64,000 nt of DNA from an uncultured Verrucomicrobiae bacterium. Its GTDB lineage: Bacteria > Verrucomicrobiota > Verrucomicrobiia > Limisphaerales > Palsa-1400. Under the pieces are notes generated by a model. It saw only the letters and a list, made by a program, of their open reading frames with translations, had not been told where the DNA came from and ran no database searches. Below, piece by piece: positions 1 through 64,000 of the stretch (position 1 is its first letter; the number at the start of each line of letters is the position of its first letter). The stretch lies in NCBI GenBank assembly GCA_963764165.1, contig CAVXRD010000004.1:608001-672000 (forward strand). The letters are read 5' to 3'. A program made the translations under genes and the position numbers.

Positions 1-246
1 GCTCAAAACGAGCACCGGCACTGCGGGCCGCAATCGTTTCACGTCCTCCAAGACTTCCAGCCCGCTGCGGCCCGGGATGTTGACGTCCACCAAGACCAGG
101 TCCCACTCCTGTTTCATCAGCAGTTCCAGCGCGGCGTGTGAATTATTGGCTTCGCCCACCTTCACCTCGGGAAAGGCGTCGGCAAAAACTTCTTTCAGTC
201 CGCGCCGCACAATCTCATGGTCATCCACGATGAGTACTCGAATCAT
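1..246 (-). CDS. NarL/UhpA-family response regulator, N-terminal part (runs off window)
   Basis: Manual translation MIRVLIVDDHEIVRRGLKEVF...WDLVLVDVNIPGRSGLEVL is a receiver domain. ATG overlaps the stop of the upstream kinase (ATGA). Confidence 0.9.
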   Translation of the reverse strand, partial: MIRVLIVDDHEIVRRGLKEVFADAFPEVKVGEANNSHAALELLMKQEWDLVLVDVNIPGRSGLEVLEDVKRLRPAVPVLVLS

Positions 247-2099
247 ATAAATTCTCCGCTTATCCCAGCCGCTCCGTCGATGGGAACGCGAATCGTCACA
301 ATGGTTCCTTGATTGGGATGACTCTCATAAGCGACCTCCCCACCCAGAAGAGCCGTGCGTTCCTTGATCCCCAAGACACCAAGCGAGCGGGGATTGGCCA
401 TGTCAGCTTCGGTGGTTCCAATTCCGTTGTCAGAGAGCCGCAGGACGGCAAAGCCTGATTCCACGCTCAAACGGGCCTCGACTTTGGTGGCGCGCGCATG
501 GCGCGCCACGTTGGTCAGGCATTCCTGAAAGATTCTAAAAAGGGCGGTCGAGACCTCCACCGAAAGGCTCGGCTCAGATTCCGGCACATGCACTTCGCAC
601 GAGATCCCGGCCCGTTCCTGAAATCGCCGGCCCTCATATTGAAGGGCCGCGCCCAATCCCAGTTTGTCAAGCATCGCAGGCCGCAGGTTGGCGGCGATTT
701 CCTGGACACTGGCGGTGATGCTGTCCACCAACCCGGTGGCGCTGACGATCGTGTCCAGAAGCGCGTTGACCGGCTGCGAGCTCCCGAGTTCTTCGATCTT
801 TCGCTCCGCGCGAAGCAGGTCCATTCTCAATCCAGTCAGCTTTTGGCCAAGGTCATCGTGAATTTCGCGCGCAATGCGCGTAGCTTCCTCCTCCCGCACC
901 GATTGCAGCCGAGCGGAAAGAGCGCGCAGTTGCGCATAGGAATCCCGCAGCGCGGTTTCGGCGCGCACCCGATCGGTGACATCTTCGTTGACAATAACTG
1001 CACCCACGATCTGCCCGTCCGCGTTGCGGATGGGCGCCGAAGAATTCTGGATTGTTTTCTTTTGGCCGTCGTAGGTTTCAATGTCAATCAACTCGTTCAA
1101 GGAGGTTTGGCCCTCGGAAAGGGCGCGGGCCGAAGCCCAGTCAGCCGGGGCAATCCTCTTGCCAGAGCCGTGCCAAAATGCCTTGCTCTGCGCCCATCGT
1201 TCACGGCCAATGGCGATGGTGCTTCCCCAAATGCGCTTTGTTGCCGCATTGCCGAGAACGATGTCACCCGCCTGATCGGTCACCAGCACTCCCACAGGCA
1301 ATGTGGCGAGGACCAACTCCAGGAGCTGCTGGCTCTGCCGCAGCATATCCTCCGCCCGTTTGCGTTCCGTGATGTCCTGCATGCAATTGACGGCGCCCGT
1401 CAATTCTCCCCTGGCGTTTCTCAAGAGGGAAATATTCGCGAGAGCTGTGATGCGCGACCCGTCCGGCCGCTCCACCACCATTTCCCAATCGTGAGCCGGA
1501 ACGCCCGTCCGCAGCACCTCCTCCATTTTTGAGTTCTCGTGCAGCACGCGTTTGCCATCGGGAGAAAAAAGCCGTAATGATCCGCAATAACGCTCCGATG
1601 CGCGCCCCAGCTCTGGCTCGCGCCCCCATAATTTGACGGCCTCATTGTTATAGCTTTGAATCATGCCTGACTTATCACACACAAAGACGGCGACGGGCAT
1701 CGCCTCCAACAGCCGGCGGAATTGCACTTCGCTCTGCCGCGGCGCCTCCATCCCGCTGCGCTGCGAGGCGGTCAGCCACACGACAAAAAAGGATGTGAGC
1801 GAAGCCGCAACAAACCGCGGCATCTCCATCCCCGAACGCAAATGATAAATGGGAGCGAGAAAGCAATAGTGAAATACCAGCAGGGACAGTGCGAGCGTCA
1901 GCATTCCCGGCTTGAATCCGCCAAACCTGGCACTGACAATCATGCCGCACAAAAACACCGCAAAGGGCTCAAAATTGTAATGAGCCTCCAGCAGCCCTGC
2001 CACGACGCAAGCCGCCGCCACCGACAGAATTGCCGCGCCATACCTGCAAATCGCAGACTTCGCCGTTCGCTGCTCTTGGGCGGTAAATGCTGTGGTCAT
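243..2099 (-). CDS. Membrane PAS-domain sensor histidine kinase (HisKA_3, UhpB/NarX type)
   Basis: N-terminal TM helices, two PAS-like domains, H-box RIAREIHDDLGQ, QECLTNVARHA, DNGIG and LGIKER motifs. Confidence 0.92.
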   Translation of the reverse strand: MTTAFTAQEQRTAKSAICRYGAAILSVAAACVVAGLLEAHYNFEPFAVFLCGMIVSARFGGFKPGMLTLALSLLVFHYCFLAPIYHLRSGMEMPRFVAASLTSFFVVWLTASQRSGMEAPRQSEVQFRRLLEAMPVAVFVCDKSGMIQSYNNEAVKLWGREPELGRASERYCGSLRLFSPDGKRVLHENSKMEEVLRTGVPAHDWEMVVERPDGSRITALANISLLRNARGELTGAVNCMQDITERKRAEDMLRQSQQLLELVLATLPVGVLVTDQAGDIVLGNAATKRIWGSTIAIGRERWAQSKAFWHGSGKRIAPADWASARALSEGQTSLNELIDIETYDGQKKTIQNSSAPIRNADGQIVGAVIVNEDVTDRVRAETALRDSYAQLRALSARLQSVREEEATRIAREIHDDLGQKLTGLRMDLLRAERKIEELGSSQPVNALLDTIVSATGLVDSITASVQEIAANLRPAMLDKLGLGAALQYEGRRFQERAGISCEVHVPESEPSLSVEVSTALFRIFQECLTNVARHARATKVEARLSVESGFAVLRLSDNGIGTTEADMANPRSLGVLGIKERTALLGGEVAYESHPNQGTIVTIRVPIDGAAGISGEFI

Positions 2100-2200
2100 G
2101 ATATCATCTTTTGCGGGCTGAACGTGTTTCGCAGACGCGGACAGGCGGTTTCAGGGGTGACGCCGCTTATATTGGTTTTCCGAGAGTTTATTTAATTCCT

Positions 2201-2270
2201 TCTGGAACATCCAGCCCGAATCTGAGATCTGCTTGCGTCTCTTTTCCTGACTTCGGTCGTTCCAGATTCA
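2201..2270. repeat. Palindromic repeat, TCTGGAAC...TTCCTGACTTCGGTCGTTCCAGATT family (degenerate copy)
   Basis: Right arm nearly identical to 41992-42016 and similar to 40152-40178. Confidence 0.6.
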
Positions 2271-2433
2271 ATTTTCCCAAATATCTCTTCAAGAACCGCG
2301 CCAAAAAACCCCCTGCAGGTTTTCGTTTTCGCGACGGATGCGCAAAAACTGCATCCATGACTGCAAAATGTCGTCATTAGCCAAACCTTTTCCTTGCCTT
2401 TTCCATTCTGCCAACGACAATACATCCCCTTTT

Positions 2434-3312
2434 ATGGATGCTGAAACGCAATCAACAGAGTTGTTCGTTCGGGTGCTCGAGTGGCTGCATGCTCGACGCA
2501 AAATGATCATTGCCGCCACCGTGGTCGTGGTGCTCATTGGCGTCATCATCGCTTTCATGTCTTGGAAGAAAAGCCAGGACGAGGCCAACGCCAATGAGGA
2601 TTTGCTGAACGTGCCGCTTCAATTGGTGCGCCCGGCTCCCATTTCGCCCAAGTCCTTGCTCGATATCGCCAACAACTATCCCAGCACACCCAGTGGCGAA
2701 TACGGGCGCTTGCTGGGCGCAACCGCCCTTTTCACGCAGGCGAAATACCCGGAAGCCTACAAGGAATTCACCGACTTTCTCAACACCTATCCTGACTCGC
2801 CTTTGGCGCCCCAGGCCAAGGTCGGCGTGGCCGCTTCCCTGGAAGCGCAGGGGAAAATCACGGAGGCGGAAAATAAATATCACGATATCATCCTGACCTC
2901 CAGCGAGCCCAATATCGTTTCGCCAGCCAAGCTCACGCTGGCCCGCCTTTACGAAGAGAACGGCCAGCCGCAGCAGGCGTTTAATTACTATGTGGAATTG
3001 GCCCGCGGCGCCGCCCAGAACCAGGGCGATCCGTGGGCTGTCGAGGCCCAGGAGCGCGCGCGTTTGCTCGTGTCCAAGCATCCCGAGGTCGCAAAGGCCC
3101 TGCAGGACGCGGCCGCGAAAGCCGCGCAGAGTCCGGCGGCCGGTTTTACTTTAGGCACGCCAACACAACCAGGCCCGTCTGGAACGACTGCGGCCCCGGC
3201 GCCGTCTCCCGCTCGCCCATCGAACGCGCCGGGGAGCGCGCCTGGCGGCCAGGCGCCGACTTTGATGAACATCCCGAGCGCTTCGAACACGAACGCAACC
3301 AAACCGAAATGA
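2434..3312 (+). CDS. Single-TM tetratricopeptide-repeat protein (YfgM-like) with Pro/Ala-rich tail
   Basis: N-terminal TM, YPSTPSG and YPDSPLAPQAK TPR motifs. Start chosen at ATG 2434. Confidence 0.75.
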   Translation: MDAETQSTELFVRVLEWLHARRKMIIAATVVVVLIGVIIAFMSWKKSQDEANANEDLLNVPLQLVRPAPISPKSLLDIANNYPSTPSGEYGRLLGATALFTQAKYPEAYKEFTDFLNTYPDSPLAPQAKVGVAASLEAQGKITEAENKYHDIILTSSEPNIVSPAKLTLARLYEENGQPQQAFNYYVELARGAAQNQGDPWAVEAQERARLLVSKHPEVAKALQDAAAKAAQSPAAGFTLGTPTQPGPSGTTAAPAPSPARPSNAPGSAPGGQAPTLMNIPSASNTNATKPK

Positions 3313-4607
3313 AACTGACAATTATTGGCACCGGCTACGTAGGACTAGTCTCAGGCACCTGTTTTGCAGAGGGCGGCCACGAAGTCATCTGTGTCGATCG
3401 CGACGCGGAAAAAGTCAAAATGCTGCAAGCCGGCGGAATGCCGATTTACGAGCCCGGCCTCGCGGAACTAGTCAAGAAAAACGCCGCCGCCGGTCGCCTG
3501 CGCTTCACCGCCAGCACCCAGGAAGGTGTGGACAAATCGGACGTGATATTCATCGCGGTCCCGACGCCGCCGCAGCCGGATGGCGCGGTGGATTTGAGCT
3601 TCATCGAGGGCGTTTCCCGGGAGATTGCGGGCGCGATGACGGCATATAAAATTATAGTTGACAAGAGCACGGTGCCCGTCAAAACCGGCGAAAAAGTCAC
3701 CGAGACCATCAAACGCTACTGCAAGGCGAAGGTGGATTTCGATGTCGTCAGCAATCCCGAATTTCTGCGCGAAGGTTTTGCGGTGGATGATTTCATGAAG
3801 CCCGACCGCGTCGTCATCGGCGTCCTCTCGCCCCGCCCCGTCGCGGCGATGAAAGAGATTTACGCTCCTTACAATGCACCCGTCATTGTGACGGATATCA
3901 ATTCGGCTGAGTTGATCAAACACGCGGCGAATTCCTTCCTCGCGTTGAAAATTTCTTACATCAACGCAGTCTCCGTGATCTGCGAACTGTCCGGCGCGAA
4001 CGTCCAGGAAGTGGCCCTCGGCATGGGCATGGATGCGCGCATCGGCCGGCGGTTTCTTGATGCGTCGCTCGGCTTTGGCGGGAGCTGCTTCCCCAAGGAT
4101 CTGAGCGCCTTCATTCATATTTCCGAATCGATGGGCTATGATTTCGGCCTCCTCAAACAGGTGCAGCACATCAACACCTCGCAGATGGAGCGCTTCGTCA
4201 AAAAAATCACGGACACGCTTTGGGTCGTCAAAGGCAAAACCCTCGGCGTGCTGGGATTGGCGTTCAAGCAGAACACTGATGACGTCCGCACTTCGCCGGC
4301 GATTGATTTGTGCCAGCGGCTCGAAAAGGAAGGCGCCAAATTGCGCGTTTACGATCCGCAGGCGATGGAAAAAGCCAAGCCGCTCCTGCCCAAGGCCACC
4401 TACGTCAATGACATGGACGAAGTCGCCGAAGGCTGCGATGCGCTCATCATCGCCACCGAGTGGCCGCAATTCAAAAAGCTCGACCTGGATCGAGTCAAGA
4501 AGAACTTGGCCCATCCGATTATTTTCGACGGGCGCAATTTATTTGACGTCACGGAAATGGAGCACCTGGGTTTCCTCTACAAGAGCATCGGCCGCGGCAA
4601 GGCCTGA
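3309..4607 (+). CDS. ugd: UDP-glucose 6-dehydrogenase
   Basis: IIGTGYVG, KSTVPV, SNPEFLREG, GFGGSCFPKD and DGRN motifs. ATGA coupling with the upstream gene. Confidence 0.95.
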   Translation: MKLTIIGTGYVGLVSGTCFAEGGHEVICVDRDAEKVKMLQAGGMPIYEPGLAELVKKNAAAGRLRFTASTQEGVDKSDVIFIAVPTPPQPDGAVDLSFIEGVSREIAGAMTAYKIIVDKSTVPVKTGEKVTETIKRYCKAKVDFDVVSNPEFLREGFAVDDFMKPDRVVIGVLSPRPVAAMKEIYAPYNAPVIVTDINSAELIKHAANSFLALKISYINAVSVICELSGANVQEVALGMGMDARIGRRFLDASLGFGGSCFPKDLSAFIHISESMGYDFGLLKQVQHINTSQMERFVKKITDTLWVVKGKTLGVLGLAFKQNTDDVRTSPAIDLCQRLEKEGAKLRVYDPQAMEKAKPLLPKATYVNDMDEVAEGCDALIIATEWPQFKKLDLDRVKKNLAHPIIFDGRNLFDVTEMEHLGFLYKSIGRGKA

Positions 4608-4627
4608 CGGCCGGCGCCACAGTTGCC

Positions 4628-5068
4628 ATGGACGACTCGGGCAGCGCGGGACGGCGTCCCATCGAAGTCGCGGCCGGCGTGGTTTTCCGCGATGGCAAAC
4701 TGCTCATCACGCTCCGCCTCCCCGGCGCCCACTTGGGCGGCTTGTGGGAATTCCCCGGGGGCAAACGCGAGCCGGGCGAATCGTTCCAAGCATGCCTGCG
4801 CCGGGAACTGGCGGAAGAGCTTGGCATTGAAGTCGAAGTTCATGAGGTGATCGAGGAGTTGACGCACGACTACCCGGATCGAACCGTCCTGCTGAAGTTC
4901 TTCCGCTGCCGCTGGCTGCGCCACGAACCGCAGGCGATTCTCTGCCATGACTTCGCCTGGATTGAGGCCGCCCAGTTGTCAGACTATGCCTTCCCCGACG
5001 CCGACGCTCGATTGCTTGACAAGATCCGCCACGATTGGGAGCGGTTGGCCACCTTTTCGGCCGGGTGA
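4628..5068 (+). CDS. mutT: MutT/NudG-type Nudix hydrolase
   Basis: HLGGLWEFPGGKREPGES...RRELAEELGI Nudix box; AFPDAD. Confidence 0.88.
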   Translation: MDDSGSAGRRPIEVAAGVVFRDGKLLITLRLPGAHLGGLWEFPGGKREPGESFQACLRRELAEELGIEVEVHEVIEELTHDYPDRTVLLKFFRCRWLRHEPQAILCHDFAWIEAAQLSDYAFPDADARLLDKIRHDWERLATFSAG

Positions 5069-5247
5069 GACTCTTGGGAGGCGGAACTTCCGTCGAACCC
5101 AGTATAGATTTTTTCAATCGGCGAGCGGATATCTTTCCGATCTCATGAAAGCGTGATCAGGGCTCGTCCAGAGTGTCGCCCTACCGGAAGCGTAAATATC
5201 CAGCGCGAGTCGCAAAGTTGGTGTATAATACAGCGGGACTTAACCGC

Positions 5248-8200
5248 ATGTTTCGGTTTTACATTCGTTCATGGAGGAGGGTAGGTGTAGCGCTTGCGGC
5301 TGTCGCCATGGAGTGGAATGTACACGCGGCGAATGTGCTTCTCAGTTCGTTTCAAGCCGGCAGCGGAGATTGGCAATTGGGGGCGCCGACGGTCGGGAAT
5401 ATTGACAACACGCCGGACTTGGAAATCATCGTCCCCTACCGCACGACCAGCGGGCAGTGGTTTCTTGACGCTTTTAAATGGAACGGCACGGAACTGCCCG
5501 GATTCCCATGGTCGGACAGCAGCAACAGCGTGATCAACACCTCTCCGACACTTTATGACATCAATGGCGACGGGACGAACGAGATTATTTTCACGTGCGG
5601 CACGAAAGTAATCGCGTTGAATGGCAAAGGAACCGTTGTTTGGTCCAGCAACGTGGATCGTGGAAATTACATTCCCAACGGTGGCTTTCAAGTCCCCACC
5701 AATGGCTTTTATTGGTATCCCACGTATCTGTGGCTGCAGAATCTTCCGGTCACTTCCATTTTTTATTCGCAGGTTTCGCCGCCGATGATTGCCGACCTTG
5801 CGAACTCCGGACACAAGGAAGTCATCACCGCCTGGAAAATCAATCCGGACAGCACCGGAGGCGGGCAGGATTTCAATCCGTTCATCAGCCAGATTTGGGG
5901 CTCCGGCGAATGGGGCACGATGGGCGAGACGTGGTCGGGCGGGGTGGTCTTTCACAACGCCGCCACGGGCGCGCAGGATTATGTTTATCACATCGAGCAG
6001 CTTGTTGAATCCGGCCTGGCCCTTGGCCACGCCACCACCAACGTTCCGACGGATGTCTACGTCTTGAACGACAGCGACAGCGTGGCCGCCTTCGACAAAT
6101 CCCAGCCCAACGGCCTTTGGGGCCGCGGCACGCTGCAAGGGATGTTTGGCAAGAACCAGCAACTGATGAGCGGCTCTTATGAATTGCCGGTGGACGTCTA
6201 CACCGCGGACGTCAAGGGAGACGGCCTGTCCGAAGTTCTCGTGCCGATGACGCGCGTGCCAAGCTATCATCAACCCGGCGACACGATTCTCGATAACGAT
6301 GGCGCAATCCTTTGGCGAGAGTGGCGGCAAAGCACAAATTACAATAACGTCCACGGGTGGCTCAACAGCGCCAGCATGATCCCAGTCAATCCGGACCACG
6401 ACAATCACATTGACGTGCTCACGTTCGCGCAGTCGTTTGAGATAGATTACAGCTATTGGAACGGGATTGCGCTGGTGGACCATCCAGGCTGGCCGATTGA
6501 TTTTTATCCTGGCCTTCCCACGCCGCCAGTGGTGGGCGATGTCGACGGCGACGGCCAACAAGAAATCATCATCGGCACCTACGATCCCACCGTCTATCCT
6601 TCGAGTGGGAATTTGTATGTCTTCGCGCTGGACGGAACACAGAAACAGGTCATCCCTGTGCCCGGCGGCGTCAAACAAATTCCGTCACTGGCGGATGTCA
6701 ACAATGACGGCTCGCTGGACGTGATTTATCGCTCAACGCTGGGTGTGGTTTACGTGCAGAATTTCGGCGCGACCAATGCCACGAATGTTTCCTGGGCCAC
6801 TCACCGCGCCAACGCGCAGCACGATGGCAATTACCAGGTCTCGCTGTTTCCCCCGGGCACGCCATTCATCACGAGCAAAGCGGGCGGCTTCCGCAAAGCG
6901 ATGTTTAGCTGGGGTGGCCCGGCGACGAATACCGCAGCGGAATACCGAATCTATCGCGCGACGACCGCGAACGGCCCGTTCACGCGTCTCCTCACGCTTC
7001 CTTCAACCACCAGGTCTTACACCGACGGCGGGCTGGTGGAGGGCTGGCAGTATTTTTATGAAGTCGGCGCATTGCAGAACGGGCAGGAAGTTCTCTCATC
7101 CCCCTTCGCCGTGCTCTCGATGTTAAACAGCAACCTTCTGGCCAACGGCGGCATGGAGGAAAATGACAACAGCCATTGGGACAAATGGTTCACCGGCGAC
7201 ATCAACTGGAGCAACATGATTGGCAACACCAACGTGTTTTACGAAGGCCAGCAATCGATGGAAATCATCCTCAACACCAATGGCACGGACGGCACCATCA
7301 GCCAGTTCAACCAATATGGAATACCCGACAGCGTTTTCTACACGACACCCGGCGTGCTCTACAGCTTTGGCGGCTTCCTGCGCAGCGGCGGATTGACGCA
7401 GTCCACCGAACAGTGGTTTGAGTGGGCTTCGACACCAACCGCGGTGAACACCAATGCGCCCCCCAGCCTGCCCTATCCAAATTATTACACGCCGCACTTC
7501 GTCACCGGGACGGCGCCCAGCGGATGGGTCTATGAAAATCGCGCCTTCATCATGCCCGCGGGCTTTCCGAATGCCCAATTTTGGCAGCGCTATTCAGTAA
7601 ACAGTCCGGTGAGCGGCTCCATGTATATTGACAACGCCTTTTTCAGGCCACTGCCGCCGCCCTCCAGCGCCGGGTGGAATGAGGTGCTCCCGTTTGGCTC
7701 GCAATGGCGCTACTGGCTACTTGCCGCGCCGCCCAATTGGTATGCGCCGGGATTCAACGATTCGTTATGGCCCCAAGGAAAAGCGAAGATAGGCGCAGGA
7801 ACCGGGCCGCAAAACATCAACACCTACGTCACACCATTCCTGCCCGCCTACTATTTTCGGACGACGTTTACGCTGGCCAGCACGAACATCGAAGAATTCT
7901 TATTGTCAGCGACCTGCACGCAAAACCCCGCGGGGCCTTCGATGCAGATTTATCTCAACGGCCAGCTTGTTCCCGCCACGGACATCGGCGCGGTTTCTGC
8001 CCAAGGAAATCAAGTGCTCTACTTCGACCTCGCCCCGTTCATCGGGCTTTTGCAGCCCGGCACGAACCTCATCGCGGCGGTGCTCAACAATTACACGCTC
8101 CTGGCTTACGATGACGTGGCATTCGATCTCGATTTGAAAGTGATGCCCGGCGTGACGCCAAACATCGGTGCCCAGATTCTTTCCGCGACGCCTGACGCAA

Positions 8201-8409
8201 CCGGCGTGAACCTTCTGGTGCAAGCTCCACAAAACTCGGTTTGGGCTGTGCAGTCCCAAGACAACGTCAGCGAATCCCAGCCCTGGCAATTGGTCCAGAG
8301 TTTCACCAACGGAAATTCCACCACGATCACCATCCGCGACACTGGGCAGAATGGCAGGCCGCCACCGCAGTCAATTCCGTCGCGCTTTTACCGCGTTATT
8401 CCTTACTAA
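5248..8409 (+). CDS. Secreted FG-GAP/VCBS repeat protein with FN3-like and carbohydrate-binding-like domains
   Basis: Signal-like N-terminus, repeated DxNGDGxxEII motifs, YRIYR FN3-like segment, NLLANGGME CBM-like start, C-terminal RFYRV. Start uncertain. Confidence 0.8.
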   Translation: MFRFYIRSWRRVGVALAAVAMEWNVHAANVLLSSFQAGSGDWQLGAPTVGNIDNTPDLEIIVPYRTTSGQWFLDAFKWNGTELPGFPWSDSSNSVINTSPTLYDINGDGTNEIIFTCGTKVIALNGKGTVVWSSNVDRGNYIPNGGFQVPTNGFYWYPTYLWLQNLPVTSIFYSQVSPPMIADLANSGHKEVITAWKINPDSTGGGQDFNPFISQIWGSGEWGTMGETWSGGVVFHNAATGAQDYVYHIEQLVESGLALGHATTNVPTDVYVLNDSDSVAAFDKSQPNGLWGRGTLQGMFGKNQQLMSGSYELPVDVYTADVKGDGLSEVLVPMTRVPSYHQPGDTILDNDGAILWREWRQSTNYNNVHGWLNSASMIPVNPDHDNHIDVLTFAQSFEIDYSYWNGIALVDHPGWPIDFYPGLPTPPVVGDVDGDGQQEIIIGTYDPTVYPSSGNLYVFALDGTQKQVIPVPGGVKQIPSLADVNNDGSLDVIYRSTLGVVYVQNFGATNATNVSWATHRANAQHDGNYQVSLFPPGTPFITSKAGGFRKAMFSWGGPATNTAAEYRIYRATTANGPFTRLLTLPSTTRSYTDGGLVEGWQYFYEVGALQNGQEVLSSPFAVLSMLNSNLLANGGMEENDNSHWDKWFTGDINWSNMIGNTNVFYEGQQSMEIILNTNGTDGTISQFNQYGIPDSVFYTTPGVLYSFGGFLRSGGLTQSTEQWFEWASTPTAVNTNAPPSLPYPNYYTPHFVTGTAPSGWVYENRAFIMPAGFPNAQFWQRYSVNSPVSGSMYIDNAFFRPLPPPSSAGWNEVLPFGSQWRYWLLAAPPNWYAPGFNDSLWPQGKAKIGAGTGPQNINTYVTPFLPAYYFRTTFTLASTNIEEFLLSATCTQNPAGPSMQIYLNGQLVPATDIGAVSAQGNQVLYFDLAPFIGLLQPGTNLIAAVLNNYTLLAYDDVAFDLDLKVMPGVTPNIGAQILSATPDATGVNLLVQAPQNSVWAVQSQDNVSESQPWQLVQSFTNGNSTTITIRDTGQNGRPPPQSIPSRFYRVIPY

Positions 8410-8468
8410 CTCCGCTTCGAGCGAGCACTTGATTTTATCACAGAGTGGCCCACGGTTGAACCGCTTTT

Positions 8469-8666
8469 ATGGCACAAACGCCAAAGAATAGACCGCCTTT
8501 AGTGCGGGTATGTCCTGTTTGCAAGGGGACCGGATTAGATAAGGAATCGCACCGGAGATATACCACTGGTGGCCACGATGACCGCACTTGCAAGCGGTGC
8601 AATGGAGAATGCGTCATTGATGATCAGGATGACCCCGGCAAGTTGAACTCCCGCAAATCTGGATAG
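8469..8666 (+). CDS. Small CxxCxGxG zinc-ribbon protein
   Basis: CPVCKGTG...CKRCNGEC motifs in a 65-aa intergenic ORF. Confidence 0.55.
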   Translation: MAQTPKNRPPLVRVCPVCKGTGLDKESHRRYTTGGHDDRTCKRCNGECVIDDQDDPGKLNSRKSG

Positions 8667-8741
8667 TCAAAGCAGCCCACCCACCGACTGCCGTCCGGAT
8701 TCATTGCGACGAAGGAGCGATGGCACTATAATGGCACCGTA

Positions 8742-10418
8742 ATGAGGCGGCTGACCATTCAAATTTCGTTCCTCCTGCTCCTCGCCTTTGGGGCGACAGC
8801 GCAGCCGTCGCTGGACTTTTTCACGAACAAGGCGAGCGCGCTGCTCCAAGCTGTATATGGTTTTGGCGTGACGAACATTCCCATCTACTCACCCACGGAC
8901 ACCAACGTCGGTTATACATCTTCAATCCATTATCTGCTCCAATCGGCAGCCAATCTTTACGACGCTGGCACACCGGCCACAAATTTCCCGTCCGTTTTTC
9001 GGCCGCTGTTTGGATGGAACAGCAATACCTTGGAAATCGTCGGCTACACGAATGTGACCACCGGTTTCTTCCCGCAAATCAGCTCAGGATTCAAAGCCCT
9101 CGGCGATTCGACGATTACCACAAACGACAATGTTTGGGGAATCCCGTGGGTTGTCGGCATGAAGAACGACCCACCGGCCTTCAGCGGCTTTGCCTATCTT
9201 ACTGAGGTTCTCGCTGAGCGGCAACTGTTGTTCCAGCGCGCTACCAACGCAAACGGGGCGCCAAACACAAACATTCCACCGCAGTACACGAATCAGTTTT
9301 TTATAATGACGATTTCGAACTCCTTCGGATTGAAGGCTTGGAATTTCAACAGATCCGCATACACGAATCCAGTCACGATTCTGGTCACGAATCAAATTTT
9401 CGTGACACTGACGAATAATTATAATTGGGGCTCCGTTTATTCGGTGTCAATTGGAACGAATGAACCGATTGATTCATGGCAAGGCTGGAGCGGCAGCCAA
9501 AGTGATGGGAGTTTCTTGGTTCCAATTATAACAAACATCACTGCACTTCCGCAGTCGTATTGGTCGGAGAATCAGAGAACGATGATTGCGCTCCCGGAGG
9601 GCGTCGCAGCTTCAAACGGGTTTTCCGCGACCGACCTTTACCAAACCGGGTGGCCAGTGCATCAGTGGACCGTTGCCGTCACAAATAATCTCGTCTACGC
9701 ATTGGTCGATGATAACTCGGGAGCCGTATTGGATTTTGTGAATCTTGGCGGATTTGGAAAGCTCTTTCCGATTACAACCCTGCTCCAAAACGCACCGCCA
9801 GGGGGAGTCTTTGGAGGCGGAGGCGTGCCATCTGGTGATTATTGGGAAATTGGAGCCGCAACGGAAGCGCCCAATTCACCAATTTCGACTGGAGTTCTAT
9901 ACCAGATCCAGCAAAGCCTCACAAACCAGTATTTTTTAAGCGCCCTGCGCGGCGTGCCGTACAGCGCGGCGAACGCGCCTGACTATCCCGGCCCTCTCTT
10001 CGGTTGCCCGTTTCAGGCGAACATCTCTATCCTGCAAACTTGCAAATGGGCCTCCGCCAATCCTCGGGTTCATTATACCATTTCAGATTTGGCAAATGTG
10101 TTAAACAACCTATTTGAGTATTCCGCGCCCTCGCCATTCGCGCTGACACCTTCATCCTACGCCGGTATCAATACCTATTATAATTCCGGCGCACCGACAG
10201 CCGAGATGGCGCTCCCTGACGGTGCGGCTCTCCAGCTTACGTTTACCGGCTCGACGAATATGCCTTACGTCGTATGGGAATCGCCTGACCTCATCAATTG
10301 GACCCCGACCGCAGTCGCAATGCAAGTCCGGCCAACTTTCGGACTAAGCTCATTTCAATTCAGCGCCATGATAAATACGAATTTACCGGCGCTTTTTTAT
10401 CAAATTCGGCAGCCGTGA
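8742..10418 (+). CDS. Secreted Thr/Asn-rich hypothetical protein
   Basis: Signal peptide; C-terminal ESPDLINW...LFYQI domain. Confidence 0.75.
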   Translation: MRRLTIQISFLLLLAFGATAQPSLDFFTNKASALLQAVYGFGVTNIPIYSPTDTNVGYTSSIHYLLQSAANLYDAGTPATNFPSVFRPLFGWNSNTLEIVGYTNVTTGFFPQISSGFKALGDSTITTNDNVWGIPWVVGMKNDPPAFSGFAYLTEVLAERQLLFQRATNANGAPNTNIPPQYTNQFFIMTISNSFGLKAWNFNRSAYTNPVTILVTNQIFVTLTNNYNWGSVYSVSIGTNEPIDSWQGWSGSQSDGSFLVPIITNITALPQSYWSENQRTMIALPEGVAASNGFSATDLYQTGWPVHQWTVAVTNNLVYALVDDNSGAVLDFVNLGGFGKLFPITTLLQNAPPGGVFGGGGVPSGDYWEIGAATEAPNSPISTGVLYQIQQSLTNQYFLSALRGVPYSAANAPDYPGPLFGCPFQANISILQTCKWASANPRVHYTISDLANVLNNLFEYSAPSPFALTPSSYAGINTYYNSGAPTAEMALPDGAALQLTFTGSTNMPYVVWESPDLINWTPTAVAMQVRPTFGLSSFQFSAMINTNLPALFYQIRQP

Positions 10419-10471
10419 GCATTACGGCGTTGCCTTCGCGGGTGCGGAGTTGAGATACTGAGAATGTGCAA

Positions 10472-11770
10472 ATGCAGGAAGCCCTCGAATTTGATTTCTT
10501 TCCGGTTGAGAAAAAATCGCCGCCGCCGAAAGGTACGCCCGCGAAAGCGCCGTTGCTCCAGCAACTGGCGGAGTTTGACGAGTTCGGCGCCAAGACGCGC
10601 ATTTTGCAAACGGAAGCGAAGCTGTTTGATGGCGCGCCTGTTTCCGTTCCCACCGCGGTCAACGAATTCTGGACTTCAAAGCAGCGGGCGGCCAGCAGCT
10701 TGCATGAAGTCTCCTACCGCGCCTGCTTCAAACCGCAATTGCCGCGTTTTTTCATTCAACGCCTCACTGCTCCCGGCGAGATTGTTTACGATCCATTCAT
10801 GGGACGGGGAACCACGCTCGTTGAAGCTGCCTTGCTGGGCCGCGTGCCTTATGGCTGCGATGTCAATCCGCTAAGCGCCTGCCTCGCGGGGCCTCGGCTG
10901 AATCCTCCAACGCTGCCGGAAATCGAGAAACGCCTCGCGGGGATTGATTGGAACGATTCCGATGAAGCGCCGGCGGACTTGCTCGTGTTCTACCACCCGG
11001 AAACGCTCAAGCAAATTTCCGCGCTGAAAAAGTATCTTCTTCGACGCAAATCCGCCGCCCCGCTCGACGCGGTGGATGCGTGGATTCAGATGGTGGCGAT
11101 CAATCGGCTGACGGGCCATTCGCCAGGGTTTTTCTCCGTTTACACCATGCCGCCCAATCAGGCTGTCACCGTGCAAGTGCAACAGAAGATCAACGCGAAA
11201 CGAAATCAAACGCCGCCCGTCCGCAACGTCTCGCGCATCATTCTAAAAAAATCAAAACAACTCCTTGGCGATTGCACACAAACCGAACGGAACATTCTGC
11301 AAACCGTCGCAGGCAAATCCCTGTTGTTGACTGGCAAGAGCGACGCGACGCCGCAAATTCCAAGCGACTCTGTTTCACTGGCGGTCACTTCGCCGCCGTT
11401 TCTCGATGTCGTCAATTACGCGGGCGACAACTGGCTGCGCTGCTGGTTCATCGGCGTGGATTCGGCGGCGGTCGCGCTGACCGTTCCGAAGAAACTTGCC
11501 CAATGGCAGGAAGCGATGAGCGCTGTATTCCGCGAGTTGGCGCGTGTTCTTCGTCCGGGTGGGCATGTGGCGTTCGAAGTCGGCGAGGTGCGCGGCGGGA
11601 CGGTTCGCTTGGAGGAGGCTGTCGTTCCGTGCGGCGCCCAAGCCGGGCTGGATACGGAATTGATTTTGATCAACGACCAGAAATTCACCAAGACAGCCAA
11701 TTGCTGGGGGGTCGACAACAACGACAAGGGAACGAACACGAACCGAATCGTCCTTTTCAGAAAGCGGTAG
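10472..11770 (+). CDS. Amino (N4-C/N6-A) DNA methyltransferase
   Basis: Motif I YDPFMGRGTT, motif IV TSPPF, RVLRPGG. Confidence 0.85.
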   Translation: MQEALEFDFFPVEKKSPPPKGTPAKAPLLQQLAEFDEFGAKTRILQTEAKLFDGAPVSVPTAVNEFWTSKQRAASSLHEVSYRACFKPQLPRFFIQRLTAPGEIVYDPFMGRGTTLVEAALLGRVPYGCDVNPLSACLAGPRLNPPTLPEIEKRLAGIDWNDSDEAPADLLVFYHPETLKQISALKKYLLRRKSAAPLDAVDAWIQMVAINRLTGHSPGFFSVYTMPPNQAVTVQVQQKINAKRNQTPPVRNVSRIILKKSKQLLGDCTQTERNILQTVAGKSLLLTGKSDATPQIPSDSVSLAVTSPPFLDVVNYAGDNWLRCWFIGVDSAAVALTVPKKLAQWQEAMSAVFRELARVLRPGGHVAFEVGEVRGGTVRLEEAVVPCGAQAGLDTELILINDQKFTKTANCWGVDNNDKGTNTNRIVLFRKR

Positions 11771-11961
11771 CGCAAAGGGCGAGGATCCCCCTGACTCGCA
11801 TTACTCCCATTTCTCCAATGAAAATGGGACAGATCGGAGTAATGGGAATTATAGGGCGGCTCGACAGGCGCCTCGCCCTACCACGTCCAAATTCGCCGCA
11901 GTATTGTGCCGCGCAAGCGCGGTTGAATCGCGTCAAGCAAACGGATATACATGCGGGCGCG

Positions 11962-13116
11962 ATGTCCGCATTCGTTGTTTATCTCGTGGCCGCCGGCGTT
12001 GGATTCGCGGTGGCGCACTTTATCAGCCGCGCACCCGAGTTGCGCACAATGAGGCTTTCGCAGCTTGTCCTTGTTCCTGTGCTTTTTGTCGTCGCGGCCC
12101 ATTTGATCGCGCAGCCGCGGGCGCATTCGCAAATCGAAGGAATGGCGAATTTCATCGCGTTCGCCGGGGTCATGGGGTTTCTGGCTGTCCTGCTGGCGCC
12201 GAACATTGCTTATCACTGCGGCGCGGCGCTCTCGAATTTCCTCGATCCCACCGATTGGACGCCCGAGGAGGAGGAAATTGCGCTGCGCCCCATCCAGCAT
12301 TTGATCGACAGGAACCGCTACCACGAAGCTCTGACCGACCTAAAACTTCTTCTAGTCACTCACAAACCGACCTACGAAGCGCGCTTGATGGCGGCGAAAC
12401 TCCTGCATCATTGCGGGCAGTTGGACGAGTCGGTTTCCTCCCTCGTGAGCCTGATTGAACTCAGCCAGACTACTCCGCAACAGCTCGCCGCGATGGAACT
12501 TCTGGCCTTGCTCGAGGAATATCATCACGAAAAGTTGCCGAGCGGAAAGGCGGACACGGGCCGCATCCAAATCCGCCATGAATTGGTTTTGTTCCCCATC
12601 TCAGAGCAAGCGGTGGAACCTTACAAATTAATCGCACCCGGGACGCATGATGTGGAATCACTGTTTCACCGGAACCATCGCTGGCTGAAATTGAAAGGCA
12701 GCGAGTGGGGCAATGCCGAAATGTGCTGGCGCTCCATCGAGGGATCGCCCGGCGCGCCAGAGGCTGCGCCGCGGCGGAGCGTTTTCCGGCATGTCGCGCG
12801 GTTGCACCAATCAATCAGCCGTTGCCTGTATCGGAAGCCCTATTTGCGAAAACAAATGGAAGCCCAGGCGATGTTCAAAGAAGCCGGGCAGCTCATGCGC
12901 GAGGAAAAGTGGGCCGCGGCGGCGCCAATCCTGGAAAAGGCGGCATCACTCGACCCGGGCCGCTACGAAATCGCCTATCGGTGGCTGCAAGCAGTCGTCA
13001 GCGCTGGCAATTCCAGCGCCGCCGATTGCGCTCTGACGCAAATTCTCGAGCAAAGCCAATGGACTGAGTCGGAAGAGGAAATGCTCAAGCAGCTTCGCCG
13101 TTCTGGCGTTAAGTAG
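11962..13116 (+). CDS. Membrane protein with TPR-like C-terminal region, hypothetical
   Basis: Three N-terminal TM helices then helical repeats. Start reassigned to ATG 11962 because the upstream part of the ORF overlaps the MTase and repeats. Confidence 0.7.
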   Translation: MSAFVVYLVAAGVGFAVAHFISRAPELRTMRLSQLVLVPVLFVVAAHLIAQPRAHSQIEGMANFIAFAGVMGFLAVLLAPNIAYHCGAALSNFLDPTDWTPEEEEIALRPIQHLIDRNRYHEALTDLKLLLVTHKPTYEARLMAAKLLHHCGQLDESVSSLVSLIELSQTTPQQLAAMELLALLEEYHHEKLPSGKADTGRIQIRHELVLFPISEQAVEPYKLIAPGTHDVESLFHRNHRWLKLKGSEWGNAEMCWRSIEGSPGAPEAAPRRSVFRHVARLHQSISRCLYRKPYLRKQMEAQAMFKEAGQLMREEKWAAAAPILEKAASLDPGRYEIAYRWLQAVVSAGNSSAADCALTQILEQSQWTESEEEMLKQLRRSGVK

Positions 13117-13573
13117 CGGCGTGCCAATGAACGGTTCGGCAAGCGCAACCGATTATAATTTGCCCCTGCCGAATAAATTTTCTTGCAGTCCCATTAAATC
13201 ATGGTAATATAAGAATATGGAAATATCATTTGATGGGATTGGGGGCGGCGCGGCGGGCGCAGGCTGGCCTGGCGCCCGGCTGTTGGGCGTGGCTGCCTTC
13301 TGCGCAGGGAGGCGGGGCTCTTTTTGGGTATTTCTGACGCTGCTGTTTCGAGATGCAGCGGTTTTCCGCCAGGAGATGGGATGCGATCGGAATGGTCGAG
13401 CGCGAGTCTCTTTGCCGAAGTTGGTTTTCAGTCTGGCAGGCGCAGAATTGGGGATCGTGTGTTTGGCCGGTTCTGGATACGGGCAAGCCAGTCGCACCAA
13501 ATCGCACCTGTTTTTCGAAAAATCGACAATTCGCCACATGACAAACATTTGCCTGAAATTTTCCAAAAACCAC

Positions 13574-13628
13574 TTGACGACCACAACCCTTTGTTGTTAT
13601 CAAGGCGCAACACTACATTATGTAGCGG
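13574..13628 (+). promoter_or_regulatory. Putative nrdR promoter (-35 TTGACG) with two CACWAC-N5-GTWG palindromes
   Basis: TTGACG at 13574; CACAACcctttGTTGTT at 13582 and CACTACattatGTAGCG at 13611. Confidence 0.45.
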
Positions 13629-13640
13629 TTGTTAAACCCT

Positions 13641-14111
13641 ATGCGCTGTCCCAAGTGCGGCAATCAAGACGACAAAGTCATCGATTCGCGAGCCTCCCGC
13701 GAAGGATCGACTATTCGCCGTCGTCGCGAATGCCTCCAATGCGGTCATCGCTTCACCACTTACGAGGAAGTCGAACACGAAGGCCTTATGGTGGTCAAGC
13801 GCGACGGCAGACGCGAGGAGTTCTCGAAGGAAAAGCTGCTTTCCGGCTTGCGCAAAGCCTGCCAGAAGCGGCCCATCAGCCCCAAAGTCATCGAGGAGCT
13901 GGCGGAAAATATCATGGATGAAATCAGCGACAAATACGAGCGCGAAGTCCCCGGCATGGCCATCGGCGAACGCGTCATGGAAGGGCTCCGGCAAATCGAC
14001 AAAGTGGCTTATGTCCGCTTTGCCAGCGTTTACCGGCGTTTCGAGGAAGCGACCGAATTTGTCCGCGAAGTCAGAAAATTGGAGGCTAATCATGATTCAA
14101 CTAAAGAGTGA
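13641..14111 (+). CDS. nrdR: Transcriptional repressor NrdR
   Basis: MRCPKC...KVIDSR...IRRRRECLQCGHRFTTYE zinc ribbon, ATP cone, VAYVRFASVYRRF. Confidence 0.97.
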   Translation: MRCPKCGNQDDKVIDSRASREGSTIRRRRECLQCGHRFTTYEEVEHEGLMVVKRDGRREEFSKEKLLSGLRKACQKRPISPKVIEELAENIMDEISDKYEREVPGMAIGERVMEGLRQIDKVAYVRFASVYRRFEEATEFVREVRKLEANHDSTKE

Positions 14112-14673
14112 TTGTCTGATCATAAAAACGAGCGACGGCGAACAAATCCCCTGCTCGGCGGAATGGGTCACGTTTGAACTGATGGGCGACGACGCCAATC
14201 TGCTGGACCCGGAAATGGTGCGGCACGCCTCGGCGGCGGTGCTCCATTATTTCAAGACGGAACTTCAACGCTCGGCGGTTTCGGTGTCGGAATTCGCCCA
14301 GGCTTTGGAAAAGGTGCTGCGCAGTTTCGGCTTGAGCGTGACGGCGGATTGCCCGTTGGAAGCTTCGCCGCCAGCACCGGCCCCCGCCCAGCGCACGATT
14401 GAATTCAATCTCAACGAGCTGGCGACCAGCGCGGCACGAGAGAGTTTTGAATTGGTTTTCTTCCCCACCCTGCGCCAGGAAATGAAACGGCGGCTTGACG
14501 AATCGCCGAATGTCATCCGCTTTCACAATTTGCGCGATTGCGTCAAGAAATTGACGGGTGCGCAGCGATGGAACCTGCGATGCCAGAAGCTGCACGATCA
14601 GATCGTCGATTTTCTGCGCTCCTGCTGGGTGGCCGAGCCCGGCCGGCGCTCGTGCGCGCTGGTGGTGGTATGA
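14092..14673 (+). CDS. Hypothetical protein overlapping nrdR and the HIT gene
   Basis: GGAGG RBS then ATG 14092; overlaps both neighbours. Confidence 0.75.
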
Positions 14674-15008
14674 GCATTTTCAAAAAAATCATTGACAAAG
14701 AAATCCCGGCCGCAATTGTTTACGAAGATGACCTCGTGCTGGCCTTCCGCGACATAAGTCCGCAGGCGCCGACGCACATTGTCATGATTCCCAAGAAGGA
14801 AATCCGCCGCATCGGCGAAGCGCAAGCCGAGGACCATAAGCTTCTGGGCCATCTGCTTCTGAAGGCGGCTGCGGTGGCGGCGCAGCTTGGCTTGGACAAG
14901 ACGGGCTACCGCCTCGTAGTCAACAATGGTCCCGATGGCGGCGAAACTGTTCCCCATTTGCATTGCCACATCCTCGGCGGCCGTAAAATGGCGTGGCCTC
15001 CGGGCTAG
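14670..15008 (+). CDS. hinT: Histidine triad (HIT/Hint) nucleotide-binding protein
   Basis: [41 protein letters not shown]. Confidence 0.93.
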
Positions 15009-15039
15009 GCCCACGACAGCCGTGAAGCACAATTTCTAT

Positions 15040-15150
15040 GCAGCGCAGGTTTCAAAACCTGCTGTATCGCAGGCTTCCAAGCCTGCATGCGGTGTTGCGG
15101 CAAGCGGATTTGGAAATCCGCGATACAGCAGGTTTGGAAACCTGCGCTAC
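15040..15150. repeat. GTAG-type REP doublet (G[C/T]AGCGCAGGTTTC..AAACCTGCTGTATCGC ... GCGATACAGCAGGTTTGGAAACCTGCGCTAC)
   Basis: Long imperfect inverted repeat built of nested hairpins. Confidence 0.8.
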
Positions 15151-15183
15151 GGAAGACAGGCTGCCGCTGAATCCTTTTCCCAA

Positions 15184-15262
15184 GGTAGGGACGCCTCGCC
15201 GAGGCGTCCGGTTGCGTGTGAACAATGCCTCGCCCCGGACGCCTCGCCGAGGCGTCCCTACC
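15184..15262. repeat. GTAG-type REP doublet (GGTAGGGACGCCTCGCCGAGGCGTCC ... GGACGCCTCGCCGAGGCGTCCCTACC)
   Basis: Two hairpins in inverted orientation with GTAG/CTAC ends. Confidence 0.8.
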
Positions 15263-15266
15263 TCTC

Positions 15267-15872
15267 ATGATCGCCTACTTGAGCGGCCAATTGATTGAGG
15301 CTCTCCCGACCCAGGTGATCGTGGAGGTCGGCGGCGTGGGTTACGATGTCCTCATTCCACTCTCGTCGTTCGACAAATTGCCGCAACGCGGCCAGGCAAT
15401 TAAATTATTGACGCACCTTGTCGTCCGCGAGGATGCGCATATTCTCTACGGATTCATGTCCGAGGCGGAGCGAACGATGTTTCGGCTGCTCATCAATGCC
15501 GTCAGCGGGATCGGCCCCAAAACGGCGTTGAACATCCTCAGCGGCATCAGCGTGGCGGCGTTTCGCGGCGCGGTGGCCGGCGGCGATGTCAAAATGCTTT
15601 CGCAGATTTCCGGCGTTGGCAAAAAAACGGCGGAGCGGATCATTATTGAATTGAAGGACAAGATCGGTCCCGGCGGAGTGCTCGAAGCCCAAAGCGCCGC
15701 GCGCGCCTTGTCCATTCCTGAACAGAAGATCAACGACGCCGTGCTGGCCCTCATTGCGCTCGGCTTCAAGCCCGCCGAAGCCCATGAGACCGTTCGCGGG
15801 GCGCAGGCAGTGCTCGGGCCGGAGGCGGGCCTGGAGGATCTCGTCCGGGCGAGTTTGAAGAAAGGGGCGTAA
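15267..15872 (+). CDS. ruvA: Holliday junction branch migration protein RuvA
   Basis: MIAYLSG, GGVGY, VREDAHILYGF, SGIGPKTA, GVGKKTAERIIIELKDK. Confidence 0.97.
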   Translation: MIAYLSGQLIEALPTQVIVEVGGVGYDVLIPLSSFDKLPQRGQAIKLLTHLVVREDAHILYGFMSEAERTMFRLLINAVSGIGPKTALNILSGISVAAFRGAVAGGDVKMLSQISGVGKKTAERIIIELKDKIGPGGVLEAQSAARALSIPEQKINDAVLALIALGFKPAEAHETVRGAQAVLGPEAGLEDLVRASLKKGA

Positions 15873-16540
15873 TGGCGGAATCCGGCGTTGTTGTGCCTTA
15901 CGCGCTGCCGTGGCCCAAGCGGCTTGCGGCCGCCACCGTGGCGGCGCTGTTCTGGCTTTGCCGGAAAACATGGCGGGTGCGGTGGCGCGATTCCAGTGGG
16001 CCGCCGACTTCGGGCCATGTGATTTTCTGCATCTGGCATAACCGCTTCATGGCGGCGCTGGCGAGCTACGACACAGTTGCGCGCAAGCGCTGGCAGGCAA
16101 AGGGTCTTGCCGCGATCATCAGCGCCAGCCGCGACGGCAGCCTGGTGTCCGACGTGGCGGCGCGCCTCGGCGTGCAGCCGATTCGCGGCTCGACCAGCCG
16201 GCGCGGCCCGCAGGCGCTGCTCGAAGCAACGACATGGGTCGACAGGGATTACAACATCGCGTTTTTCTCCGACGGGCCGCGCGGGCCTGTTTACGAGGTC
16301 AAGGAAGGCATTATCGCGCTGGCGAAAATCACCGGCCGCCCGATTGTCCCGGTGTCCAATTTCACGAATTGGAAAATCCGGCTGGGCAGCTGGGATCGCT
16401 TTCAAATTCCCCTGCCTTTCGCCCGTTGCGACGCTTATTTTGGCGAGCCGATCTGGGTGCCGCGCGACGCCTCGGACGCCGAGCGGGAGCAGCTTCGCGA
16501 GAAATTGGAGAAGTCCATGCGGGCGATCACGAAGGACTAA
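15872..16540 (+). CDS. DUF374 / lysophospholipid acyltransferase family protein
   Basis: IWHNR, ISASRDG, RGSTSRRG, DGPRGP, SWDRFQIPLPF. Confidence 0.88.
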   Translation: MAESGVVVPYALPWPKRLAAATVAALFWLCRKTWRVRWRDSSGPPTSGHVIFCIWHNRFMAALASYDTVARKRWQAKGLAAIISASRDGSLVSDVAARLGVQPIRGSTSRRGPQALLEATTWVDRDYNIAFFSDGPRGPVYEVKEGIIALAKITGRPIVPVSNFTNWKIRLGSWDRFQIPLPFARCDAYFGEPIWVPRDASDAEREQLREKLEKSMRAITKD

Positions 16541-17064
16541 TCAGAGTGGTACATGTCCAGAACATTTCTTACGTACAGCTTCGTCGCGGGGAAGCCGATT
16601 TTCCGGATGAAATCAGCGCTGTTCGTCGCGCCGCCGCCGTCCAGCCATTTGAGGACGTTGCCGCGGCCGGCGTTGTATTCCGCGAGGGCAAATGGGATCG
16701 GGTCGTCGGCGATTTTGTAATGCTGGACGGCGTGCTTCAGATACCAGCTTCCTGCGAGAATGTTCGTCAGCGGATTGAGGCATTCCACATGCTCGAAATG
16801 GGAAATGTGCTCCGCGTATGCCCATTCGGAGGCGGCGACGTCCCTGATCTGCATCAGCCCAAGCTCGCCAGCGCGGCCCCGCACGGTGGGATCGAAATTG
16901 CTCTCTTGCCGGATGACCGAACGGATGAGGGCGGGTGGAAGCTGATAGCGCCTGGCCGCCTCGTTAATGAACGCGTCGAACCGGTGGGCGCGCCAATGAC
17001 GCCAGCCAATGACGGCGGACGCCGCCAACAATCCGAGCACAAGAGTGTAGCCAATCCGTTTCAC
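16537..17064 (-). CDS. Soluble lytic transglycosylase (SLT domain) with N-terminal TM anchor
   Basis: IRQESNFDP, GLMQI, NILAGSWYL, ALAEYNAG. GTG start inferred. Confidence 0.88.
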   Translation of the reverse strand: MKRIGYTLVLGLLAASAVIGWRHWRAHRFDAFINEAARRYQLPPALIRSVIRQESNFDPTVRGRAGELGLMQIRDVAASEWAYAEHISHFEHVECLNPLTNILAGSWYLKHAVQHYKIADDPIPFALAEYNAGRGNVLKWLDGGGATNSADFIRKIGFPATKLYVRNVLDMYHSD

Positions 17065-17110
17065 CGCAAATCCGTGGCAGGGATTCTGGATGGCTTTGGC
17101 TCGGACCGCA

Positions 17111-20023
17111 CTACCCTTTTTTCGGCTTCGGTCTCCCCGCCGGAACCGCGACCTGCGGACGGGAAGGAGGATTGGCCGGTGGCGCCGAATTTGCGGCCAC
17201 CGGAGCGGGCGTGGCAGGCACTGGGGCCACCGGAGCCGCTTCGCGTTCGGGATGCTTGCGCGTGACAATTAGAAATCCCGCCAGCAATGCGCCCGCCAAA
17301 ATCGCGCTGACGCTCACATAAAGCCCCGTGATCGACGGGCTGAATTTGAATTCAACCTTGTGCTGACCGGCAGTCAAATAAACGCCGCGCATGATGAAAT
17401 TGCACCGCAGCATTGGCGCGGGATTTCCATCGACTGTCACGCGCCAGTTTGAGTCCCAGCGGTCGTTCAAAAGAAGAACCGCGGCAGTCTTGGCGTTGGC
17501 GTCGAGTTTGACCACCTTCGGATGATACTCGGCAATCGTCACTTCTCCAGCGTCCGCCGTGGAATCTGACCTGGGTTGCGGCGGCGGAGTGTTCGTGGCA
17601 ATGAGCACTGTGTTCAACGGCTCAAAATCCTGGTTCGTCAACATTCCAAGCGTGGCGACATCGTTGGATGGCGTGAGCCAGTTGGAAAAGAGTTTTGCCC
17701 TCGGCAGCGCGCGATCGTACTCGATCATCGCGCAATCGCCCTTGCCCTGAGCTTCGACCACCGTGTAGTCGCTGATCTCAACCGCAGCCACCCCCGGCTT
17801 CTGCGTCGTTTTCATCAATTCCTTGAGCTTAAACGCATGGTGAATCGGATCGGCGCGGACGTTGAGCGTTTGCAATGCTCCAGCATTGCCGAAAAAGTAA
17901 CGCGTGTTGGTGAGCTGCCATAAGCGCGCCGCCGGGCGAAGATCGGTCGAGGCAATATCCGCGCCGACAAGCTCGAACGCCTTCAAGTAGACGCGATCCA
18001 GATCCGGCATGTGCGAGGCTTGGGAAAAATCCAGCGTCTGGATGTTGTGATACGGAAAATCATTTTGCAGCCAGAAGAAATAGAGCTGGCCAAGCCCCGG
18101 CTGAACGCCGCTTCCCGGTCCCCTCGGCTCCAGTTTGCCGATCACGCGGTGCTCCCAAGGTTTGTCAATCAAAAATTCGGTCGCCGCATTCATCACATAT
18201 TTCTCGCGGTAATCGTAATAGTGCAGCCAGGGAACATCGGCTCGCGCCAAATCCCAGATCATAAGGATGGCCATGCAGCTCCAGGCCCATTTCGATTCGC
18301 GCCCGGTCCACGCCCCGCAAAGAACCGCCGCGATTATGAGCATGCCGCCGAGAAGAAAGGCCACGAAAATGACGGCTTCCTCAAGCGTGAACGCGGATAT
18401 TTGCCTGGCCTGGTTCAGCGTGAACGATTGCTCCCGCAAATAACGCATATGATCATTTCGATCCATGGCCAGCAGGACGGTTCCAAGAATGGCCACGCCA
18501 GCGAAAGCGAGCATGAAGATCGCCCATTTGCGTTCAAATCCGACGGCGCGCTTCCACCATGTGTGAATCTGGCTAACGAGAACATCCGTTGATTTGTTCC
18601 CGTAGTTCCTCATGTAGCGGCGGTAGAGCACTTCCATTCCGTAGGCAGCGAGGATGATCCAGGCAATATGGAACGGATGCATGAACTTGATAGGATTTCG
18701 GATCGTCGAAAAATAAGGGAGCTTGTAAATGAATTGGTAAATAAATCCAAATCTTCCCCATGCCGCGAGCAGCGAAAACACCGCCACCGCGCCCCAGTAA
18801 ACGACCGACATCCATTCCGACTTTGAAAATACTCCCTCCGCTTTGCTGCGAAATATATTTGCCACTCCGAAAATGGCCAAGAGCGAGACGAGGACGCCCG
18901 CGCACTCACCCGAGCCGGAGTATCGCCAGTAAATGCCGCTCTTCCGCGTGATGTTTTGCAGTCCGGGGGTTCGCGAGAGGCGATCGGGCGTATCGAGATT
19001 TGTGCGGAACGCTTCGCCAAGCTTCATGGCGGTCAGCGCGTTCGAACGCACCACCGGATCGTCGCTGCCGAGAAGCGGAAGCTGCGGGGCCTGGCCGATT
19101 CTGCCCCAATAAGCCGAAGAGTGATTTGTCTCGTCGATATTGCCGCTGAGGCGATAGCCAAACAGCCCCGGCACCATGACTTGCAGCGACTCCGCTTTCG
19201 GCAAGCTCCATTGCGTGGCGGGATTCCAACGCGACTCCCTTGTTTGCTCGTCCTGATTCATTGCGGCGACGCCTTCAACTTCCGTCTCAACCAGGGTGTG
19301 CATTGTTTGATAAGCGATGACTGCCGCGAAAAGAACAACCAATGCGCCACCCACCGCCACGTTCACCGCCCTAGTGGCAAGGGGAGCGTTGTTGTTCACA
19401 AAGAGATGGAAGACTAGATAAACGCCCAAGTAAATACTAAGAATAGCCCCAACATCGTACCCCTCCATGACTCCCATGCCGACCGCCAATCCCGCAAGCA
19501 CAGCGCGCTCCCAGACGCGCGGGATGGCCTTCGCGTTCAGCGCCGCCATGGCCAAGAAGGTGCATGCGGCCGCCAACTCCCAATGGCCCAAACCCCAGCA
19601 GGCGATGGACAGAAAATGGCCGTTCAATCCCGCCGCCACGCCACCCAGAACGCACACCATCGGGCCGAAATTAAGCTGCCGGAAAAAGAGCCACGCCGAA
19701 AAACCCAAGAATAAAAGCGTCAGCGGCGCATACATTTTCAGAAACACCACTGGCGAAAGCACCGTCGCAAGCGACATCGTAATGCTCGGGGACGCTGCCG
19801 GGGCATCGCCGCCCAGCCATGCATTGTCCGTCCAGGTGCCGGTGAAGCGGCCCGGGAGGCGGTTGCACTCCACGACCCGCTCGCCAAGAGTGTGATCGTT
19901 GTCAAAAAGAATGTAGTGGGGATTGAGGCTTTGATGGAAAAGGCAGAGCAAGGCCGCGCCAAGCAACGCAAACAACAGCCAGCACTGGCTCGTTTGGCCT
20001 GATGTCCCGGAAACGTTACGCAT
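17111..20023 (-). CDS. YfhO-like polytopic membrane protein (putative GT-C glycosyltransferase)
   Basis: Many TM helices; RNPIKF; C-terminal WRVTVDG...NFIMRGVYLTAGQHKVEFKF. Confidence 0.8.
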   Translation of the reverse strand: MRNVSGTSGQTSQCWLLFALLGAALLCLFHQSLNPHYILFDNDHTLGERVVECNRLPGRFTGTWTDNAWLGGDAPAASPSITMSLATVLSPVVFLKMYAPLTLLFLGFSAWLFFRQLNFGPMVCVLGGVAAGLNGHFLSIACWGLGHWELAAACTFLAMAALNAKAIPRVWERAVLAGLAVGMGVMEGYDVGAILSIYLGVYLVFHLFVNNNAPLATRAVNVAVGGALVVLFAAVIAYQTMHTLVETEVEGVAAMNQDEQTRESRWNPATQWSLPKAESLQVMVPGLFGYRLSGNIDETNHSSAYWGRIGQAPQLPLLGSDDPVVRSNALTAMKLGEAFRTNLDTPDRLSRTPGLQNITRKSGIYWRYSGSGECAGVLVSLLAIFGVANIFRSKAEGVFSKSEWMSVVYWGAVAVFSLLAAWGRFGFIYQFIYKLPYFSTIRNPIKFMHPFHIAWIILAAYGMEVLYRRYMRNYGNKSTDVLVSQIHTWWKRAVGFERKWAIFMLAFAGVAILGTVLLAMDRNDHMRYLREQSFTLNQARQISAFTLEEAVIFVAFLLGGMLIIAAVLCGAWTGRESKWAWSCMAILMIWDLARADVPWLHYYDYREKYVMNAATEFLIDKPWEHRVIGKLEPRGPGSGVQPGLGQLYFFWLQNDFPYHNIQTLDFSQASHMPDLDRVYLKAFELVGADIASTDLRPAARLWQLTNTRYFFGNAGALQTLNVRADPIHHAFKLKELMKTTQKPGVAAVEISDYTVVEAQGKGDCAMIEYDRALPRAKLFSNWLTPSNDVATLGMLTNQDFEPLNTVLIATNTPPPQPRSDSTADAGEVTIAEYHPKVVKLDANAKTAAVLLLNDRWDSNWRVTVDGNPAPMLRCNFIMRGVYLTAGQHKVEFKFSPSITGLYVSVSAILAGALLAGFLIVTRKHPEREAAPVAPVPATPAPVAANSAPPANPPSRPQVAVPAGRPKPKKG

Positions 20024-20055
20024 AACGGTAGGTTTTCCCGATTTAACGTGAGAAA

Positions 20056-21096
20056 TTAACCGCGGGCGGGAACAGCCGTCTCAGCGGGAATATTCACTTT
20101 GGCCGGCGTAACAGAGCGGCCCATTTGGCCTCGCAGCTGTTGCTGCGACGCCAGCCTGTCTCGCGCGCGCAGCATGAGGCCCCGGCTCGCGTCTTCGATG
20201 GCCGACAGGGTTTCGGGCTTCAATTCGGATGCGCCCGATCCGTTCACTCCTCTGCGGAAGTAGCGGCTGCCCCCCCTGATTGTGCGAGCCTCGAGCGCCT
20301 GCAATTTTCCAAACCGCATATTGGATTCGGCGCGGACCACGACCGCCTCCGGGTGCGGAATTCCGGCCCAGTTCAGGGAGTCGCTCAGAACAGAGGCGGT
20401 GTCTTTGAGCATTTCCTCGTAACTTACGAGGTGAATCGGCAATCCTGCGTCAAACGCGTCCAAGTAACCGGTCACGTGCTCGACCCAGGACGGAAGAAAC
20501 TCAAGGCACAGCAAATCGATATCGGCCCGGTTGTTGGTGCGTATATATTTTTCTCGCAGCGCAAAATGGTATAACGAAACCAAGACGTCCTCTGGAGCGC
20601 GAAAAATATAAAGAAACCGGAGTTTGCCGACATCAATGCTGGCTGGAAATCTCGAGCGAAGCAGCGGCAGCGTGTCATGAGTCTTGATCAAATTGCCGTA
20701 GGCCCGGCCCGCAGGCATCCGCGACGCAATGCGGTCGGCATAATAATCGGGAACAAGCCTCTCGGGCTGAACCGACCCGGTCGCAGTCTCGATTCCGTGC
20801 AACTGCAGCAGGACGTCAGACATGAGGTACCGCATCCAAGTGTTGCCAGAGCGGCCGTAGGAGCAGACAAAAGTCAATTTGCCCGGCTCCTGCGCAAGCC
20901 TGCCGAGCTCGGAATTATTAAACGCCTGGACGACCAGCCGGCGCACCGGGGCAAAGCCTTCGTCGAGCAGCCGCGGCAATTGCAAGAGTGTGCTGGGCCG
21001 AAGCAACAGGCGGCCCGTTTGGAAAAGGCCGTTCAGCATTTTTGAACCCTTCGGAGAACCATTGGTTTCCGATGGGGGCAGTTGAGCATTTTTCAT
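20056..21096 (-). CDS. Sulfotransferase domain protein
   Basis: SYGRSGNTW 5'-PSB loop, IKTH, RAPEDVLVSLYH 3'-PB, YEEM, FRRG. Confidence 0.88.
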   Translation of the reverse strand: MKNAQLPPSETNGSPKGSKMLNGLFQTGRLLLRPSTLLQLPRLLDEGFAPVRRLVVQAFNNSELGRLAQEPGKLTFVCSYGRSGNTWMRYLMSDVLLQLHGIETATGSVQPERLVPDYYADRIASRMPAGRAYGNLIKTHDTLPLLRSRFPASIDVGKLRFLYIFRAPEDVLVSLYHFALREKYIRTNNRADIDLLCLEFLPSWVEHVTGYLDAFDAGLPIHLVSYEEMLKDTASVLSDSLNWAGIPHPEAVVVRAESNMRFGKLQALEARTIRGGSRYFRRGVNGSGASELKPETLSAIEDASRGLMLRARDRLASQQQLRGQMGRSVTPAKVNIPAETAVPARG

Positions 21097-21347
21097 GAGT
21101 TCTTACCACAAGCTGCAGGGGAACATAAACTATATGCCGCCGGATGACAAGGCGCCACCCCTTCACGCGGAAATTCATTCATGAAAACCCTCTCATGGTT
21201 GTAAGGAGATACCCTACAGAGGTTGATTTCGATTGTCAAGCCCCCGAACCGACTCTTGCCAAAGGAGATTTTCGACTTGCCCATCCCTCAAAGTCTTGTC
21301 ACGGTTGAGCTTCCGTTACTGAATCGAAAGACGTCGTTTTGTCTATT

Positions 21348-22082
21348 ATGATTGGAAGCAATTCGCGGCCTGGCGGCATTTATTTCAAGACGTGTGAGCT
21401 GGCCAAACGAGTTGCCTACCGCAGCCGCTGGCTGAACGCCTTGACCCGCCCGCGTTTTCCGCTGTTTGGAATGCAGCCCGCACAGCTTGCCTGGCTTGTC
21501 AATAAGATTGACGAAACCAAAACCGCCAATCGCGCGCCAGGGGCGATTGTGGAGGTGGGAGTTGGCTTGGGGATGACGACTGTGTTTTTGCTGGAGCACA
21601 TGCGGCTGTCCAACGACAAGCGTCCTTATTACTGTGTGGACACGTTTAGCGGCTTCCTGTCCCGCGACTTGGATTTCGAGGAAAAGCAGCGAAGCAAAGT
21701 TCGCCTCGCGATGGAGGGGCGCTTTAGTTACAACAAGCGGGAGGTGTTCGAGGGCAATCTAAAGAAGGCCGGCTACACCAACCAGATTGTCATCGGCGCA
21801 GACGCGGCTGAGTTCGATTTTTTGCGCGTAGGCCCCGTTGACGTGATGCTGCTTGATGTGGATCTGTACCTTCCCACCAAAGCCGTGTTGGAGCGGGTGA
21901 CAAAATTCATGAATCAAACGTCCTATCTCATGATCGACGACTGCATGCCAAATTCTCTTTGGGATGGTTCCGATCAGGCCTATAACGAGTTTTTGACAGC
22001 GCAAGGAGCGCAACGGACCATCGTCGGGACCAAGGGCGGTGTTTTTGGAAAGTCGCCTACCCTTGAGCGACGTGCTTCTTGA
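21348..22082 (+). CDS. TylF/MycF/NovP-like O-methyltransferase
   Basis: GAIVEVGVGLG, DTFSGF, LDVDLY, IDD. Confidence 0.8.
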   Translation: MIGSNSRPGGIYFKTCELAKRVAYRSRWLNALTRPRFPLFGMQPAQLAWLVNKIDETKTANRAPGAIVEVGVGLGMTTVFLLEHMRLSNDKRPYYCVDTFSGFLSRDLDFEEKQRSKVRLAMEGRFSYNKREVFEGNLKKAGYTNQIVIGADAAEFDFLRVGPVDVMLLDVDLYLPTKAVLERVTKFMNQTSYLMIDDCMPNSLWDGSDQAYNEFLTAQGAQRTIVGTKGGVFGKSPTLERRAS

Positions 22083-23085
22083 TTAAATCCACGAAATAGT
22101 CGGAGCCAAAAGGGTCAATCTTTGTGCCGTTGACGAACTCCTCAATGGCCTGGATGCGATCCCTGTAATCCTTTTCAGTCATGCTGGCCAGGTATCGATA
22201 CATGGACTCATTGTCGGGAAACTTGCGGCGGTCGACGAATGTTTCCGGCGGAATGTGCTCCACAACATCGGGCGCCCCCAGGTAGACGGGGATGCAGCCG
22301 GCGAAGAATGCGTCGAAAATCTTCTCCGTGAGATAACCCGGAAACACCGCATTTTCGTAAACGATGGCGAATTTGTATCCAATCATAACATCCCGTTTTC
22401 GGCTTACCGGCCCTCGCCACGATGGGAAGTTGCGCGTTTTGAACCGGTGGGGAGCCATGCTGTAAAATTTGGACAGGAACAGATTTAAGCGCCAGAGATG
22501 ATTTGCGAAATAAAAGCGATCCCACCGCTGCCCAAACAGGTCAAATTGATCTGGGTGATTCCGCTCGAACCAGCGAATGATGTCGATGCGCTCCCGGTAA
22601 AGCCCGCACGAGTGAGTGCTATACTTTTGACTTGACAGCAGGATGGAAAATTTATTCTTGCGGGAGACGTCAATTGCCAGCGGCCGCGGTATATTGACGC
22701 AATAATGCGTGGGAAGGTATTTTTTCCCGTCGATTAGCGTTGGATCCCACGTAAAAACTTTTTCGAAGTCCTTGTGCAGCCACTTCCAATAATTGTCCGG
22801 CCGGTTCAGGCGATTCTCCAGCAGGAACACGTAAAGCTTTGTCCGCGTATTTCGCAATCGGCGAAAATGCGAGTTAAGGAATGTTGGGTGGTCAAAGAAA
22901 ACTGCCGCATCGAGCTCGCCTTCGGCCCGGTCAAGCGTGTTTACGGTATGGCCCAAAGCCCGCAGCGTTAAGGCCATTTTGGCCGTGGGGTGGGTCACGT
23001 CATCGCCCGCCGCTGACGACGATTGAGCCTCAAACATTTTGTTCGCATTGTAAAACCCGTAGAAGTTCCAAAACCCGAGGTTCAT
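22057..23085 (-). CDS. Glycosyltransferase family 10 (alpha-1,3-fucosyltransferase-like)
   Basis: YKFAIVYEN...GYLTEKIFDAFFAGCIPVYLGA GT10 signature. Confidence 0.88.
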   Translation of the reverse strand: MNLGFWNFYGFYNANKMFEAQSSSAAGDDVTHPTAKMALTLRALGHTVNTLDRAEGELDAAVFFDHPTFLNSHFRRLRNTRTKLYVFLLENRLNRPDNYWKWLHKDFEKVFTWDPTLIDGKKYLPTHYCVNIPRPLAIDVSRKNKFSILLSSQKYSTHSCGLYRERIDIIRWFERNHPDQFDLFGQRWDRFYFANHLWRLNLFLSKFYSMAPHRFKTRNFPSWRGPVSRKRDVMIGYKFAIVYENAVFPGYLTEKIFDAFFAGCIPVYLGAPDVVEHIPPETFVDRRKFPDNESMYRYLASMTEKDYRDRIQAIEEFVNGTKIDPFGSDYFVDLIKKHVAQG

Positions 23086-23315
23086 TAAAATTGTGCGGGC
23101 GGCACTAATTGCCCCTTTCGAACCCGGCAAGAGTTGGCGACCAAAATGTCGACTTAGCCGCTAAACTGCTTTCAAGTTGAAACCCTCTCATGTCTGTAGT
23201 GCAAATCCTGACAAAATAAAAAACGATGTCAATCCCCTTTGGACGCATTATCGTTATGTGAAGGCAGCAACTCTTGCGTCTTGTTTCGCCGGATCAAGCA
23301 ACTTATTCTAACGGT

Positions 23316-26300
23316 ATGACGAGTGGCCAAGGAAGTAAACAGACCGCAACAGTATATCTGGTTTTTTTGTTATTATTGACGCATGTATCTTATGGAAGTA
23401 CAGGCTTCGTTCCACTTCCTTTGGTGTCATCGAGTTTCAATCAGGACGTTGTCGTCGAGAAGACGGCGCCTGCCCCGATCTTCAGCGGTGAATTTACAAC
23501 AGCTTCAATGGATGCCGGTCTTGGCAACTCAGGCACGAGCTGGTACGAAATGGGATTCGACACCGCTGCTCCCACGACGGGACTGCCTCACCCTGGCGTC
23601 ATCTTCACAAGCCAAACTTCGTCGACGCACCAATATATCATGGCCCCGAGTTACGCGACGAATGACGCCATTCTTATTGACTCGACGTTGAAAAACTCAA
23701 CGCTGGTGCTGACGACGCCGACCATTTGCAGCCAACTTTCGTTTCTGGAGAGCGCCGGGCACGGGCCGGTGTCGTTTAAGTACACCGTGCATCACGCTTC
23801 GGGCGCATCCGATACGGGCACTGGAAGCAGTGTTGACTGGTTTACGTCATCGACGGCGGCATGGACGGCGAATGGGAGAGTCGATGTTGGAACATTTGCC
23901 TTGAGCAGTGTGAACGGAAATGACCCGCGTCTTTTTTCTTTGGACATCACCCTTGCTAATACGACAAATCCCGTGACAAGCATCGATTTCACTTGGGTAA
24001 GCGGCACTGGCGAAGCGGCGGTCCTGGCCGTCAGCGGCGGCACCGGCGGGACGTTCTCGCCGTTGATTGTGACGGGCTACAACGAGGACATCATCGTCGA
24101 AGCCGCAGCGGGAACATCATTGTCGGGATTCACAACGGCGACAATGGACACCGGACTGACTAATACGCTGAATACTTTTTTCGAAGAAGGCTACGATCCA
24201 TCTGCTCCGCTCGTTGGGATCCCTCCCGCTGGTTCGACGTTCACAAGCGCCTCCGCTCCCGACCATCTTTATGTCCTTCCGGCGAGCTACGCCGCGAACA
24301 ATGCTCTCCTTCTCACATCCAACACACCGACTGGGACAATGACGCTCTCCAGCGCCGTTACGGAAAAGGGATTGTCATTCCTATGCTCTGCGGGAAACGG
24401 GCCGGTGACCGTCGGTTATGTAGTTCATCACAGCGGCGGGGCGACGGAGAGCAACACGCTTGTCGTGCAGGATTGGTTTTCGTATTCGCCTGTCGCGTGC
24501 TTTGCCAATGGCCGCGTCAACGTCAGCTCCAGGACCGTCAATAATATCAACGCCAGCAACCCGTGCCTTTACTCCGTCGACGTCACCTTGAACAACACCG
24601 CCCCGGTCGCGTCCGTAACGCTTACCTGGCTCTCCGGTGAAAACGGCGGCAACGCGGCTTTCTTTGCCCTCAGCGGCGGCTCCTCGACACTCCCTTTTGC
24701 GACGGACGACTTCAACACCAACAGCGCCGTCGCCGCCAACGTCATGCAGCAGTGGTACAACCAAAGCGGTCTTTACAACTCCACCGGGTGGTGGAACGCC
24801 GCCAATTGCCTCGAAGGCCTTGAAACCGTCATCGCAGCCGATCATCAATTGCAATATCTCAGCGTTCTGACCAACACGCTTGTTTTGAATTCCAACGCCA
24901 ATTTTCTCAACGGTTATTACGATGACGAAGGCTGGTGGGCCAACGCCTGGATTCACGCCTACGACCTGACGGGCAGCACGAATTTTCTCCGCGCCGCCAA
25001 AATCATTTTCTCGGACATGAGCAATTCGTGGAACTCGGCCAATTGCAACGGCGGCATTTGGTGGGATAGATCCGAAACCTATAAGAACGCCATCGCCAAC
25101 GAACTGTTCATGCTCGCGGCCATTCGCCTGCATCAGCGCACGCCCAACGACACCGGAGCAGGCAGTTATCTCGCTTGGGCGACCAATGAATATAATTGGT
25201 TCCTGCAAAGCACGATGATCAATTCGGAATATCTCATCAACGACGGCCTCACGAACTGCGTCAACAATGGCGGCCCGACTTTCACTTACAATCAGGGCGT
25301 CATCATTGGCGCGCTGACCGACCTTTACAAAGTCACCGGTGTCACCAACTATTTGACTCTGGCGACATCCATCGCCCATGCCGTCGTGACGAATTTGAGC
25401 AGCGGACACGTCCTCGTGGAAGGCTCGCCTTGCGACCCCACCTGCGGCGGCGGCGACGTGCCGGAATTCAAGGGAATCTGCATTCGCAACATCGCCTATC
25501 TTTACGATGTCACGCATGACCCGCAATTGTACACCCTGCTCTATGACTCCGCCCACTCCATTTGGTTCGTCGACCGCAACGTTTACAATCAACTCGGCAT
25601 GTCGTGGGCTGGCGTGGTGGACGCGGTGGACGCCGCGCGGCAAAGTTCAGCGCTCGCGGGGGTCGCTGCTCTTGCGCAACCCATCACGACGAATCTTTTG
25701 TTCGTGCGCGGCGCGGGCGACCCGTCGTTCACTCACGCCATCGGAAGCGCGACCGGCGCGCTCGGCTGGACTTGCGGGCCAACCAACGCGCAGAACGCAA
25801 ATTACATGCTGAGCGGGCCGCACGTTGCCTATTTGCCGCCCGGCCTGCACGCCGCGCATTTCCAACTTTCGGTGGACGCCCTCAGCAACTCGCCCGCCAG
25901 CCTCGCGATTCTCAGCGTGCTCGAAGACAATTCGTCCACGATCCTTGCGACCGCGCCGGTTCCTTGGAGCGCATTCACCCAGGTTGGCGTGCCGCAGGAC
26001 TTTGTTGTTCTCTTTACAAACAATGTCGCAGGCGACCCACTCCAATTCCGCATTTTCTGGACGCGCGCCGCGGGAGGCCCGGATTTGACGGCGAATGACG
26101 TGGCGATCGATGGGCTGATGAACTGGTCGGGCGCAAATTTGATTCACGACATCGGCCACCTCGATGGATTGAACGCGTGGGCGGCGGATCTTCGCAGCTC
26201 GACCTTGTCCGGCTACTTGTCGCGCGGGCCGGGCATCAACACCCTTCCCACTGGCGATTACACGGCGACCTTCGAGTTGAAAGTGGACAACTTCAATTAC

Positions 26301-26741
26301 GACACCGCCGTCGTGGCCACCGTCTCTGTTATTGACATGGACACGGGCGTTGCCGTCAGCACCGAGGCCATCACGCGCAACCAATTCCCGAACACGCTTT
26401 ACCAGCCGTTCACGCTCAGTTTCAACGCGGTGGCGGGAACGCATTATGATTTCCGCACCTATTGGTATCGCAGCGCCAATGCGCCACGCCTGACGCAGCG
26501 CAGCGTCTTTTTGCGCCCCGGCCCGCAGGCATTTTTCACCTCGGTGCAATGGGCAAACGGCGCGCCGCAATTTGCGATTGCGGGCGTTCCCGGCCGCACC
26601 TACTCGCTGCAGGCGACACCGGACTTGACGCTGCCATGGTCAACCATCGGAACAGTGACAATTCCGGCCAACTTGGGATTCGCATCAGCGGCTGACGCCG
26701 CCGGGACCGCGGCAAAATTCTACCGGTTAAGCTACCCGTGA
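23316..26741 (+). CDS. Secreted modular GH76 alpha-1,6-mannanase-like protein
   Basis: GWWNAAN, YYDDEGWW catalytic DD, GGIWW, YKNAIANE, TYNQG, FKGI; duplicated N- and C-terminal modules; KFYRL terminus. Confidence 0.88.
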   Translation: MTSGQGSKQTATVYLVFLLLLTHVSYGSTGFVPLPLVSSSFNQDVVVEKTAPAPIFSGEFTTASMDAGLGNSGTSWYEMGFDTAAPTTGLPHPGVIFTSQTSSTHQYIMAPSYATNDAILIDSTLKNSTLVLTTPTICSQLSFLESAGHGPVSFKYTVHHASGASDTGTGSSVDWFTSSTAAWTANGRVDVGTFALSSVNGNDPRLFSLDITLANTTNPVTSIDFTWVSGTGEAAVLAVSGGTGGTFSPLIVTGYNEDIIVEAAAGTSLSGFTTATMDTGLTNTLNTFFEEGYDPSAPLVGIPPAGSTFTSASAPDHLYVLPASYAANNALLLTSNTPTGTMTLSSAVTEKGLSFLCSAGNGPVTVGYVVHHSGGATESNTLVVQDWFSYSPVACFANGRVNVSSRTVNNINASNPCLYSVDVTLNNTAPVASVTLTWLSGENGGNAAFFALSGGSSTLPFATDDFNTNSAVAANVMQQWYNQSGLYNSTGWWNAANCLEGLETVIAADHQLQYLSVLTNTLVLNSNANFLNGYYDDEGWWANAWIHAYDLTGSTNFLRAAKIIFSDMSNSWNSANCNGGIWWDRSETYKNAIANELFMLAAIRLHQRTPNDTGAGSYLAWATNEYNWFLQSTMINSEYLINDGLTNCVNNGGPTFTYNQGVIIGALTDLYKVTGVTNYLTLATSIAHAVVTNLSSGHVLVEGSPCDPTCGGGDVPEFKGICIRNIAYLYDVTHDPQLYTLLYDSAHSIWFVDRNVYNQLGMSWAGVVDAVDAARQSSALAGVAALAQPITTNLLFVRGAGDPSFTHAIGSATGALGWTCGPTNAQNANYMLSGPHVAYLPPGLHAAHFQLSVDALSNSPASLAILSVLEDNSSTILATAPVPWSAFTQVGVPQDFVVLFTNNVAGDPLQFRIFWTRAAGGPDLTANDVAIDGLMNWSGANLIHDIGHLDGLNAWAADLRSSTLSGYLSRGPGINTLPTGDYTATFELKVDNFNYDTAVVATVSVIDMDTGVAVSTEAITRNQFPNTLYQPFTLSFNAVAGTHYDFRTYWYRSANAPRLTQRSVFLRPGPQAFFTSVQWANGAPQFAIAGVPGRTYSLQATPDLTLPWSTIGTVTIPANLGFASAADAAGTAAKFYRLSYP

Positions 26742-26860
26742 TGTGTGGCGGCAAGGGAGGAATGCGAAGCATGGGAGTTATGGAATTACCATTCGCTTGA
26801 CACTGCCCGCAGCCTTTTTTCCAGCTTTCCTGAGTTCCAGATTAAAAACGTCCCCCCGTT

Positions 26861-28291
26861 CTAAATCTCGTATTCCAAGACGGCCTGCCTCGCCTCCTCA
26901 ACTCTCGCGCCGGACATTTCTCCAAATTGCTTCAGCAAAATTTCCGCCAAACGGAACGCCTGCGAGCGAAGCTCCGGCACCGCGCTGCTTTCCCAGAGCG
27001 TTCCCTTCAAGAGCGGCCCAATCGCAAATATCCGCGACGATGCTTTGCCCGCCGTCACGACAGCGTAATCGGAGTTCACCTGAAGCCCCATATCCATCGC
27101 GTCGGGCTCGATGACTTTTAACGAGACAAGTTTTGCGTAAAAAGGCGAGAGCGACCGGGTCAAACTTTCCGATGGCCCGGTGCAATTGATGACGGCGCAT
27201 CCCTCCAGTTCACGCAATTCATCCCCGCACTTTACTGTCAGCGCTATGTTCTCGCCACGCGAGGCGCCCCCACACAAGCGGCCTTTCACGATCTCCAGCC
27301 TGCCCTCCTCCATGTGGTCGGCCAGCAATTGGTGAATGCTCTGCGCGATGCGGTGGCGCACCACATTCCATCTCGTTCGCAGATGGCGATTGAATCGCCT
27401 CTTTTCCGCCAGGGAGAAATGCTGCCAGATGCGGTGCGTGTGGGGCCGCAGTTTGTCAACAAGAATGGCTGGGTTCACGCCATCCACTTTCGCCTTTCGA
27501 TAACTGCGCTTGAATGCGGCAAAGGCTTTCGCAAGCGTGATGTTGTCAGCTTTGCCGTCGATCCAGTCCGGATATTCCGCGCCCTTGAAATGCGAAAGCG
27601 GGAGAAGCCCGTTGCGCGAGACTGCGAAAATGCGCCCCTGCCATCCAAGGTCGTTCAATGAGATGATCGCGTCCACCGCCGTCAAGCCGGTGCCAATGAG
27701 GATGATGTTCTGCGTGCGATTCGTCAGTTGGGTTTCCCAATCTGACCACGGATTTTGGAAGAAACACGGGTGCGCCGGATCGAGCCCCTTGATGCGCAGC
27801 GCCGACGGCGGCGGATTTCCCGTGGCCAGCACCACCTTGTCCGCCTCGACGAGAGCGCCATCGGCCAGGACGACATTGGCGCCCGCCGCTGTCAAATCGA
27901 TATTCACAGCTTCGCCCGCCACTGTTTCCATTTTGACGCCGCGGTCCGCCGAGAGCGTGGCCACCGAATAGAGGAGCCCGCGCACATAATCCCCATAAAC
28001 GCGCCGAGGCATGTATTGCTCGCGCAGCTTGGCGATGGGCTCGTCCGCAAATTCCGAGCGCGTGTGCAGCCAGTCAACAAAATGATTCGGCTGATCCGCC
28101 AGCGCGGACATGTTGCGCGCCGCGACGTTGAGCAAATGATGCCCATTGCGCGTGCTGTAAGCGACGCCGCGCCCGGCTGGATAACCGCTATTGACCACCG
28201 TGATCCTGAGCGGCCCGCTGCTGAAGCGGCACAAGTTGATGGCCGTCAGGCTGCCGCTAAAACCGCCCCCGATGATGACAACGTGATTCAT
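26861..28291 (-). CDS. FAD/NAD(P)-binding protein (NAD_binding_9 / YdhS-like)
   Basis: IIGGGFSG, GRGVAYST, HLLNV, IGTGLTAVD, SRNGLLP, WESSAVPEL. Confidence 0.88.
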   Translation of the reverse strand: MNHVVIIGGGFSGSLTAINLCRFSSGPLRITVVNSGYPAGRGVAYSTRNGHHLLNVAARNMSALADQPNHFVDWLHTRSEFADEPIAKLREQYMPRRVYGDYVRGLLYSVATLSADRGVKMETVAGEAVNIDLTAAGANVVLADGALVEADKVVLATGNPPPSALRIKGLDPAHPCFFQNPWSDWETQLTNRTQNIILIGTGLTAVDAIISLNDLGWQGRIFAVSRNGLLPLSHFKGAEYPDWIDGKADNITLAKAFAAFKRSYRKAKVDGVNPAILVDKLRPHTHRIWQHFSLAEKRRFNRHLRTRWNVVRHRIAQSIHQLLADHMEEGRLEIVKGRLCGGASRGENIALTVKCGDELRELEGCAVINCTGPSESLTRSLSPFYAKLVSLKVIEPDAMDMGLQVNSDYAVVTAGKASSRIFAIGPLLKGTLWESSAVPELRSQAFRLAEILLKQFGEMSGARVEEARQAVLEYEI

Positions 28292-28448
28292 TTTGGAGAA
28301 CGAACACTACCAGCCAGCTTTCCAATTAGCCATAAAATCAGTGTCAACTACATAGCGCACCGGCCCTGAGGTTCTCAAAGCAAATCGCCGGTGGCGTTTG
28401 GGCCATCGGCGATTCGTTGCCATTCCGGTTCCGCTCCCCAACCCCGGC

Positions 28449-30479
28449 CTAGTTCGGCTTCTTCTCTTGGCTTGAGCCAGACTTCGATCCCGAGGCGGAA
28501 GGTCTGCCGGGTGCCGTGCGGGATGGTGTCGTGCCTGGACGACCGGGAGCGCCATGGTCTGCCGCGGTTGGCCCATGCTCGGCCGCGCTGCGGCCTGGTT
28601 CGGCGCGGTGAGCTTCCGCCTCATGGTGTTCGACCCGGGCCACTTCTTTATGCTCCGCCACGCGCCGCTCAAAGTTGTGATGCTCCTCTGTCCTCCGCAA
28701 TTCCGCGGCTTTATGCACGACGACTTCGTGGTGCGTAATGGCCGCAATGTGTTCGCGGCCGAGGCCCTCGAAATGAACATGGCCGCCTTCGACACGGAAT
28801 CCTCCGTGAAACACGCTGTGCTCATAGAAAATCCGCGCCCGATCAGGCCCGAAACGGAAGCGCGCATAATCCCCGCCCCAGAAGTGATCCGGGCCGACGA
28901 ACACGAAGGCGTCAAAGCCAAGCCCAAACCCGACGCCACCATCCACCACCAGCCCGCCGTGCCAGAAAAGGCCCACGCCAGCGTGAAATTCCACGCCCCA
29001 CGGCAACGGGGCCCAGCCCATGCCGCCATCGCCTTCGCGCCAGCTTACCCAGGACGGAGCCCAATCGTAGGCCGGAGCCCAGGCCCAGCGGCCACCGGTG
29101 AACTCATTGCGAATCCAGCGTCCGTAGTGAAAACCAATGTCGCCCCAAGGATAGTCGGACTGCCAGAACCAGCCAGCGTCCGTGTATTCCCAATGACCTG
29201 CATCCATATAAGGACGCCATTCAAGATTGTTGGCTTCCATTGGAACCCAGACGGAACCCGCATCCGGCACCGTGATCCATTGCCCGTAAGGCGCCAGGTG
29301 CGTTTGGAAATAATCAAACGTCGGAACTTCCGGCGGCGCGGTCATCACAACCGGCTGCGGCGCGGGCGCCAGCGAAGTCAATTCAATCGATTGCCAATTT
29401 GCAAAGGTCGGACCGTGGCGGCGCGAATCCAAAACGACGTGGAACGGCCCGGCGCCGACCGGCATCGAATTCATCGCGCCGAGCTGAAAGCCGGCCGCGT
29501 CCTGGAACGAAACGGATCCCATTCCATCCGCGGTGACGGTCAGAGTCACGGTGTAAGGGACACTCGGGACGGGAGCCGGATAAATCTTGCTGCCAAGAGC
29601 CGATATCGGCTGACCGCTGCCGGTCCAGTTGGCCCAGACGCCGTGGTCCGGCGACGGGCCGCCCATCGGAACCCGCACGCCCCCAAATGGCGTGCGAATG
29701 CCCAATCCACCGCGGGCCTCCCCCATCCCGCCGACGTGCGCGGCCACGCTCAGCCACTGACGCAGATCCGGGCTGACAAGTGAAAGCTCGAACGGCACGC
29801 CTTCCGCCGATAGGGCGCTGACGCGTGCCGTTACCGAAAACGGCGCGGCATAAACACCCGCCGATTGGATGCCCGTAAATTGGCCGGGTCCATTCACGCC
29901 CGACAATTGCAGTCCAGCCGGGCTGAAAGCCATCATCGGCGGCATCGACGCAGCGCCGTTCCATTGAGCAAGATTCTGCAACAAGGGCGTCTGAATCGAC
30001 CAAATCGAAGGATTCAATCCGCCGTCCGTGGTGAAATTATCGATCAAACCGGGTGGCGGCGTATAAGGCGGAGGGGCAGCGGCCATGGGCGGCTGAACGG
30101 AAACGCCCGGCGGCGGCGTCGAAGGCGTGGCAATTTGCTGCGGCGCGGGCGCGGGCGCCGGGGCAGGCGCTGCGTTGATCTTCGTTTGCAGCAAGGCGGA
30201 TAAAACCGGCTGGGAAACACCCTGGCTGGTCAGATAAATCATGTCGTCGCCGGAGAGGTTGTAGGCCTTCCCAGAATTCTTGATATAGGCCAGAATGACA
30301 TCATCCGACATCTTGGCTTGGGCAAATTTGACGATTTCCTGCAAATCTGGCGAGAGGTTGGCGGGAGGGGTTTGGGCCTGGCTGATGGAGCCGGCAGTCA
30401 GGACCGCGCAGGCCAGCAACGTGGCCCAACAAGCGGCGAAGACACCGGTCTTGCGATGAATTGTTCGAGTTGTTTTCAT
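28449..30479 (-). CDS. Secreted DUF6600-type protein with His/Glu-rich tail
   Basis: Signal peptide; LAPYGQW...WRPY..GHW..TDAGWFW.SDYPWG...FHYGRW...WAPSWVSWR. Start at ATG 30479. Confidence 0.8.
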   Translation of the reverse strand: MKTTRTIHRKTGVFAACWATLLACAVLTAGSISQAQTPPANLSPDLQEIVKFAQAKMSDDVILAYIKNSGKAYNLSGDDMIYLTSQGVSQPVLSALLQTKINAAPAPAPAPAPQQIATPSTPPPGVSVQPPMAAAPPPYTPPPGLIDNFTTDGGLNPSIWSIQTPLLQNLAQWNGAASMPPMMAFSPAGLQLSGVNGPGQFTGIQSAGVYAAPFSVTARVSALSAEGVPFELSLVSPDLRQWLSVAAHVGGMGEARGGLGIRTPFGGVRVPMGGPSPDHGVWANWTGSGQPISALGSKIYPAPVPSVPYTVTLTVTADGMGSVSFQDAAGFQLGAMNSMPVGAGPFHVVLDSRRHGPTFANWQSIELTSLAPAPQPVVMTAPPEVPTFDYFQTHLAPYGQWITVPDAGSVWVPMEANNLEWRPYMDAGHWEYTDAGWFWQSDYPWGDIGFHYGRWIRNEFTGGRWAWAPAYDWAPSWVSWREGDGGMGWAPLPWGVEFHAGVGLFWHGGLVVDGGVGFGLGFDAFVFVGPDHFWGGDYARFRFGPDRARIFYEHSVFHGGFRVEGGHVHFEGLGREHIAAITHHEVVVHKAAELRRTEEHHNFERRVAEHKEVARVEHHEAEAHRAEPGRSAAEHGPTAADHGAPGRPGTTPSRTAPGRPSASGSKSGSSQEKKPN

Positions 30480-30862
30480 AAATAGCATCCTTAAACGTGC
30501 GTTCCTGCGTTGGCGGTCAAGCCGGGCACCATCGCCCGGATCAATCCGTTCATGCGCCAATACGCCTTGAGGGGACGAATCTTGCATGAGGGTCGATATG
30601 TACCCAGAAGACTCTCCTCACTGCTAAGCAACATGCGAAATCCATCCTTTTTTGCAAGGCAAAAAGAGGCGCAACCAAGGCTGAAAACCCACCCGCAATG
30701 ACGCCCAATGACCTCCGTTTCTTGAGAATTTTGGTCTATATTATGGCTTAAGTCGCGCCTCATCATTTTCCAAAAAACAGGTGACATTTGCTGAGATTTG
30801 GTGCGATTTGCTAAGATTAGGTGACACTGTCCATCGCAGCCGCAAGCCGTCCCGGCGGCCAA

Positions 30863-31041
30863 CAGATCAGGACGCAGATCAGGACGCAGATCAGGACGCA
30901 GATCAGGACGCAGATCAACGCAGATCAACGCAGATAAAAATTCAAGAAAGCGACCTGCGAATCCGATCCTGTCCAGCATGATGCCGCCGGGTCGCAAGCT
31001 GGCGAACGCGTGTCTTAACAGAAAATCTGCGTTCATCTGCG
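30863..31041. repeat. Tandem repeat (CAGATCAGGACG)x4 plus (CAGATCAACG)x2, with inverted partner ATCTGCGTTCATCTGCG at 31025-31041
   Basis: Directly visible in sequence. Confidence 0.85.
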
Positions 31042-31218
31042 GCCATTTCTCAGTAGTTCCATTATCCGTTTTGTCATACGAGGCACTTTGGCACATCGAA
31101 ATGAAAACAGAAAACCTACCAGAGGTTTTTGGGCACGATTTATCGAGAAAAAGCCGGAAATTGGATCTGGTACGACTCGGGCGACCTTGGCGACGGCTGC
31201 GCAGGGCATTGAATATGC

Positions 31219-31318
31219 ATAATCTCGAAAAAGCCGCTACATCCGCTACACCGTTGATTCTCAATGAGATAAACCGCTACATTTGCCGCTACAAGGCCGC
31301 TACAGACCCGCTACATTT
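31219..31318 (+). repeat. Phased CCGCTACA array element, copy A
   Basis: ATCTCGAAAAA followed by six CCGCTACA boxes; homologous to 53065-53164. Confidence 0.8.
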
Positions 31319-31373
31319 CCTTGGAGGAGGGGTTTGACTCGATAACTCGGTGCCTGCCAAGGCCAGCTATCCA

Positions 31374-31598
31374 AGCCGGAACGATTCAGCTTGGACTGGG
31401 ACCGCGACCGCCTCGGTCGCTCTGGCTGGCCCACGCGAAAGCGTCTTCCCAATAATTTGTTCTGATCTCTCGCCAGCCAGCCTTGCGCCACCATCACCAT
31501 TTGGTGAAGAATCGGACACAGCATGGGTTTTCGGCGGGACGCCGAAAATAGCGGTCGAGACGACCGCGCTCCCTCAAAGCAAGGGAGTCGTTCCGGCT
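31374..31598. mobile_element. MITE-like REP-containing element, copy 1 (intron-free)
   Basis: Termini AGCCGGAACGA...TCGTTCCGGCT; 31420-31573 is identical to 35271-35424. Confidence 0.7.
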
Positions 31599-31615
31599 AA
31601 GATCGACTCTCGGAA

Positions 31616-34021
31616 TTACTGGTTCCCTTTTAGCTGGAAGAACTGGGCGCTGCCTGTGGTGGGACTCGTGTATGGGCTGGTCGCGCCCGGAATGTTCGTA
31701 AATGGACCCGGCAGCAAAGGCGCGCTCTGGAGCGAGAAGGCCGCGTTCGTCCAACTCAGCACGACGGCGTTCGGGATCTGCAGAATGTTCAGCGGAATCG
31801 GGACGAGCATCGGCGCGGCAATCGGCAGTGTGTATGAAAAAAGTGCGCCGTCATTAAATGCGCTGCCGCTATAAACCGAACCGAAAAGCGCGCCATTATA
31901 CAAAGTCAAACCTCCCGTCGGCGCAGCGCCATCCGCGTAACTGAAACTGTAAAGGACGGCGAAGCCCGTTCCGTCGGTGTTGATTTGGAAAATGTTGCCT
32001 CCGCTGCCGTTGCCCGCCGCCGAGGTGGTTCCGTAAAGAATATTCCCGGAAAGCACCAGCGGCGTCACAGGAGAAGCGCCGTCAAGCCCGCTGAAATTAT
32101 GCATCGACAGGAATCCGGTGCCATCGGTATTGACCTTGAACAAAGTCCCGAACCGATAAGCGCCACCTTGTTTTGTTGAACCGTATAGCGTGCTGCCGCC
32201 AACGGTCAATTGAGCGGCCGGATAGGAGCCATCGTTGAACGTAAAAGAATGAAGAAGCTGGTAATTGGAGCCATTGGTCGAGACGGCATAAACACCACCC
32301 CAAAAGCTAAACTCCGCCGTGCCATATAACATTCCCGCGGAAAATACCGGACCTGCCACCGGTTCACTAATGCTCGAGAAGGAAAAGCTGTAAAGGTTGG
32401 AGAAACCGGAGCCGTTGGTCTGGATGGTGAAAACACTCCCCACACCCTGGGAGCCGCCAAATTCCAAAACGCCATACAAAGCGGCGCCGTCGAATGCCAA
32501 TCCCGGCGCAAGATAACTCGATCGGTAAAGATTGGTGAAGCCAGCGCCATTGGCGTTGATGCCAAAAATGGTCGATGAGGTCGTGCCATAAATCGCGCCA
32601 TTCGCTGCAATCAAGTTGCCGGACGGATGGGAAGCATTCGTCGGAAAATTGAACAATGTCGAAAATCCCGAGCCATCGGTGTTCATGCTAAAGATCGATC
32701 CGTCACCGCTGCCGCCGCCGCTGACGGTTGTGCCATAGGCAACGCCATCGGCAAACGCAAGACTGCCCGAGGGGTTGGCGCCGTCGGCGTTAGTAATCGA
32801 TGTGGCCACCGAATTGGTAAAAGAATAAAATCCGCTTGGGGAAGGCGAGTAGCCAATCGGCTGCCGATAGACTGCGCCATTGCCGCTGGCGCCCGTGGAG
32901 GTCGTCCCATAGAGATAAAAGCCCGAGGCAACGAGTCCAGATTGTGGAATAATTCCCGTGCTGCCGTTCAAGCCTCCCGTGCTCAATCCGCCCCCCGAGA
33001 TCGCACCACTGAAGAAGGCCCCGCCCTCATATGTGCCTCCATTCGGCGTCGTTCCGTAAAAAGTGGAGTTTGTCACGAATAGCTGGGCCTGCGGATAAAA
33101 AGCAGTCGATTCTCCCGAGGATAAGGCATCAAGAATGGCGAAGTTTGAACCGTTCGTGGACAACGAAAAGATGGTGCCGCCATATTTGCTGCCGCCATCT
33201 TGGGCTGTCCCATAAAGCACGTTGTTATACAAAGAAAGAGGAGCCAGCGGATTTTCTCCGACCGCAAAGCTGCACTGAACAAGCGTCTCAAACCCTGTGC
33301 CGTTGGTGCCCATGCTAAAGACGGTTCCATCGCCATTCGTGCCTCCCCACAGCGCGGTGCCATAAAGTGTCGCGCCGGAAACAATGACGGCAGCCATTGG
33401 GTTGGCGCCGTCGGAATTTGTATTTGAGACCAGCGGGCTAAAACTATAGAGGTTTGAAAAGCCTGTTCCATTCGTATTGATCGAAAAAATGGCCCCTGTT
33501 CCGTTGTTCCCGCCAAACTCGGTTGTTCCGTAGAGAACACCGTTGGCGAGGGTCAGGTCCGCCATCGAACAGGCCCCGTCCGTGTTCGTGCCGTTTTGTT
33601 CGGCGCTAAAGCTGTAGAGATTCGTGAATCCGCTCCCGTTGGTTGAGATGGCGAATACCGCGCCATTGCCATTGGCCGCGCCATGCGAGGTCGTTCCATA
33701 GAGCGTGGTTCCTGCCAGCACCAAGCCGGCGGACGGATTAAGGCCATCGGTGGTGTTGGTGAAGTATTTCAACACCGTGAATGAAAGCCCGTTCGACGAC
33801 ACTTTGAAAATCTCCCCGCTCACGTTTCCCGAGCCGCCCTGAAACGCCCCGTAAAAAGTCCCGTCCGGGCCCACCGCCAGCTTCGCGATGCAATTGGTGC
33901 CGTTTCCGTTGGGCAGCGCGCTAAACGTGTGAAGCATGGTGAGGTTGGACTGGCAGTGAGCCGACATTGCGCCAAGCAATAGGCCCGCGAAAAAAAAGGA
34001 AACGATTTTCAGGAATTTCAT
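31616..34021 (-). CDS. Secreted GloVer (Gloeo_Verruco) tandem-repeat beta-propeller protein
   Basis: Signal peptide; many repeats of DGANP.A.L..SG.TLYGTT..GG..G.GT(I/V)F.(I/V).TNG.GF..LYSF; QFFQL terminus. Confidence 0.9.
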   Translation of the reverse strand: MKFLKIVSFFFAGLLLGAMSAHCQSNLTMLHTFSALPNGNGTNCIAKLAVGPDGTFYGAFQGGSGNVSGEIFKVSSNGLSFTVLKYFTNTTDGLNPSAGLVLAGTTLYGTTSHGAANGNGAVFAISTNGSGFTNLYSFSAEQNGTNTDGACSMADLTLANGVLYGTTEFGGNNGTGAIFSINTNGTGFSNLYSFSPLVSNTNSDGANPMAAVIVSGATLYGTALWGGTNGDGTVFSMGTNGTGFETLVQCSFAVGENPLAPLSLYNNVLYGTAQDGGSKYGGTIFSLSTNGSNFAILDALSSGESTAFYPQAQLFVTNSTFYGTTPNGGTYEGGAFFSGAISGGGLSTGGLNGSTGIIPQSGLVASGFYLYGTTSTGASGNGAVYRQPIGYSPSPSGFYSFTNSVATSITNADGANPSGSLAFADGVAYGTTVSGGGSGDGSIFSMNTDGSGFSTLFNFPTNASHPSGNLIAANGAIYGTTSSTIFGINANGAGFTNLYRSSYLAPGLAFDGAALYGVLEFGGSQGVGSVFTIQTNGSGFSNLYSFSFSSISEPVAGPVFSAGMLYGTAEFSFWGGVYAVSTNGSNYQLLHSFTFNDGSYPAAQLTVGGSTLYGSTKQGGAYRFGTLFKVNTDGTGFLSMHNFSGLDGASPVTPLVLSGNILYGTTSAAGNGSGGNIFQINTDGTGFAVLYSFSYADGAAPTGGLTLYNGALFGSVYSGSAFNDGALFSYTLPIAAPMLVPIPLNILQIPNAVVLSWTNAAFSLQSAPLLPGPFTNIPGATSPYTSPTTGSAQFFQLKGNQ

Positions 34022-34036
34022 TGTGCTAGAAGTATG

Positions 34037-34357
34037 TCAGAATTTTCGAGCGCGACTCTGGGCAAACCTTGCATGAATGTCAAGTTGGAGAGCAGCGTTA
34101 AACGGCCTTTGAGCGCGAGACGGAATTCTTCGTCGGGCCTGAACCTTCCCAACGTGTGGATATTGGATGCGCACAGATGCATTTTTGCCCGTTTGACTGC
34201 CGCAAGCCCGGAAACCTTTGAAAAATTTTGTGATGGCGAAGGAATAAACAGAAAACGAGGCCTTTCCCCTTGTGAAGAAAAAGCACCAAAGCGCGATGCA
34301 CACCATCAATGCCAGGTATCCAACATCCACCCACGTAAACGCATAGCCTAAAATCAA
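34037..34357 (-). CDS. Possible small membrane protein or remnant
   Basis: Hydrophobic N-terminus only; TTG start; no recognisable motif. Confidence 0.25.
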   Translation of the reverse strand: MILGYAFTWVDVGYLALMVCIALWCFFFTRGKASFSVYSFAITKFFKGFRACGSQTGKNASVRIQYPHVGKVQARRRIPSRAQRPFNAALQLDIHARFAQSRARKF

Positions 34358-34480
34358 AAGTCACCCACCTCCTAAGTTGAGAACTTGTCGGATGCAATCG
34401 GGAATTGGAATGGGAATTCCGGCGCACACCCATGTGCATTCGCTCGCACAGGAGCGCGCTTCGATCAATCACCGCCTGTA

Positions 34481-35451
34481 AGCCGGAATGATTCAGTTGG
34501 ATTGGATAGGGGTAGGGAGAGCGGTTGCCCGCTCCCCTCCCTCCAAACCGGACGGGCGGATTTCCCGCATCCGGCTTTCCAGTCGGTGGTCTCGGTGCCG
34601 AGGTCGGCGCGCGAGGACTCAGGCTGAGGCTTAGGAGATCAACCCAAGTCGCGCTTTGGAGGCACAGATCTTCTGCCTCCATAAATTCCTCTTGCGAGGT
34701 TTTCCGACATGCACTTGTTCCACTCCTCTGCTGTGTTACTCTGCCTTGCTTAGCCAGGGGCACTCGCGGCAGTTTGTTTTGCAGTGGCGTTTCCCTCATG
34801 CTTCCACCTTCCTGTCCTCCTTAGCTTCACAGTCATTACTCGTTTCATCGCTACTATGAGGACTCTGATTCCTGTCCTGCTCCTTCCAGCACCAGCACAG
34901 GCATCCTTGATTCATGAACCTGCGTTTCCAGACATTCCGTCTCCAACCACCCCATGCGCCTCCGCTCCGGCTATGCTTTGTGCTCCGGGCGGGCTTCGCC
35001 ACCGCTTCACCTTTCAGTCTGTCGGCGATCATTCGGACTTCGTTCATTGCTAGCAGTCTCATCAGTCGCATCAGGCCGCATCGAGTTTGTGTCGCGGGCC
35101 GTTGTGGCCCGTCAGTTCTACGGACTGTCCTTTCGCTTCCAGTTGCTCTCCACGCCCTGTCGCCAGAACGCAGTTACTTTCAACTCGTGGCGGGAAGCAC
35201 CGCCACAGAGGGACTTCCACCCTCCTATGCACGCTCATTCTCAAGCGCACGAGCGCGACCGTCCCGGTCACTCTGGCTGGCCCACGCGAAAGCGTCTTCC
35301 CAATAATTTGTTCTGATCTCTCGCCAGCCAGCCTTGCGCCACCATCACCATTTGGTGAAGAATCGGACACAGCATGGGTTTTCGGCGGGACGCCGAAAAT
35401 AGCGGTCGAGACGACCGCGCTCCCCCCGAAGCAAACTGAATCGATTTGGCT
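34481..35451. mobile_element. MITE-like REP-containing element, copy 2, interrupted by a group II intron
   Basis: AGCCGGAATGATTCAGTT...AACTGAATCGATTTGGCT termini; length without intron is 226 bp versus 225 bp for copy 1. Confidence 0.7.
34506..35250 (-). ncRNA. Group II intron ribozyme, ORF-less (IEP deleted)
   Basis: 5' end GTGCG; domain V GAAAGCCGGATGCGGGAAATCCGCCCGTCCGGTTTG (about 34579-34544, AGC triad, GAAA loop); domain VI ending CCTACCCCTAT; domain IV only about 200 nt. Confidence 0.92.
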
Positions 35452-35480
35452 AAGCTTCTATGCCGACGGCATTGCGGACG

Positions 35481-38417
35481 CTACACCAGATCCGCGAGCG
35501 AGGCTCTGAATTGGTCGCGTTTGGCCTGCCAATCGGCAAGACGCTGGCGGTGTTCGGCGAGCACGTCGGGCGGGGCTTTACCTGAGAAATTTGGGTTGGC
35601 CAGCTTGGCTTCGACTTTTTGAATCTCCAACTCGACCTTTTGCAGTTCTTTGGTGAGGCGCTCTTTTTCCGCGCTGCGGTCCAATCCGGCGAGCGGCATA
35701 TACAGCTTCCCGCCGAACCCCGGGTGCAACACCGGTTCGCCCTTGGCGGGCTCGTAACTGGTGCGATGCTCGATGCCTTCCGCGCCTGTCAACACTTGGA
35801 TGACCCGCTTCTCCTCGGCGTCGATGTCGTTGGGGGCGCTGTAGACCAGATTCAATTTCTTATTGGCGGGAATTTTGTATTGCGCGCGCAGGTTGCGAAT
35901 TTCGACCACCAGCTTTTGGCGGGCTTCGATCAATTCCAGCGCCTCCTCGAAGAGACCGTAGTGGGTCTTGAAATCGTCGTCCAGCGGCTTCGGCCACGGG
36001 GCGAACATGATGGTCTTGCCCCCTTGATCGGGCGGCATGTCGCTGGCGTAACCCATGCCATTCCACAATTCCTCCGTGATGAAAGGAAGAAATGGATGGA
36101 ACAGCCGCAGCGTGTGCGACAACACGAAATCCATCACCGCGACGGTGTTGGCGCGGCGCGCGGCGTCGGTGCCTTGCAAAGCTGCTTTCGAGGATTCGAT
36201 ATACCAATCGCAGTATTCGCTCCAGAAGAAGCGGTAGAGCGTCGCGGCGGCATCGCTGAATTTATAATCGCCAATCGCCGCGTCCATTTCACGCATGGCG
36301 GCATCGAGCTTCAGCAAAATCCAGCGGTCATCGAGCGTCAGCAATTTGGGATCGATCTCGCCCTGGACTTCGCCTTCCTGCATTTGGCGGAAGCGGCAGG
36401 CGTTCCAAAGTTTGTTGCAGAAATTGCGGCCCAATTCCACCTGCTGTTCGTCAAACAAAACGTCCTGGCCCAACGGTGCGGAACGCATCACGCCAAAGCG
36501 CAGCGCATCCGCCCCGAATTTCGCGATAAGATCAAGCGGGTCTGGCGAATTGCCGAGGCTCTTGGACATTTTGCGCCCCTGTTTGTCGCGGATGATGCCT
36601 GTAAAATAAACATTCTTGAACGGCATCTCGCCCATGAATTCGTAACCCGCCATGATCATGCGCGCTACCCAGAAGAAAATAATATCCGGCCCAGTGACGA
36701 GATCGGTGGTGGGATAGAATTTGGCCAGCGTTTCGGTTTTCTCCGGCCAGCCCATCGTGGCAAAAGGCCAGAGCCAGGAACTGAACCAGGTGTCGAGGAC
36801 ATCGGGATCGCGCTGCATTTTAAAGGCATCGCTTTCCAACAATGCGGCCTGTTCGTCGCTGTAGTTCCCACATACCACTACATCGAATTTTTGACTGCTC
36901 GAAGTCTCGCACAAACTACTGCATTGGCCATAATCAAATCCGGCTCCATCTTCAAGCCCCACGAGTCTTATGTCCTCTGTTGGGTAATCCAGAGAAAGAA
37001 GATTTGCCAGATCCACCGCCTCTTTCGCATTTTCCTCGGTGGATCGCCATACTGGAATCCGATGCCCCCACCAAAGCTGGCGGCTGATGCACCAATCTTT
37101 GATGCCTTCCATCCAGTGGTCATAGACTTTCGCCCACCGCTGCGGATGAAACTGCATTTTTCCCGGGAGCGCGGACGTCCCGCCGAACGGAATCCCCCGC
37201 GACGAAGAAGCATCCGGCGGGACGCCGGATGCGGCGACCGGGACGGTCGCGCTCCCCTCTTGCGCTACACAGACGCGGGATTTCTCCACGCTCGGATACT
37301 TCAGGAACCATTGTTCGCTCAGGCGTGGTTCAATTGGGACATCAGCCCGCTCGCTGTAACCCACCTTGTTCGTGTAAGGTTCTTCCTTCGCGAGCGCGCC
37401 AAGTTCCTTCAATTTCTCCACCGCAAGTTTGCGCGCTTCGAAGCGATCCAACCCGCGCAAATCCGCCCCTGCGGCTTCGCTCATTTTTCCATTCGCCGCA
37501 ATTACTTCGATTTGCGGTAAATTGTGTCGGACGCCGATCTCGAAATCCGCCTTGTCATGCGCGGGAGTCACTTTCAAAACGCCGGTGCCGAATTCAAAAT
37601 CCACATGCTCATCGCCCACGATGGGGATTAGCTTTTGTTCGCGCGGCAATTCCTGCGGCAGCGGACGCAGCACATGCTTGCCGATGTAGGGAGTGTAACG
37701 CGGATCTTTCGGATTGACTGCCACCGCGGCATCACCGGGAATCGTCTCGGGCCGTGTCGTGGCGATCGTCAAAAACGTTCCCGGCTCCTCGGAGATCTCC
37801 ACCTTGAAATAATAAAGGAAACCCTTTTGCTCCTTCATGATCACTTCTTCGTCGGATAACGCGGTAAGTGAGGCGGGGCACCAATTCACCATGCGCTTCC
37901 CGCGATAGATGAGACCCTTCTTGTAAAGCTCGACGAAAACTTTTTGCACGCAGCGCGAATAATCCGCGTCCATCGTGAAACGCTCGCGCGTCCAATCGCA
38001 CGAGGCGCCCAGCTTTTTCAATTGCTGGATGATGATGCCGCCGTGCTTTTCCTTCCATTCCCAGACGCGCTCGAGAAATTTCTCGCGGCCCAAATCATCG
38101 CGGTGCTTGATCTCGCCGGATTTTTTCAACGTGCGCTCCACCACGGTTTGCGTCGCGATGCCCGCGTGATCGGTGCCGGGGAGCCACAGGACTTCCTTGC
38201 CGTCCATCCGCGCCTTTCGGGCGAGAATATCTTGAATGGTGTTATTGAGAACGTGCCCCAACGTCAGAACACCCGTGACGTTCGGCGGCGGGATGACGAT
38301 GGAATACGCCGGCTTCTTCGAGTGCGGATCGGCGGTGAAACATTTCTGATCGAGCCAATACTGGTACCATTTTTCCTCGACCGAATGCGGTTCGTAGGCT
38401 TTGGAAATTTCCGGCAT
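35481..38417 (-). CDS. valS: Valine--tRNA ligase with two insertions
   Basis: PPPNVTG.LTLGH (HIGH variant), GTDHAGIATQ, WCISRQLWWGHRIP, DVLDTWFSS, KMSKS, C-terminal coiled coil. Confidence 0.98.
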   Translation of the reverse strand: MPEISKAYEPHSVEEKWYQYWLDQKCFTADPHSKKPAYSIVIPPPNVTGVLTLGHVLNNTIQDILARKARMDGKEVLWLPGTDHAGIATQTVVERTLKKSGEIKHRDDLGREKFLERVWEWKEKHGGIIIQQLKKLGASCDWTRERFTMDADYSRCVQKVFVELYKKGLIYRGKRMVNWCPASLTALSDEEVIMKEQKGFLYYFKVEISEEPGTFLTIATTRPETIPGDAAVAVNPKDPRYTPYIGKHVLRPLPQELPREQKLIPIVGDEHVDFEFGTGVLKVTPAHDKADFEIGVRHNLPQIEVIAANGKMSEAAGADLRGLDRFEARKLAVEKLKELGALAKEEPYTNKVGYSERADVPIEPRLSEQWFLKYPSVEKSRVCVAQEGSATVPVAASGVPPDASSSRGIPFGGTSALPGKMQFHPQRWAKVYDHWMEGIKDWCISRQLWWGHRIPVWRSTEENAKEAVDLANLLSLDYPTEDIRLVGLEDGAGFDYGQCSSLCETSSSQKFDVVVCGNYSDEQAALLESDAFKMQRDPDVLDTWFSSWLWPFATMGWPEKTETLAKFYPTTDLVTGPDIIFFWVARMIMAGYEFMGEMPFKNVYFTGIIRDKQGRKMSKSLGNSPDPLDLIAKFGADALRFGVMRSAPLGQDVLFDEQQVELGRNFCNKLWNACRFRQMQEGEVQGEIDPKLLTLDDRWILLKLDAAMREMDAAIGDYKFSDAAATLYRFFWSEYCDWYIESSKAALQGTDAARRANTVAVMDFVLSHTLRLFHPFLPFITEELWNGMGYASDMPPDQGGKTIMFAPWPKPLDDDFKTHYGLFEEALELIEARQKLVVEIRNLRAQYKIPANKKLNLVYSAPNDIDAEEKRVIQVLTGAEGIEHRTSYEPAKGEPVLHPGFGGKLYMPLAGLDRSAEKERLTKELQKVELEIQKVEAKLANPNFSGKAPPDVLAEHRQRLADWQAKRDQFRASLADLV
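37165..37256. repeat. REP element inserted in frame in valS
   Basis: GGGAGCGCG...CGCGCTCCC termini; hairpins CCGGCGGGACGCCGG and GCGACCGGGACGGTCGC of the same family as 35251-35424. Confidence 0.85.
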
Positions 38418-38445
38418 AAACTTGAATTGCGAGAAAAAGAATGTC

Positions 38446-40011
38446 TTACCGGCTCTTTTTCAGAAGCCGGTATTCGAGCGAATCCACCAGCGCCTGGAGG
38501 CTGGCCTCGATGATGTTGTCGCTGACGCCGACGGTGCCCCATTCCTCGCGGCCGTCGGTGGATTCGATGAGCACGCGCGTGCGGGCGGCGGTGCCTGCGC
38601 CGGAGTCAAGTATGCGGACTTTGTAATCCGTCAGGCGGATTGATTTCACTTCGGGATAAAAACTGGCCAGCGCGCCGCGCAACGCCGAGTCAAGCGCGTT
38701 GACCGGGCCGTCGCCCTCCGCGACGGTATGGGCCGTCCTGCCCGAGACCTGCACTTTGATCGTCGCTTCGCAGACGCGGACCTTGCCCGTCGAGCGCATT
38801 GAGACGTGATACGATTGCACTTCCAGAGGCAGCGCTTCCTGCCGCAGCACGCGGCGGATCAGCACCGCCAGAGAACCGCCCGCCGCCTCAAACTCGTATC
38901 CTTCGTGCTCCAGCGTTTTCACGCGGGCTAGGATTTCGCGCAATTCAGGAGCGTCGTTCGAGAGCTTGATGCCGAGATCGCGCGCCTTCATCACGATATT
39001 GCTGCGGCCTGCGAGATCGCTGATGAGCACGTTGCGAGAATTGCCGACAACCGACGGATCGACGTGCTCGTAGCTGCGAAAAATCTTTTGCACCGCGTTC
39101 ACGTGCGTGCCGCCCTTGTGCGAAAACGCGGCGGAACCCACCCACGGCTGGCGCGGGTTGTGGCGGATGTTGGCAATCTCGTCGACGAATTGCGAAAGTT
39201 CCTTCAACAGCGGCAGCGATTCCACCGGAACACAGGTTTTCCCCAGCTTCAGCGCGACATTCGGAATCACGCTAGTGAGGTTGCAATTCCCGGTGCGTTC
39301 GCCGTAACCATTGATCGTCCCCTGCACGTGCGAAGCGCCGGCTTCCAGCGAAGCGAGCGCGTTTGCCAGCGCGAGGCCAGCATCGTCGTGCGTGTGAATG
39401 CCGATGCGCCCGCGCAATTTGCCGCGAGCCGATTCCGTGATGCGCGCCACTTCGCCCGGCAGCGAACCGCCGTTGGTATCGCACAACACGATGGCATCGG
39501 CGCCCGCACTTTCAGCGGCCTGCCAGGTGGCCAGCGCGTATTCGGCGTTGTCCTTGAAACCGTCGATGGCGTGCTCGGCGTCGTAGATCACAGTCTTGCC
39601 GTGATCTTTCAGAAAGCGAACCGTATCGGCAATCATGGCCAGATTCTCATCCGGGCTGGTGCGCAACACTTTTTTGACGTGCAACAGCCACGTCTTCCCG
39701 TAAATGGTGACCACAGGCGTTTCCGCTCCGAGCAGCAAACGCACCTGGTCGTCCTCCGCGACGTCAATATCCTTGCGGCGGGTGGAGCCGAAAGCCGCGA
39801 GTTTGGCCTTCTTGAATTTCTTGCGCTTGGCCTCGTTGAAAAATTCGATGTCCTTGGGATTGGAGCCCGGCCAGCCGCCTTCGATGTAATGAACGCCGAA
39901 AGCATCGAGTTTTTCGGCAATTCGCAACTTATCCATCACGGAAAAGTTGATGCCTTCACCCTGGCTGCCATCGCGCAGGGTGGTATCGTAAATCTCGACT
40001 TGCGGTTTCAT
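38446..40011 (-). CDS. cimA: Citramalate synthase
   Basis: YDTTLRDGSQGEG, EGGWPGSNPKD, HTHDD, GERTGN, AFSHKGGTH, GPVNALD, DYKVRIL. Confidence 0.93.
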   Translation of the reverse strand: MKPQVEIYDTTLRDGSQGEGINFSVMDKLRIAEKLDAFGVHYIEGGWPGSNPKDIEFFNEAKRKKFKKAKLAAFGSTRRKDIDVAEDDQVRLLLGAETPVVTIYGKTWLLHVKKVLRTSPDENLAMIADTVRFLKDHGKTVIYDAEHAIDGFKDNAEYALATWQAAESAGADAIVLCDTNGGSLPGEVARITESARGKLRGRIGIHTHDDAGLALANALASLEAGASHVQGTINGYGERTGNCNLTSVIPNVALKLGKTCVPVESLPLLKELSQFVDEIANIRHNPRQPWVGSAAFSHKGGTHVNAVQKIFRSYEHVDPSVVGNSRNVLISDLAGRSNIVMKARDLGIKLSNDAPELREILARVKTLEHEGYEFEAAGGSLAVLIRRVLRQEALPLEVQSYHVSMRSTGKVRVCEATIKVQVSGRTAHTVAEGDGPVNALDSALRGALASFYPEVKSIRLTDYKVRILDSGAGTAARTRVLIESTDGREEWGTVGVSDNIIEASLQALVDSLEYRLLKKSR

Positions 40012-40098
40012 ATAAACTCCGCCAAAGCGGGCTAAAGTAAATACGACACCGGGGGGCAATTTGCAAAACATTACGGGCGGGGAATGGGAAGATGGATG

Positions 40099-40178
40099 AA
40101 TCAGGAACGCCCGAACTCAGGAAAAAAGGTCGCGGAATAATCCCAATTCTCTTTTCCTGAGTTCGGGCGTTCCTGATT
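40099..40178. repeat. 27-bp perfect inverted repeat AATCAGGAACGCCCGAACTCAGGAAAA / TTTTCCTGAGTTCGGGCGTTCCTGATT
   Basis: Directly visible; same family as 2201-2270, 26816-26843 and 41933-42016. Confidence 0.8.
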
Positions 40179-40208
40179 TAAAACCTTCTTTGTTTTCAAG
40201 AAAAACCC

Positions 40209-40509
40209 TCATCCCTTGCGCTTGCCATCGTGAAATCCTTCGAGAATGTGGGCGTCGCGTTGAGCCTGTCCGGCGTTTAGGATTTTCTGAACGGTTTCTT
40301 CACTCAACGTCTGGTCCCCGACGGTTGAAAACACAAGAGCTTTGCCTTTGCGCACAAAACCCGAGGCCTCTTTGTTCGGGGTTAGCTTGACACGTCCCCC
40401 ATCGATCGAAATCTTGAAGTGTCGCCAGCTTTATTGCCAGTTCTTGGCGAATTTCCTTCGGAAGCACGATCCGGCCCGCTCGATCCATTGGCACACTTTT
40501 CGGTTTCAT
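40209..40509 (-). pseudogene. Frameshifted AbrB/MazE (VapB-like) antitoxin, followed by a possible stub of its toxin
   Basis: MDRAGRIVLPKEIRQELAIK then, after restoring two single-base deletions, (P)GD(T)FKISIDGGRVKLTP...GFVRKGKALVF to TGA. The overlapping ATGA starts MRVFLEN, then a repeat follows. Confidence 0.65.
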
Positions 40510-40593
40510 ACCATTTAAGAACACCATTGCCATTTTACATAGCAATTGAAATTTGAACCTGCTTCGTGTCTTGTGTGTCTGTCCTTCGCATAA

Positions 40594-41929
40594 ATGCGGA
40601 TCGCTGTCCAATATATTTCGAATCGACGGAAGATTGCCGCATTCCTTCTCCTCTTAGCGACTGTTGGCGGCGCCGTATACTTATTAAACGAAAGCGGGAT
40701 TCCAGGCGCTTTGGAATTGCCGATGCCGCTCGGCAGCAATGGCAGCTTTTCGGTTTATCCCGGAAAAGGCGGCGCAGTTTTTGTCATGCCGGACGGCTCG
40801 CTCTGGCATTGGGGCATGGATGTTGTTAATTCAAAGCGCAAACCGGAACTGGTCGACAAAACCCACCATTGGGTGGACGCCTTTCCGGTCGACAATCATT
40901 GGGTCGTGCGTGATGACAAAATCGGGTTGTGGGATGAGTCCCAAGCCACGCTGTCACTACGCACGGCGCTGACGCCAGAACATCATTGGCTCACGTTTGG
41001 CGTTCGAAGGCCAAAGCGTGTTCGGGTTGGATGCGGACCGGACTCTCTGGACTTGGCACACACTTTCCAACACGACGCTTAAAGGGATGTCGCTTGCGCT
41101 GATCGACCAGACGCAGCCATGGCAATGGCGCAGCTTCTCCTGGCTCGATTCCCGAGGACTCGCCGTATCCGTGAACGGCCGGCTTTGGGGATTTAATTTT
41201 CTTAACAATCAGAAATTCGTGCTGGCAAATGAGCTTCTGCCAGAAGGCACGAACTGGATGGGAGTTGCGGGCGGAAGTTTTGCCTGGACCAAAACAGGCG
41301 AATTGGCTGGAGCGATGATCGACAGGCTGTATTCGACCAACGTCACGGCGGCAGGACGCTTCGCTCTCGGGCAAATGATTCATGAGATTCGGCCGGATGG
41401 CACGCTTTGGCGAATTGGGGAACCTCAGATGCCCAAGCACCGAATTTACATTTGGAACGGTCCTTCGTTTGCTCCCTTCAAAGCAATGGCAGTTGAGCCA
41501 TCAGCAGGACCCCAATGGGTCTCTTATTTTTCGAGTCTTAGCAACAAAGTGCCCGCCAGGCTTGCGGCCTCGGCCAAGATTTACGCCTACCGTGTTCCCA
41601 CAAACATTGACACATATTCAAAAACCAAGTGGCGGCAAGTTGGGCAAAGAACGGATTGGGTTTCAGTGTGGGCTTCGGATGAAAGCTATTTCGGATTGAC
41701 TGCGAATGGCACCGTTTGGGTCTGGGGAACCGACTGGGGCCAAAAACCGCGAGTCTCTTCACGCGCGCAGGCTCAACACCTATGGCTGACAATCAAATCG
41801 AAGTTTGCAAAGCCACCGCCTCCCAAACTTCTTTTCGCCAACGTCGTCCCGGCATTGGAATATGCTCTCGTTTACCAGGAAGAGCCGCGCCCGCTCATGC
41901 GCTTCGCCAAACAGGCGCAAATAAAATAG
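40594..41929 (+). pseudogene. RCC1-like repeat membrane-anchored protein split by a frameshift near 40990-40997
   Basis: ORF1 has a TM and MPDGSLWHWG; ORF2 continues LDADRTLWTW, IRPDGTLWRIG, QVGQRTDWVSV, LTANGTVWVWG. Confidence 0.65.
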
Positions 41930-41932
41930 TTC

Positions 41933-42016
41933 AATCTGGAACTGCCGAAGTCAGAAAAAGACAATGAGCGCATTAACTCCCAGCGCCCCTGTTCCTGAGT
42001 TCGGTCGTTCCAGATT
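41933..42016. repeat. Palindromic repeat AATCTGGAACTGCCGAAGTCAG...TTCCTGAGTTCGGTCGTTCCAGATT
   Basis: Imperfect inverted repeat starting 4 bp after the stop codon at 41929. Confidence 0.75.
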
Positions 42017-42071
42017 CAGATCCGCCTTTCTTCCGCTTGCGCCCGCGCTGGAAATCGGCAATCTTTTTCCC

Positions 42072-42185
42072 ATGACCGTCGAAATTCTGGAAAACGAGTT
42101 AAAAACCCTCCCGGAATTGGAGCGAGCTAGAATCCATCAGCGGCGCCCTGCTGCAACTTTCACCGGCTTCCCTAAAGGTAATTGA
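42072..42185 (+). pseudogene. Possible truncated addiction-module antitoxin component
   Basis: MTVEILENELKTLPELERARI resembles the N-terminus of putative addiction-module components; rest is unrelated. Confidence 0.35.
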
Positions 42186-42458
42186 GCGGCAGTTGCGCCG
42201 CCGTGTTATCATAAGATGACAGCAATACGTTGTTTCTTTGGATGTTCGCGCGCGTTGAGCTTGGCAGCGCGAAATCCGGGAGGTTTGTGGGCTTATCCGT
42301 GGGTAATCGCAAGGAAAAATATAAAATTATTTTCCTGTGTCGCCTGTGGTCTGCTTTTTTGCCCCATGCTTAACAAAGAGTGCACATCCACCAACCCGAA
42401 GCAGATTGAATAAGTTTCCCGTTTCCATTCGTCAGGATATTGGTAAAATTTTATCTGG

Positions 42459-44915
42459 ATGCACCGCCTTTATGCCATCGGTCTGGCCGTTCTGTTTGTC
42501 GCCGCGCCTTGCGCCCGCGCTGGATTGACGCCGGATCAGATCAAAGCCCTCCCGAAACCCGCCGATCACGCCGTCGATTTCAAAACGGAGATCAAGCCCA
42601 TTTTCGAAGCGAGCTGCATTCGCTGCCACGGACGAGGGCGTGATCGGGGCGGCTTTCAAATCGATTCGCGCGAGCGGTTGATCAAAGGCGGCGAGAGCGG
42701 TCCGGGGGCCACGCCGGGAAACGGCGCGGGCAGCTATTTGGTTGAGGTCATTTCCGGTTTGAACGCTGACGAAGTCATGCCCAAAAAAGGCAAGCGCCTC
42801 ACGCCAGAGGAAGTCGCCGTTGTTCGCGCCTGGGTGGATCAGGGAATGAAGTGGGATCTGGAAATCAGTTTCGCGCCGGTCGCTCCGCAAAATCTCGACC
42901 CGCGATCCCCCGCCGAACCCGCTGGGCATGGCGAGGCGAATCCCTTGGATCGTTTTCTAGACGTCTATTTTGAGAAGCATCACATGAAGTCGCCGGATGC
43001 TGTCAGTGATCGCTCGTTCGCCCGGCGTGCTTATCTTGACACGATTGGCTTGACGCCACCGGCCACTGAATTGGACGCGTTTGTCTCCAGCGACAAGCCC
43101 GACAAACGCGCCGCGCTGGTGGCGGATTTGCTCTCCCGCGAAAATGCATTCGCGCAAAACTGGCTCAGTTTTTGGAACGATCTTCTTCGCAACGATTATA
43201 GGGGAACGGGCTACATCGACGGCGGGCGCGAACAGATCACCGATTGGCTATACAGCGCGCTTCGAACGAACATGCCCTACGACAAATTCGTGGCGCAATT
43301 GATCGATCCGAATAAAGGCTCGGAAGGTTTCACCAAAGGGATCGTGTGGCGCGGCACGGTGAACGCCAGCGAGATGCCGCAAATGCAAGCCGCCCAAAAT
43401 GTCTCGCAGGTTTTCATGGGTGTGAATTTGAAGTGCGCCTCCTGCCACGACAGTTTTATCAACGACTGGCAATTGTCGGATGCTTACGGACTGGCGAATG
43501 TGTTTAGCGAATCGCCATTGGAAATTTATCGCTGCGACCAGCCAACCGGACAAAAGGCGGCGACGAAGTTCATCTTCTCGCAACTTGGCGATTTGCCCGC
43601 CACGACCAATAAGCAAGAGCGGCTGCGCGCCTTGGCGGGCGTCGTCACCTGCCCCAAAGACGGACGGCTCTCGCGCACCATCGTCAACCGCTTGTGGGCG
43701 AAATTTCTGGGACGCGGGCTTGTCGAGCCGGTCGATGATATGCAGCAGACAGCCTGGGACTCCGACCTGCTCGATTGGCTGGCGGAGGATTTGGTGGCGC
43801 ACCATTATGATCTAAAATGGACGATGGCACGCATCCTGACCTCGCGAGCTTATCAATTGCCCGCCGTTGATTTGGGCGAGCACCAAAGCACGAATTTTGT
43901 TTTCACCGGCCCATCCGTCCGCCGGATGACCGCCGAGCAATTCCGGGACGCGCTGGATACGCTTGCCGAGGCGCGCTATCCAGTGGCCGACGCGATGGTG
44001 GATTACGGCGATGCCGCGAGGAAACAGTTCAAAATGCAGGAAGCGCCGCTGTGGATTTGGAACACGCCCAAAGCTGCGGAGGACGCGCCTGTCACTAATA
44101 TTTATCTTCGAAAGACGGTGAAACTCACCGAACAGCCGCGGGAAGCGCTGGCGGTTGTGTTTTGCGATAACAGCTTCGAGCTCTTTGTCAACGGCCATAA
44201 AGCAGGCTCTGGAAATGATTACTCAAGGGCATATTTGATTGACATGCGAAAGTCGCTGAAGAAAGGCGAAAACGTGATCGCGGTTCGCGCCGCTAATGCC
44301 GAAGCAAAAGCACCGAATCCCGCAGGCTTCCTTGCCTATATGCGCATCCGGATTCCGACGGACGGGGAAGAGGAAATGGCCGATTTCGCCAGCGACAAAA
44401 CGTGGATCGTCACGGACGTGGAAACCAAGGGCTGGGAAAAACCCGGATTTGCCGCCACAAATTGGACTGCCGCGAGCGAGTTGGGCTCGCTCTCCATTGC
44501 GCCTTGGGGCATCACAGATGACAAACTCATCAACCCATTCTTGACGCGCATGGAGGGCGGTGTTCGGTCTGCGCTGGTGGCGGCGGATCCGCTGGCGATT
44601 GCCATGGGCCGTCCAAATCGCGAGCAAGTGGTGACCACGCGCGCCTCCCTCGCCACGACGCTGCAAGCCCTGGAGCTTACCAATGGCAAGACGCTCGAAA
44701 GCGAATTGCACAAAGCATCCGCGAATTTGCTGAAGAAGAATTCGAGCGGCCCCACGCTAGTTGCGGATGTCTACGAAAATGCCATTGGCAGAAAGCCGAC
44801 CAAAGATGAATTAACGCTGGCCACAACTGTGGTCGGCCAAACTCCAACCCGCGAAGGCGTCGAGGACTTTTTGTGGGGGGTGGCGATGCTGCCGGAATTT
44901 CAATTAATTTACTGA
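42459..44915 (+). CDS. Planctomycete cytochrome c / DUF1549 / DUF1553 (PSD1) protein
   Basis: CIRCHG and CASCHD heme motifs, RRAYLDTIGLTP, NMPYDKFV, VNRLWAKFLGRGLV. Confidence 0.92.
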   Translation: MHRLYAIGLAVLFVAAPCARAGLTPDQIKALPKPADHAVDFKTEIKPIFEASCIRCHGRGRDRGGFQIDSRERLIKGGESGPGATPGNGAGSYLVEVISGLNADEVMPKKGKRLTPEEVAVVRAWVDQGMKWDLEISFAPVAPQNLDPRSPAEPAGHGEANPLDRFLDVYFEKHHMKSPDAVSDRSFARRAYLDTIGLTPPATELDAFVSSDKPDKRAALVADLLSRENAFAQNWLSFWNDLLRNDYRGTGYIDGGREQITDWLYSALRTNMPYDKFVAQLIDPNKGSEGFTKGIVWRGTVNASEMPQMQAAQNVSQVFMGVNLKCASCHDSFINDWQLSDAYGLANVFSESPLEIYRCDQPTGQKAATKFIFSQLGDLPATTNKQERLRALAGVVTCPKDGRLSRTIVNRLWAKFLGRGLVEPVDDMQQTAWDSDLLDWLAEDLVAHHYDLKWTMARILTSRAYQLPAVDLGEHQSTNFVFTGPSVRRMTAEQFRDALDTLAEARYPVADAMVDYGDAARKQFKMQEAPLWIWNTPKAAEDAPVTNIYLRKTVKLTEQPREALAVVFCDNSFELFVNGHKAGSGNDYSRAYLIDMRKSLKKGENVIAVRAANAEAKAPNPAGFLAYMRIRIPTDGEEEMADFASDKTWIVTDVETKGWEKPGFAATNWTAASELGSLSIAPWGITDDKLINPFLTRMEGGVRSALVAADPLAIAMGRPNREQVVTTRASLATTLQALELTNGKTLESELHKASANLLKKNSSGPTLVADVYENAIGRKPTKDELTLATTVVGQTPTREGVEDFLWGVAMLPEFQLIY

Positions 44916-44923
44916 CGCAAAAT

Positions 44924-46351
44924 ATGAACGGCATGACACGCAATTGGAATCGGCGCGATTTCTTAAAGACCGCCAGCGCCGCAACGCTTGGAGCATTGGC
45001 GGCGGGCGCGCCGCGGCGGATTTTCGCGGACACTGAAGCCCCTATAAAATCCACCGCTGACACCGTCATCGTTCTTTGGATGGCGGGAGGAATGGCGCAC
45101 ACGGAAACATTCGATCCGAAGCGGTATGTCCCCTACTCCGCTGGAATGCCATTTTCGGACATGCTGAGCACATTTCCGAAAATCGACACGGCGGTCGATC
45201 ACATAAAATTTTCGCAAGGCTTGGACAAAATTGGCGGCGTGATGGATCGCGGAACGCTGATTCGTTCCTACACGGCGGGAGATCTCGGATTCATTCTGCA
45301 CACACGGCACCAATACCAGTGGCATACCGGCTACGCGCCGCCGCAAACTGTGGCCTGCCCGCACATCGGCGCGGTGATTGCGCGAACGCTGGGTCCGAAA
45401 AACCCAGCGGTGCCGGCGTTCATTGACATCGGCCAGCGTTTCGATGTGGGTGAAGGCGAGGAGTTGAAGGCGTTTCATTCGGCGGGATTTCTCGGGAGCG
45501 AATTTGGCCCGTTTGTTGTTTCCAATCCGGCCGACGCGGTGGAAAGCGTCCGGCCGCCGGAAGGAATGAGCCCATCGCGGTTCGAGAACCGTGACAAATT
45601 CTACCGTTCGCTGGTGGCGCAATCGCCCATCGGCCAGCTCGGCAGCGATTACCAGAAGCAATCGCTTCTGAGGTCGCTGGATAATGCGCATCGGCTGCTG
45701 AGTTCACCAGCCGCCAAGGCATTCGACCTGTCGCTGGAGAAGAAGGAGGTCTACGACAAATACAACACCGGGCGATTCGGCTTGGGCTGCCTTCTCGCGC
45801 GGCGATTAACCGAGGCCGGCGCGCGGTTCATCGAGGTGACGTCGGAATATATTCCATTCGAGTATTTCGATACACACGAAAACGGGCACACCCGGATGGC
45901 GGATTTGAAGAAAACGGTGGATGGGCCGGTCGCCCAATTGGTGAAGGATCTCGAAGAACGCGGCTTGCTTGACAGGACATTGATTGTGCTGGCCAGCGAG
46001 TTCAGCCGCGATGCGCTGCTGGAAGGCAAGCCCGACAAACCTGTTAAAGATCAAGTGGTGCTTCCGGAAAAGGTGACGGACATCAAATTTTACGGCATGC
46101 ACCGGCATTTCACCGACGCCGGTTCCGTGCTGCTTTTCGGCGGCGGAATGAAACGCGGCCACTTGCACGGTGAAACGGCGGAAGAACGCCCGTGCAAAAC
46201 AATCAAAGACCGCGTCGTGATTGAAGATCTGCACGCGACGATTTACCGCGCGCTCGGAATTTCGCCAAAGCTGTCTTACGAGATTGAAAAGAGGCCGTTC
46301 TATGTGACACGGGACGGCGTGGGCCAGCCGATTATGGATGTTTTCGCTTGA
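44924..46351 (+). CDS. Tat-exported DUF1501 protein
   Basis: NRRDFLK twin-arginine, LWMAGGMAHTETFDPK, CLLARRL.EAGARFIEV, SEFSR. Confidence 0.92.
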   Translation: MNGMTRNWNRRDFLKTASAATLGALAAGAPRRIFADTEAPIKSTADTVIVLWMAGGMAHTETFDPKRYVPYSAGMPFSDMLSTFPKIDTAVDHIKFSQGLDKIGGVMDRGTLIRSYTAGDLGFILHTRHQYQWHTGYAPPQTVACPHIGAVIARTLGPKNPAVPAFIDIGQRFDVGEGEELKAFHSAGFLGSEFGPFVVSNPADAVESVRPPEGMSPSRFENRDKFYRSLVAQSPIGQLGSDYQKQSLLRSLDNAHRLLSSPAAKAFDLSLEKKEVYDKYNTGRFGLGCLLARRLTEAGARFIEVTSEYIPFEYFDTHENGHTRMADLKKTVDGPVAQLVKDLEERGLLDRTLIVLASEFSRDALLEGKPDKPVKDQVVLPEKVTDIKFYGMHRHFTDAGSVLLFGGGMKRGHLHGETAEERPCKTIKDRVVIEDLHATIYRALGISPKLSYEIEKRPFYVTRDGVGQPIMDVFA

Positions 46352-47028
46352 GCGACAAGCACAACCGATATTCTGTGGCATGGGCCAACCCCCTGCCCGT
46401 TCTGTCCGCCGCATGGGATGATGCAGCGTGGATGGAGGCCGCCACTGCCAGCGTTGAAAGTTTTCGTCCTGAAAGCAGCTCTCACAGGCCGCAGACGTGC
46501 TTGCGATTGCTGCACGACGGACGGACACTTGCCGGAGTCTTCAATGTGCGCGACCAATTTGTCCGCGCCGTTCGCGCGAATTATTTCGATGAAGTTTGGA
46601 AGGACAGTTGCGTTGAGATATTTCTCCAGCCGAAACCGGATGGCGGCTATTTTAATTTGGAAATGAACGCGGCTGGAGCGCATCTTTGCTGCTACATTGA
46701 GGACGTCACGCGCGTTCCAAGCGGATTTGAGAAATACACCAAATTGCCGCCGGAAATTGGCAAACGCATTCTTGTCCAATCATCGTTTGGAAACGTGGTG
46801 GAACCGGAACTGGCAGACGCCGTGACGTGGCATGTTGCCTTTTTCATTCCGCTGGAAGTGTTTGAGGAATACACCGGTCCGCTCGGCTCGCTTACAGGTC
46901 AATGCTGGCGCGGGAATTTTTTCAAATGCGCGGAGGAAATTTCGCACCCACATTGGGCATCGTGGTCGCCTGTGGATGAATTTAATTTTCATCTTCCACG
47001 ATGCTTTGGCACCATCTCGTTTGCATGA
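46348..47028 (+). CDS. CBM9-like (DOMON) family protein
   Basis: VWKDSCVEIF, YFNLEMN, WRGNFFKC, HWASWSP...FHLP. Confidence 0.8.
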   Translation: MSDKHNRYSVAWANPLPVLSAAWDDAAWMEAATASVESFRPESSSHRPQTCLRLLHDGRTLAGVFNVRDQFVRAVRANYFDEVWKDSCVEIFLQPKPDGGYFNLEMNAAGAHLCCYIEDVTRVPSGFEKYTKLPPEIGKRILVQSSFGNVVEPELADAVTWHVAFFIPLEVFEEYTGPLGSLTGQCWRGNFFKCAEEISHPHWASWSPVDEFNFHLPRCFGTISFA

Positions 47029-48074
47029 AAACTTTAGCCTGCGTTGCGGGTCTTGCTCTCACATTTGCGATTTATGCGGCGCGCGCCGCGGAACCGACAC
47101 TCGATATTTACTGGATTGATGTCGAGGGTGGTGGCGGAACGCTTATTGTCACACCGGCCCACGAGTCCATTCTTATTGACACCGGGTGGCCGTGGGGGCC
47201 AAGCGCGGCACGCATCCGAAATGCCGCGACGAACGCCGGGTTAAGCCGCATTGATTATCTGGTTTTGACGCATTTTCACATTGATCACTTTGGCGGAGCG
47301 GCGCCGCTGGCGAATCTTATCCCGATTGGGACGGTTCTCGATAACGGCATCCCCGACCACGATCCCGATGGCGGAAACGATCAGAAGTTTTCTGAATCGA
47401 TCAAGCCGTATCGTGAATTCAAGGCCCAGCACCGCACTCAGATCAAGCCGGGTGAAACGCTGCCCCTGAAACAAGCCGGACCGAGTGCGCTGAGTTTTCA
47501 ATTCATGGGTGCGCGGAAGCAATTCGCGCATCCTAAGGGAATGGGCGACACCAATTCAGTTTGCTCCGGCGGCACGCAGCTTCCCACTGACACCAGCGAC
47601 AACGCCAACAGCGCTGTCTCGCTCGTGCAATTTGGCTCGTTCAAATTTTTCGACGGCGGAGATTTGACGTGGAACATGGAAGGCGAAATGGTCTGTCCGA
47701 CCAATTCAATCGGAATGGTCGATGTCTACCAAGTTGACCACCATGGGATGGACATTAGCAACAATCCCCTGCTCCTCCGAAGCCTTTCGCCCGTCGTGAC
47801 TGTGATGAACAACGGTGCGCGCAAAGGCGGCGCGAAAGCGACTTTGGCGACACTGCGCAGCGTGCCCTCCATTCAGACGATGTATCAAGTCCACCGCGAC
47901 CTGCGTGGCGGCGCCGCATTCAACACCGACGATCAATTTATCGCAAACCTCGATGAAAAGTGCGCGGGCAATTTCATCAAGTGCTCAGTAGACTCGTCCG
48001 GGAAAAGTTACACGATGAGCATTCCTGCGAAGGGATTATCAAAAACCTACCAAACGCGGACATCTGCCCAATGA
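47025..48074 (+). CDS. Secreted metallo-beta-lactamase fold (ComEC-like) hydrolase
   Basis: IDVEGG, IDTG, THFHIDHFGG, GGDL, HHG. Confidence 0.88.
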   Translation: MKTLACVAGLALTFAIYAARAAEPTLDIYWIDVEGGGGTLIVTPAHESILIDTGWPWGPSAARIRNAATNAGLSRIDYLVLTHFHIDHFGGAAPLANLIPIGTVLDNGIPDHDPDGGNDQKFSESIKPYREFKAQHRTQIKPGETLPLKQAGPSALSFQFMGARKQFAHPKGMGDTNSVCSGGTQLPTDTSDNANSAVSLVQFGSFKFFDGGDLTWNMEGEMVCPTNSIGMVDVYQVDHHGMDISNNPLLLRSLSPVVTVMNNGARKGGAKATLATLRSVPSIQTMYQVHRDLRGGAAFNTDDQFIANLDEKCAGNFIKCSVDSSGKSYTMSIPAKGLSKTYQTRTSAQ

Positions 48075-48475
48075 ACTCGAACAACCCAGCAAACGGATTT
48101 AAAACCCACGTCACCGCAACCCTGGCTGCAAGGGATTGGGGGCGGGCGGTAGAATTCTACAAGGCGGCTTTTGGCGCGACAGAATTGCATTCTGTTCCGG
48201 GCGGTGGAGTTGCTCAGTTAAGTGTGGGCGGCGCGGATTTCTGGGTTGCCGAGGAATCGAGAGAACATCTGAATTTCAGTCCCGAATCGCTGGGCGGCTG
48301 CTCGGTGCGCATGCTGCTGATTGTCGAAGACCCGGCGGCGGTGTGTGAGAAAGCTGTAGCGGCCGGGGCAACTCAAGTTTATCCGGTTGCGGACGCTCAC
48401 GGGTGGACAATAGGCCGAATCGTAGATCCATCCGGGCATCATTGGGAAGTTGCCAGAAAAACGACCTGCGTGTGA
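48071..48475 (+). CDS. VOC/glyoxalase (PhnB-like) protein
   Basis: AVEFYKAAFGA, AVAAGAT, GRIVDPSGHHWE. Confidence 0.85.
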   Translation: MNSNNPANGFKTHVTATLAARDWGRAVEFYKAAFGATELHSVPGGGVAQLSVGGADFWVAEESREHLNFSPESLGGCSVRMLLIVEDPAAVCEKAVAAGATQVYPVADAHGWTIGRIVDPSGHHWEVARKTTCV

Positions 48476-48536
48476 AATGCGCCGCTTCGACGACTCAAAG
48501 AATCCGGTTTTTCCAGCAGCTCGATTCAGCGCTGCC

Positions 48537-49487
48537 TCACGCCCGCGGGTGCGCCTTTTGATAGCTGCGCTTCAATCGCTCCGCCGTGATGTGCGTATAC
48601 ACTTGCGTGGTGGCGAGGTGCGCATGGCCGAGGAGTTCCTGCACACTTCGCAAGTCCGCCCCGGCGTCAAGTATATGGGTGGCAAAGCTGTGGCGGAGTT
48701 TGTGCGGCGTCAAATTCGGGTCGAGGCCCGCTGAGCGAAGATATTTCTTCAAACGCAACTGCACCGTTCTGGGTGAAAGCGGTTTGATGGCATTGGCATT
48801 GGCCCAAAAGACGGGTTCGTCAGAGCCTGGCGAATGCTTGCTGCGCGACCAAAATTCCTTGATGGCCCTGAGCGCAGGCTCGCCGACCGGAACCAGCCTT
48901 TCCTTCTGTCCTTTGCCCCGAATGCGGGCGATTTGCTCCGGCCAATCGATGTCCCCGGCTCGCAAGCCGCACAATTCGCTGATGCGCAGGCCGCAGGAAT
49001 AAATGACTTCCAAAATTGCGGCATCACGAAAGTAGATGGCCGGATCAAAATCCTCTCCGCTTGGGAGCGCCTTCATCTCGTTGGCTGGCGCTTCGGCCAA
49101 TGCCTCGAATTGCGCGATGGTCAGAAACATTGGATTTCGCTTTTCCACTTTCGGCAGCAAAATATTCCGCACCGGCGAGGTCTCAACCACGCCTTCGCGA
49201 ATCAGGTATCTGTAAAGCGAACGCAGCGCGGAAAAACGAAGTTGGATGGCGGCGCGGCTCAATGAACGCCGGCCAAGCGACCGGAGGAAATAACGGAAGT
49301 CGTCGCGCTGCAACGCGGCCCAATCAGGAGCGGTGTTGCGCTCCTTTATCCAGCCAGCGAATTCAAGAAGAGCCTGCCGGTAATTGCGTTCGGTGTAGAT
49401 AGACCCGCCCCGCGCACCGAGATGCTGCAGAAATTTTGCGCCCCAAGACCCGATGACTGATTCCAAACTCGCTTCGCTATCGGACAT
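48537..49487 (-). CDS. xerC: Tyrosine recombinase XerC-like
   Basis: RDAAILEVIYSCGLRISEL, GKGQKER, PHKLRHSFATH, VQELLGH..LATTQVYTH, HPRA. Confidence 0.9.
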   Translation of the reverse strand: MSDSEASLESVIGSWGAKFLQHLGARGGSIYTERNYRQALLEFAGWIKERNTAPDWAALQRDDFRYFLRSLGRRSLSRAAIQLRFSALRSLYRYLIREGVVETSPVRNILLPKVEKRNPMFLTIAQFEALAEAPANEMKALPSGEDFDPAIYFRDAAILEVIYSCGLRISELCGLRAGDIDWPEQIARIRGKGQKERLVPVGEPALRAIKEFWSRSKHSPGSDEPVFWANANAIKPLSPRTVQLRLKKYLRSAGLDPNLTPHKLRHSFATHILDAGADLRSVQELLGHAHLATTQVYTHITAERLKRSYQKAHPRA

Positions 49488-49639
49488 GCGGGGGCAAGCA
49501 TAATGCCGAAACTCCACAGTCCAAAGCTAATTGAGAAGGCGAAGGCGCGCTATTTGGCCTGTCGCTGTTTTCAGTGGAATAGAGCGTGTGTTCCGGCTTG
49601 CGGGGGAAACGGCCCGGCCATGCCCCCAAAACAGCGGCG

Positions 49640-50167
49640 CTATTTTTTTTCGGCAAGCTCGAGTCGCTTCAAATCCTCGGCGAGGAATTGCGTCACGTCC
49701 TTGAACTTTTGCACGTTTCGCGGATCAATGCCCATCAAGGTCTGATGGGCTTCGAGGCAGTTGCGGGCGACTTCCGTCTTTGATTTGTCGGCCACAGGAG
49801 CGATCGGTTCGTAATTTACAGAAGAGGTGTCCTTGCAGCGGACAATTTTGAAGAGCTCGATCACCCCCAGATTTTCCAAAACTTCCTCGATGCGCGGGCT
49901 GGGATTGATCAGTTCCAAGGTGAAATGAGAGGAACCATTGCTGCCGCCGGACTTCAAGGCGATGCCCGCCAGCAATCCCAGAAACGTGCTGTCCATCATC
50001 AGGCAATCGCACAGTTCCAAAACGAAGCGCTGGAACCCCCGCTGGCGGAGTTCATCAAACAGCTTCTTAAGGTCAATGCTTAGATTGAAATCCCCTTTGC
50101 CACTGACCTTGATAAAGGCGACTTTATCAGATACAGCAACCATCAATTTTGCCGGCGACGCATTCAT
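49640..50167 (-). CDS. STAS domain anti-sigma factor antagonist
   Basis: MDSTFLGLL; EAHQTLM...N..KFKDV. Confidence 0.88.
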   Translation of the reverse strand: MNASPAKLMVAVSDKVAFIKVSGKGDFNLSIDLKKLFDELRQRGFQRFVLELCDCLMMDSTFLGLLAGIALKSGGSNGSSHFTLELINPSPRIEEVLENLGVIELFKIVRCKDTSSVNYEPIAPVADKSKTEVARNCLEAHQTLMGIDPRNVQKFKDVTQFLAEDLKRLELAEKK

Positions 50168-50206
50168 GAGACAGCCTGCTAATTATCCCCCGTTCGCCGC
50201 GTTAAG

Positions 50207-51358
50207 TCAAGCTGCGGCCCAGAAATCCTGCGAGGCGGGCCGGCTCACAATCCTGACCAATGCCTGCTGCAAAATAAGCGCGGGATCCAAACTGCGCGAG
50301 ACGAGCTGCCGATTGCATTCCAGCAGCAAATCCATTGCGGCCACCATCTCCGCCTGCGTGTAATTGGAAGCCTGCCCCAAGGCGCGGAATAAAACATAAG
50401 GATTGGTGGCCAGCGGATTGAATTTCTTGTCATCCGGCAGCGCCTCGATGGGAACGCGGCTCAATTGGTTTTTGAAGGAAGCGAAATCGCCGCCGGGCCG
50501 CAGCCATTTTTGCGCGACCATTTCCGAAACCATAATCATGCTGCGGACTTTGCTGATAAGCCCGTAAAGCAAGCCGATTTCACTATGCTGCGGGTCGCGG
50601 CGAACTTCCCAAAGCTCCTCATCCAGACAGCGCAGGAGGCGCGGCAAATTCCGGTCGCCCAGCGCATCGCCCAGCGCAAAGGCGCGCGCCTGCTTGTTGC
50701 GCGTTACGATGGCGTCGATGTCCTCCACCTCAACTTTCGGCCGCTCGCCGCAATACAAAAACAGTTTCTCGATCTCGCTGCGAAGCCCGCGCACATTGGG
50801 CCCGACGCTGGCAATCAACTTGGACAACGCCGCGCTCGAAATTTCCTTGCCGAGTTCGCGAAAAGCGCGCGAAGCGAATGCCTCCGCCTGATCTTCCCAA
50901 TCTCGATCCTCCGCCGACCACCCGGCGATGACTTCGACAGTTCCGATTTTTTCGAGCGTTTTGTAAAAGGTTTTGCGCTTGTCGACCTTGCCTGCGGTGA
51001 CGAGCAGGCGAACCCCCTGCCACGAGAATCCCTTCAACTCCTGCGCCATGTCCGCCAGCGCCGCCGTCACGGACTGCGCTTCCGCCGCGCGTTCGTCGCC
51101 GAGGAAATTGCAGCTTTGCAGCCAGATGGCTTTGCCCGTGCCGAAAAAGGGAAGTGTCTGCAGCGCTTCGCGAAGCTTGGCGATGACTCTCAGCGCCTCG
51201 CCGCTGTTCGCGGCGGTGGCGTCAATAATCTCGTGATCCGTCCCTCCAATTTCCGCCGACCATTTCTTGAAAACCTCTCGGGCGCGTTCCTTGACGCCGA
51301 GATCGTCATCTCCGCAGACGAGAAGGACGGGAGCTTTGGGCGAAGCGGCTGGGGGCAT
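50207..51358 (-). CDS. holA: DNA polymerase III subunit delta
   Basis: LVCGDD, TLPFFG, KVDKRK, SEIEKLFLY, AFALGDA. Confidence 0.85.
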   Translation of the reverse strand: MPPAASPKAPVLLVCGDDDLGVKERAREVFKKWSAEIGGTDHEIIDATAANSGEALRVIAKLREALQTLPFFGTGKAIWLQSCNFLGDERAAEAQSVTAALADMAQELKGFSWQGVRLLVTAGKVDKRKTFYKTLEKIGTVEVIAGWSAEDRDWEDQAEAFASRAFRELGKEISSAALSKLIASVGPNVRGLRSEIEKLFLYCGERPKVEVEDIDAIVTRNKQARAFALGDALGDRNLPRLLRCLDEELWEVRRDPQHSEIGLLYGLISKVRSMIMVSEMVAQKWLRPGGDFASFKNQLSRVPIEALPDDKKFNPLATNPYVLFRALGQASNYTQAEMVAAMDLLLECNRQLVSRSLDPALILQQALVRIVSRPASQDFWAAA

Positions 51359-51372
51359 GGTCGAAATGGAAG

Positions 51373-51834
51373 CTATTCAGGATCCTCGGCTTCGCCGGGA
51401 TTTTCGCTGATCCGCTCGAGATACTCCGTCACGTCCTCGACAGTCTCGAAGAGGGCGCTGGAGACAAAAATGGGCCGCTTCTGCGCCGTCGCCAGCGCAA
51501 GGCAATCGCTCGGGCGGGCGTCGATCTCGACCCATTTGCAGCCAAGCTCGTTTTCCTGCTTCAGGATCAGGCGCGCGTAAAAGGTGGCGTTCTTGAGCTC
51601 GGTGATGACGACGCGCTCGATGGTGACGTTAAGCCCCTTGAAGATATTATTGACCAACGCATGCGTCATCGGACGCTCGGTGACCGCTCCTTTGAGGAAC
51701 ATGTTAATCACCGCGCCCATGGTATGCTCGACTTGAATGACGAAGACCTTGCGGGTATTGCCCACAAAAATAGCGCACCCTGTATTCGAAGGCAGAATGC
51801 CGCGAATTTCCACGGGGAGAACGTCGTTCTTCAT
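51373..51834 (-). CDS. Bifunctional nuclease (DUF151) family protein
   Basis: RPMTHAL, TFYARL, IDARPSDCLALA. Confidence 0.9.
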   Translation of the reverse strand: MKNDVLPVEIRGILPSNTGCAIFVGNTRKVFVIQVEHTMGAVINMFLKGAVTERPMTHALVNNIFKGLNVTIERVVITELKNATFYARLILKQENELGCKWVEIDARPSDCLALATAQKRPIFVSSALFETVEDVTEYLERISENPGEAEDPE

Positions 51835-51977
51835 GCGAACAGATTAAGCTCTCCGAAAAAAAACTCAACCTTTCTGAGAGCGCGTTTTGAAAATTCCACT
51901 CCATTCATCCGCCGCCGCCAGCGAAGGTTTGACACGTCAACGGGCATTTGTTCAAATTCCGGCCGAAGCAAAGTCAC

Positions 51978-52838
51978 ATGAACCGAATCATTTCCGCATT
52001 ATCGCTCAGCGCGCTGGCGTTCTCCGCAAACGCCGCCGACCAACCCTACACGCTCTTCAATCCCGCCCCTGCGGATTCGCTGCGTCCGTTGAACTCCGAC
52101 CAGTACGACAACGTTCTCGACGCGCGCACGCTTGACGCGGGGCACGTCCAAGTGGAGACGAGCCTTGTCAATTATTACCTTTATTCGGAGCACATAGGGT
52201 ATCCCGGCGTGTCTTACAAATTCTCTGAGGAAGAATACCATTGGTCTCCGGCGATTCGTGTCGGCCTCCTGGACAATGTCGAGTTTTATGTGAACCCCAG
52301 CTACACTTCGGAGTCGGAAAATGTCAAAGGATCCTATTCCGCCCCTTATGTCCCCGTCACATTCGACAATACGACGCATCGCAGCTCATTTGGCGCCGTG
52401 AATTTGGAGCCTAAAGTGAATCTATGGGGCAACAATGGCGGAATGACCTCGTTCGCATTGAGCCCGTACCTTGGTGTGCCAACAGGACACGGAGCAGTCA
52501 GAGGTGGCGGAGCGGCAGCGTTCGGTGTCTCGCTTCCGTATGCGTTCTATTTGAAAGTTGAAAGTGAGTTATATGATACCCGCGACCACCGCACCGTTTA
52601 CGGCGGATTCTATAACGCCATCAGCCTCCACAAAAAGCTCTGCTCGAAATCAGATGCGTTTGCGTATCTGGATTCCGCCGCAAGCTCGGACCCGGATTCG
52701 TCGTGGTATGGCTACACTGGATTCGGCGCAACATACAGCATTACCCGGAATCTCCAGCTTTTCGGGGCGATGGGTTTTGGCATTGTCAGCGCAGCCTTCG
52801 ATTACAATCCGCGCTTTGGTGTGGTGGCGCGGTTCTAA
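51978..52838 (+). CDS. Outer-membrane beta-barrel 'transporter' (MetA-pathway of phenol degradation-like)
   Basis: Signal peptide, YTLFNP.P...LRPL, TLDAGHVQVE, KVNLWGN.GG, C-terminal RF. Confidence 0.75.
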   Translation: MNRIISALSLSALAFSANAADQPYTLFNPAPADSLRPLNSDQYDNVLDARTLDAGHVQVETSLVNYYLYSEHIGYPGVSYKFSEEEYHWSPAIRVGLLDNVEFYVNPSYTSESENVKGSYSAPYVPVTFDNTTHRSSFGAVNLEPKVNLWGNNGGMTSFALSPYLGVPTGHGAVRGGGAAAFGVSLPYAFYLKVESELYDTRDHRTVYGGFYNAISLHKKLCSKSDAFAYLDSAASSDPDSSWYGYTGFGATYSITRNLQLFGAMGFGIVSAAFDYNPRFGVVARF

Positions 52839-53064
52839 TAAGCGTCACTTGCGGTCAAACGTTGGAACATGCAAATCGAGATGGCGTTGAATAATTATAT
52901 AATCTCCAAAAACCCGTTGCGTCGTCGAGTATCAACCAGATAACCCGCTACATTTGGTTCCTCGCTGTTTTCAGTGGAATGAGACAACTCGTTAGCCGTC
53001 GCTGCGGGACAACCCATTTGGAATCCAGGCTCGGCACTGGCTTGGCCAAAGCTCGTTATAGTGT

Positions 53065-53164
53065 ATGATCTCGAAAAAGGGGCAACACCCGCTACACGGT
53101 TGACCATCAACGAGATAAGGGGCAACAAAAATAGCAACAAACCCGCAACAGACCCGCAACATTT
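53065..53164 (+). repeat. Phased GCWACA array element, copy B (partial copy C at 52898-52955)
   Basis: ATCTCGAAAAA plus six GC[A/T]ACA boxes with the same spacing as copy A. Confidence 0.8.
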
Positions 53165-53308
53165 CGCCCTTTGGCGCCGTGCCCTTCTGAGAATCCTTGT
53201 CCTGTTCCTCCAAAATTATTTTAATCTGCATCCATCTGTGGCTAAGCCAACCCCGGTTTGTCATTGGCAGAATTTCGATTTACGATGATGCTCAGTGCGG
53301 GCGGAGTC

Positions 53309-54583
53309 GTGAGCCAGTTTTTTATATATCTTTGCGCGGGCGCCATCGCGGCCAAATGGTTCGCGCAAATGGCGTTGGAATGGTTGAACCAGCGGCATGT
53401 GCGCCGCCATGCGGGCTCCGTGCCGGCGGCTTTCACTTCTGTCATCACTCCCGAAAATTATGCTAAATCGGTCGGCTATACTCTCGCGAAAAGCCGGCTT
53501 GAAATGGTTGAATTGACTTGGGGCTCTGCGGTTTTGGCGGCGGTGCTTTTCAGCGGCATCCTTCCTTGGTCGTATCATTTGGAAAGCCGCCAGCTCGGCC
53601 AATCCATTTGGGCGCGAGCGGTTTTTTTGCTGCTGGCAGGGCTCGCCTTGTCGATTCTTGATTGGCCGCTTGAATGGTATGGGCAATTCCGCTTGGAAGA
53701 GCGATTTGGGTTCAACACGACGACGATGGGAACATGGTGGGCCGATCGCGCCAAGGGATTTGCGCTGGGAATCATCCTCGGCGCGCCGCTGATTGCTTTA
53801 ATTCTGAAACTGGCGGCGTGGCTTGGGGCGGCTTGGTGGGTTTGGGCGTGGGCCGCGCTCGGCATTTTTCAATTGGTGATGATGGTGGTCGCGCCCGTCG
53901 TTATTATGCCGCTCTTCAATAAGTTCACGCCACTGCCCGAGGGCTCTTTGCGTGATCGGCTGCTGGATCTCGGGAGGCGGGCCGGGTTCCGCGCGCGCGA
54001 CATCCAGGTCATGGATGGCAGCAAGCGCTCGCGCCACTCCAACGCGTTTTTTACCGGGCTTGGAAAGTTCCGAAAAATTGTTCTATTTGACACGCTGGCG
54101 CAGCAGTTGGATCCGGCGGAACTCGAATCGGTCCTGGCGCACGAAATCGGGCACTACAAAAATGGACACATCCCAAAATCAATCTTGCTCGCGCTGGCTG
54201 GCTGGCTGGCGGCTTTTTATTTGATTGCGAAACTTGTCCCGACGACGTGGTTTCTGCCGAGCTTCGGCTTCGCCGCCGGTGACATGGCCCCTGCTCTCCT
54301 CATATTTGCAATCCTGTCAGGTGTGGTTCTGTTCTGGACTTCGCCGCTGTTCCACGGCCTGTCAAGAAAGCATGAGTACGAGGCGGACGCTTACGCGGCG
54401 CAATTGGTCAAAAAAATCTCCCCGCTGATCAGCGCACTGCGAAAATTGAATGAGAAGAATCTCAGCAATCTGACACCGCATCCGATTTACAGCGGATTCT
54501 ATTATTCGCATCCCACCCTGCTGGAACGGGAGAGCGCCCTGGCAAAATTGACGATTCAGGGAGGGGGGCTCGACGCGGTGTAA
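53309..54583 (+). CDS. M48 (Ste24/CAAX-like) membrane zinc metalloprotease
   Basis: EERFGFN, PLFNKFTPL, DGSKRS.HSNAFFTG, LAHEIGH, EYEAD, YSHP. Start uncertain. Confidence 0.92.
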   Translation: MSQFFIYLCAGAIAAKWFAQMALEWLNQRHVRRHAGSVPAAFTSVITPENYAKSVGYTLAKSRLEMVELTWGSAVLAAVLFSGILPWSYHLESRQLGQSIWARAVFLLLAGLALSILDWPLEWYGQFRLEERFGFNTTTMGTWWADRAKGFALGIILGAPLIALILKLAAWLGAAWWVWAWAALGIFQLVMMVVAPVVIMPLFNKFTPLPEGSLRDRLLDLGRRAGFRARDIQVMDGSKRSRHSNAFFTGLGKFRKIVLFDTLAQQLDPAELESVLAHEIGHYKNGHIPKSILLALAGWLAAFYLIAKLVPTTWFLPSFGFAAGDMAPALLIFAILSGVVLFWTSPLFHGLSRKHEYEADAYAAQLVKKISPLISALRKLNEKNLSNLTPHPIYSGFYYSHPTLLERESALAKLTIQGGGLDAV

Positions 54584-54586
54584 ACT

Positions 54587-55810
54587 ATGCCGCCGCGCTC
54601 CAAAAGTCGAAAGTCCGGCAAAAAATCCGGCGGGCGGTTCACCGCGATTCTGTTCTTCGGGCTGCTTGGGCCTGGGTTGGTGGTGTTTGTTTTGTGGCAC
54701 GCCTCGCGGCCCGATGCCGAAGTGCCGCGCAGGTTCATTCCCGCTCCGTTGCCGCACACGTCAGCGCCCGTCGCCGTTATTCCGCCAAAAACAAATCCTC
54801 CGCCAGCCCTCGTGGTTCCTGAGAAAACGAATTCACTGCCGGTGGCAGCCGCGCCGATGCCTCCTCCCGAGATAAAACCGGCCCCGCCGGTCGAAATCCG
54901 TCCAATCCCGAATCCAGCGCCAACCAACATTCCGCCGCCGCCCATCATCACCGTCCCGCGCCCTGTCGAAACCGTCCTTGAGGCGCAAGTCGCACTCGTG
55001 CGGCAAGGGATTTCTCCCGGGTCCATCGACGGCCGGTCCGGATCACAAACAAGCGCCGCCATCCTCGCCTTTCAACAAAAGCTGAAGCTTCCGCAAACGG
55101 GTATTCTTGACAGCGAAACCAGGAATGCGCTCACCATCATGCCGCCGGGAACTATTGCCTACACCGTAACGAGCGATGACTTGAAGCGCCTGCACCCGCT
55201 GCCAAAAACGTGGCTCGATAAATCGGCGCAGACTAACTTGGATTTCGAGAATCTCCTGGAACTGCTCGGCGAAAAGTCCTTTTCCAGCCCCAAGTTCATT
55301 CAGGAAATAAACCCGGGTGTGGATTGGAATAACGTGGCGGCGGGAGACAAAGTCACCATCCCGGACGTCCAATATCCCGCCCTGCCTGCCAATCCCGCTT
55401 TCATCAGAATTTCCCTGCAACGGTGCGTCCTGGAAGTATTCGACGGGCAGACCAATTTGCTTCTCCATTTTCCGTGCAGCATCGGGCATATCGCGTCCAA
55501 GCGCCCGTCGGGGCAGTTGAAGGTAATGACGGTGGCGACCGATCCCAACTACACGTTTGATCCCTCAGTTTTTCCCGAATCGCCGGAAGCACAGAATGTG
55601 GGCCACAAGCTGATTCTGCCGCCGGGGCCGAACAATCCCGTCGGCGTGGCCTGGATTGGCTTGGACAGATCTGGCTACGGCATCCATGGCACACCCGCGC
55701 CGGAGCAAGTGGGCCGGACGGAATCGCACGGCTGCTTCAGGCTGGCCAACTGGAATGCCGCCTTCCTCGCCCGGCAAGTGTGGGTGGGAATGGACGTTAT
55801 CGTTGAATGA
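54587..55810 (+). CDS. L,D-transpeptidase with peptidoglycan-binding domain
   Basis: PGSIDG..G..T..AILAFQ; PPGPNNPVG, YGIHGT, SHGCFRLANW. Confidence 0.92.
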   Translation: MPPRSKSRKSGKKSGGRFTAILFFGLLGPGLVVFVLWHASRPDAEVPRRFIPAPLPHTSAPVAVIPPKTNPPPALVVPEKTNSLPVAAAPMPPPEIKPAPPVEIRPIPNPAPTNIPPPPIITVPRPVETVLEAQVALVRQGISPGSIDGRSGSQTSAAILAFQQKLKLPQTGILDSETRNALTIMPPGTIAYTVTSDDLKRLHPLPKTWLDKSAQTNLDFENLLELLGEKSFSSPKFIQEINPGVDWNNVAAGDKVTIPDVQYPALPANPAFIRISLQRCVLEVFDGQTNLLLHFPCSIGHIASKRPSGQLKVMTVATDPNYTFDPSVFPESPEAQNVGHKLILPPGPNNPVGVAWIGLDRSGYGIHGTPAPEQVGRTESHGCFRLANWNAAFLARQVWVGMDVIVE

Positions 55811-55858
55811 ATTGTCATTTGAATCTCACCTCCCGCCAATTAGATTGACTACGAGATT

Positions 55859-57256
55859 ATGTCTTTGCCGCGCTTAACCAAAATCATCCGGGTCCTATTA
55901 CTCCCAATATTCCCACTACTCCTATCCATGTTCGTCTTCGCTTCAGCAAAAGCCGCCGATGTTCCGTCGCAATTGCTGGCCGAAATGACCAATTCGGATT
56001 TTGCCTACAACCGGCTCGCCGCGCTATGCGACAAATTCGGCCCGCGTTTCAGCGGCTCGACAAATTTGGAAGCAGCGCTCGATTGGATTATCACGCAGAT
56101 GAACGAAGACGGTTTGGAAAACGTCCACGGCGAAAAAGTGATGGTGCCGCATTGGGTGCGCGGAGTGGAATCGGCTGAATTGCTGGAGCCGCGCGCTCGG
56201 AAACTGCCCATGCTGGGTCTGGGCGGAAGCATCGCCACTCCGCCCGAGGGAATTACGGCTGAGGTATTCGTCGTCAAGGATTTCGCGGATCTTTCCAATC
56301 ATGTGGCGGAAGCAAAAAACAAAATTGTCCTTTTCAATCTGCCTTTCACGACTTACGGCGGGACGGTCAAGATTCGCGTTCGCGGCGCAGTGGAAGCCGC
56401 CAAAGCCGGGGCCGTGGCGAGCTTGATTCGTTCAGTCACGCCGTATTCGCAACAAACACCGCACACCGGGATGATGATGTACGAGGATGGCGTTCCCAAA
56501 ATTCCTCACGCCGCCATCACGGTCGAAGACGCGGAAATGATGCAGCGCATGCAGGATCGCGGGGATAAGATCGTCGTTCGCCTCAAGATGAGCGCAAAGC
56601 AGCTTCCTGATTCGCCATCCCGCAATGTCGTGGCGGAAGTTCGCGGCAGCGAGAAGCCGGAGGAAATTGTTGTTGTCAGCGGGCACATCGATTCGTGGGA
56701 TGTTGGCCAGGGGGCGATGGACGACGGCGGCGGCGCGATGGTGGCGTGGGAGGCCGCGCGTGTCATGCATAAACTTGGCCTCCGGCCGCGGCGGACCGTT
56801 CGCGTTGTGCTTTGGACGAACGAGGAAAACGGCGTTCGCGGCGGCATTGGTTACGAGGAACAGCATCATCACGAGATGAACAAACATGTTGCGGCTATGG
56901 AGTCGGACATCGGCACCTTCAAGCCGACGGGATTTTCGTTCGTGGGCGGCGATGCGGCGCGCAAGATGATTCGCGAATTCTCCAAACCGCTCGCCAGCAT
57001 TGGAGCGGGCGAAGTGTTTGACAAAGGCGGCGACACTGATATTGGCGAAATGGAAAAGGACGGCGTGCCATTGCTCGCCCTGCTCGACGACGAGACGAAA
57101 TACTTTTGGTACCATCACACAGAGGCGGATACGATTGATAAATTGAATCCGCGCGAGGTCGCCGCCTGCGCTTCTGCCATGGCGGTGATGGCGTGGCAAG
57201 TGGCTGATTCCCCCACTCCCCTCCCGCGCGGGGTTGTGCGAAATTCTGACAAATGA
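55859..57256 (+). CDS. M28 peptidase (carboxypeptidase Q-like)
   Basis: GPRFSGS, VPHWVRG, GHIDSWDVGQGAMDDGGG, NEE, HHTEADT. Confidence 0.92.
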   Translation: MSLPRLTKIIRVLLLPIFPLLLSMFVFASAKAADVPSQLLAEMTNSDFAYNRLAALCDKFGPRFSGSTNLEAALDWIITQMNEDGLENVHGEKVMVPHWVRGVESAELLEPRARKLPMLGLGGSIATPPEGITAEVFVVKDFADLSNHVAEAKNKIVLFNLPFTTYGGTVKIRVRGAVEAAKAGAVASLIRSVTPYSQQTPHTGMMMYEDGVPKIPHAAITVEDAEMMQRMQDRGDKIVVRLKMSAKQLPDSPSRNVVAEVRGSEKPEEIVVVSGHIDSWDVGQGAMDDGGGAMVAWEAARVMHKLGLRPRRTVRVVLWTNEENGVRGGIGYEEQHHHEMNKHVAAMESDIGTFKPTGFSFVGGDAARKMIREFSKPLASIGAGEVFDKGGDTDIGEMEKDGVPLLALLDDETKYFWYHHTEADTIDKLNPREVAACASAMAVMAWQVADSPTPLPRGVVRNSDK

Positions 57257-57262
57257 AATGTC

Positions 57263-58996
57263 ATGAAACGCGAATCATCGCTGGCCGGCATTCTTGAGCC
57301 GGTCTTCGCGATCCGGACGGAAGACGACCTTGGCATTGGGGACACCGAGGGCGTCCGCCAGATGGTTGACTGGTGCGCGCGCCATGGGCTGAACATTTTC
57401 CAGACGCTGCCCATCAACGAAACGGGCGGCGACAACAGCCCCTACAACGCCATCAGTTCGCTTGCCATTGATCCAGGCACCATCGCGATTTCGCCGAAGC
57501 ACATTCCGGACTTGTCACCGGCCAAATTCAAGTCGCTGGCTCCAGCAAGTTTGCTGGCCGAACTCCGCAAAGGGCCGGTCAATTACACGAAATGCAGGCC
57601 GCTCAAGCGAGCGCTGCTGGACGCGGCGTTTGATTATTTTTTGCGCAATCATTGGGAAAAGCAAACGGCGCGCGGCGGCCAGTTCAGGGCGTTTCTCCGT
57701 GAAAATGCGGATTGGATTTCCGACTACGCCGTCTTCCGCTTGCTCATGGAGGAGAACGGGGAAACGCCGTTTTGGGAAACTTGGAGCGTTGAGCATCGGA
57801 CGCCGCCGCTGGCCCACACATGGCTGCTTTCGCTTCCCGAAAAGCGGCAGGCGGAATTGGTGCGGCGGCAGCTCTTCTTTTGTTACGTCCAGTGGATCGC
57901 TTCCGCCCAATGGCGCGCGCTTAAGAGTTACGCTCAAAAACAGCGTGTTCAGCTCTTCGGCGACATTCCCTTCGGCGTCGGCCGCGGCAGTGCGGACGCC
58001 TGGGCCAACCGCGACGTCTTTGATCTCGATTGGTGCGGAGGCGCGCCTCCTGAAAAGGCGTTCAAGGACGATCCTTTCACAGTGAAATGGGGCCAGAATT
58101 GGGGCATCCCGAATTATCGCTGGGATGACGCCCGAGGACGGACCTTTGAATGGTGGCGAACGCGGATCGAGCACATACGGCGCAATTTTCATCTTTACAG
58201 GATTGACCACGTCCTCGGCTTTTTCCGAATCTATTCTTTCCCATGGACTCCCGATCGCAACTCCGAATTTCTGCCATTGTCAAAGAAACAGGCTGCTGCA
58301 AAAACCGGCGGACGGCTCCCGGGCTTCTCGAAATTTGCCGATGATTCTCCGGCGCATAAGAAAGCCAACCAGCAGCAAGGCGAACGAATCCTCCGGTTCG
58401 TCCTGGAGGCTTCCGGGGATACGGGCGTCATCGCCGAGGACTTGGGAATGGTGCCCGACTATGTGCCGGTGACTCTTGAAAAACTCGGCATCCCCGGCTT
58501 TCGCATTCCGAATTTTGTCCGCGAGCGCGACGGAAGCTACACGGATCCCGCGAAATACACACGACTGTCCCTGGCGCAACCCGCCACTCACGATCACCCG
58601 ACGATCGCGGCCATTTGGTCCGATCATTGGAGCGCCATCGACGCCGGAAAAAATGTGGCGGAGCACAAGCGCGAACTTCAGCGCTTTATGGATTTCGCTG
58701 GTGTGAAGGACAAGACGCCCCCGCGCGAATTCACGGATGCTCTGCGCGAAGGGTATTTGCGCCGAACAGCCCAGGCAAAATCGAAGATGGCCGTGGTCAT
58801 GATCACCGACATTTTCGGCGGGACTGAACGCTTCAATGTGCCTGGAGCGGTGAGCAATCAAAATTGGTCCACCCGCGTGCCTCAAACCGTAAATGAATTA
58901 GACGCCGACCCGGCGCTGTTATCCAAGACGGAATCGTTCAGCAGAATCATGCAGGAAGCCGGGCGCGGGCAGTTCTTGGCAGGCAAACCCCGGTAG
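57263..58996 (+). CDS. malQ: 4-alpha-glucanotransferase (GH77)
   Basis: GIGD, DNSPY, GDIPFG, GAPP, GQNWG.P, RIDHVLGF, AEDLG, THD, RFNVPG. Confidence 0.93.
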   Translation: MKRESSLAGILEPVFAIRTEDDLGIGDTEGVRQMVDWCARHGLNIFQTLPINETGGDNSPYNAISSLAIDPGTIAISPKHIPDLSPAKFKSLAPASLLAELRKGPVNYTKCRPLKRALLDAAFDYFLRNHWEKQTARGGQFRAFLRENADWISDYAVFRLLMEENGETPFWETWSVEHRTPPLAHTWLLSLPEKRQAELVRRQLFFCYVQWIASAQWRALKSYAQKQRVQLFGDIPFGVGRGSADAWANRDVFDLDWCGGAPPEKAFKDDPFTVKWGQNWGIPNYRWDDARGRTFEWWRTRIEHIRRNFHLYRIDHVLGFFRIYSFPWTPDRNSEFLPLSKKQAAAKTGGRLPGFSKFADDSPAHKKANQQQGERILRFVLEASGDTGVIAEDLGMVPDYVPVTLEKLGIPGFRIPNFVRERDGSYTDPAKYTRLSLAQPATHDHPTIAAIWSDHWSAIDAGKNVAEHKRELQRFMDFAGVKDKTPPREFTDALREGYLRRTAQAKSKMAVVMITDIFGGTERFNVPGAVSNQNWSTRVPQTVNELDADPALLSKTESFSRIMQEAGRGQFLAGKPR

Positions 58997-59072
58997 GTCG
59001 ATTCTTCTGCCGGACCGCTCCCTTTTTGGAGGATGCCGCAGCATAAGCCTCGCCCTGCCGAGTTTAGCTCTT

Positions 59073-59264
59073 TGCCGGAACGATGCAGTTGAATTTGGTC
59101 GCGCGACCTTCCCGGTCGCCCTGGCCGGCGTTCCGCCCGACAGTTCTGCAGAATTTGGCGGTTACCATTCGCTGAAACGCCGCTGCAGGAAGAGTTTTCG
59201 GCGGGACGCCGAAGACGGCGGTCGAGACGACCGCGCTCCCCAAATCCAGCGACATGGTTCGGCT
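59073..59264. mobile_element. MITE-like REP-containing element, copy 3 (diverged)
   Basis: GCCGGAACGATGCAGTT left end; GCGACCTTCCCGGTCGC and TTTTCGGCGGGACGCCGAA..GCGGTCGAGACGACCGCGCTCCC hairpins; GTTCGGCT right end. Confidence 0.6.
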
Positions 59265-59320
59265 TGGTGAACGACTCTGGAATTGAAAGAGTGACTGGCA
59301 ATCCATAGACTGAGGATCGC

Positions 59321-61858
59321 ATGTCGCCGCAGAATGAGCGCCGCCCAAAAGAAACGAACGAACCCTCTGCGCGTCCCCCCACTCAATCCGCCGGCAATCG
59401 CAACCCTGCCCCTGCGCCCCGTTCCCTCGGTGGAGAGTGGGCGGATTGGAAGTGGGCGGTTCTGCTGTTGGCTGCGACGCTGATTGCCTATCAACCGATC
59501 TGGCACGCCGGTTTCATTTGGGACGACGATTCGCATGTCACGCCGCCTGAATTGCGCTCGCTGAGAGGGCTTCTCCGGATTTGGACGCAACTCGGCGCAA
59601 CCCAGCAATATTACCCTTTTGTTTACAGCGTCTTTTGGCTGGAGAACAAACTTTGGGGCGATGCGCCGCTGGGTTACCACCTTGTTAACGTCGTGCTTCA
59701 TGTTTGCTCGGCTCTGCTGGTCGTCCGAATTTTCCGTCAATTAAAAATTTCAGGAGGCTGGTTCGCGGCGGCGCTGTTCGCGCTTTATCCAATTGAAGTG
59801 GAATCCGTGGCGTGGGTTTCGGAACTGAAAAACACTTTATCCGGCGTCTTTTATTTGGGCGCGATGCTGGTCTTGCTAAAATTTGATCAAACTCGCGATG
59901 CGCGAAAATATGCGATTGCGCTGGCGTTGTTTGTCCTGGGGCTGCTTTCCAAAACCGTCATCGCCACCCTGCCCGGAGCATGGCTGGTCTTAATATGGTG
60001 GCAGCGCGGGAGGATTTCGTGGAAACGAGACGTGCCGGCCGTTTTGCCGTTCGTTGGCGCTGGTTTGGCTGCGGGGCTTGTGACTTCATTCATTGAGCGA
60101 AAGCTCCTCCACGCGGAGGGTTCTGAATTCCATTTCACTTTCATCGAACGCTGCCTGATTGCCGGTCGCGATATATGGTTTTACCTTGGCAAATTCGTCT
60201 GGCCCGTGAATCTGGCTTTCTTTTATCCGCGCTGGAACGTCAGCCAGGCTGTTTGGTGGCAGTATTTGTTCCCGATGGCGGCGGCGCTTCTGGCGGGTTT
60301 GCTTGTCTGGAAGCGCCAGCGCGGATTGCTGGCCGCGTTTCTCTTCTTCGCGGGCACGCTCTTTCCGGCGCTGGGATTTTTCAATGTCTTTCCGTTTCGT
60401 TATTCGCTTGTTGCGGACCATTTTCAATATCTGGCCATTCTTGGCCCCATCACGCTGGTGGCGGTTGCTTTTTCGGCAGCGAGCAAGCGGTTGTTGTCCG
60501 CCGCCCCGGTGCTTCCATTCGCCGCCGGATCAGTTGCGCTGGCAATCTTGGGAACGTTAACATGGCGGCAATGCCAGACTTACACCGACCCGGATGCGCT
60601 GTGGGATCATACATATCGTCTAAATCCAGATTGCTGGATGGCCCACAATTATTCCGGCTGCAAATTGCTCGATAAGGGCAAACTCGACGAAGCCATCTCG
60701 GAATTCAACATCGCGCTGGCCGCGAATCCGTTCGACGTCACCACGCGCGACAATCTCGGCATCGCCTTGCTGCAAAAGGGGAATGTCGCGGAGGCAAACG
60801 CGCAATTCCAACAGTCCCTGCAAACGGATCCCGATTCGCCCGAAACCTTCAACGATCTCTCCGCCGCATTGCGCCAGCAAGGCCGCCTCGATGAAGCGAT
60901 CGCCTACGGCCAGAAGGCGGTGGCCGCGCGGCCGATTTTCACGAGCGCGCATTACAACCTGGGATTGGCCCTGGCCGACAAAGGCGACACCGAGGGCGCC
61001 ATCGCGCAATACGAAGCGGCAGTCCAAATCCACCCCGAATTCGCGAACGCGCAAAACAATCTCGGTGGTCTCCTGTTGAAAACTGGCAAAGCCGGCGAAG
61101 CCATCCCGCATTTGCAAGAGGCGACTCGAATCAATCCGGGGCTTTCCCAAGCCCAAGTCAATCTCGGGCTCGCCTATCTGAATCAGGGCCAGATCAACGA
61201 CGCGCAAATTCACTTTGAACTCGCGCTCAAGCAAAAGCCCGACGATGCCGACGCATATTTCAACCTCGGCAACATTCTCGCTCAGCGCGGAGATTTCCCT
61301 GGCGCGATCACGCGGTTTCAGAAAACGCTCGAGATCAATTCCAATTACACAGATGCCTTCATTAACCTCGGCAACGTCTTCCTGAAAACCAGCAAAGTGG
61401 ACGAAGCGATCGCGCAGTTTCAACGCGCGCTTCTCATTTCGCCGGACAACGCGCAGGCGCACAACAACCTCGCCAACGCCGCCGCAAAAAAAGGAATGTT
61501 CCAAACAGCGATTGAACACTACGAATCCGCTTTGCGCCTGCAGCCTGCCGACGCTTCATTTCAAAACAATGAAGCATGGCTGCTCGCCACATGTCCCGAC
61601 GACAGGATTCGCAATTGCGCAAAAGCAGTCGAAATCGCGTCGAAGGCCAGCGCCTCGACGCAAGGCGCCAATCCGCTGGTCCTTCACACGCTGGCAGCCG
61701 CCCTTGCGGAATCTGGGAGGTTCTCGGACGCCATCCAAGTTGCCCAACGCGCCCGCCAAGTGGCCGCGCAATCCAATCCCGGCCTCGTTGCAGCACTGCA
61801 ATCAGAATTGAAGCTTTATCAGGCTGGGCAGCCGTTCCATACCACTGTTCCGCATTAA
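59321..61858 (+). CDS. TMTC-like membrane protein with C-terminal TPRs (putative GT-C O-mannosyltransferase)
   Basis: FIWDDD, YYP, GYHLVNVVLH, ESVAWVSELKN, ADHFQYL; many TPR repeats. Confidence 0.88.
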   Translation: MSPQNERRPKETNEPSARPPTQSAGNRNPAPAPRSLGGEWADWKWAVLLLAATLIAYQPIWHAGFIWDDDSHVTPPELRSLRGLLRIWTQLGATQQYYPFVYSVFWLENKLWGDAPLGYHLVNVVLHVCSALLVVRIFRQLKISGGWFAAALFALYPIEVESVAWVSELKNTLSGVFYLGAMLVLLKFDQTRDARKYAIALALFVLGLLSKTVIATLPGAWLVLIWWQRGRISWKRDVPAVLPFVGAGLAAGLVTSFIERKLLHAEGSEFHFTFIERCLIAGRDIWFYLGKFVWPVNLAFFYPRWNVSQAVWWQYLFPMAAALLAGLLVWKRQRGLLAAFLFFAGTLFPALGFFNVFPFRYSLVADHFQYLAILGPITLVAVAFSAASKRLLSAAPVLPFAAGSVALAILGTLTWRQCQTYTDPDALWDHTYRLNPDCWMAHNYSGCKLLDKGKLDEAISEFNIALAANPFDVTTRDNLGIALLQKGNVAEANAQFQQSLQTDPDSPETFNDLSAALRQQGRLDEAIAYGQKAVAARPIFTSAHYNLGLALADKGDTEGAIAQYEAAVQIHPEFANAQNNLGGLLLKTGKAGEAIPHLQEATRINPGLSQAQVNLGLAYLNQGQINDAQIHFELALKQKPDDADAYFNLGNILAQRGDFPGAITRFQKTLEINSNYTDAFINLGNVFLKTSKVDEAIAQFQRALLISPDNAQAHNNLANAAAKKGMFQTAIEHYESALRLQPADASFQNNEAWLLATCPDDRIRNCAKAVEIASKASASTQGANPLVLHTLAAALAESGRFSDAIQVAQRARQVAAQSNPGLVAALQSELKLYQAGQPFHTTVPH

Positions 61859-61865
61859 GAAAGGC

Positions 61866-62294
61866 TTAATGGGCGCGAGCCAGAAGAAATTTGTTCACGA
61901 CCTCGCGCAATTGCTCAGGGGCCGGGGGCTTGATCAGATACAACGCCGCGCCCAGCGATTCTGCGCGCTGCTGGTCTTCAGGCTGGTTTGAGGACGTCAA
62001 TACTACGACGGGCGGGCGCGGGCATTCGGCGTGGCGGCGCATCCATTCCAGAACCTCGAAGCCGTTGACGTGCGGCAGTTTCAAGTCCAGGAACATGATG
62101 TCCGGCACCGGATTGGCGGCGGTATCGGAAAACTTGCCTTTGTTCATAAGGCAATCGATGGCTTCGATGCCGTCCGAGGCGACTCGGAACGCCGCGGCGA
62201 GACCGCTTTTGTTCACGGCGCGGCGGAAAAAGAACACGTCATCCGCCGAGTCTTCAACGAGCAGAATATTAGTGGGATTACCTGTTGCAGGCAT
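61866..62294 (-). CDS. Single-domain response regulator (Rcp1-like)
   Basis: LLVEDSADD, FLDLKLP..NGFEVL, LTSS, YLIKP. Confidence 0.92.
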   Translation of the reverse strand: MPATGNPTNILLVEDSADDVFFFRRAVNKSGLAAAFRVASDGIEAIDCLMNKGKFSDTAANPVPDIMFLDLKLPHVNGFEVLEWMRRHAECPRPPVVVLTSSNQPEDQQRAESLGAALYLIKPPAPEQLREVVNKFLLARAH

Positions 62295-62300
62295 AAATTC

Positions 62301-63566
62301 CTATGAATTTTTCGGGGGAGCGCCATCGCGCGTGTTTTTTACCGGCAGCAAATCCACCCAAAAGCGGCTGCCCTTTCCCAGGGCCGATTCGACTCCGCAC
62401 ACACCGCCCATTCTTTGCACGGCGCGATTAACGATGGCCAAGCCGATGCCCGTGCCTTCGTAGCGATGCAAATCGCCCACGCGCTCAAACATGCTGAAAA
62501 TTTTCCGGTGATAATCGGGATCGATTCCAATGCCGTTGTCCTCGATCCACAGCCGGACCTGATTTCCGCGAGGCTCCGTGCGAATTCGCACTTCTGGAGC
62601 AACGCCGGGCTGGACGAATTTGGCGGCGTTGCTGATCAGGTTGCTGAGGCATTGCTCAAGCAAAAACGGGTGCCCCATGACATCCGAAATATCGGGATCA
62701 ATGATGAACTTCGCCGCGCCGGGCCTGCCGGCCGTCAATACTATGACAGCCTCCAGCAATTGCCGCAGATCAACCGGCTCCAGCGTTACCGATTCCCGCG
62801 CCACGCGTCCGTAGGCGAGCAGGTCGCGGGTGAGCGCATCCATCCTTTTTGAGGCGCGATCCAGCGCTTCCAGATGCCCCCTGCCCTCGTCGTCGAGCCG
62901 GGCGCCGTAATCTTCCAGCAGCACATTGACGTAACCGCTGATGGAGCGGAGCGGAGCGCGCAAATCATGCGACACGGTATAGGAAAAAGCCTCCAGCTCA
63001 CTGTTGGCGATTTTCAACTCGTCATTCAATTTTTGGATGACTTCCAGCTGCTCGGCTTGCCGGCGGTTGTGGTCCACCAAATCCGCCGCCTGGCTCTTGA
63101 TAAGCTGGGTTTGGCGCGCCAATTCCACAAACACGCTGACCTTCGCCTTGAGCACCTGCGGAACGACGGGCAAAAACAGGTAATCGACCGCGCCCAGCTC
63201 GTAACCTTTGAGCCGGTCGATGTCGCTCGTGTTGTAGCCGGTAACGAAAATAATGGGCGTTTTTTCAAAGCGGGGCCGCTGCCGGATGAGCGCCGCCGTT
63301 TCAAAGCCGTCCATGTTGGGCATGTTCACATCAAGAAGAATGACGGCGAAGTCGTAGCGCAGCAAATGGCCGAGCGCTTCCACGCCGTTGCGGGCCTTGA
63401 CGATGTGCTGGCCCAATTCGGAAAGAATGGCCTCGTGCGCCATCAGCTTTCCTGGCTGGTCGTCGACCATGAGAATGTTGACGATCTCCTTTGGGAGGGA
63501 GTTCGCCTTTTTCTCACTTGGCGGCAGCACCGTTGTTAAGTCGTGCATAATGGGGATGGTCGGCAT
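62301..63566 (-). CDS. Receiver-histidine kinase hybrid
   Basis: ILMVDD, LLDVNMP; ELEAFSYTVSHDLRAPLR, NLISNAAKF, DNGIG, GTGIGL. Confidence 0.93.
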   Translation of the reverse strand: MPTIPIMHDLTTVLPPSEKKANSLPKEIVNILMVDDQPGKLMAHEAILSELGQHIVKARNGVEALGHLLRYDFAVILLDVNMPNMDGFETAALIRQRPRFEKTPIIFVTGYNTSDIDRLKGYELGAVDYLFLPVVPQVLKAKVSVFVELARQTQLIKSQAADLVDHNRRQAEQLEVIQKLNDELKIANSELEAFSYTVSHDLRAPLRSISGYVNVLLEDYGARLDDEGRGHLEALDRASKRMDALTRDLLAYGRVARESVTLEPVDLRQLLEAVIVLTAGRPGAAKFIIDPDISDVMGHPFLLEQCLSNLISNAAKFVQPGVAPEVRIRTEPRGNQVRLWIEDNGIGIDPDYHRKIFSMFERVGDLHRYEGTGIGLAIVNRAVQRMGGVCGVESALGKGSRFWVDLLPVKNTRDGAPPKNS

Positions 63567-63570
63567 TTGC

Positions 63571-64000
63571 TCAACGATGCAGCCAGACGCGCATCAAGGA
63601 TACCAATTGCTCACTGTTGACTGGTTTTGCGATATAATCAGACGCTCCGGCTTCGAGGCATTTTTCGCGGTCACCTTTCATGGCTTTGGCCGTCAGAGCA
63701 ATCATCGGCAGCATTTTGTGCCGCGGATTGCCGCGAATGACTTGCATGGTCTCATAACCGTCCATTTCGGGCATCATGATGTCCATCAAGACTAGTGAAA
63801 TGTCAGGTGATTGTTCCAGCAAATTGATCGCTTCGCGCCCGTTGGAGGCGCTGACGACGTTCATGCTATGGCGCTCCAGCAGGCTGGTCAGGGCAAAGAT
63901 GTTGCGGACGTCGTCGTCGACGACCAGCACTTTTTTATCGGCCAGGGCCTCGTCGGTGTGATGCAGGCGCTCCAGCATCCGCTGCTTGTTCGGCGGCAGA
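63571..64000 (-). CDS. C-terminal receiver domain of a large hybrid histidine kinase (partial, begins outside window)
   Basis: [50 protein letters not shown]; frame open to window edge. Confidence 0.9.

Follow-up and report, generated by a model that had tools for sequence, protein, structure and literature searches.

A probable orphan, an ORF-less group II intron, points to a non-IIC lineage that may choose insertion sites by a DNA hairpin and a short guide

A group II intron of 745 nt, whose ORF was lost via an internal deletion, occupies positions 34506..35250 on the minus strand of the window, the 64,000-nucleotide stretch of DNA analyzed here. We consider it best explained, with a probability of about two in three, as a stranded copy of an endonuclease-less lineage that would choose its sites by a DNA hairpin together with a short guide. 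Taken by itself, the window copy is of minor weight, being a bacterial intron without an ORF and probably an orphan. The hairpin-seeking habit, credited to class IIC introns, is, as far as sequence comparison indicates, present in a non-IIC lineage across many bacteria.

Intron structure and remnants of the ORF

The boundaries given in the earlier note were confirmed, the intron starting with GTGCG at 35250 and ending with CCCTAT at 34506. An Infernal search matched the Rfam model Intron_gpII at 34579-34506 with 53.3 bits against a gathering threshold of 40; this is the sole Rfam match across the window, where none of the D1D4 models reached threshold. The hallmarks of a group II intron are all present, namely the GUGYG start, the domain V triad, the branch A of domain VI, the AY end and six domains, which could be placed by a consensus fold from seven relatives. 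The full intron folds with a z-score of -4.1 relative to 20 shuffles.

Domain I (34906..35245, like all intron parts on the minus strand) is closed by a helix between 35245-35241 and 34910-34906, and is followed by domain II (34867..34905) and by domain III (34814..34863), where four departures from columns invariant in the seven relatives were found. Domain V (34545..34577) comprises 33 nt with a 5-nt loop, and the AGC triad claimed for it lies at 34576-34574. Domain VI (34506..34544) has its bulged branch A at -8 (34513). A putative alpha loop (35195..35200) forms 6/6 pairs with alpha' (34973..34978), the latter placed from the intron fold and from the rows of alpha/alpha' pairing; 4-6 such pairs are found in 19 further near-clade rows, and since there is little covariation the assignment remains a predicted one. 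In the ribozyme, 12 of 150 consensus pairs are broken (0-13 in the seven relatives) and 17 of 302 invariant columns are departed from (6-30 in the relatives). Judged from its sequence, the window RNA is not clearly decayed.

Domain IV (34580..34813) was delimited by blastn and tblastx against five long relatives. It is short (~215 nt) and without RT motifs, as had been described, but the view that it holds only the start of an IEP has to be corrected, as N- and C-terminal remnants are both present. The IEP start opens with ATG at 34799 and extends over 20 codons up to a 27-nt deletion, and a second, drifted IEP piece is located at about 34723-34674. After a deletion of ~1.1 kb, the C-terminal remnant follows at about 34649-34583.

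The target repeat and its surroundings

The intron was found in a host repeat (35251..35424, minus strand) in which two inverted palindromic arms flank a variable spacer. REPIN is the term for such paired-arm palindromes, and the repeat is REPIN-like. The intron splits the right arm one base inside its tail, and the tail of the palindrome resumes at 34505, past the intron. The target arm (35251..35271, minus strand) is composed of a 7-bp hairpin (35271-35255) and the 4-nt IBS1 (35254-35251). Taken alone, the 35-nt exon is no more stable than its own shuffles (z -0.5). The multicopy palindromic target proposed earlier is borne out by the genome of the window (G000), in which exact copies of the arm number 6, rising to 29 when 2 mismatches are allowed and to 57 with 3, and in which 27 of 38 left arms are paired with a right arm (99-177 nt). 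Thus a multicopy short palindrome, a 4-base foot and inverted arm pairs, the features of a REP/REPIN target, are found together. The foot of the window repeat is GGAG, a variant of GTAG; the GTAG foot and its complement CTAC are described for REPs in the accessible text of PMC8266576, where GGAG is absent. Ten matches to Y1_Tnp were detected in G000; the target arm is absent within 900 nt of the eight that were checked, and pieces of the repeat family lie 1.4 and 2.3 kb from two of the matches. G000 also has two hairpin families of larger size that share the target geometry (187 and 92 exact copies); neither contains a full intron.

Insertion was precise, as claimed, and without target duplication, with support from an empty allele in G000. 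The closest empty allele among those compared, G000:C2:1343696-1343860, agrees with the intron flanks over the final 13 nt of the 5' exon and the initial 15 nt of the 3' exon, a closer match than is given by the uninterrupted copy 1 (31418-31374) with which the earlier note had aligned the exons. The sequence of copy 1 is as quoted there, but it is a paralogue with a damaged target arm and not the pre-insertion allele. It belongs to an empty paralogous repeat (31399..31573, minus strand), whose target arm differs at four positions, including IBS1 -3. Comparison of 35424-35271 with 31573-31420 reveals identity over 154 nt, but 4 of the final 20 nt are different, as is the 3' flank; the four differences of copy 1 all fall within the target arm. 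Other members of the repeat family are at most 78% alike over their full length, and the near-identity of these two neighboring repeats therefore suggests a local and recent gene conversion or recombination event around the 801-aa gene. The 801-aa protein (34021-31616, minus strand) contains many short repeats and gave no Pfam match. A third paired-arm copy of the repeat, with a damaged right arm, is located at 59239-59098 (minus strand).

The valS gene (35481..38417, minus strand) ends at 35481, upstream of the intron and on the same strand, as had been stated. Read-through from valS into the intron is possible, though a terminator-like hairpin (35418-35402), the left arm of the repeat, intervenes between them. 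This terminator call is weak because four such sites were found against 2.9 expected, and the same scan does not call the target arm. No sigma-70 promoter was predicted within 33900-35800. In valS itself, an in-frame member of the same palindromic repeat family at 37259-37154 (minus strand) accounts for ~35 extra residues, so that here a repeat has entered the coding sequence of a gene that is essential.

Relatives of the intron

DNA searches gave matches in 20/61 and 24/401 related genomes, the genome of the window counted. The RT-encoding sibling that had been anticipated was found in a related genome, as a 447-aa IEP with RVT_1 and GIIM and without an endonuclease domain. With this IEP as query, we obtained 41 genome loci in several phyla and 568 metagenome matches, the best 80 of which were retained as a held-out set; of these 80, 68 had a boundary, and they provided 51 new exons and 44 scored introns. 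A total of 73 distinct 5' ends were placed, and 11 matches were dropped for want of a callable boundary. The lineage exon set comprises 63 distinct exons, and EBS1 was assessed on 43 dereplicated introns that retain the region. Two loci (L047, L053) start with GCGCAC; their strongest hairpin lies 15-16 nt upstream and EBS1 is mismatched in part. Possibly the 5' splice site has shifted in them, or the boundary was called wrongly.

Hairpins upstream of the insertion sites

Exons were screened for 7-bp stems in which 6 or more positions form Watson-Crick pairs by a fixed-register scan, which replaced a count of 'spacer 4' exons because the latter was biased by exon cutting. A stem ends at -5 in 37/63 exons, at -4 in 13, at -6 in 10 and at any other offset in 0-3, with 0-2 for -1 to -3 and for -7 to -12, and the rule is satisfied by 0.7% of random positions in the genome of the window. 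Counting -4, -5 and -6 together, the tabulation of 5' exons gave an upstream stem in 45/63 exons and in 29/44 sequence families, compared with a background of 464/16,895 GCTCC sites (2.75%) in one genome (G000). In the held-out set, drawn from the best 80 of 568 matches, 35/51 exons have the stem; the strict rule missed 16/51 there and 18/63 in the lineage set, and one held-out subclade has its stem farther upstream. Under a crude non-ORF mask, which hides many repeats, the background rises to 5-25%. Folding z-scores of individual exons are weak, with a median of -1.7 and 29/63 at or below -2.

Counting of the targets in four genomes showed them to be multicopy in three (16 in G014, 141 in G019 and 20 in G221), and the fourth target is single-copy within 2 mismatches in a genome that is 80% complete (G412). 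The closest kin introns, in G014 and G019, occupy the same arm as the window copy. Exon ends are mostly CTC or CTA (34/63) and lack a T run. As the next base is mostly C, the cleavage point lies within the reverse complement of a REP foot of the GTAG/GGAG type. The earlier idea of REP targeting holds for the multicopy arm as a target, but such targeting is not special to the ORF-less form; the entire lineage shows it, also in members that encode an RT, and many unrelated hairpin families are involved.

By analogy with IIC introns, an intron-protein particle would dock on a stem of ~7 bp that ends ~4 nt before the site, and reverse splicing would take place there, the likely substrate being single-stranded DNA of the replication fork. 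That the stem is recognized by its shape, that insertion is single-stranded and that priming occurs at the fork are all inferred from what is described for IIC in parts of PMC10190682 and PMC4424553. The stems are mostly arms of multicopy REP-type palindromes, as several of the targets show, and because the cut falls within the reverse complement of their 4-base foot, the insertions are intergenic.

At one locus (L232, NZ_CP022993 23112-30179), two identical inverted introns flank three tyrosine recombinase genes, with the same hairpin upstream of each.

Guide sequences

The hexamer GAGCAC at 34985-34980, which the earlier note took for EBS1, was rejected. Its pairing with the exons is at chance over six columns (Watson-Crick observed/expected 8/7.6, 15/14.4, 14/15.1, 13/9.7, 3/5.4 and 7/6.4), and it sits in the hairpin whose loop bears alpha'. 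Covariation points instead to UAGCA at 35052-35048 (minus strand), which is paired at exon positions -2, -3 and -4 and mismatched at -1 and -5. Throughout the lineage, EBS1 is formed by the five bases after a conserved CUGC and varies in step with the exon end. From -1 to -5, Watson-Crick pairs were found in 37, 35, 41, 34 and 25 of 43 introns, with shuffle means of 16.0, 26.7, 27.5, 13.4 and 17.5, and all four pair types are present at EBS1 positions 1-4. The corresponding values for the 44 held-out introns, taken from the best 80 of 568 loci, are 43, 39, 40, 33 and 22, with shuffle means of 18.0, 20.6, 28.5, 16.8 and 17.3; both shuffle tests overstate significance because the introns are related. 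Position 5 is paired in 7/22 introns of the near clade versus 20/21 of the far one, and EBS1 is 4 nt long in the near clade and 5 nt in the wider clade.

An unbiased column scan of 31 introns chose the EBS1 columns for exon positions -1, -3 and -4. EBS2 was sought by scanning all columns of 31 introns, and no contiguous complementarity was detected for positions -6 to -25; any IBS2 would lie inside the target stem. EBS3, a G at 34947 (minus strand), has its partner in the C that opens the 3' exon. Its covariation is weak, with 18 G-C, 4 U-A (all from one genome) and 3 other combinations among 25 introns, and with 31 G-C and 6 G-T among 37 held-out introns (best 80 of 568). As a first step, covariation thus shows pairing of EBS1 with the terminal nucleotides of the 5' exon and, less strongly, of EBS3 with the nucleotide that follows.

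It is conceivable, though unlikely, that homing depends on sequence only, so that a 5-6-base match of EBS1/EBS3 to the REP foot suffices, selection removes insertions elsewhere and the hairpin is a bystander. The EBS1 covariation is strong by itself, the spacing could be set by REP architecture alone given that 34/63 exons end in CTC/CTA, and 25% of non-ORF CCTAC sites bear a hairpin. However, a match of only five to six bases is available at thousands of sites in each genome, and hairpins are found at only 6% (87/1398) of non-ORF GCTCC sites against about 70% of the insertion sites observed. Moreover, two Burkholderiaceae plasmid introns keep the hairpin though the tail is not a REP foot, and L275 and L282, among the best 80 of 568 matches, are introns that each adjoin the 3' end of a second intron, whose domain VI provides the upstream stem. 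We favor recognition of both the hairpin and the short guide.

Fate of the window copy

The genome of the window contains one full copy of the intron. A 156-nt fragment of the 5' part (G000:C1:318526) is located behind a different, CTA-tailed hairpin, and a 3' relic (G000:C1:1371401) carries two broken IEP scraps. No match to the RVT_1 profile was detected in this genome, whose assembly is 97% complete in 5 contigs. The deletion junction was sought in 31 family genomes and is absent from all 30 others, four of which belong to the same genus. A plasmid search gave nothing closer than 49%. None of the public sequencing runs contains more than 9% of the words, and the contigs from four public runs, being pieces of relatives without the splice joint, are uninformative as to habitat, expression and splicing.

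The earlier note proposed an active non-autonomous intron that is mobilized in trans, as is known for the ORF-less TeI3; this model finds little backing here, and we consider it quite unlikely. The core domains are intact, and the ORF remnant is 76-79% identical to the long relatives compared with 86-94% between the 5' ribozyme part and its nearest relatives, a drift of the remnant as if the RNA had been maintained after the loss of the ORF; other short introns of the lineage also exist (693, 703 and 777 nt). Against this stand the single full copy, the lack of RVT_1 and of any helper besides two broken IEP pieces, a junction unique among the 31 family genomes and an EBS1 mispaired at -1. A driver IEP, several copies sharing the deletion and good EBS/IBS pairing, which characterize TeI3-type elements, were not found, and the TeI3 copies are described as sharing one deletion with mostly good EBS/IBS pairing (in the part of PMC2882425 available). 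A helper IEP could be hidden in assembly gaps. On the sequence data the window copy is most likely an orphan and not a mobile non-autonomous element. The three short introns (L012, L014 and L229) have a well-paired EBS1 and lie behind hairpins, and their sequences make them better candidates for trans mobility than the window copy.

A mismatch at -1 is seen in 1/44 RT-bearing held-out introns (best 80 of 568), where the boundary seems to have been called wrongly. Among kin in which EBS1 is retained, the closest are two copies in G014; their EBS1 is GAGCA, and they occupy the same arm. We infer a history in which an RT-encoding ancestor with EBS1 GAGCA inserted at this site, and in which ~1.1 kb of the ORF was lost and EBS1 position 1 changed to U later. 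The window copy would now be immobile and probably splices poorly, because the genome has no helper and the mismatch adjoins the splice site.

The EBS1 change might alternatively represent retargeting in progress, in which the guide switched from CTC- to CTA-tailed repeats and the C1:318526 fragment is a daughter copy, but this appears very improbable. The fragment differs from the window copy at 2/123 positions, the fewest of eight compared (3 in the G014 copies), and it does lie behind a CTA-tailed hairpin; UAGCA is also found at CTA sites in the intact relatives L164, L239, L241, L249 and L253. The fragment stops before EBS1, so its guide is unreadable, two versus three differences cannot order the events, and the only further UAGCA at a CTC site belongs to a truncated relic (L168). 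Domestication as a ribozyme that only splices, in the 3' region of valS and like C.te.I1, is hardly credible: a 2015 review (PMC4424553, in part) describes bacterial introns that lack both ORF and helper as rare and the known example as self-splicing, but no gene is interrupted here, the splice-site pairing is damaged, and the junction is missing from the other family genomes, same-genus ones included.

Relationship to known intron classes

IEP trees were constructed by FastTree, with no formal one-clade test. The lineage IEPs form one clade (support 100) apart from 8-13 class C proteins with the CGC triad (100), and one D, two g1, one g2 and one g3 reference fall outside the lineage; the named references in the trees thus cover C, D, g1, g2 and g3, and the deeper joins are weak. 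A short domain V with the CGC triad is linked to IIC. The claim that the window intron is not IIC is in agreement with both its AGC domain V and the separation of the lineage IEPs from class C.

The lineage would, from its sequences, work like IIC while failing IIC membership. It shares with IIC (as described in part of PMC10190682) a DNA stem-loop just upstream of a short IBS1 and IBS3, a short EBS1 without EBS2 and an endonuclease-less IEP. Unlike IIC, it has a separate IEP clade and a larger domain I, and its domain V is of full length, with a loop of 5 nt and the AGC triad. The stems are ~7 bp and end 4 nt before the site, whereas the IIC consensus is near 12 bp plus a spacer, and the targets are REP-type arms instead of U-tailed intrinsic terminators or attC. 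The stem-loop motif has been called exclusive to IIC in the E.r. IIC structure paper (Chung 2022, PMC10190682), and hairpins before IIB introns at attC are a matter of speculation in the accessible text of Sonbol 2021 (PMC7923331).

The RNA resembles that of IIE/IIF introns (Nagy 2013, PMC3753933, in part) in the 5-nt domain V loop, in alpha' on the tip of a stem-loop and in a similar ribozyme size. An apparent EBS2-IBS2 duplex is described there, in contrast to the lineage, where none is detectable, and in the trees the lineage IEP stays apart from both the g2 and the g3 reference. The pBN3 intron, 'Unclassified' in the available part of Miura 2022 (PMC8919778), falls inside the lineage clade at 100. 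A second 'Unclassified' member (L233) is placed elsewhere in the tree, since U1-U3 are not one group. Introns of g6, U1 and U2 are reported to be often located right after predicted terminators, some without a U tail, and the accessible text has no REP targets, EBS1 or RNA structure in its account of U1-U3; its table leaves the U cluster of the pBN3 intron unstated, and the figures may bear on the cluster.

Like TeI3 of Thermosynechococcus elongatus (Mohr 2010, PMC2882425, in part), the window intron has an internal ORF deletion with N- and C-terminal remnants, and in TeI3 too families diversify through EBS change. TeI3 is a IIB1 intron with EBS2, 17 copies that share one deletion and driver IEPs, whereas the window intron is one copy with no driver and a damaged EBS1. 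The use of multicopy intergenic palindromes as landing sites is shared with REP-targeting insertion sequences (Tobes and Pareja 2006, PMC1525189, in part), where a table row also records, for a group II intron of P. putida, 2/9 copies located at REPs. Those insertion sequences are moved by DNA transposases, whereas the lineage is a retroelement whose guide tracks many REP families.

Implications

The wider reading, for which we see about even odds, is that of a widespread non-C intron class that parasitizes REP palindromes, in which the stem is read by its shape and the foot by a 4-5-base guide, the ribozyme is IIE/F-like with an AGC triad, and single-base guide changes lead to movement between host REP families. 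Our literature search, with subscription papers mostly outside its reach, found no paper on a REP-targeting intron lineage or on such guide tracking. If this reading is true, retroelements would join the known parasites of REP repeats, and a concrete targeting rule would be supplied for unclassified IEP types. Recognition of stem-loops would be either ancestral to endonuclease-less introns or twice evolved among them. In the accessible text of PMC10190682, stem-loop recognition by IIC is described as a forerunner of the EBS2 domain, and a natural test of this scenario would be provided by a lineage outside class C whose RNA is IIE/F-like and lacks EBS2 and whose targets are hairpins.
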